A stretch of 64,000 nucleotides of DNA from Salpingoeca rosetta (taxonomy: Eukaryota > Protista > Choanoflagellata). The number at the start of each line of letters is the position of its first letter. Position 1 is the stretch's first letter. The notes beneath the pieces are model-generated. The model had not been told where the DNA came from. It made no database searches and saw only the letters and a program-made list of their open reading frames with translations. Shown piece by piece: positions 1 to 64,000 of this stretch. The position numbers and the translations under genes were made by a program. The stretch spans positions 129,898 to 193,897 of the forward strand of contig JAWQFM010000031.1 in the NCBI GenBank assembly GCA_033442325.1, read 5' to 3'.

Positions 1-3000
1 TGGAGCGGAAGCGGAAGGGGATGACAACCGACGAGTGCGCAGGGATGGTCCACCGTGGTTTCTCCAACACAGCGTGCTGCGGCTGCTCACCAGAAGCGCC
101 ACCACCGCCACCACCGCACAGCAAATTGCTGCTGCCGTCGCCCCAGTCACCAGCAGTGCCGCTCTGCGACAGGTCCTTCTTCTTCTTCGTCAGCGTGTCG
201 CGCTTTGACGAGCGCGGGCGGCGGCCCGATGGCGTGCGTGCACTCGCACCACCCGCGTCCTTGGCCGGCGTCGACGTGCTGCCGCTGGTGGGCTTCTTCC
301 GCAGCTTGCCACGCTTGCTCGACTCCGCCTCCTCCTCTTCCGCCTGCTTTGCCTCCAGCGCAGCGGCCTCAGCTGCTGCTGCTGCCCGCCTGTACCGTAC
401 CAGCCGGTCCACAAACTCAAATCGTCCGTTTGAGTCAAACGGAATCGGGTCCAGCAGCTCTGGGCGCGTCACCACCGTAAAGTCCACGGGCTCGTGCTGG
501 TCACGCTCGCTCTCGTCCTGGCGCAGGCGCACAAAGGCAAGGTTCTCCTTGCGCGGCAGCAGCGGGTGCGTCATGAGAGCTGTGGCTGTGTCCTCTGCAG
601 TCTTGTCTGCGGGGACGGCAACAACAGGCACAAACTGTGGGCCTGCATCTGCTTCGCCGCCGTCTTGCTGATCACCGCCCATACCATCACCACCACCAAG
701 ACCGCTGCCACCGTCAGCGCCGCTGCCGTCTGTCGTCGCAGCGCCAGCGCCACTCGTGTTGTTTCCTGTGCCCGCGCCTTGCCCCTGTGTGGGCAGGTTC
801 AGGTCGGGCTTGGAGGAGCTTGCCTGCAGACGCTTGTTACGGCGGCCAGGCAGCGGGGACGTTGCCTCGTTCTGCGGCGCAGTGATGTCACGCACGAGGG
901 TGCACGAGCGAAGATCAAACGCATCGACGGCGCGCATAATCACTTCGTCCTCCGCAGCGGACGCCAGCACCTCCTCCTTGAACGGGGTGGGCGACAGGTT
1001 GGTCAGGTCAGTGTCGTCGCGGGCGTTGTTGCCTGCGTTGGCACCGGCACCACCGCGTCCACCGCCGCCGCCACCGCCACGATGCCGCTGACCACCACCA
1101 CCACCACCACCAGCGACGTTGCTGCCGTGGTGGGCCTGTGATGTGCGTCCGTGGTGGCCCTGCTGGCCGGGCTGGGCGAGCGTCGGCCCCTGCTGCGAGG
1201 ACCGCCCACTGCCAGCGTCGAGGTTGGCTGGGCCGGGGCTTGCGCTGGCCTTCATGCCCTGCTGCTGGCTATTTGCCCCTGGCGGGTGCACGGAGCGGCG
1301 GCGGCTGCGGGACCGCGACCGCTGCTTGTTCGACTTTTCAATCTCCTCTCGCATGCGCGCCTCCTCCTCGGCCTGCGCCTTCTTCAGCTCGCGCTGCTTG
1401 CGGCGGTACGCGCGCACCTGCATGTCGTACGCGTGCTGCTCCTCCGGCGACATGGCGTCGTACTCGTCCTCGTCAATCTCGGGTGGCGCGTCCAGCTCCG
1501 TGTCCTCGCGGGCAGGCTGCTGCCGTGCCTTGATCACGCGCTCGCGGTGCTCGCCCATCAGCCGCTCAACGCACACCGCCTGGTCAACCTCTAGCCGCAC
1601 AAAGTAGAGGTGCTCGCGGCGGTTCAGCGCGGCCAGCCACGCCGTCAGCACCGTCACGCGGTCAGCAAACACGGACGTGAGGCCATCGACCACAACGCCA
1701 TTCATGGTGTCGCCCTGGCGCACGCGCCACCGCAAAAGCGCCACCAGCATGTCGTGGGGCACGGGGCGGGCCATGCTGAACATCTCCTCAACAGGGTCCA
1801 CGGGCACAGTGGGCTTTCCGTGCGGGTCTGTAACGCTGGCGTTCGTGTGCCTGCGCTCGCCCAGGGTGGCCGAGGCAGATGTGCCGCGACGCGAGGTGGT
1901 GGCGCTGCTCTTGCGTGACTGCCGTAGGTGCTGTGTCATGGAGCGTGGGCGGGATTGCCTCCGCTCATCGCCTTCGCCACCGGCGTGCAGCTGCTGTTGC
2001 GAGACACTGTCGCGTGCGCCAGAGGCACCTGACTCCCGACGTGGAAGTGCAGGGGACGTGTGTTCGCTCGTGCGGCCATCCCCACGCGAGGTTGACGAAG
2101 CAACAGCAGCAGCAGCAGCAGCGTTGGCACGCATGCCTTGCTTTGTCGCCGACCCACGCCTGCTGGACGGCTTTGAGCGCGGCATCTTGCCACTGTCCTC
2201 CTCCTCTGCAGCAGCAGCCACCTCGCTCTGATGCAGCTCGAGCAGGTACTTGCGGATGGCGCGTGCCTCGGACGTGTCTGCCTTGATGGCTTCGCGAACA
2301 ACCGTGTCCAGGTCCAGGATGACAGATTCGTAGTGCGCAGCTGCCGCTTTGCACAGCGTGGACTTACCAGAGGCGCGTGGGCCGTGCACAATCATGTTCA
2401 CGCCACCCATGTCGTTGCGAAGCATGCGCTCGTACCGTTCACCGCCAAGGTAGCGCGTGAGAATGTCCTCCACCAGTTTCACCGCCTCGGGGTTCTCCGG
2501 TGCTCGGTTGTTGCCACCGCTACCACCACCGGCACCACTGACATTGACGCTTGCATCAAGGGCGGTGCTGCTGCGGCGTGGGTCTGAGGCAACGCTTGCT
2601 TGCACAGACAGCAGCGGGCGAGACGAGCGCACAGAGGACTGACGCACCAGACCACCCGGCCGTGTGCCCTGGCGCTGAAGTTTTGACGCCAGCTGTGGTG
2701 GCAGGTGCTGCTGCTGTTGCATGGTGACTTGCGAGAGCGGGTGTGCGCTGGAGGTTGGGGGTGCAGGGGTGCTTGACGTGCCTACACTAGGCCCACCAAG
2801 CATGTCCACCAGCACATCCGCGGTGCTGCGGCGATCACCGTCCTCCTCGTCGTTGTCGGCATCCGTGATGGAGATGGCACGCGCCATGTGTGCGCGCGCG
2901 TACCGCAGCACAGCCTCGGGCAGCCTATCGCCTGGCTGGCGTGGCGGCAGCAGCAGGCGGTCCTTACGGTCGTAGCCGCCAAGCAGCCGCAGGGCATCCG

Positions 3001-4763
3001 TCTCGCGACGCACCTGCCGATCATACTCCACAGAGAAGATCTCAACAGGCTCGTCACCGTCGTTTGTGACGGCGATGGTGCCCTCCTTGCCCGCACCGCG
3101 CGGCATGACGGGGCCAAGCTCAACGCTCGTCGTGTGGAAGTGCAGCTTCTGGTCGGCGCCGCGGCCGTGCAGTTCAACGTACACGGGGTCCTTGCGGTCC
3201 TTGATGGTGAAGGGCAGGTTGGTGGTGTAACGCATCTCGTCCGTCGGGTAAAAGCGGATGGTGACGGTCATGGACTGCTCGGGCTCAAGACAGCCCGTGG
3301 TCGGGTACACCTCAAACGCCTTGGCCATGTCACGCTGGTGCCGCTCCTGCGCCTGCTGCTTCTTCGACCAGTGTGGCGGAATGGGCTTATCGCGTCGCAC
3401 TGCCGACCACTCGCACGGCACGGGCTGCTCGTTGGTGAGCGTGATGGTGATTTGCCTGCACATGCCCACGGCGAGCGAGCCAAAGCTGAGCTTCTTGGCG
3501 CTGGGCGTGAACGCCGGCACGCACACGTTCGCGCGCACCTCCACCATCATGCGTGGGCCATCCCGCACGCACACGGCAACCGTTTCGTTGAGAGGGCCCT
3601 CGGGGTAGTCGTTGCGCAGGGTGCTGGCGGTGCAAAGGGTGATGGTGATGTCCACCTCCTGTGCCGGTGGCACATCGACTACCTTTTGCGGGGCCACGCT
3701 GATGCCGCGCTCGGCGAGCTTGGACAGCAGGCGCTTGGGCACGTCGAAGGTGACGGTGAAGGGGGACGGGTTGACCACCTGGATTGTCTTGGAGGTGGAG
3801 TAGCCACGCACGATGGCGCCCAGGTCGCAGATGTACGGGTGCAGGGCAACCTTGGTGATGGGCAGGGCGGAGCGACGCGTCGTGAGCAGGGCAGACTTGA
3901 GGGCAGCCCGGTCAAACTCTGCATCAAAGCGCACGCTCTCATCCACGGCCACAAAGGCGTCGCTGTCGCCCACGTCATACTCCGGCGCCGGGTTGGCGGC
4001 GAGCTTGCGGCAGTGCGCAACCATGTTCTTGTCCTGGGACTGCAGGTCACGCGGGAGGCGCGCAGCAATCAGCGGCACCGCCGTTGTGCCCACGACGTGA
4101 ATGGAACAGGGCGAGAGCGTGCCCACCTGCAGGCGTACGTACTCCTCAAAGCGGTCGGGCGTGCTTGCAAGCAAATGCACCTGCAGGGGAACCTTGCCGT
4201 GCGCGGTGATGACGCCGGACGCAGGCTCCACCCGGACAAGCTGCGGTTGCGAGATGACGCTAAAGGGCAAGGGCAGCGAGTCCTCGTTTCGAATGACCAC
4301 CGTCTGCGACGAGCGCTTCAGTTGCATCAGGGCCACGTTGTGAAACACGAGCTTCTCCTGGCTCAGCCTGTACCGCTCCGTGGTTGTGATGCCCCTGAGC
4401 GTGAAGTCGTACGAGGCGCCGCCCACAATGTCGCAGCGCGCCTGGGCCTGGCACAGACCCTCCGCCAGCGCAAAGTACGACACGTACGCGGTGATGGACG
4501 CGCCAGAGGGGAGGTGCCCGCACACGGGGACAATGTCGAAGATGCGAGACTCCTGCGGCTGGCACGCCGCCATGGCCCGCGCGCTCTTTGCATTGACAGC
4601 ACCGCGCCCGCGCGCAAGCGGCGCTTCTGCGGCATCTGAATTGGTGGAAACGGTGACGGAGGGTGCTGCCGTCTCTGTAGCGCTCGTTGCTGCCGTCGCT
4701 GCCGGTGACGCCGAGGAGGTGGCCCTGGGCCGGCCGCGTGGGGTGGCGGGGCTGCCCCGGGTG

Positions 4764-4801
<38 letters not shown>

Positions 4802-7800
4802 GGGAGGTGCTGAGGCGTCAGAGGGGGCTGCGCTTGTGTCACTGATTGGCCTGTCACCACCAGCAGTCTGCAGCGCAGAGTGCAGCTCGGCAGTTGAGTC
4901 TGCGGTGGACCCGTCTGTCGAGGCAGGCGGCGACGACGACGTCGTCGGGCCATCGCCCGCGGCTGTGGCCGTGCTCACACCAGCAGTGTCAGCACCGCCA
5001 CCCACACGCCCCTGAACCAAACGCTGCTGGTTGGTGTTGGTGTTGGTGGTGGTGTTGGTGTTGGTGTTGACGTTGTTTGCGGCTGCGCTGTCCTCTGTGA
5101 TTGGAGTGAGGAACGACCAGCGGAAGGAGAGGTCCATGGGGCTCGGGTTGGTGAGGGTGACGGGGATCACAGCCGTCGTGTCGTGCATGACGCTGCCGCA
5201 GTCAATCACGCCATCATCGTGCGAGAAGGCAATGTTCGGGTAGAACACCTGTGCCTCCAGGTCCACGCCGTCGCTGGGTGCGTCCTCCGCATACGAGATG
5301 TGCAGCCTGCCCGTGTCCCGCCGCGTGAACATGTCTGTGCGGTGCAGCGGGTTGTACACGATGCCCACGGGCAAGTCGTCGCCAGAGGCCACCTGCACCG
5401 AGCGTGCACCGCCCTCAAGCAGGAAGGGCGGGTCAATGTCAAGCTCAGCATACACGGGCAGTGGAGACGCGTTGTGCAACACCACCTGCTTCCATTGGGG
5501 CGTGCTGTCGTCTTGGTCAGACCGCCACACAAAGCGGAGCTTGCTTGCGTCAGGGAGGAGCAACGGGCGAATGAAGTTCGCATGCACCTTCATGCGGTAG
5601 CACAGCTTCTGCTTCACCGTGCCCTCCACACACGCCGTGCACAGCAGCGTCTCGTGCACCTCCTGAATGTTGTTGATGTACCCGCGCACGGCAACCGTCG
5701 TCGCCTCGCCCTGCTTGAGTGTCACCGCCTCCGGCCACACGCCAAAGACAGAGTAGTCTGGGTCGGGCGGGTTTGGGCACACGGGCGTGCGCTTCTTGCG
5801 GAAGGTGCTGCCACGCATCACGGTGCAGTGGCCGTCAACTGCGGGGCCCGGTGCGTCCAGCTTGAAGGTGACGCGCTGCGTGTATCGCCCCTTGTTGGTG
5901 ACCTCAAGCACGCGCTCGCACTCACGCGAGGCAAACTGCTGCCCAAAGTCGATGGTGCGAACATCCTGGTCAAACACAATGGTGGGGCCTTTACCCTGCA
6001 CCCGCAGCTGCACATGCTGGTCCTCGCTGTTGGGCACGCGCACCACAAGCACGTCCTCAAACACGCGCGGGTCGTTGAGGGCGAGGTGCACGTGCACGTC
6101 TGTGGCGGCGCCGGGCTCCAGTCGCCCGCTCTGCGGCTCACACCAAAACGCCGAATTGCGGCCAGGAATGACGCAATCAAACGTGGCAGCGATGGAGGAC
6201 TCGTTCGAGAGCGCCACCGTCTTCACAATGTCCTGGAGCACGGGCACGGTGCCCCAGTCCAAACGCGTTTCGTTCGGCGCAATCACGGCGCCCTGCCCGA
6301 TGCAGCGCACAGTGACCTTGAGGGGCGGGTCTGGCGATCCAAGCACCTCAAACTCAGCCACGGCCTCCACGGCACCCAGCACGTGCGTGCGCAACTCCAG
6401 AGCCACGTCCGTTGTGGCGTTGGGCGCAAGCACGCCCGACTGAGGGGAGCATGACAGCTCCACGCGCGGTTTGCGCCGCCGCCCTTGCGCATTGGCGTTG
6501 GTGTTCGTGGTGCTGTTGGTGATCGTATCGTCGTCTGCTTGTTCGCCTTGGGGACGACGTGCATGCGCTGGTTCACCCCAGCTGTCAACCTCATCTTCGT
6601 CATCACCACCATCATCACCACCATCACCATCGTCATCATCGTCGTCGTCATCATGTGGTGCGAGGGGCAGGAGCTGGTACTTGGCGGGCATGGCGGATGG
6701 GTTGCGGAACACGACCGTTGCGGTGTAAGGGAAGCCGAGGAAGCAGCGGTGGTAGTCGAGTTGCGTCGACACCAGTTCAATCTCGGGCACAACGCACGTT
6801 GCCGTGACGGGGAGCACCAGCGCCTCTGTCGCCACGCCGGGGATGTCCAGGGCGAGGGAGAGGTCGTAGTTCTCCGTCCACTTTGGCGTGATGTCAACAG
6901 CAATGCGGCGCGCGCCGTGTGCAGGGATTGTGTCCGCTGGCGGGTCAATCTCAACCTCGCTCGCTGCTGGCGTGTCCTCGGGCAGGCGCAGTGCATACTG
7001 CATGGGGATGGGGCTGGTGTTGGAGAGGGTGATGTACCTGGTGGTGGGGAAGCCAAAGGGCACGGGCCCAAAGTCCAGCTCGTCCACGTCGCACTCAAAG
7101 GAAGGGCCGACAACGGTGCCCTGGAAGGTGATGAAAACGGGATCAACAGCACCCTCGGCCTCGCACAGGAACGCCGTGTCCACCGTCCCCAGCACGCTTG
7201 CATCCAGCGTCACCTGTGGTTGGAGGGCAGGGGGGAAAGGAAAGGAAAAAGGGGGGGGGGAGGGGGAAGAAATGTGCCGTGGTGGTGGTGATGAAGGTGA
7301 TGATGAGGAGGAACAAGAAGGGAAGATGAGGGGAGGGGTGCAGGAGGAAGAAACCACGGCGGAGCGCGCTTCACACGTGCAACTGTGAAACACGACAGCA
7401 AAACAGCACACACACACACACGTACATGCACATACACACGTGATCACACACGCAGACACAAAGCAATCACAACACAAACACACACTGCGGCTCCACTACA
7501 CTTCACTTCGCAACACGACACCGAGCACTCCGCAACACGGCAGGCGCACCTCGATGGTGGCCGTTTCGCCAACAGGGAGAACGCCCTCGCTCGGTGTGAA
7601 GGTGAAACAGGAGTAGAGACCGCCGTCATCGCGCGGCTCAATCGCAAACGGCGCATCAATGTCCCCCATGTTGGAGAGCGTCAGCGTGTACGTGTGGGAG
7701 CTGCCGATGAACACCTGCCCAATGTCGATGGCGTCGACATCAAACTCGACCAGCGGGCCAACGCCCGTTCCCCGCAGCTTCAGTGGCAGGCGCTCCTCTT

Positions 7801-9786
7801 GCCCTGCGGTGGTGATGATGGTGGTGATGATGGTGGTGATGGTGGTGACGATGGTGGTGGTGGCGATGGGTTGGTCGGTGGTGATGGCGGTGAGAGGAAA
7901 TGTCATCAAACTTGTGCCGCAGGTTGCAGCTTGCAGCTGGTGACATATAAACGCACACGCACAAGCGCAGCGGCGAGGCCTAAGGAGGCCAGGCAAAGCA
8001 GGCAGAGCAGACAGAGCAGGTAGAGCAGGCATGGGATCAGGTGCTTTCTTTGGGTGCACACCTGTGATGTCGAGAAACGCGTCCCGGATATCAGGGCCCG
8101 CCACGTCTGGATGGAATGTCACCACAAACTCTTGCTCCTGTTCAAAGGCAACAGGTGGTGAGAATGGTGAGAATGGGAGGAAAAGGTGAGCGTAAGCGTG
8201 ACAGTGAATGGCGGAGGGAAGAGGGGAAGATATGGAGTCGTGGCGAATCCAAACACACACACACACATACACACACACATACACACATTAATCCCTCCCC
8301 CCCCCCTCACACACACATAATAACACCACCACCACCACCACCACCACCCATCCTTCCCACTCACGGCGTTGGGCCAGATCTGCCCGGAGACGGGCTCGAC
8401 AGAGAACGCCTCGTCGCCCTCAAACGTCTGCTCGTCATCCTCAATCGCGCGCCGCTGGTCCTGGTGCTTGCGGGCAAGGATGGACATGCCATGCGACACC
8501 GTTGGGTCCTCGGACAGCATGCGCAAGAACTCGTCCTGCTCCTCCACCTGCGTGGTGTCGATGGCAGCAATGACCTCCGTCTTGAGCGTGCCCTCCTCCT
8601 CCTCGCCCTTGAAGCGCTTCCACGCAAAGTCCGCGACGACGCTGCTGCGGTTGAACACGCGCACCACGCGCTGGCTGCTTTGCGTGATAAACGTGTTTTC
8701 AAAGCGCAGCGACGAGCGTTCCAGCCGCACGCTCGCGTTCTCTGCCGTGCCGGCCACGGTGGCGGCTACGGCCTCCCCAGTGCCCATATGCAGCGTGAGC
8801 GGGGCCACGTGGGTCGTGCACGCGCGCGGGTCAAAGGTGACGGCGAGCTGCGTGACTGCACCGGCATCCAGTGCGCCCGTTGCAGGCTGCACGCTGAAGG
8901 GCGGGTCCACCTCAAAGGAGAACTTGCCGGCGGCGGTGCCCACGTTGCGCATGGCGAGTGTCTTGGTGGTGGCGTGCTTCACCACGCACGTGTCAAAGGC
9001 AATGGTGTCGGGGAGGTCGAACACGGCGCGGCCGCCAACGGCCTGGATCGGCACAACAAACGTCTCCCGCTCCGTCACGCAGACAATCTCCTCTGCGTAG
9101 TCCTTGGTTGTGTCGGGGGTGAACTTGATGGTGTAGACGACCTCCACCCCCGGCGCAACTTTGCTGGCGCTGGTGGCGGGCTGCACAATTTCAAAGTAGG
9201 GCGACTCGAGCGGCATGAGGCGCAGCGACCGCGCAACGCTGTCAATGTTGCGGAAGGAGAGCGGCAGCGAGATGGTCTCGGACCCCTGGAAGTTCTGGAA
9301 GCGCACCGTGGACGGAAACGGCTGGAACAGCGGGCGGTCCACGTCCACTTTGGAGTCGCGGATGGGCTGTCGCGACGTCGCCGCCTCCGTGGTCAGCTCG
9401 ATAATCTCGGGCACGGTCATCGTGGTGGTGTTCTTGAGCAGCTCCTTTGAGTCCATCATCATCATGCTCATGAACTGGGACGGGGTCGGCAGCCCCGCTG
9501 AGGAGGATGATGATGATGCTGCTGCTGCATGCGGTGTGGTGCTGCTGGTGGCTGTTTTGCTGGTGGGGTTAGTGTGGTGCTGTGTGCCTGACTTGGAGCC
9601 ACCACGCTTGCTCCGGGTGGCAGCGGTTGGTGCATTGAGCGTGGTTGCCAGCGATGCCGGCGCCTCGCTCCGGGGAACAAGCTTCACCAGCCGCCGTGAC
9701 GACGACGACGACGAGGACGACGACGATGCTTGCGGCTGTGTTCCCAACGATGGTGGAGGCTGCTGTTGTGTTTTGTGTGTCGCCAT
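1..9786 (-). CDS. HYDIN: Hydrocephalus-inducing protein homolog (ciliary central-pair protein), 3'-partial; exons 9786-8365, 8137-8062, 7803-7550, 7213-<1
   Basis: GT-AG junctions join in frame (...GQIWPNA|EQEFVVTF...FLDITG|QEERLPLKLRGTGVGP...TIE|VTLDAS). Tandem ASH/PapD-like Ig domains (e.g. IDIGQVFIGSSHTYTLTLSNMGDIDAPF, LDFGPVPFGFPTTRYITLSNTSPIPMQY). Hydin adenylate-kinase-like region IVHGPRASGKSTL at ~2350-2392. The frame matches at spot-checked positions 7213, 4768, 2383 and 58 (PRWTIPAHSSV) and runs off the window, so the ORF track misses it. Confidence 0.9.
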
Positions 9787-9973
9787 GATGCCGGTCGGTG
9801 CTGATCAGCAGCAAGCGACGGCACAACTAAGCGCGCCAACAGCTGTGTGCCGGTTTGTTGTTGTCTATGATAGCGTGTGTACGAATGATGTGGATGTGTG
9901 TGGATGTGGATGGGGTGTGGGTGGGTTGGTGTTGCTGGTAGTAGTGGTTGGTGTGGTGGTTTGTCGTTGTTGT

Positions 9974-9985
9974 GTTCTTGGAAAC
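9974..9985 (-). promoter_or_regulatory. Candidate RFX/X-box-like site (GTTTCCAAGAAC on - strand) upstream of HYDIN
   Basis: Imperfect GTT...AAC palindrome ~190 bp upstream of the HYDIN ATG. RFX factors regulate ciliary genes, but the motif is short and could occur by chance. Confidence 0.35.
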
Positions 9986-10062
9986 CAAGGCACGAAAAAT
10001 AGCTATATTGTTCATACATTTCCAGCCAGTGAATTGGCTGTACACGACATCACAAGCTGGTG

Positions 10063-10103
<41 letters not shown>

Positions 10104-10150
10104 TGTGTGTTTGTGTGTGTGTGTGTGTGTGCTCGTCGTTGCACCCCTCT

Positions 10151-10198
10151 CCACTGCTCTCCATCTCCACTGCTCTCCATCTCCCCTGCTCTCCATCT
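10151..10198 (+). repeat. Three tandem copies of a 16-mer (CCACTGCTCTCCATCT)
   Basis: Visible directly next to a (GT)n tract in the intergenic region; the third copy has one mismatch. Confidence 0.7.
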
Positions 10199-10445
10199 CA
10201 CCCCCTTCTCTCGCGCTCTCCTTCTCTCTTCTGTTCAACTTTCCGCGCCATCAACGGCAGTGTCAAAGACAAAACTGACAACAGTCGAATGATCTAATAA
10301 TACTACAGCAGCTTCAATTAACACGCATCACGCTAATGTTGAACGTAATGTAACCAAACAAAACACACAAGCATGTACCTACACCCCCCAACTCACACAG
10401 CTCACAACGCACAACCCACAACGCACAAACAAACGTGCATGGCGG

Positions 10446-11795
10446 TTATGGGTCCTGGAGACAGAGGTCGATGGCTGGGGCGTTGATGAGAAGAACGTGG
10501 TTGGCTGCCGAGTATGGGAAGACAACAAGGGCGTTGTCGTTGTTGGGGGAGGCGTACGAAGGAAACGAGAAGCGCGCCGCCTTGGGAACCGTGTCAGGGA
10601 TGGCGTGTGTCGTCAGTGTGTCACGTTCCGGATCCACAACCAGCACGGTCGATGGCACCTCATAGGGCAGCGCGAGGATCTTGCCCATTCCCATCACCAT
10701 GGCGTGCCACCACTGGTGCTCTTCGTCCGTCTGCGCAAACGTGTCGATGGTCCGAGCAGCAACGTCGACAATGGCGACGTGTGTTGCCGATGACGGAATC
10801 ATAAACACGCGGCCATCGGGGGCGAGGGCGAGTGAAGAGAACACTGCACCGCCTTCTGGGGGAGTGAGTGGTGTGGCGACGATGACGCCCGTGTTCTTCA
10901 GGTTCACCGTTACCAGCGCCTTTGCATCCGTGGACACGCTCGCCAGGACCAGCTCTGTCGGGTGTTGTATGGGGTCAATCCACGGCGCTGACGTGGAGCT
11001 GGCGGAGAACTGGGCGAAGGAGGCGGAGAAGAGCGGCGTATTGTCAATGACCATCACCGCCTGCGCACGGCTCACGCTGAGGACTTTGCCATCAACCATG
11101 CTGGTGATGGGCCGCGTCCACAGGTCACCGCCACGTATCGGGTCAAACTGCTGCCATTCGTGGTTCTCCGGGTTGATGCGGATGATGGCGCCGCCGCTCT
11201 CTGGAATGACCATGATCATCCCCGAGGGCGTCTTGGTGCCGCCGATGCAGCGCACGCTGGGCGGCAGGGTAGCGATGGAGGTGATGTCGGCCGATTTGCT
11301 GTCCGGGTCGATGATGAGCACGCTCGTCGCCTCAAACGGCAGCATGAAGATGCGCCCGTCATCCGCCACCACGCCGTCGCACCACTTCTCCGCCGTCGAG
11401 GGCAGGCTGGCGATGCTGGTGAGGTCCACGGCCCGCGTCGCGGGATCAAAGATGAGGGCAGCGGACGCGGAGAACGGCACGCCAAAGACCAGCCCGTTCG
11501 GCGCCACCACGCTGGCAGCCCACAGCGGGTCTGTCATTCCGGACACGTCGGCCTCCAGCACGGGCACGGCGACAATTGGCGGCGGGTCACTGCACACGCG
11601 ATCTTTGAGCACCTGTAGCGCAATGTCGGTGCGCGCAAGCTCGTGCAGCACATCCACGCCGTTGAAGAAGATGCGCTGATGCGCGGCGTCTGTCGTGTTG
11701 ATGTGCAAATCCCCATCCCGCTCCTCAATGTGCGCGTTCGTGGCCCAAACTAGGGCCACACAGGTTGCAAACACAAGCGCAGCAAAGGTCGCCAT
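10446..11795 (-). CDS. Intronless secreted protein: signal peptide + INTTD/NGVDV N-terminal module + ~45-aa beta-propeller repeats
   Basis: Single ORF. Likely start MATFAALVFATCVALVWA (ATG 11795) reads as a signal peptide. Repeats of the form W..xV.A.[ND]G.[IV]F..P..A..VLI[IF]DP recur about 6-8 times with degeneration. Confidence 0.8.
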   Translation of the reverse strand: MATFAALVFATCVALVWATNAHIEERDGDLHINTTDAAHQRIFFNGVDVLHELARTDIALQVLKDRVCSDPPPIVAVPVLEADVSGMTDPLWAASVVAPNGLVFGVPFSASAALIFDPATRAVDLTSIASLPSTAEKWCDGVVADDGRIFMLPFEATSVLIIDPDSKSADITSIATLPPSVRCIGGTKTPSGMIMVIPESGGAIIRINPENHEWQQFDPIRGGDLWTRPITSMVDGKVLSVSRAQAVMVIDNTPLFSASFAQFSASSTSAPWIDPIQHPTELVLASVSTDAKALVTVNLKNTGVIVATPLTPPEGGAVFSSLALAPDGRVFMIPSSATHVAIVDVAARTIDTFAQTDEEHQWWHAMVMGMGKILALPYEVPSTVLVVDPERDTLTTHAIPDTVPKAARFSFPSYASPNNDNALVVFPYSAANHVLLINAPAIDLCLQDP

Positions 11796-12013
11796 GGAGA
11801 GGTCAAGGCGGCAACGATAAGGACGCACGTGGATGTGCATCGTGGTGATGATGTGATGGGGGAGGGGGTGGCGTTACGGACACAACCAGTCAAAAGACGC
11901 TGCTGAAGAACAAGCACGACCACAGCCAACAAGAGGTGGTCATCAAGGTTGGCTGTCGTGCCGAAAAATAGTTACATTTCCCATCAATTCTCCACAATCC
12001 AATTGAAAAAGGG

Positions 12014-12846
12014 ATGATGATGATGATGAGGCTGCTTGGAGTTGCTCTTGTGGTGGGAGTAATGGCTGTGGCAGCACTGCCAGCACCTGCTGCTGCGACT
12101 GCTGCTGCTGCTGCTGTTCGGACGATTGGTGGTGATGATGATGCTGCTGCACCTCCGAGCAACCAGCCACCGCACATTCTCATGGTGCTCGTTGACGATC
12201 TCGGCTGGGCAGACGTACGTTGTTGATGTGTATGTGTGGGTGTGTGTGTGTTGGGATGGAGAAGGGGATGTGTTTGGCTTGTGTTGGCTTGTGCGTTGTG
12301 CATTACTTGCGCGTTGTGCCTTGCTTGTTGTGCGTTGTGCTTTGCTTGTGCGTTGTGCATTGCTTGTTGTTGGCTTCTGCCTACTTTCATGTCGGCGTCT
12401 ACTTGCTGTGCTCACGTATGTTTTGATGCACCGCTGCGATTCGATCTTTCCATTGACAGGTTGGTTATCACCGATCAGGCCCACACAAGAGCGATATCCA
12501 AACCCCCACCATTGACAAGCTCGTTTCCCAAGGCATCGCACTGGAGCGTCACTACGTGGTACGTGTACTTGTAGCGGTGATTGTAGAATACCCCTGGCCG
12601 GGCTTGGTCTTCTGCTTGACCTGGCAGCACACGCTCACGTATTCATGAAAACAAACAAATGGTCTCACGGTTCAATCACCACATAATGGCATCTCCAGCA
12701 CAAAGTGTGCTCTCCTACTCGTGCCAGGTGCGTGCGTGTGTGGGGAGAACTGTCGATGTGCATGGATGTTTGTATGGTTTGTTTGTACATCTGTTTACTT
12801 GTCTTCCCTGCACCCTGTCTGTCCCAGGCCGCCATCACCTCCCGCC

Positions 12847-12922
<76 letters not shown>

Positions 12923-13154
12923 TCACACACACACACCTTTTCACACCTTCTTCATCGTCCTCTTCCCCGCCTCTGCTGCGTGCAGTTTCCAGAGCGGGCG
13001 CCTGCCTGTTCACGGCATTGATGGCCAGGTGGTGCTGTGCGCCCCTCGTGCCGGCATTCCCGAGAACATGACAACCGTCGCCCAACACCTGAACAAGGCC
13101 GGCTATGCAAGCCACTTTGTTGGCAAGGTCCGTGCGCACGTGACGCGTACATGA

Positions 13155-13189
<35 letters not shown>

Positions 13190-13849
13190 TGGTGTGATGG
13201 TGTGATGGTGTGATGGTGTGATGGTAATGACAATACATTTTCAAGGGTGTATGTGTGAAAGAGAAGGTGCAAGTATGTGCGCCGCACATATTAATGCCTG
13301 TGCTCTCCTCTGCTGATGTTTCAACTGTTTGCTTCCCTGGTGCAGTGGGACGTTGGAATGGCCACACCGTCACACACCCCGCACGGCCGCGGATACAACA
13401 CCTCGCTCAACTACTTTGGCCACGGTATGAAGCATCAGCAGCAGTGGCGATGATAATGGTGGTGGCGATGCTTATGGTGATGGCGATGCTGATGGTGATG
13501 GTGGTGGTGGTTGGTGGTGGTTGGTGGTGGTTGGTGGTGGAAAATCAGGGTTCAGGCGGTTGTGTTCTGTTGCAGCCGCTCACTTGCACGTTTGCGTATA
13601 TTGCACACGTGTGTGCGTACTTGGCATGAACATGTGCATGTGCGTGTGTGTGTGCGTGTGCGTGTGTGTGTGTGTGTGGTATGCAGCCAACTGGATGTGG
13701 AACCAGGATGAGTGGCAGGGATCGCAGAACAACGTCAGCCACCGTCCGCCCTGCAAGGCACCAGACTGCTTCAAGGATTTTTGGGACACAGACAGGTGAC
13801 ACGGGCGTGTATGCGCGTATCGGTGTTTGTCTGTATGCGTGTCTCGGTG

Positions 13850-13915
<66 letters not shown>

Positions 13916-14163
13916 AACTGCCTTAATGATGAAGCACCTCACTTTCTCCTCTAACTAAATGACGCCCACAACACACACACGCGCACGCGCACACGCGCGC
14001 ACACATTCGCAACCAAACACACACACACACACACACGTCTCAGGCCAGCGCACAACCTGAGTGGCACGCTGTATGAGGAGCAGTTATTTGTGCAACGAAT
14101 CACAGATATTATTGAGGCGCACGACCCGAGCCAGCCGCTCTTCCTCACCTACGCATCAAAGGT

Positions 14164-14209
<46 letters not shown>

Positions 14210-14225
14210 AGGGAGAGAGAGAGAG

Positions 14226-14265
<40 letters not shown>

Positions 14266-15300
14266 GGTCGTGGATGTGTGTGTGTGTGTGTGTGGTTGTG
14301 GGTGCGTGTGTGTTTTGTGCTCTGTCGTGTGCAATTGATTGGATAATTGTCATCGCATTGGACACCAAACACGAGACGCGTGTCCTTGCTCACGCTTCGC
14401 GCGTTCACGGCCACCATCAACGCACCACCACCTCATCTCCACGACCCATGTTGCCAGGTTGCGCACTACCCACTGCAAGCGCCAATTGAATACCAGCAGC
14501 AGTTTGCCAACATCGAACCCCCGTCCCGTCGCGTCTACCACGCCATGGTGCGTCGTGGTTATGTGTTGTGGTTTGGTTGGTGCTGATGACGTGCAAATGC
14601 TGTTTGTTGTACTGGTGGGGTGCTGGTGCTTGTGTGCGTATGTGCTCGCTGTTGCTTTGCCACCGCCGCCTTATGACTTCTCTTGACTGACTGCAGTTCT
14701 TCGAACCAACACTCATCCCAACCGCATGAATACACGCACACAAACGTGTACGCACGTACGCACACACACACACGCACACACACACACACAGGTGAAGTAT
14801 CTTGACGACAACCTGTACTACATCACGACGCTGATGCAGAAGAAGGGCATGTGGAACAACACGCTCATGGTCTTCTCCAGCGACAACGGCGGGCCCGTCA
14901 TGGCCTTTGACGGTGCTTTGTTTGTTTGTTTGTTTGTTTGTTTGTTTGTTTGTTTGTTTGTTTGTTTGTTTGTTTGTTTGTTTGTTTGTTTGTTTGTTTG
15001 TTTGTTTCTGTGTCTGTGCACCTGTGTGCGTTGCAAGAGGCTGCGCTTGTTGTCACTCATTGGGCCTTCCAACGCTCACAACCACCGCCGCCATCACCAC
15101 AACGCTTCCCACCACCACCATGTTCATCATCACCAGGCGACTGCGACGCAAGCCACCCGTCGCGCGGGTACATGTGCTACAACGGCGAGGCCGGCGCAAA
15201 CAACTACCCGCTCAGGGGCGGGAAATACTCGTTCTTCGAGGTATGGCGGCCATGTCACAGTGGCGTGTACATGCGAGAGATTAATGTGTGTGTGTGTGTG

Positions 15301-15387
<87 letters not shown>

Positions 15388-15644
15388 CGTTTCGGCAGCC
15401 TCTCCTACCACTTCATCCGTCTGTGTGATTGTTGTCCGCACCCCAAACGATTCTAAGCCGTCCTCAACCCACCAACAACATCCCCCCTCCCATCTTCACC
15501 TTCATCTTCATCGATACCAGGGCGGCATTCGCGTGAACGCGTTTGTGTCTGGCGGTCTCATCCCCGCTGATCAGCGCGGATCAAACAGAACAGGCATCAT
15601 GCACATCGCAGACTGGTGCGTTGTGCTGCTGCTGCTGCGTGTGT

Positions 15645-15694
<50 letters not shown>

Positions 15695-16933
15695 GTGTGT
15701 CTGTCTGCTGCCGTTGCTTGTCTCGCCGTCACACCAACTGCAACGCACTTCTCACCACGCACTTTGCAACCTTCTCCAACACCCCCCCCTCTCCCTCCTC
15801 AAACGTGGTCCAGGTACGCCACCTTCTGTGCGCTGGCCGGCGTCGACCCAACGGACCACAGGGCAGCAGCCGCCAATCTCCCGCCCATCGACTCGCACAA
15901 CATGTGGCCGTACCTCGCTGGCCAGGCACGCTTCTCCCCGCGCGACACTGTCCTCGTCGACAGGGATGTCCTCGTCTTTGGCGATTACAAGGTGAGAATG
16001 CGCAGCGTGGCGTGTTGGTGGGTGGCGTGTCACCACCACCAGTACCACTGCATTGAGTAGCGTGGCATGCTTCTCACCATTATGAACATGGTTCGCTCAC
16101 TACGCGTCTCGAACCACCATCACCATCATCTCCCCCTTCTCCTTCATTTTGTTCTTCCTCGCTCCTCCTCATTCATTCATTCATTCATTCATTCATTCAT
16201 TCATTCATTCATTCATTCATTCATTCATTCATTCATTCGTTGCGGATCACCACCACCACCATGCAGCTGCTGCTTGGCGCGTCCAACCCCATGGCAAACT
16301 GGAGCGGCCCCGCGTACCCAAACGCCACCACCGCCACCAGCCCCATCAGCCGCTACACACTCAACTGCTCAGACCCAGTGAGAAACACATTGTGCTGTAG
16401 ATGCACTTGTGTGTGTGTATGTGTGTGTGTGTGTGTTTTTTTTTTTGTCTGTCTGTCCGTCTGTCCGTGTGTGTTCAACCCCGCTGCTAAGCACCACCTC
16501 TCACCTTCACCCATCACCACCACCACCACTGCCACCACAACAGGGTTGTCTCTTCAACGTGGTGGAGGACCCTGAAGAGCGACACGATTTGGCCGAGGAG
16601 AAGCCAGACATTCTCAAACTTATGAAGTTCACGCTCACAGAGCTCGCCAAGTCAATCTTCCCATACAACCCAGGTATGCGACAGTGCAAGTGCGTGTGTG
16701 TGTGTGTGTATGTGTGTGTGTGTGTGTTCGTTCGATGCCGTCGGCTTCAGCGTACGCAATTGGAGTGCTTGTTCTCATCGGTATCGTCACATTCACCCAT
16801 CACCGCGACCACTCATCATCGTCGCCATCGCCGTTCACGTCCACGTGCAGGTCCGGTTGATCCGCAGTGCATGAAGACGGCAGAGACGAAATACGACGGC
16901 TTCTACGGGCCCTGGCTCAACCTCGATGGCTGA
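12014..16933 (+). CDS. Arylsulfatase B-like formylglycine-dependent (S1) sulfatase, multi-exon, secreted or lysosomal
   Basis: Signal peptide; PHILMVLVDDLGWAD|VGYH...TPTIDKLVSQGIALERHY; CSPTR motif (12708-12722) followed by ASFQSGR; GYASHFVGK|W; NTLMVFSSDNGG; NNYPLRGGKYSFFE|GGIRV; HIADW|YATF; CLFNVVEDPEERHDLA; ends GPWLNLDG-stop. Confidence 0.92.
14917..15007 (+). repeat. Intronic (TTTG)n microsatellite; comparable tracts (CATT)n ~16170-16238, (AAAC)n ~41598-41731, (GCAG)n ~42559-42622, (TATG)n ~58043-58104
   Basis: Directly visible tetranucleotide runs inside introns. Confidence 0.9.
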
Positions 16934-17714
16934 TGAATGGTGATGATGACTGGTGATGCTGATGATGATGATGAATGGTGATGAATGGTGATGATGATGA
17001 TGATGAATGGTGATGATGATGATGATGAATGGTGATGATGATGATGGTGATAAATGGTGGTGTGTGGTGAATGCGATGAAAGGTTGTTGTTGTTGGTGGT
17101 GGTTTTGGTGGTGAATGGCTGTGATGCACAGTTGGCGAATATGATTGTGTCACATCACCTTCGCGCCGTCCTATGCTTGTTTGTTTGCTCATGTTTACGA
17201 TAGCTGACGCGCCTAAACTGAGAACTATCCTACCCCATCTTCCATCGCATCACGACCACCGTCAAACTACCACCACCACCCGCCAGTGTGCTTCTTCAAC
17301 CCCCCTCCACACACACACACACACCTTGCAGATGTGTTATCTTGTGCTTTCTTTCACGTTTTCGCTTGTCATGCTCAGCCCTAACATGACCTCCTGTGTT
17401 GGGAATGAGCAATCAAGTAAACCCAGTCACCAAATTGTCTGTGGTGTTGTTCTTCTGTGCCAGACCTTTTATCGCAAACACGCACACACACAGTTCTGCT
17501 TGCTTGACAGCACGTCATGCACACACATTGACACGCGCAGCCATACAAGCTCATCAGCATGAACACGTGACAATCACCAGCAGTCGTAAGCAAGTGCACT
17601 CCACCACAACACGTAACCACAACTACCAAACGTAACCAAGCACACCCACTACATGTAACCCACATCAATGCACAACACATCACACCATGCAGCACCAGCA
17701 TCTCGACTGCAGCA

Positions 17715-28959
<11,245 letters not shown>

Positions 28960-29496
28960 CGTCTTGTTTGTTTGTGTGTCAGCAATCACTGAATTCAGTA
29001 CTTGAGACTGATGTCAGTTCGGTGTGTGCTTGCAAGCAGTGGCAAGCGCGTGCATGTGCGTGCTTCGATCTCCTCAGCGCCTCTAGGCCTCTCACTCCTT
29101 CACTCGGCTGTGATTGTAGGATTGTGCCTGGCGGCGAGTTCGTACGACGCTGTAATCGCGACAACGGGGGACTGGAACAAAACAAAGCCACATGTGCCTG
29201 TGCGGAGGACACCGAGGGCAATGAATCCAAACACGCACACACGCACACGCACACCACTGAACGCAGCAAGCCACACTCACAACAACAGCATGGAGATGGC
29301 ACTGCACCAGTCAGCGAGCGTGGTGTCAGAGCGGTCATCATCCGGGCGGAAGATGAAGGCTCGCCTGGCAACGGCGCCATGCACCTCCTCAGCACGCTCG
29401 AAAGGGGGTGCGTAGGTTTGCAGCACGTCGTCAAACAGAAACGCACTCACACACTCACACACTCACACACTCACACACTCACACACACTCACACAA

Positions 29497-29529
<33 letters not shown>

Positions 29530-29552
29530 CACACACACACACACACACACAC

Positions 29553-31467
29553 TCACAAGATACTGCAGCAACGGCTTGAGCCACTCGGCACATCCACACC
29601 AGCATGGCGAATGCGCCTCAGGTCGTGCTCAGCTCTTTGCGTGGAAGGGTGGTCTGGTCCAACCGTGGCTGTGAAGACGTCCAGTGCCCGTTGCATGTAG
29701 GCACAGGCCTGCTCCTTGTCGCCAAGTTCAGCATGCACGAAGGCGATGTTGGTCAGTGTCATCGCTGTGCTCGGGTGCTTCTCGCCCAACGTCTGAGTGG
29801 TGATAGCGAGGTCCTTTTCGTAATAGGCAATCGCCTTTTCATGCTCACCCTTGCTGCAGTAAGCATTGCCGAGGTTGTTGTAGGTCTCAGCTGTACTCGG
29901 GTGCTTCTCGCCCAGCGTCTGAATGGTGATGGCAAGGTCCTTTTCGTAATGGTCAATGGCCTTGTCATACTCACCCTTGCTGCAGTAAGCATTGCCGAGG
30001 TTGTTGTAGGCCGTCGCTGTGCTCGGGTGCTTCTCGCCCAACGTCTGAGTGGTGATAGCGAGGTCCTTTTCGTAATAGGTAATCGCCTTATCATGCTCGC
30101 CCTTGATGCTGTACGCGTTGCCGAGGTTGTTGTACGTGCTTGCTGTGCTCGGGTGCTTCTCGCCCAGCTTGCCCACCAAGATTTCACGGGCCTTCTCAAA
30201 GTATGCAATCGCCTTATCGTTGTCCCCCTTGTCATCGTAGGCAAGGCCGAGGTTGTTGTACAACCCAGCCACGTTCTCTCCCTTTTCCCCTTCAATGCGT
30301 AGATAGGTCGCCAGAGCTGCCTCGTAGTACGCGACTGCCCTGCCGTGCTCGCCAAACGTGTTCAGCACAGTCCCAACTTGACCACACAACACCGCGAACG
30401 CCCCTGTGTTGTCTTCGCCCCTTGCCTGCATGGCCTCCACCGCAGCCGCCGCCTTCTCCAAGCACCACGCGCGCAGCTGGTCCTTGACGGCCTGGTTGAG
30501 AGCCGCAAAGCCAACGCTGTCCTGGGTGGCTTGAAAGATCATGGCCTTGTCATTTGGGTTGAAGGCCTCCGCACGCTCGGCTTGCACGCGCACCAGCGTA
30601 TCCGTGACGGCTTCATACTCGCCTTGGATGGCCCGTTCCAGCGCCTTCTCCTCGCTTTTGGGCAGGCGGATGTTGACCTCTGTGCCCTCGTTGCTGATGC
30701 CGCAGAAGATCTCCCACAGGCACCACGCACGCGTCAGTGGCACGGGGTCTCGCCACGGCATCAACACCAGCAGCACGCGTCCAATGTTGGCAATCGACTC
30801 CTTGAACGTCGTGCTCCACCTGCGGGTGTGTGGTGGGCGAGGGTGTTGGGGTGGAAGGGAGGGAGGAGAGGGCGTGTGAAAGGAGAGAGCGTGTGAGGGC
30901 GTGCGCAAGAAACATTGCACTACCAATCCACACACAGCTGCACACACACACACACACAGGTTTTCACACACACACACACAGCTGTACACACACACATTGA
31001 CAAACACACTCACACACACACACACATTGACAAACACACACACACATACACACACACACACACAAAACGCACCACTCTTGTGGGAGGTTCGCCGTGACAT
31101 TGGCGTTTTGGTTGTTCATGAAGAGGTCAAACCAGAAGAACACGGGCTGGCCGTCTTCCTTGCTTGCTTGCTCCTCCGCAAACTCGAGCAAGACGTTCAA
31201 CACGTCTGCGATCTTGTACCGCCACGCGTGCGACACAAACACAGTGGCCTTGCCCACGTCGGTGCATGGTGACTGCTTGCGCAAGAGATCGACGTAGGCG
31301 CAGCTGGCCTGTTGTGTGCGTGGCACCACGAGTTGCTTGCAGGCATCCGCTGTTGTCATCTCAGTGTACGTGTCGGGAAACTCCTTCGTCAGGTCTGCGA
31401 GGAAGGTCTTGATCGCCTCCACAGACACGCCGTCCGTCAGGCGGTGCTCGTCGTTGCCATCGGCCAT
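29553..31467 (-). CDS. HET/TIR-like N-terminal domain + 42-aa TPR repeats + C-terminal CaaX (CCSIL); exons 31467-31073 and 30819-29553
   Basis: Phase-2 intron splits LPQEW|WSTTF. Motifs FVSHAW (31222-31239), FFWFDLFMNNQ and LTRAWCLWE (30711-30737); TPR units LGEKHPSTAxxYNNLGNAY...KAI.YYEKDLAI. Confidence 0.88.
29761..30270 (-). repeat. Coding tandem repeat array, 126-bp unit (42-aa TPR), ~4 highly similar copies
   Basis: GTGCTTCTCGCCCA recurs at 29775, 29901, 30027 and 30153 (exact 126-nt period). Confidence 0.95.
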
Positions 31468-31699
31468 GGTGAGGTTTTCTTGTCGTCAACAATTCAACCA
31501 GTAAGGTCGTGAGGAGAGGAGGTGAGGAGGAGGAAGCAGGGAAGTGGAAGGGAGGGGAGGATGCTGAGTTGAGAAAAGAAAGTGCAGTGGAGAGTGGAGT
31601 AACTCAACACGCGAGGTTGCCAAGTGGCGAAAATTTGTGGTGACATGACAACATGACGTGGGCACTTTTCACCTGTTCGTCAAGCACCCTCTCATATGA

Positions 31700-32581
31700 A
31701 TGATGCCAAAACGCGAGATCCGGACGACCATCCTGACCTCCTCGCACACCAGCACCCTGAGCCTCGTCCTCAGTGTGTTGGTTCTGGCTGCGCTGGCTGG
31801 GCCATGCACTGGCGAAGCCGTGTTGGAGGAGGATGACCATAGTCGCCTCATCATCAACACCACGGACTCTTCCCAGCCTGTGCTCGTGAATGGCGTCGAC
31901 GTGCAAGCACTGCACCGCACGGTCACCTCAATTGTGAGTGTTGTCCGTGCCGAAGGCTACTCCCAACCGTGCGCGATTGGACTTGACGTAGCTGCCTTGC
32001 TTGGGCACACGTGCGAGTCACACATTGCAGGTGGCGATACACGCCCGTGGACGCTGGCAGCCCGCTTCTCCAACGATGGCGTGGATACGTGGACGTGGAA
32101 TGACTGCAATCTGTGGTCAAACCATCAACTGGTGGGACTCATGCGAAGCAGCAGCGACTTCAAAGGGACAGCATGGTTTGGCCCAACCAAAGACTTGCTC
32201 TTCATCGCAGATACTGGGGAGTGGATTGCATATGAGAATGCTTTGGACAAACAGCCGCTTTCATCTCTATTTACAGATGTTACCATCCCATGCTCCTCCA
32301 GCTGTCCAGTATACTCTGCCACCCAAATGAACATCACAGACAATCCATATCGCTGCGATGTCAAATTGTATGTTAACCCTGACGATGGGGACCTGATCAA
32401 ACACGAAAAAACATGCGGTTTTGCCTGGAGCTTCGGCGGCTTGGATGGATGCCCTCTGGACGATGTTGGAGGAAGTGGATCTTTCGGGCCACTTTCGAGT
32501 AGTCCGACTTCCGAGAGACCTGCGCTTGGCTTCCTTGGAGGAAACCCCTCTGCAACTTTCGTCGAGCTCTACGTGCGTTAG
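31700..32581 (+). CDS. Intronless secreted protein: signal peptide + INTTD/NGVDV module + Cys-containing head with fibrinogen/intelectin-like WTL motif
   Basis: 293-aa ORF with hydrophobic LSLVLSVLVLAALAGPCTG; then LIINTTDSSQPVLVNGVDV; then C....GGDTRPWTLAARFSND...W...DFKGTAWF. The head-domain identity is tentative. Confidence 0.75.
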   Translation: MMPKREIRTTILTSSHTSTLSLVLSVLVLAALAGPCTGEAVLEEDDHSRLIINTTDSSQPVLVNGVDVQALHRTVTSIVSVVRAEGYSQPCAIGLDVAALLGHTCESHIAGGDTRPWTLAARFSNDGVDTWTWNDCNLWSNHQLVGLMRSSSDFKGTAWFGPTKDLLFIADTGEWIAYENALDKQPLSSLFTDVTIPCSSSCPVYSATQMNITDNPYRCDVKLYVNPDDGDLIKHEKTCGFAWSFGGLDGCPLDDVGGSGSFGPLSSSPTSERPALGFLGGNPSATFVELYVR

Positions 32582-32980
32582 AAGGTGGCTGCTCATGTTC
32601 ACTGTAGTAACACCGACCGCAACCATTGCGTGTCCTCCGACCACTCCCTCGTTTACCGTGGCAATCATGGCCTGCCTGCGATGTAAGGATGTAACAGTGG
32701 CTTTGTGGCCTGTCGTACTTACACTCTCTTCTGTTCCCTCTCCAGCAGCTCACGACGCTTCGAGTGTTTGCTTTCTTGTCTTCTTCTTCTTCTTGTTCTT
32801 CTTGTTCTTGTTCTTCTTGTTCTTGTTCTTCTACTCTGCTGTCATTGGGGGTTGTTCAATCATTCTTCAACATAAACAACAAAGTCAACGCACGATACCT
32901 ATGCATACACACACACCTTCTTTTACTCCTCACGCATAATGAACGCTTCAGCTATGTATCATTGTCTCAAACCTTTGCGG

Positions 32981-39960
<6,980 letters not shown>

Positions 39961-40200
39961 CGTGTTCCGGCTCTTCAACACACGCACACACCATCAATAT
40001 GCTCGTCTCTCACGACAAATCAATCCAGCCAGGACGTACTGAATAGTTATGGATATCTTTAATAAAATTCGGTCAAAGTGGGAGAAGAGCGATGCAAAAC
40101 CACTAAGGCGCGCACAACGCACACACGCACATCCGCACACATACACGCACACACACACACACTCTCTCTCTCTCCTCTCACTCTCTCTCTCTCTGTATTT

Positions 40201-45217
<5,017 letters not shown>

Positions 45218-45229
45218 AGCGCTGCTGCT

Positions 45230-45266
<37 letters not shown>

Positions 45267-45368
45267 TGCGTGCGTGCGTGTGTGTGTGTGTGTGTGTGCG
45301 TGCGTGTGTGTGTGTGTGTGTGTGTGTTGTTGTGTCGTGCGTGTGTGTGTGTGTGTGTGTGTTTGTGC

Positions 45369-45400
<32 letters not shown>

Positions 45401-45932
45401 TCGTGTGTGCGCTGTGTGTGTGTGCGTGTGTATTGGGTGTTGCAGCCAACTCGCGAAATCCAAACAAAAACAAAAGAGAGAGTGAAGAAAAAGAGAGGGG
45501 ACACACACAACTGACAGCAGGACAGCCATCAGGCTTTCATCTCCTCTCACCTCATCCTCCACCCCTCGTTCACCCTCGTTACCACGCTACCACCACCTGC
45601 CTCCCTCCCTCACCCTTCCCCATTCGTCATCCATTTGTCGTTCACTGATAAAGGGGAACAACAACAGGCACAAGCAGCAACAGGTAGGGGAATGATGACA
45701 AAAGCACACACACACACGCACACACGCACGAAGCAAATGCTATGATGAAGGAAGCAAGCACACTCAAGCAAGAGGAACGAACGGCACGCGGACAACTGCA
45801 TTTGTGCGTGGTCGACGAAACAGCAACAAGCAAGAAGCAACCGAATCCACACAGCCCGAGATGCATGCACGCACACAACCCACGTTCCACTACCACCACC
45901 ACGGCCCACAGTTTCTGTGTGGGTTGCCACGA

Positions 45933-46500
45933 TTAGCTTGACTGGAGCTCCTTGAGTTTCTTCTTGAGAGAGGCCACCTCCGCAGACTCCGTCTTCTTCT
46001 TCGCCTGCCCAAGCTCAACAGCCCGCACGCGCGACGCAAAGTTGAGCGAGTTCACAGACTCGTCGACCTGAGGGAGAGGGGGGGGGGGGTAGTCAGTGGT
46101 GGATTGCGAACGAGAGGAATGGGTGAGTGCTGCGCAAGTCGAGATTGAAGCAAGCTAGCAAACAGGCATAGGGTGCTTGCAGCGCACACGCACAGACCGA
46201 CAGACACACACACACACACACGCACACACACATACACACACAGCAGCAGCAGCAGCAACAACAACAACAACAACAACAACAACTGCGCTCACGTTCTTGA
46301 CGACAGGTGCAACCTGCACGACCATGATCGTCTTGGCAGATCCGCCTGCAGCAGTGAAGTGGTCGGGTGAGAATCGAGGTACGAGGTACGAGGTATGTGG
46401 TGTGTATGTGTATGTGTGTATGTGTGTATGTGTATGTGTGTGTATCAAGCTAGCAAACACGCAAGAAAGGAATCGCTTCTTTCACACACACACGCACGCA

Positions 46501-46596
<96 letters not shown>

Positions 46597-48451
46597 CACA
46601 CGCACGCACCGAGAGAGTCCTGGAGGAGGTGGGTGAGCTTGGAGTTGCGGTACGGCACGTGCTTCTGCTTCGACCCGAGGGCGTGGATGACATCGCCAAG
46701 GCAGGACAGCGACTTGTTGATGTTCGTCGCCTCCTTGAAGCGTGCTGCGTTGTCCAGCGCACCAGACTTGGCCACGCGCTCAGACCCGGCAAGGTCAATC
46801 AGGTTCAGCTTGCCGCGCGCTGCCGTGCACACAGGCATGCGTTGTGTGCGTGTGTGTGTGTGTGTGTGTATGTGTGTGTGTGTGTGTGATGTGTGTGTGT
46901 GTGTTTAGGGGGAGCGACGACAAAGCAGAGTAACAAAGTGTCAACAACCAAACAGAGTAGCAGAGACGACACCGCCAACGCAAGCGCTTGTGCTCACTTG
47001 TGACGCCAGTGCTGAGGTTGGTGCCCGTGACAAAGACGATGAGCAGGGCGTGGGAGCGGCTCGAGTGCTGTTGTTCATCATTGTCGTCACCGGTCGCATC
47101 CACAAAACACGTGGAGGCGGCGGGTAGGGGATGATGATAAAGAGGGGGAACACAGGTCGTGAAGCACAAGAGCAAAGGGCAAGGGTGAGTCACACACGCA
47201 CACAAAGAAAACAGAGATGAGCGTCAATCGCACACAACCAACCAACCAACCAAACAACCAACCAACCAAACACACAACCAACCAACCAACCAACCAACCA
47301 ACCAAACAACCAACCAAACAACCAACCAACCAAACAAGACCAGCACGCGTGAAAAGCCGCGCACGGCACCTCGTTCATGTCGGTGGAGCTGGTCGCGCGA
47401 AGCTTCTGCGCCTGCAGGAAGTACTGGCGCACCTCCTCAGCATTGGACACGACGTGCGTGGACAGGCCCTCAACATAGGGGCCCTCCTTGCCGTGCCGAA
47501 CCTGCGGTGGACGGTGTGTGTTGGGAAGAAAAGGGGGTGTGGTGTGGTGAGGTGTTGTCAGGCAGGGGAAGGGGACTTGCACGCATCCGAAAGACTACAA
47601 CGACAACACACAACACAACACAACACAACACAACACAACACAACACAACACAACACAACACAACACAACACAACACAACAAAATAAACACAATACACAAC
47701 ACAACACAACAAAATAAACACAATACACAACACTGCTGGCACGTGCTCACCTCAAGGCCCTTCTTGCTGCGCTTCTCAGCGAGGAGGTCGACAATGGTCT
47801 CGTTGTAAATCTCAAGCACAGACACCTCAATCTCGTAGCTCCAGTCGCCCTTCTTGTCCTCAATCACCTGCAGCGGTGTGCACGGTGCGGTGGGGTGGGG
47901 CGGGGTATTGTGAGCGGTGGATGGTAAGTGATGCGGGAGACAGCAGAGCAAGCATCAAGACAACAGCAGATCCAAAGGGTCATTTCACGACCGTCAAACC
48001 CCCTCCCTTTTCCCTTTCATCATCTGCTGAGCTCATCTCTTGCTGTTCTCTGCAACAATCGACCACCACCACCACCAATCACCACTAACAAACCATGACC
48101 AACCACAACCACCAACAATCACCACCAACAAGCTATCACCAACCACCAATCACCCCCAAATCACCCCCCCCCCCACCCCCAACGTCTTCGCCTCTGTAGT
48201 GGTGCGTGCGACTGACGTCAAAGAGGTGCTGGAGGGCGCGGCGGTTGAGACCGGGGTTGGCATCTGGCCCGTCCATCGTGAACGTCTTGCCAGAGCCCGT
48301 CTGGCCATACGCAAAGATGCACACTGCACCCGTGGCGGCGGTGGCGGTGGTGTGATGGAACGGTAAGAATGTGCAGATGTGGCGCGAAAGATGGACGGGC
48401 AACGAAAGAGAGGAAGGCGCCGATCAGACCACACAAAATACCACACGCACA

Positions 48452-48485
<34 letters not shown>

Positions 48486-51400
48486 CGGACCGTTGAAGCC
48501 GTCGATGCAGGAGACGATGACGTCCTTTGCGGCCTCAAACACGTCCTCCTGCTTGCTCTCCGGCGAAAACACGTGGTCAAGCTCAAACGTGCTCGTCTTG
48601 CCCTGGCGTGAAAGAACGGAGGTGATAAAGAGAGGAGAAGGTTGTGAGAGTCAGGGTGAGTGTGAGTGTGAGTGTTCAGCAGGGAGTTTGTACGAAATGT
48701 TACCTAGCCTTCATTGCTTGTAAGCAAACGAGGAAGCGCATCCACATACGTACAGATACACGTCATCATCATCACCATCATCATCACCACCATCATCATC
48801 ATCATCATCATCTTCTTCTTCTTCTTCTTCTTCTTCTTCTTCTTCTTCTTCTTCTTCTTCTTCTTCTTCTTCTTCTTCTTCTTCTTCTTCTTCTTCTTCT
48901 TCATCATCATCTTCAATTACAAAGTGGTGTGGTTGTGGCGCGGTGGTGGCGTTGGTGTCGTACCTTCCTGTCGACCTTGATGAGCTGGTCGTCCGTCTGG
49001 TCCGTGCGCACGACAATCTTCACCTTGGACGCGTCCTTGCCATCCTCAGAGATGACGGGGCTGGCGCGGCGGCGGTGGGGTGAGGAGAATGAGGGAGGGT
49101 GAAGGGGTTCAAGTGGTGGTGGTGGTGGTGGGCGATGGCGGGAGCATTCACGCAGTCGACAATAACAAGAACAAGAACAAGAACAAGAACAAGAACAAGA
49201 ACAAGAACAAGAACAAGAACAAGAACAAGAACAAGAACAAGAACAAGAACAAGAACAAGAACAAGAACAAGAACAAGAACAAGAACAACAAGAACAAGAA
49301 CAAGAACAAGAACACCACCACCATCTCACCGGACACGGCCGAAGACGCGGATGTTGCCGCGCAGATCAACGAGCTGGTTATGCAGCTTCTTGCGCAGCGC
49401 CATCTGGGCACACGCAGGGAGCAGAGCAAGGCGGGGGTGGATGGGTGGGAGAGGGAAATCGATTGAGTAAGTCATAGACACACACACACACGCACACAAC
49501 CACCACCACCACCACCACCACCACCACTGTACACCGTTCTTCCTCTCCCCTCTTCCCTCCCAAACGAAAAAATAAAATAAAAAATCCACATCTACACCCC
49601 GCGTGTCTCACCTCCTTGCGGTACTTGCGCAACATCTCCTTGTATTGCTTGTCGACGTCGGCGAGCGTGCGGAGGAGGTCCCGCTTGCACTGCTTCACCG
49701 CGGGCTCAATCTCGCCCTGCAGGTCGCGCACCTCCTTGGACAGCGCCTTGTAGTTCTTCGCCAGGAACGAAATGGCCTCGGCCATAGGCCGCACGCGTTT
49801 AGAAACATCGCCCAGCCTGTCCTTCAGGTCGCGCATGTCGTCTTCTGCACGCTGCTTCAGCTCGGCAATCTCGCTCGCGTGCGCAGCCTTGGCCTGTTGT
49901 GTGGGGGTGAGTGAGTGAGTGAGTTAGTGTGTGTGTGTGTGGGGGGGGGGATATGTGTGGGTATGTCCACGTCACATGTTCTTTTTGTGTCAACGACGAT
50001 CACGACCACCATCACCACCACCAATGCGACGTACGTTCTGGAGGGTGTCTGCGAACTTGTCGCGTTCTGCGCGCATCTGTGCATCAGAATCGCTCTTCAG
50101 ACGGTCGATCTCGTCCTTCACCTCAGCCTGTACGCGAGCGAGTTGGTATGGGGGGGGGGTGAGGGGAGATGGTGAGGGTGTACATGATGAGGGTGTGCAT
50201 GGAGTGTGTGACAACAAGGACACAGAAGCAAACACAAGGAGCGTGGTGCACAAGGTATGTGCATGAGCGTGTGTGTTGTGCCTACCAGCTGCTTCTTGGC
50301 CGTGTCGAGAGCGGTGCGCGTGTCGGCGTGCGCGGCCTTCTCCGCCTTGTGCGACGATTTCTCTGCCGCAAGCTCGCTCGACAGCGACTGCAGCTGCGCC
50401 TGCGCGCTCTTCTGCTCACACGGGGGAGGAAAGCAAGTGGGAAGATGGGGGTGAGGGTGAGGTGAAATGGGTGAGGGAGGGACGCGAAATGGGCGAGGAA
50501 GCGAGGTCGAGTGCAGCATGTACAACAAACAAAACAAACACCCCGAACCTGCACACACACACACAAAGGCAACCACAACATATGCACATGTACACATGTA
50601 CATCCCTCCCCTCCTTGTGTACATACGCGTGCGTACAGACCTGAGAGTCACCGCTCGCCTCGAGTGCGGCCTTCTGGGCGTCGAGCGAGGCCTTGAGGTC
50701 GCTGAACTCCGTCTTGAGGCGCTCGTGCGTCGCCTTCTCCGTCGTCAGCTCCTCTGCCGTCGCGTCCGCCCGCCGCACAGCCTCACGCAGCTTCGTCCTG
50801 ATGCACACGCACGCACACACACACACACACAGAGCAAAAGCAGGTGAGGTAACGACACACAAGCACGGATGTAAGGAACACACACACACACGCATATACG
50901 CATGGGAGGGAGGGTAATGACACACAAGGCGAGGCGTGCAAGGAAGTAGAAAATTCGAGTGAGCGTGTACACGTGCGTATGCGTGTGCATGTACATGTGT
51001 TCTTCCGTCCCTCGCATCCCATGTGTATGTGTGTGTGTGTATGATGGTCTTTCGTCCCCACCTCTCCTGTGAGAGCTCCTCCTGCAGCTGGCGCAGCTCC
51101 TCCGTCAGCCGCTGATCCTTGTCCGCATCAGAGCTCCTGGTGATCACGGCATGATCATGTCAAAAGATACCATGGTGTGATGGTGAGATGGTGTGATGGT
51201 GTGATGGTGAGATGGTGAGATGATGAGATGGATGGGAACCAGCTTCACGTCACAGCGACACACACACACAGGCAGACACCGCAAACACACACACACATGC
51301 ACATTACACAAACACCACCACCGCTAAAAGGCAACGCCAACAGCAGCAAGTGCGACGTACGAGAGTGCCTGGAGCTTTGCTGCCTGGCTCTTGGCTGTGC

Positions 51401-51515
51401 GCAGGTCCTCACGCAGTTCGTCGTTCTTCCGCTGCAGCGCTTCAATCTCGCTTTTGAATTTCGCGGCATCTCCACTGCTCACCCCAGCACTGCTGATGAG
51501 CAGTGTGTGTGTGTG

Positions 51516-51553
<38 letters not shown>

Positions 51554-51977
51554 TACACGTGTGTGTGATGTTGTTGAAAGTGAGTTCATGCATAAGGGGG
51601 AGAGTACGAGGGCAAACACACGCAACAGCCACCTCCAATTCACCAACCAAACGCATCAACATCAACACATCAACACCCCTGGACCAACGCATCAACACGC
51701 CCATCAACTCCGCACACCTCAACTCCTCAACCAACATACCCCGTCTTTGCCTGGAACTCTGCGTCCCTGAGCTTTGAGCGCAGCTCCTGCGCCTCCTTGC
51801 GCAACTGTTCAATCTCCTCATTGTCCAGCGCACTCGGGCCCGCACCCCCGCTCGCCTTGGCAGCCTAGTTGCAGCAGCAGCGGTGGTGGTCATGGTCATG
51901 GAGGGAGGGAGGGAGTTACGTGTGATGCGAAGGCGACAGAAAAAGCAAAAAAAAAAAATCCATCCTCGTCGACCCCG

Positions 51978-52060
<83 letters not shown>

Positions 52061-52643
52061 CCGCACCTTGACGGGGTCAAACTGGTCCTGGAGATCCTTG
52101 ATCTCGGCATCCTTCTCCTCCATGCGCTCGGCGTGCTCGCTCTCCAGCGCAGACAGCTCCTCCTTTGCCAGCTGCAGGTCCGCAGCAAGCAGCTCGGCCT
52201 TCTCAAAGTACTCCCTGCCGCCGTGGTGGTTGTTGTGGTGGGTGTTGTGTTGTTGATGAGAATGTGGTTGTGATGGTGGCGATGATGAGATTGTGGTTGT
52301 GGCGGCAATTGGGAGAGGCACGCCGCGCCCCACACCATGCACACACAGTAGCGCAATCAACGACACTCCGATCTACAGCTCCACCCAGCGAGCACGACTG
52401 ACTTCTTTTCGTTTGTGAGGTCTGTGATCTGGCCAACCATCTTCATAAGGCCCTCCGTCTGCTGCGCGCCGGCCTGCAGGTCCTCCAGCGAAAGCTTCAG
52501 ATTGTCAATCAGATTGTCCTTGTCAAGCAGCTGGGAGTTTTACGGTGATGGTGAGGAGGAGGAGGAGGAGGAGGGGCACATGGTGAGGTCGGGTTGGGGA
52601 GTGGGAGGTGAGACAAACAGGCACACCGTCAAAAGCAAGAAGG

Positions 52644-52680
<37 letters not shown>

Positions 52681-53867
52681 CTCCGATAGTCTACCGGCAG
52701 TCGTGCGAGTCACCATTGAACACATGACCCACACCAATCATCACCCCCTCCTTGCTCTTCTCCTCCATGTCCCTCCTATCTCTTCCTCTTTCGTCCCCAA
52801 CACATCACATCACATCACCCCCAATACCACTGCTTCCTTGCTCCCACACCTTCTTGGCATGTGCCTGCTCGAAGATGGCACGCTGCATGCGGTTGCGCTG
52901 CTCCGACTGGTCCAGCTGCCGCCGCGTGCGCTTCAGGTCTGCCCGCGTCTGCTGCAGCGCTTTGTGCAGCTGATACACGCAAGGGGGGGCAACGCGTTGG
53001 TGGTAGTTGTGGTGTTAGAGAGGGGTTAATAAGTGCACGGTGGACATGGAGGGTGGAGGGAGGGGTGATCCAAGTCGGCTATGCAGGGTGCAAGGCGGCG
53101 GCAAAGGGTCGGGATGGTGGCACCACAGACGCCCGCTCACGCTCACGCACATGAACGCTCACGCATACACGTGTGCTCACGCATACACGTACTACACAAA
53201 CATGCACGACGCAACACTCACCTCTGTCTTCTTCTCGGTCGTGGCCTTGAGCGAGCGCTGCAGGGCGAGGTACTCAACAAAGTTCACGCCTGAAACCAGC
53301 ACAGCGTGGTGGTGGTGGTGGTGCGATGCAGCCAAACGTTGCGTGAGTATGTGCGTGTGCGTGTGTCATAACGCAGGAGGCAGTCGTGCCACAGGTGGAT
53401 CCTCCTGACACGTTCACGGTCACACACACACACACACCGAGCGCAAAGGCTACTCACCGGCCTTGTCGTCATCATCGTCGTCCTCACTCTCTTCCGCACT
53501 GGACTTGTCATCGTCGTCCAGCTCATCGGACTCTGGTTTCGTGGCGTGACATGATGTGGTTGATGAGAGACGAGATGCGTAGTGCGACCAACCGACATGA
53601 CAGTGAACGGCACACAGTAGTATGGGGCTGAACACACACACGGCCAAACAATCAGCATTCGCAGCAGTGTACGCCCACCGCCGTCTGTGCATCTCAGTGA
53701 AGCAAAGCTGCCACCACCACCACGACCACCACCACTCCAGCAGCCCACGAGCCGGGACATCATACACCAAACGCACCGAAGCCAAGTTCCGCTGTCCAGT
53801 CGTCTTCGCGGCTCGCCATCTTCTCGGCAATGTCCGCGCGGTGGACCATGGGACGTCGAAACGCCAT
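45933..53867 (-). CDS. KIFC3: Kinesin-14 (C-terminal motor), KIFC3-like, with long N-terminal coiled coil; multi-exon
   Basis: Neck YRKE|[25 protein letters not shown]; P-loop GQTGSGKT (48306-48283); LEIYNE; MNE|HSSRSH; LIDLAGSER; [12 protein letters not shown]; [18 protein letters not shown]; [14 protein letters not shown]; TAA at 45935-45933. Start ATG 53867 is a best estimate. Confidence 0.9.
49167..49313 (+). repeat. (AAGAAC)n hexanucleotide microsatellite in a kinesin intron; a (TTC)n tract lies in the next intron (~48811-48902)
   Basis: Directly visible; both lie between GT and AG boundaries of the kinesin gene. Confidence 0.9.
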
Positions 53868-54495
53868 CTTTGCCAGCCAAGTCGGTCAAATCAAACACAC
53901 ACACACACGCACAAGATACACAGGCGCACAACACGACGAAACCCTTCTGTCATATACACACCCCGAGCAGCGGCAGCAGCGAGTGACGTGATGACGACGA
54001 TGACGATGTTGGGTGATGGTGATGAGGTGAGGGTGAGTGAGTGTGTGTGAGTGTGTGAGTGTGAGTGAAGTGCCCCAATGCACAAAACATGACTTGCTTT
54101 CCCTCTTACTGCTCCTACTCCTCTTCCACCACTCACTTCTCCCACCACAAGCACCCATGCCAAACCAACCCACCTCACCAACCAGCAACGACACCACACA
54201 CCCCTCGCATCCAGAGAGCAGCAAGCAGCTCCCGTCGCATCCAAACAACACACACCTGCTGGTTTGGTGCTTTGGTTGGTTGGTTGTCGTTGCGACCAAA
54301 ATCAAAGCCAAACAAACTGTCAGGCAGCGAAGATTTTTTTATTTTTGTTGACGTGTTTCGTTTAAGACGCCCGCGATTATTCCGCAGTGCTTGCAGTGGA
54401 TACGGAACGACAACATATACTGTAGTAAGACTGCACAACCGACAACGACGACTGCCACCCACTGCTGCTGAACCTCTTCAACTTGAGACATCAGC

Positions 54496-56116
54496 ATGGC
54501 TCGCTTTGGCTTCGCTGCTGCCGTCATGGTGTCGCTGGCAGCAGTGGCGCTGCTATTGCTGGTGAGCAGAAGGCAGGGTGTATGTGTGAGCATGTGTGTG
54601 CGTGTGAGCGTGAGTATGTGTGTGAGCGTGGGCGTAAGTATGTGTGTGTGAGTGGGTGAGCGTGTGTGTAAGTGTGAGCCTGAGTAGGTATGTGTGGAAG
54701 TACGAGTATGTGTGCGAGTGTGCATTCCTGACGCACAGTCCTGCCATGTCATCACAACATCGACAACATCACCAACGAAAACATCGTGCAGGCGTGCGAG
54801 GCGAACGCCAGCGCTGTTGAGCGCCCAAAGGACGAAAAGGCGCTGAAGAAGCTCCTGCGGACCCGCAACAGCGTGCTCGTGCTTGCCGTCAACAAGAAAT
54901 CGGCCAAGAAGGACCTGCAGCGCGTCCTGGACGACGTTGCAGACGAGATTGTGGGTGTGGGCACCGTCGCCATTGTCGACTGCAGGTGTGTGTCCGTGGC
55001 AGCGTCGTGAGCAGGGACACTGTGTGTCTTCATGGAGGAAGGAGTGGCACCTGAAACATATGACCGCCTGAACCCCCAACATCGCGTGCATGTGTGTGTT
55101 GGGGGATTGCGAAGATCGCGTGGTTCATTCACTGTGGGGTGGCATTCCCGCTTCCTGTGTCTGTGCTGTTTGCGCTTGCAGCACCTCCGAAGGCAAGAAG
55201 ACGTGCCGCAAAATGAAGATGAAGCCATCTCCGTTTGTCCTCAAGCACTACCTGTAAGAAGTTGATGTCACATTGCGCATGGTTGGAGGATGGCCGGGAC
55301 TATTCCTCTATACTTCTCGCGTTGTCTCTCCCTTTCCCTCTCTTTCTTTCTCTCTTGTTGTCTGTGTTTGTCTGTGCCGCGTTTACATGTGCTGATGGGC
55401 TGCAACTTGGTGTTGTCCTGTGTATGCGTGCAGGAAAGGATCGTTCAACAAGGACTACGACCGCAAACTTGCAAAGAAGTCCATTCTTCGCTTCATGCAG
55501 GTGTGCAGATGCAGACATGGACGCGTCAATGTCTGGTGTGGCAGCTGCCTTTGCATGCTTTGTTTGCGGGCGCCATTTCTTTGCTGCTGAGGCAAGTTTT
55601 GGCATCGCACGACCCCAAATGCACACGGCTCATCACCACCAACACCACCACCACCAACACCACCACCATCATCATCATCATCATCACCACCACCATCGTC
55701 GTTGTCTTCACCCGTGTGCGGCAGGATCCAACGGGTGATACGCCATGGGACGAAGTGGATGAAGCGCAGGATGTGCTGCACCTCAACGACAAGGTGACCA
55801 ACACGGGGTGGGTAGGGGTAGTTGCTTGTGTCAGGTGTCTGTGTGTGTGTGTGTGTGCGTGTGTGTCTGTGTGTTTGGGTGTGTGTCTGTGTGTTTGGGT
55901 GTGTGCACTTGTCTACTTCTTCCTCAGTTGTTTCTCATGCGTGTGCGCACTTTTTGTTAATGTCTCTGTGTGTGCGTGGGTGCTCATACACTGCCGTTGC
56001 TTCAGCCACTAACCGATCTCATTGCGCACGTGTTCATCGTGTCAGACCTTTGCCAAGCATCTCCAACGCAAAACAGACATGCTTGTCATGTTTTACGCCC
56101 CATGGTGCGTGTGTGT

Positions 56117-56154
<38 letters not shown>

Positions 56155-57292
56155 GAGTGTGTGTTGTCTGTGTGGTAATGCGTGTCTGTGTTAGAGAGAG
56201 AGTGTGTGTGTGTGTGTGTCTGTGTTTGCATCTATGTGCGCGCGTACACATCTGTGTACAGTTGCTGTGATGTTGCAAGATGTCACATCCTTACTCATGT
56301 GCTCTCGGTCGCCTCATTCACCCTCTCCACCATGTGTCACCATGCCTTCGACCGTGCTGTCTTGTTCACAGGTGCGGCCACTGCAAAGCGCTCAAACCAA
56401 AGTACCAGGAGGCTGCAACCGAGCTCAAGCAGGTGTGAGGGGGAAACGTCGTTGCGTGTGCGCACATGTGTGTGTGTGTGTGTGTGATTGCAGGGAGTGT
56501 TCAACCCTCGATACTGCTTCCGCACGACCACCAATCACCAACGACCCACGACACACACTCACCGACGACCAACCGTGACCACTATCATCATGTGCGCGCG
56601 TGTACATGGGTGTGCATGTGTGTGTACATTGGTGTACATGGGTGTGCATGTGTACATGTGTGTGTGTATACATGTGTGTGTGTGTGTGTTTCAGCTCGGG
56701 GTGAAGCGGCGGCTGGCGGCGCTGGATGCAAACGCGCCCGAGGGACGGATGACGGGCCCGCAGTACGGCGTGAAGGGATTCCCAACCCTCCTCTACTTCG
56801 AGTGAGCACCGACGCAATGCACGCTCTCGCGCACATGCATGAATATGGATTTGGAATGGTGGTGGGTGCGGTGGTGGTGATGGTGGAGCGAATAGGGGAT
56901 GATGGGAGAGGGAGAGGGAGAGTCACGTGCGAGGTGTGAAGCACTGTATACGCTCATACACACACACACACACACACACGCACGCCTACACTTGCTCTCT
57001 CTCTCTCTCTCTCTCTATCTATCTCAATCACTCAATCACGTGTGTGCAGGAACGGTGAGCTGCGTACGGCGTACGAGGGGAAGCGGGAGAAAGACGCCAT
57101 CGTCGCCTTTATGCAAAACCCGGACAAGGCGCCTGCCGCCACTGCCCCTGAACCAGAGACGACATGGGAGGACGAACCGTCCGATGTGGTTCACATCACG
57201 GGACAAAACGCGTTTAGCGAACGCCTTGCGCAGGAGGACAGCGCACTCGTCATGTTTTACGCCCCAGTCAGTCGCCTGCGTGTGTGTGTGTG

Positions 57293-57376
<84 letters not shown>

Positions 57377-57457
57377 GAGCGCACGTTCCTCCTCTTCCTC
57401 CTCCCACCCCTCTCTGCTCCACTTGTTACACCTCATCATGCGTGCCCATGCACTCGG

Positions 57458-57519
<62 letters not shown>

Positions 57520-58636
57520 TGGTGCGGGCACTGCAAAGCGTTCAAGGGTCCGTTCACAGAGGCGGCGGCGGAGGTGAAAGCAAAAGGACACGGCACTCTC
57601 GGTACGATGACGCGACTTTTTTTCCCTCTTGCATGTGGTCACGATGGTGATGTGCATTGACCGCTTTTCGACACCTCGCTGCCCCTTTTACTTGTGTTTC
57701 TTCCTGATGTAAACACCCTTTCAAACACACACACGCACGCACACGCATGTACACGCATGTACACACTCACGCATGTACACACACACACACAAACACTCAC
57801 CCATGTACACACACGCTCTCCCTTACTTCATACAACACGCACACACACACCCATGCAGTTGCTGTTGACTGCACCAAGCCCGAGAACAGGGATGTGTGCG
57901 GCGAATATGACGTGAAGGGGTTCCCAACTGTCAAGCACTTTGTGAAGGGCAGTGTCAACAAGGACTACCCCAACGCACGCACGAAACAGGGCGTGGTGAG
58001 TACAGCCGGGGTGACATGTGTGGGTATGTATTTATGTATGTAGTATGTATGTATGTATGTATGTATGTATGTATGTATGTATGTATGTATGTATGTATGT
58101 ATGGAGTTCGTGTGTGTGTGCGTGTGTGCGTTGTTGTTGTTTTTTTTGTTGTTTTTTTTTTTTTTTTTTTTTTTTCACATCGCACTTACTTCCTTCCCCC
58201 CCCCTGTCCCATTCTTCTGCCTCCCTCGTCAACAGCTCGACTTTATGGCAGATCCAAATGCACCGCCACCGCCACCACCGCCCGCTGAAGTCCCGTGGAG
58301 CGAAACAGACACAGACGTGGTGCATCTCACGGGACCCACATTCGAGGTGATGATGCTGATGTTGTTGATGGTGTTTGCTTGTTTGATTGCTTGCTTGCGT
58401 GCTCAGTTGCGTGTTTGTTCCTGCGCGTGAGCTTAATTGTGGTCGCTCGTTTTGAACGTTTACTCATGATAACGTTTACTCATGTTTGTACTTCACTTTT
58501 AAACACGCATTCCTCAATCATCATTACCACCACCACTGTCACCACCATGACCATCGTCACATTGCATCAGGCCGCAACAAAGAAGAAGAAGCACGCCCTC
58601 GTGTTCTTCTACGCACCGGTACGCTTTCTGCTGTGC

Positions 58637-58735
<99 letters not shown>

Positions 58736-59316
58736 TTCGCGCCATGTTCACCATCACCATCATCGTCACCACCATCATCAATCAATGCATGGCAGTGGTG
58801 CGGGCACTGCAAGCGCGCAAAGCCAGAGATGGACAAGGCGGCAGCCACCCTCAAAGACAACAGAAAGTACGTGGATTGATGCATGTCTGTGTGCTTGTCA
58901 CTGTGCGTATCTGTGTGACTTTTTGAGCTTTCGCAGCCCTCCAACAATTGCACCAATCACACACGCACACACACACACGCACGCACGCACGCACGCACAC
59001 ACATAGGGTAATGTTTGCTGCTGTTGACTGCACGGCGCCAGAGAACGACGATCTGTGCTCCGAGAACGACGTGAGCGGTTTCCCCACCATCAAGTATTTC
59101 AAGTTTGGCAAGGTTAAGGACGAGTACAAGGGTGCGCGCACGGCTGAGGGCTTTGTTGAGTACATGCGTGATCCAGACAACAGACCGCCGCCACCAGCAC
59201 CGCCAAAGCCCTTCTCACAGGAGGCACCACAGGTGACGCGTGTGCTGATTTGGTGGAGCCTTGTTTGGTCGTTGTTGTTTAAGTTGTTGTTGTTGTTTAA
59301 GTTGCTGTTGTTTAGG

Positions 59317-59361
<45 letters not shown>

Positions 59362-60030
59362 CAGTTGCTGTTGTTGTTGTTTAAGTTGCTGTTGTTTATG
59401 TTGTTGTTTATGTTGTTGCTGTTGTTTAAGTTGTTGTTGTTTATGTTGTTGCTGTTGTTGCCCTTGGTTGTCGCTTGAGCGCCTCTGTATTCCTCACTGC
59501 CGCGGCCACCATTGTAAATCCCCCTGTCTCAGGTGGATCACTTGACGGCTGCGAGTTTCGATGATCACATCAAAAGCCACGACCACACCCTCGTCTTCTT
59601 CTTCGCCCCATGTGCGTTTGTACATGTACTTTGTGATTGTGATTAGCGTTGACATTCTGACGTCACAAGAGCCACGCAGCAGCACGTGTCTTGTACTTGC
59701 GTTCACACACACATGTGCACACACACACACACACATGTGCACACACACACACATGTGCACACACAAAACCACACACACAAACACACTCATCGTCACTCCA
59801 ACTCGGTGTGTGTTCAGGGTGCGGGCACTGCAAGAAGGCGAAGCCAGAGGTGGCGGCAGCAGCGGACAGGCTCGCCAGCAAGAACACGCGTACGTTCATG
59901 AGAGAGAGAGAGAGATGTGAGTTGATAAGGAGAAAGGGGCGGTGGTGCTTCTGTGATTGTACTGACGCGTGGAACTCACTGCATCGATTGTCAACAAGCG
60001 ACTGTTCCAACCCATGATTTCACATGTCTC

Positions 60031-60072
<42 letters not shown>

Positions 60073-60415
60073 CAGTTTCGATGGCGGCTGTTGACTGCAC
60101 CGTTGAGACGCCGCTCTGCTCGCGGTTCTCCATCCGCGGATATCCGACCATCAAGCACTTCAAGCGCGGCGACACAGACGGCACAGACTACAGGGTATGT
60201 GTGTGTGTGTACACGTGTGCGTGTGTCTGCATGTGTATCAGTGTTTTGCTGTGCTGTTAAACACTGGATGTTATATTCGCCCCTTCCTTCTTTTCCCTCA
60301 CAAGTCCCGCCGCCGCCCTCCTTCCCTCTTCCCGACTTCAATGAATGCACAGGGCGGCCGGTCTGCGGAGAGCTTTGTCAACTTTCTCCAAAACGCAAAC
60401 AAAGAGGAGCTGTGA
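54496..60415 (+). CDS. PDIA5: Protein disulfide-isomerase A5 (PDIR): non-catalytic b domain + four WCGHC thioredoxin domains + KEEL ER-retention signal
   Basis: Signal peptide MARFGFAAAVMVSLAAVALLL; PDIA5-like KKLLRTRNSVLVL...GTVAIVDC...KKTCRKMK...FNKDYDR...DPTGDTPWDE; four [FY]APWCGHCK motifs after splicing; ends KEEL-TGA (60401-60415). Confidence 0.92.
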
Positions 60416-60836
60416 CAACAAACACACACACACGCGCGGGCGCGCGCAAGCAAGCATGATGGCCATACTCCTCGTGCGTTTGTGTAATCATCGTTCAATT
60501 CATTTCATTTCACATTGCCAACATCTGTTTCCCAATCAACCCCTCAACCGACCAGAGAGTAACAAGCCAATTACACCAAGCAAGCAAGCAAGCAGCACGC
60601 CACACACACATACATGTTATCACACAACACACACACACACACACGCTATCACAATTCAACGTGTCAACAACTCAACAGCCACAACCACATAAACAGACAA
60701 ACGACAATCACAATGGCAACATCGAGTGAAGCAACCACCCAAGCCGCAACCCCGACCCAAATAAACAGCGCGCACATCAATCAAACCCAAAACCACCTTC
60801 AATCAAGCAAAGCAGAGCAGCACAAAACATGGTCCT

Positions 60837-62392
60837 CTACACGAGCCAGCGCACGACAACGTATGCAGCAAAGGCCGTGATGAGTTCAAGCGCACGCGCG
60901 CCGTAAGTGCCACCATGGTTCACGCTGCCAAACATTCGCGTGAGGAAGGCAGGCGCAGCCATGTGCGCGGCCGACGTGTCGAGTGGTGTGTCCATCGTCG
61001 TATGCAGCGGTATGATTGTGCTGATGGTGGAACTTGGGTAGTCACACTGCCGCGTGATGTGCACGGTGTACGTTGCCGAATCGCCATTTCTCTCGTACAC
61101 GTGCAAGAGGTAGTGTGCCTCTGGCCCGTGGTTGGAGTGGAACACGCGCTCAACGCCACCTGTGCCCGTGCTCCTGTCAGCCACGCGCCCGTCAGGGTCG
61201 TACAGCACAACGTCGATGTTGCCGTCCGTCGACGAGAACGAAACGTCAACGGATATGTCGCTGCCGGCGCACACGGGAATGCGGAACCAGTCCTGGTCGT
61301 CGGAGCACAGCCACGCGCTGAAGGTGTTGACCGGTGGGGCAAGGTCGTATGCACTCGAGGGGGCGTCGTTCAGCTCAAAGCGGTCGTACGCGCAAAACCC
61401 GTTCATGGAGGAGTCATACACGTGGAGGGAGTAGTTGCCCTGCGAGTCGGCCACGCCCCTCACAAGCACGTAGCACAGGCTGTCGTGGCCAGTCTGGTCC
61501 GTGTACTGCACGCCCTCCTGCCTGGTGACGGTGGCGCTTTCGTCCACAAGCATGCCGTCCGGGGTGAAGAACAGCAGGTCCAGATCACCGCGCATTACAT
61601 CAATGTACATGATGATCATGATGGTGGAGTGCGCAGCAACGGGCACGCGGTACCAGTCGAGGTCCCGTGCACAGATGGTGCCGCGCACACCACCGGGCTG
61701 TGGTGACGTCAGCTCCGATGTCAGATCGTACGCTTGCTCGTGCACGTCGTTGTCCTCGTACTTGTCGGGTGCACACGGCTCCCTGCTGCGTGGTGGCGGG
61801 TCTGGGCCCACGCGCGTGAGTGTTGGCGGTGCGCGTGTTGACGGTGGTGGTCCAGTGGACACGCTGCCCGTGAGTCGGTACTGGCCAATGGAGCCGTAGT
61901 CGCTGTTGAAGACCGCCACGTCGCCCACGCCGTCAACCTCGAGGAAGTAAACGCCTGCAGGCAACGCCGTTCGCGAGATGGAGGCCGAGGTGTCGCCGGA
62001 GGGGTTGCTGCGCACCACCATGCTCCGCCCGTCGCTGGCGTACATGGTGAGCTTGAGGTCCACGTTGTTTCCTGCCGAGCCCTCGCTGGCAAACCATGGT
62101 ATGACCGTTGCCTCGATGCTGCCCGTGTCCGTCAGCTGCACCACCCACCAGTCCTTGTCCACGTGGCTGGAGATGACGCCGTCAGCAAAGAACGCGTTGC
62201 TGTCCGTGTACACCACAGAGGCCGCCGTTCCCGGGCCGTCACCCGCCTCGTCCATCGCTAAACCGGTCTGACGTGTAATGATGTCGATGTCGTCCTGCGA
62301 GTTTGTTGCGCCGGCGTAGTTTCCTCGCGACCACTGCGTCAACGCACGGCCGTCTGTTCGGGGTGATGGTTTGGGTGAGAGAAAGTTCATCG

Positions 62393-62436
<44 letters not shown>

Positions 62437-64000
62437 GTGTGTGTGTCGTGTGTGTGTGTGTGTCGTGTGTGTGTGTGTGTCTTGTGTGTGTGTCGTGTGT
62501 GTGTGTCTTTGTTTGTGCTGTTCATGAGGGGTGCTGAGAGATGCAGCAGTGAGGAAACTTACATGGTGCGCCCATGATGGGTCCTGTGGCCAAAAGAGAG
62601 AAGGGAGAAGGGAGAAGGGAGAAGGGACAAACACAAACACATACACACGCAAGAGAGCGACAAAACGGTGAGCAGAGTACAATGGACATGGGAGCACGCG
62701 CACATGATACAACACCAACATGAGCACAACAAACACACAGCGTGCAGCTTTAAAAACGCGTGTCCAATTTCACTTCCGACAACAATACCCAACGAGCACA
62801 CCCGCCACAACCACTGCAAGTGCATTCACTCACCCCATGAGTTCATGGCTGTGGTGCCATCCATCCCATCGTAGTACTCGTTGTTGCCAAACCCATCGTG
62901 TCCAAGCCCGCTGTGTTGGTGAAGGTTGTGTGACCGGAGAGAAGCATGTACGTGCGAAAGTGGGTGAGAGTGAGACAATGTGCGTATGCGTGGATGGGTA
63001 TGTCAACGTGCATGGAGAACAAGCGTGTGTGTACGTGCGTAGAAAAGTGTACAAACGAGCACATACCACCCCCCACTGCAAACGTGTCATCGCAACGCAC
63101 ACGTGCACTTCACTCACAAGTTGTGGCCAGCCTTCATGATCGTTGGACAAAGGATTCACAAGCACATCAACGGATACAAAGGGGAGAGGGTGGTAATGTG
63201 GGTGAGCTCATGTTGCATCAAGATGATTCAAAACAGGTCGTCATCTTCACTTGATACCATGTACAAAGGCCAGCAGTAAGGCGCGACACACACACACATG
63301 CACGCACACATGCACGCACACAGCACACACACATGCACACTGCGTGCACAAGCGATGCTTGCACCTCATGTGAGATGGCGTCGGCGACGTGGCTTTCCGA
63401 TCCAAAGTTGAGGTTGTCCCAATACACTGCAGTGCACACGACGAACGAGGTTGGGGGAGGGTAAGACAATAAAACAAACGCGAACACGTCCACACACCCA
63501 CGCACGCACACATACACACCCACGCACGCATACACGCACATGTCCACACACACACACACGCATGCGCACGCAGGAAGAGCGTATTTCCGCAAGTGAGCAG
63601 GAAGCAGAAGAGATGACTGGGGATGCTTGTGTGTTTGTACGTGTACATATATGCAGTTTGGTGCACACACTCTAACCAACACTACCATGACACGAACGCC
63701 TGCCGTCAACACCAACACCATGAACACAAGCTGCAGCGATGAACGGCGTGTTCATACCGAGCGCTGGCGAATAGTACGCGATGGAGGGGGAACCAAACAC
63801 GCCAATCACAGCAACGCCTGCGGTGTGCAAGGGACAGTTGAGTCAATCAGCATGAGGTCATGACAAGCGCATGTTTGTATGTGTGCGTGAGTGTGTGTGC
63901 TCATCTTGCACTTCACTGTGCAGTACCAAATGCTCAATTTGTGTTCGCACTCAAGAGCAAAAGCGCACACACACACGCACGCACGCACGCACGCACACAC
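60837..64000 (-). CDS. Secreted or surface zinc metalloprotease (HExxHxxGxxH metzincin) with PPC-like domains, 5'-partial; exons seen 63817-63758, 63426-63365, 63131-63118, 62910-~62834, 62583-62563, 62353-60837
   Basis: Spliced product GVAVIGVF...YSPALVYWDNL...AISHEAGHNFGLGHDG...WGPIMGAPYGRALTQWSRGNYAGATNSQDD; then PPC-like units (DKYEDND...GTICARDLDWYRV; DRFELND...LCSDDQDWFRI); hydrophobic C-terminus. Confidence 0.85.

Follow-up and report, generated by a model that had tools for sequence, protein, structure and literature searches.

A predicted TIR-like domain joined directly to variable TPRs in a multi-copy protein family of Salpingoeca rosetta

TIR NADases normally need oligomerisation. 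TIR-STING and TIR-SAVED are activated by the ligand-driven formation of filaments or oligomers. Both TIR-STING, known from bacteria and oyster, and TIR-SAVED carry a ligand-binding module that is fused directly to the TIR domain and have no NTPase. A different arrangement is found in the fungal NB-ARC/NACHT-TPR proteins and in the plant TIR-NBARC-TPR (TNP) proteins, which possess a central NOD and 42-aa TPRs of high internal conservation and variable number (PMC4986451). The residues that vary in these proteins are helix residues situated on the presumed binding face. The fungal HET domain, which acts as cell-death effector in HET-E/D/R and TOL, often adjoins internally conserved 42-aa TPRs as well, and is present in many copies per genome. 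An adaptor role has been proposed for HET by Dyrka et al., whose study also contains a passing mention of HET-like sequences in choanoflagellates (Dyrka et al., 2014; PMC4986451). The TeTIR domains of TEP1, NWD1/2 and NPHP3 form another extended TIR-like family with a length of 200-350 aa; they harbor the catalytic Glu and are missed by standard models (preprint 10.64898/2026.09.21.753143). TeTIR proteins carry WD40 or TPR repeats, and the TeTIR of TEP1 is a proven NADase (10.64898/2026.09.21.753143). For S. rosetta, a canonical TIR has been described which makes cADPR in a Glu-dependent manner (preprint 10.64898/2026.04.20.719644). In our literature search, no publication was found that describes the family presented here, its architecture or its activity.

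Here, we present a member of this family, encoded on the minus strand at positions 29553-31467 of the window, by which we mean the whole stretch of 64,000 nucleotides that was analysed (contig JAWQFM010000031.1, positions 129,898 to 193,897). The ends of the span are the exact ends of a complete two-exon coding sequence of 553 aa, which starts with an ATG at 31467 and ends with a TGA stop at 29555-29553. Its translation is letter for letter that of the database protein P0001, annotated as 'mbre TPR repeat protein [Salpingoeca rosetta]'. Exon 1 (31073-31467, minus strand, as for all features below) comprises aa 1-131 and the first two bases of the Trp132 codon, encodes an N-terminal helical extension, strand A (FVSHAW) and strand B (FFWFD...NNQ), and ends at a GTGCGT donor. 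The phase 2 GT..AG intron (30820-31072) is filled with a (TG)n microsatellite and interrupts the TIR-like domain after aa 131, with the break at the same position in 19 of the 19 paralogue copies examined. Exon 2 (29553-30819) completes the Trp132 codon with its last base and continues through aa 133-553 to the TGA. It encodes the second half of the TIR-like domain (30423-30819, aa 132-264) with helix B, strand C, helix C, strand D and four more helices, a TPR array of six 42-aa units of the kinesin-light-chain (KLC) type (29643-30398, aa 273-524), and a C-terminal CSIL (29556-29567, aa 550-553), a CaaX-type prenylation motif. Searches were run exon by exon, and the database record P0001 was used for the steps that involved the whole protein. 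Three long open frames regarded as candidates for an intron-free paralogue were found only to read through the same intron, and the domain-only homologue P0051 was therefore chosen for modelling.

Three motifs had been quoted in the first-pass annotation, and all of them, together with the glutamate codon, were located exactly where they had been placed. The motif FVSHAW (31222-31239, aa 77-82) forms the end of strand A, FFWFDLFMNNQ (31108-31140, aa 110-120) comprises strand B and the start of an enlarged BB region, and LTRAWCLWE (30711-30737, aa 160-168) lies at the start of helix C and contains a WxxxE with Glu168 (codon GAG, 30713-30711) at the TIR catalytic position. Of 110 aligned homologues drawn from a wide range of protist groups, 109 have R-A-W-C-L-x-E, and the remaining one is gapped there. 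The residues S79, H80, W82, W112, D114 and Q120 are each conserved in 87-95% of the alignment rows with exceptions that are mostly gaps, W112 and D114 being nearly invariant among homologues. Because of this conservation across such an alignment, the motifs cannot be attributed to chance. The sequence F-[IV]-S-H-A-W also occurs in the bacterial TIR protein PdTIR. Among the paralogues, the N-terminal domain is under purifying selection throughout, with a pN/pS of 0.19 compared with 0.53 for the TPR units.

The first-pass annotation had taken the three blocks for the signature of fungal HET domains. The blocks are present and conserved, and their order, aromatic-x-S-[HY]-x-W, W-x-D...Q and R-x-W-x-x-x-E, resembles that of HET, a likeness of motif order judged by eye and from the literature. 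Membership in the HET family, however, was not borne out: the Pfam model PF06985 matched 0 of 24 homologues at E <= 10 and none of the 225 listed family members carries it in its Pfam record. When the genome was searched in six frames with the HET model, no matches were obtained, and the controls gave no response either. HET has been linked to TIR domains of the PdTIR type (Dyrka et al., 2014), to which the S. rosetta family is linked here as well.

No Pfam family was matched by residues 1-264, exon 1 being without any Pfam match, and the domain reached none of the curated thresholds of the TIR family models PF01582, PF13676 and PF08357. The fold was predicted from an AF2 model of the homologous domain P0051 (pLDDT 93.1, pTM 0.90); a model of full-length P0001 reached a pLDDT of 93.5 and a pTM of 0.88. 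In a Foldseek search with the P0051 domain, plant TIR domains made up the first 10 PDB matches (E 5e-3, probability 0.82-0.99); beyond these, too, the matches were mostly TIR domains. In a second look at the Foldseek matches, TIR domains made up 48 of the best 50, with SARM1 at a Z-score of 8.0 and RPP1, RUN1 and RPV1 at 7.8 over 128-137 aligned residues. An exhaustive VIA structure search was led by the SARM1 TIR (Z 7.6) in the company of IL-1RAcP, MyD88, TIR-1, RPP1, MAL and ThsB. The Z-scores of 7.6-8.0, which go with 113-137 aligned residues, are middling by the structure tool's own scale, and nucleoside 2-deoxyribosyltransferases obtain a nearly equal structural score (Z about 7). With structural matches that are nearly all TIR domains, the fold predicted is the one claimed at the outset, the flavodoxin-like alpha/beta fold of TIR in which helices alternate with the parallel strands A-E.

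At the sequence level, the TIR_2 model matches 7 of the 16 members scanned weakly (best E 0.005, 16-17 bits with a cut-off of 28). The best PDB profile match is PdTIR (E 0.16), and PADLOC reports a match to bSEFIR (E 0.007). A scan of NCBIfam returned noise only, and in a protein-language-model atlas, considered for its named clusters, neither a TIR nor a HET cluster was near the domain. When 106 domains of the family were compared by hhalign with 7 canonical TIR_2 domains of S. rosetta, the E was 3.5e-4 at a probability of 37% over 81 columns. The alignment puts the family's WCLWE on the TIR C-x-x-E, so that the final glutamate, in agreement with the position first claimed for it, falls on the invariant Glu of the canonical S. 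rosetta TIR_2 domains. A shallower comparison (16 with 7 sequences) gave a probability of 10%, and its alignment ended before the Glu. In the P0001 model, Glu168 is situated within helix 163-174. None of the 52 TIR_2 matches in the genome coincides with a locus of the family, and the family is therefore separate from canonical TIR_2.

The enzymatic TIR domains, among them SARM1, the TIRs of plant TNLs (for example RPP1 and RUN1), the bacterial AbTir and the TIR-APAZ of SPARTA, are the best structural matches (Z 7.2-8.0). Strand A, strand B, strand C and helix C follow one another in them as in the S. rosetta domain, with the Glu of WxxxE aligned to the TIR Glu. In contrast to these domains of about 140 aa, the S. 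rosetta domain measures about 260 aa and stays below every curated sequence threshold. The additional length of about 120 residues includes the N-terminal helical extension, the enlarged BB region (W-W-x-T-T-F) and extra C-terminal helices, and in the predicted domain only four core strands are clear. The family furthermore has invariant blocks of its own, W-F-D...N-Q and P-W-x-D-P-x-P-L-T-R. The TeTIR family, compared here by its description, differs in being 'invariably' located directly upstream of a NACHT ATPase and in having an RWG loop (10.64898/2026.09.21.753143), whereas the S. rosetta protein has neither; R-W-G is absent from aa 110-160 of P0001. Judging from its motifs and its predicted structure, we assign the domain to the TIR superfamily, as a divergent domain with HET-like motifs, and not to HET.

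The 25 Pfam matches listed for exon 2 are exclusively to TPR families (TPR_12 with E 4e-92, TPR_10 with E 5e-63), and among the matches listed no P-loop, NACHT or NB-ARC was found in the protein. The Pfam records likewise show neither NACHT nor NB-ARC for any of the 225 family members listed, whose lengths are 249-1136 aa. In the P0001 model, the last helix of the domain (aa 236-264) leads straight into the TPR helices (271-537), so that the N-terminal domain is joined to the TPRs by one long helix and no NOD lies between them. The absence of a NOD, asserted in the first-pass annotation, is thus seen in the Pfam matches and in the model alike. The protein has C-terminal superstructure-forming repeats of the NLR/STAND kind in the form of six TPRs but lacks the central NOD of that kind. 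In this it differs from the fungal NLR and plant TNP proteins and from HET, which in NLRs is located upstream of a NACHT domain not found here.

The repeats themselves resemble the TPR sensors of fungal NLRs, as had been proposed, in that they are 42 aa long, internally conserved and variable between paralogues (PMC4986451). TPR units 3-5 are mutually 81-88% identical, and the underlying DNA is a 126-bp tandem repeat of 3.2 copies with 87% match. The number of full-length repeat units detected per paralogue varies from 2 to 9. The entropy among TPR units peaks at positions 3, 6, 10, 13 and 14, which form one face of helix A. Five TPR positions show a pN/pS near 1.0-1.3; however, a site-wise analysis of 64 independent TPR-unit pairs revealed no site significantly above 1 after correction for 42 tests. 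Positive selection is therefore not claimed for these repeats, whereas it has been demonstrated for the fungal ones. The NPHP3-type TPR model of Pfam scored 85 bits on the array, below its cut-off of 100.

The C-terminus of P0001 (...RCCSIL) has a Cys at position -4 followed by a-a-X, and a second Cys before it. This CCSIL tail is disordered in the model and is, from its sequence, a probable geranylgeranyl plus palmitoyl anchor. Among the tails of 24 S. rosetta paralogues, 7 are of the CC-a-a-X type, 5 contain a PH domain and 3 are Cys-rich and hydrophobic.

Exon 1 has 66 genomic matches in S. rosetta, and the count of paralogues that the first-pass annotation had left to be made comes to at least 60 dispersed copies. 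The family is also present in oomycetes, haptophytes, green algae, diatoms, chytrids and others. The emphasis placed earlier on a unicellular relative of animals is thus correct for S. rosetta itself, but the family is not special to the relatives of animals. Some members are named 'kinesin light chain' in the source databases. Similarity between paralogues ends at the borders of the CDS with the exception of one short patch in the 3′ flank, and the idea that the gene is a passenger of a transposon was dropped for this reason.

On balance, we consider it somewhat probable that P0001 is a functional, cytosolic and probably membrane-tethered protein of three parts, consisting of a TIR-like enzyme domain, ligand-binding TPRs and a lipid anchor. 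Residues 1-264 would then belong to the TIR (STIR) superfamily as a member of enlarged size that is invisible to Pfam and retains the WxxxE glutamate. The putative chemistry of the domain would be the cleavage of an N-glycosidic bond, most likely in NAD+ or a related nucleotide. A peptide or protein ligand would likely be bound by the TPRs on the variable face of helix A, and the CCSIL tail may anchor the protein to a membrane. As an NTPase switch is absent, the binding of the ligand would itself have to activate the protein, for instance by a ligand-templated clustering of the TIR-like domains on the membrane. TIR-STING and TIR-SAVED, which are among the structural matches (7un8, 6wt7, 7qqk), could serve as a comparison, with the difference that the S. 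rosetta sensor is a TPR solenoid, likely suited to a protein or peptide and not to a cyclic nucleotide. A conserved enzyme domain in combination with differing TPRs among at least 60 paralogues would fit a recognition repertoire, either in immunity or in self/non-self discrimination.

The pattern of a conserved head with variable repeats in at least 60 recent paralogues also bears on the best of the rival explanations, that of a housekeeping adaptor, in which KLC-type TPRs bind cargo or partners at membranes and the N-terminal domain is a conserved enzymatic or docking module for ordinary trafficking or signalling, as opposed to immunity or cell death, with many paralogues for many cargoes. 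We regard it as unlikely. It would agree with TPRs of the KLC/NPHP3 type and the 'kinesin light chain' names of some members, with membrane-targeting tails (CaaX, PH, hydrophobic) as a common theme of the paralogues, with copies that are dispersed and not clustered and whose similarity stops at the CDS ends apart from the 3′-flank patch, and with the lack of a TPR site under demonstrable positive selection. However, the N-terminal domain differs from the heptad region of KLC, its TIR-type fold, invariant Glu and several invariant polar residues point to catalysis, and the pattern named above is that of recognition families.

If the domain is catalytic, it might still be a nucleotide N-glycosidase of the deoxyribosyltransferase, DNPH1 or MilB kind, which has fold and catalytic Glu in common with TIR, and act on nucleosides or nucleotides instead of NAD+. 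Nucleoside 2-deoxyribosyltransferases and MilB are indeed among the structural matches, with Z-scores of 5.5-7.0 near those of TIR domains, and the authors of the TeTIR study report that the mechanism and the catalytic Glu are common to TIR and MilB/DNPH (10.64898/2026.09.21.753143). We nevertheless judge this distinctly unlikely, as the weak sequence matches are all to TIR, SEFIR or PdTIR and none is to a deoxyribosyltransferase, the blocks F-x-S-H-A-W and W-C-x-x-E are of the TIR type, and TIR domains dominate the second-look structural matches.

Very unlikely in our estimation is a non-catalytic TIR-like assembly or adaptor domain in the style of MyD88 and MAL, which would signal to another partner by means of homotypic oligomerisation. 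The TIR domains of MyD88, MAL, TRIF, TRAM and IL-1RAcP score structurally as high as enzymatic ones, and the adaptor role proposed for HET (PMC4986451) would be in line with this. On the other hand, the Glu and the motif residues Ser, His, Asp, Gln, Arg and Cys are kept across very distant protists, as is commoner in active sites than in interfaces, and purifying selection acts on the N-terminal domain in all paralogues. Slightly less probable still is a new family of unrelated function that has only a flavodoxin-like arrangement in common with TIR, as might be suggested by Z-scores at a level which the tool warns can arise from common arrangements, by the hhalign probability of 37% and by the want of an assigned Pfam, NCBIfam or atlas family, since independent lines of evidence concur: nearly every structural match is a TIR domain, TIR_2, SEFIR and bSEFIR account for the weak HMM matches, and strand A, strand B and helix C are matched in turn by the three motif blocks, with Glu on Glu.

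The three-part protein with a TIR-like enzyme domain can be extended to a wider proposal, which we consider rather unlikely in its entirety. Such proteins would constitute pan-protist, membrane-tethered and NOD-less receptors of innate immunity or allorecognition, in which a variable TPR face would recognise a protein that is foreign or non-self. This recognition would directly cluster a TIR/HET-related NADase at the membrane, with the depletion of NAD+ or signalling by nucleotides as the outcome. Between bacterial TIR and the fungal HET cell-death domain, the S. rosetta domain would be the missing intermediate, and the at least 60 copies would be the main recognition repertoire of S. rosetta. 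The Glu-dependent formation of cADPR by the canonical S. rosetta TIR (10.64898/2026.04.20.719644) and the proven NADase activity of TeTIR (10.64898/2026.09.21.753143) are the biochemical background of the main reading, that of a TIR-like enzyme domain.

The S. rosetta family provides a testable case for the control of a TIR-like domain without STAND oligomerisation, in proteins that are invisible to standard annotation. It could also connect the fungal HET cell-death domain to TIR as an intermediate. Because the domain occurs in oomycetes, diatoms, haptophytes, green algae and chytrids as well, a result obtained in S. rosetta would annotate very many proteins.

The coding span at 29553-31467 on the minus strand, which the first-pass annotation had flagged, proved to be exactly that of a gene consisting of two exons. 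Exon 1 extends from the ATG at 31467 to 31073, where it ends before a GTGCGT donor, and is followed by an intron of 253 bp (30820-31072, terminal AG at 30820) composed largely of (TG)n; exon 2 begins at 30819 and closes with the TGA at 29555-29553. Together with the split codon of Trp132, both exons predict a product of 553 aa. A protein search by word index, with exon 2 as query, retrieved a database protein of 553 aa, P0001, named "mbre TPR repeat protein [Salpingoeca rosetta]", to which this gene model is identical. Queries taken from the gene itself were single exons, and all whole-protein analyses refer to the database record. The three motifs lie at aa 77-82, 110-120 and 160-168 and the codon of Glu168 at 30713-30711, all as previously located. 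A (TG)n/(CA)n microsatellite fills both the intron (30820-31072) and the gene's 3′ flank (29444-29557). In several paralogues the intron is by chance open in frame, and mechanical ORF lists then contain false "open frames" of 900-1000 aa reading through it.

Exon 1 yielded zero Pfam matches, and the first 264 residues of P0001 (N-domain) carry no annotation. Because the close paralogues examined all have the same intron, the domain-only homologue P0051 (249 aa, 46% identity to P0001 in the family alignment A2) was chosen for folding, using the 110 sequences of A2. The resulting model (pLDDT 93.1, pTM 0.90) was compared with the PDB by Foldseek, and the ten best matches were plant TIR domains (SNC1, RPPT, RPP1, RPS4; best E 5e-3, probability 0.99), while the lower-ranked ones were mostly TIR domains as well (RPV1, RUN1, MAL, SPARTA, AbTir). 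An exhaustive aligner, independent of Foldseek and applied to 48,161 representative chains, ranked the SARM1 TIR domain first (Z 7.6, 115 residues, rmsd 3.2; a Z below 8 is middling by the aligner's own warning), followed by IL-1RAcP, MyD88, TIR-1, RPP1, MAL, ThsB and TRIF, with nucleoside 2-deoxyribosyltransferases interspersed at Z about 7. When the top 1000 Foldseek chains were rescored, 48 of the 50 best were TIR domains, including SARM1 (Z 8.0) as well as RPP1, RUN1 and RPV1 (Z 7.8, 128-137 of about 166 residues aligned). Since such Z values are middling, the argument for a TIR-type fold, which the structural matches bear out near-uniformly, rests on this uniformity and on its agreement with the sequence evidence.

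Each line of that sequence evidence is weak, and all of them point in the same direction. Among 16 domain-only homologues, TIR_2 was the sole recurrent Pfam match (7/16, best E 0.005), accompanied by a single match to SEFIR; PADLOC reported bSEFIR in three family members (E 0.007), and the best PDB profile match was the bacterial TIR protein PdTIR (E 0.16), with F-I-S-H-A-W and W-x-D in common. A comparison by hhalign of 106 family domains with seven canonical TIR_2 domains from the S. rosetta genome itself gave an E value of 3.5e-4 (probability 37%) over 81 columns from strand A to helix C. It places W-C-L-W-E of the family on C-x-x-E of the canonical TIRs, whose glutamate is the only invariant acidic residue in these seven domains, and thus the earlier by-eye placement of Glu168 at the TIR catalytic position gains the support of an alignment. 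RAWCLWE occurs in 109/110 homologues; in the same alignment, D222 is retained in 98% of the rows and S79, H80, W82, W112, D114 and Q120 in 87-95% each. We regard the fold class and the placement and conservation of the glutamate as established, and the N-domain very probably represents a TIR-superfamily fold with a functional glutamate. Canonical TIR_2 domains account for 52 six-frame matches in the genome (29 above the Pfam cut-off), and none of these loci overlaps those of the TIR-like/TPR family.

The order of the motifs resembles that of the fungal HET domain (PF06985), and Dyrka et al. (PMC4986451) linked HET to PdTIR-type TIRs and noted that choanoflagellates have HET-like sequences, one protein of S. 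rosetta among them. The Pfam HET model matched 0/24 homologues at E <= 10, and PF06985 is absent from the Pfam records of the listed family members; a six-frame genome search with the HET model was uninformative, its controls being silent too. The N-domain is therefore filed as a divergent TIR-superfamily member with HET-like motifs, not as a member of HET. Of the first-pass reading, fold, glutamate and architecture hold, whereas HET membership and the proposed function exceed the evidence.

With respect to architecture, Pfam assigned only TPR families to exon 2 (TPR_12, E 4e-92; TPR_10, E 5e-63), an NPHP3-type TPR model scoring sub-threshold, and the P0001 gene product lacks a Walker A motif as well as NACHT and NB-ARC domains. 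In the full-length model (pLDDT 93.5, pTM 0.88), the final helix of the N-domain (aa 236-264) runs straight into TPR helices 271-537, with the last 16 residues disordered, and on this prediction there is no space for a NOD (the central NTPase of NLRs). Longer relatives were sought by a word search with a 736-aa paralogue as query, scored on the N-domain alone and admitting proteins of 405-1288 aa; those among the matches listed carry TPR, ankyrin, PH or LIM domains or are domainless, and never NACHT, NB-ARC or AAA. Both word searches combined list 225 different proteins, none with a NOD in its Pfam record. The direct, rigid fusion to variable TPRs and the lack of an NTPase are considered established. 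According to a protein atlas search, the N-domain is also fused to DUF285 and to methyltransferases and stands alone in haptophytes, green algae, diatoms and oomycetes. P0061 is the sole animal record among the matches listed; its annotation places it on a 60.8-Mb contig from the acoel Symsagittifera roscoffensis, and an animal or an algal-symbiont origin is possible.

The TPR array of P0001 comprises six 42-aa units from aa 273, of which units 3-5 share 81-88% protein identity and form a 126-bp tandem repeat in the DNA. Between 2 and 9 full-length units were detected per paralogue. In a pool of 127 units contributed by 24 S. rosetta paralogues, the scaffold positions (A2, G9, G16, A21, G37, H40, P41) are near-fixed, and entropy is highest at unit positions 13, 10, 3, 32, 14 and 6. 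Of these six, five are found on helix A at a spacing of three to four residues and hence share one face, which we take, from general TPR structure, to be the ligand-binding groove. Nei-Gojobori counting over 64 independent nearest-neighbour unit pairs from 20 genes gave a pN/pS of 0.53 for the TPR units overall. For the N-domain of the same genes the value is 0.19, so the repeats change far more readily than the conserved head. Positions 3, 10, 13, 14 and 32 reach 1.0-1.3, none being significant after correction for 42 tests, and diversifying selection on the TPRs is not demonstrated by this site-wise measure.

The paralogue count, a check proposed in the first-pass annotation, amounts to 66 exon 1 matches scattered over many contigs of the 55-Mb genome, 29 of them at 81-100% identity, including the window gene itself. 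All 19 copies examined are interrupted at the same intron position. Apart from one short patch in the 3′ flank, similarity between paralogues ends at the borders of the coding sequence, which argues against the genes being transposon passengers. This patch (29228-29391) shares about 78% identity with the corresponding flank of paralogue L015; as the only similarity found outside coding sequence, it may be a shared 3′-UTR element. The C-terminus of P0001, RCCSIL, forms a CaaX box; by the usual rule leucine as X directs geranylgeranylation, and the adjoining cysteine is a candidate palmitoylation site. Among 24 S. rosetta paralogues, seven have CC-a-a-X endings (GGCCSVL in four of them), five a PH-domain tail and three a Cys-rich hydrophobic tail, and membrane targeting therefore looks like a theme of the family. 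Its large size and the membrane-type tails are likewise established. Several paralogues carry a duplicated R-N-L-L-L-R-F-[IL] motif between TPRs and tail; this description of tails and motif covers the C-termini of P0001-P0025 as well as L001:940-3978 and L003:668-3745.

We propose that the N-domain would cleave NAD+ or a related N-glycosidic substrate via Glu168, that the TPR groove would bind a protein ligand, and that clustering by this ligand at the membrane could substitute for NOD-driven oligomerisation; the ligand-induced assembly of TIR-STING and TIR-SAVED serves as a model for such clustering. Catalysis by divergent TIRs is plausible, since cADPR production by a canonical S. rosetta TIR depends on the glutamate (preprint 10.64898/2026.04.20.719644) and TeTIR, another "extended TIR-like" family, is an active NADase (preprint 10.64898/2026.09.21.753143). 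The chances that NAD(P)+ is the substrate appear about even, and an immune or allorecognition role of the family is a tentative and rather doubtful suggestion. No description of the TIR-like/TPR family was found in the literature searched, and this fusion of a TIR-like domain to TPRs merits a test at the bench.
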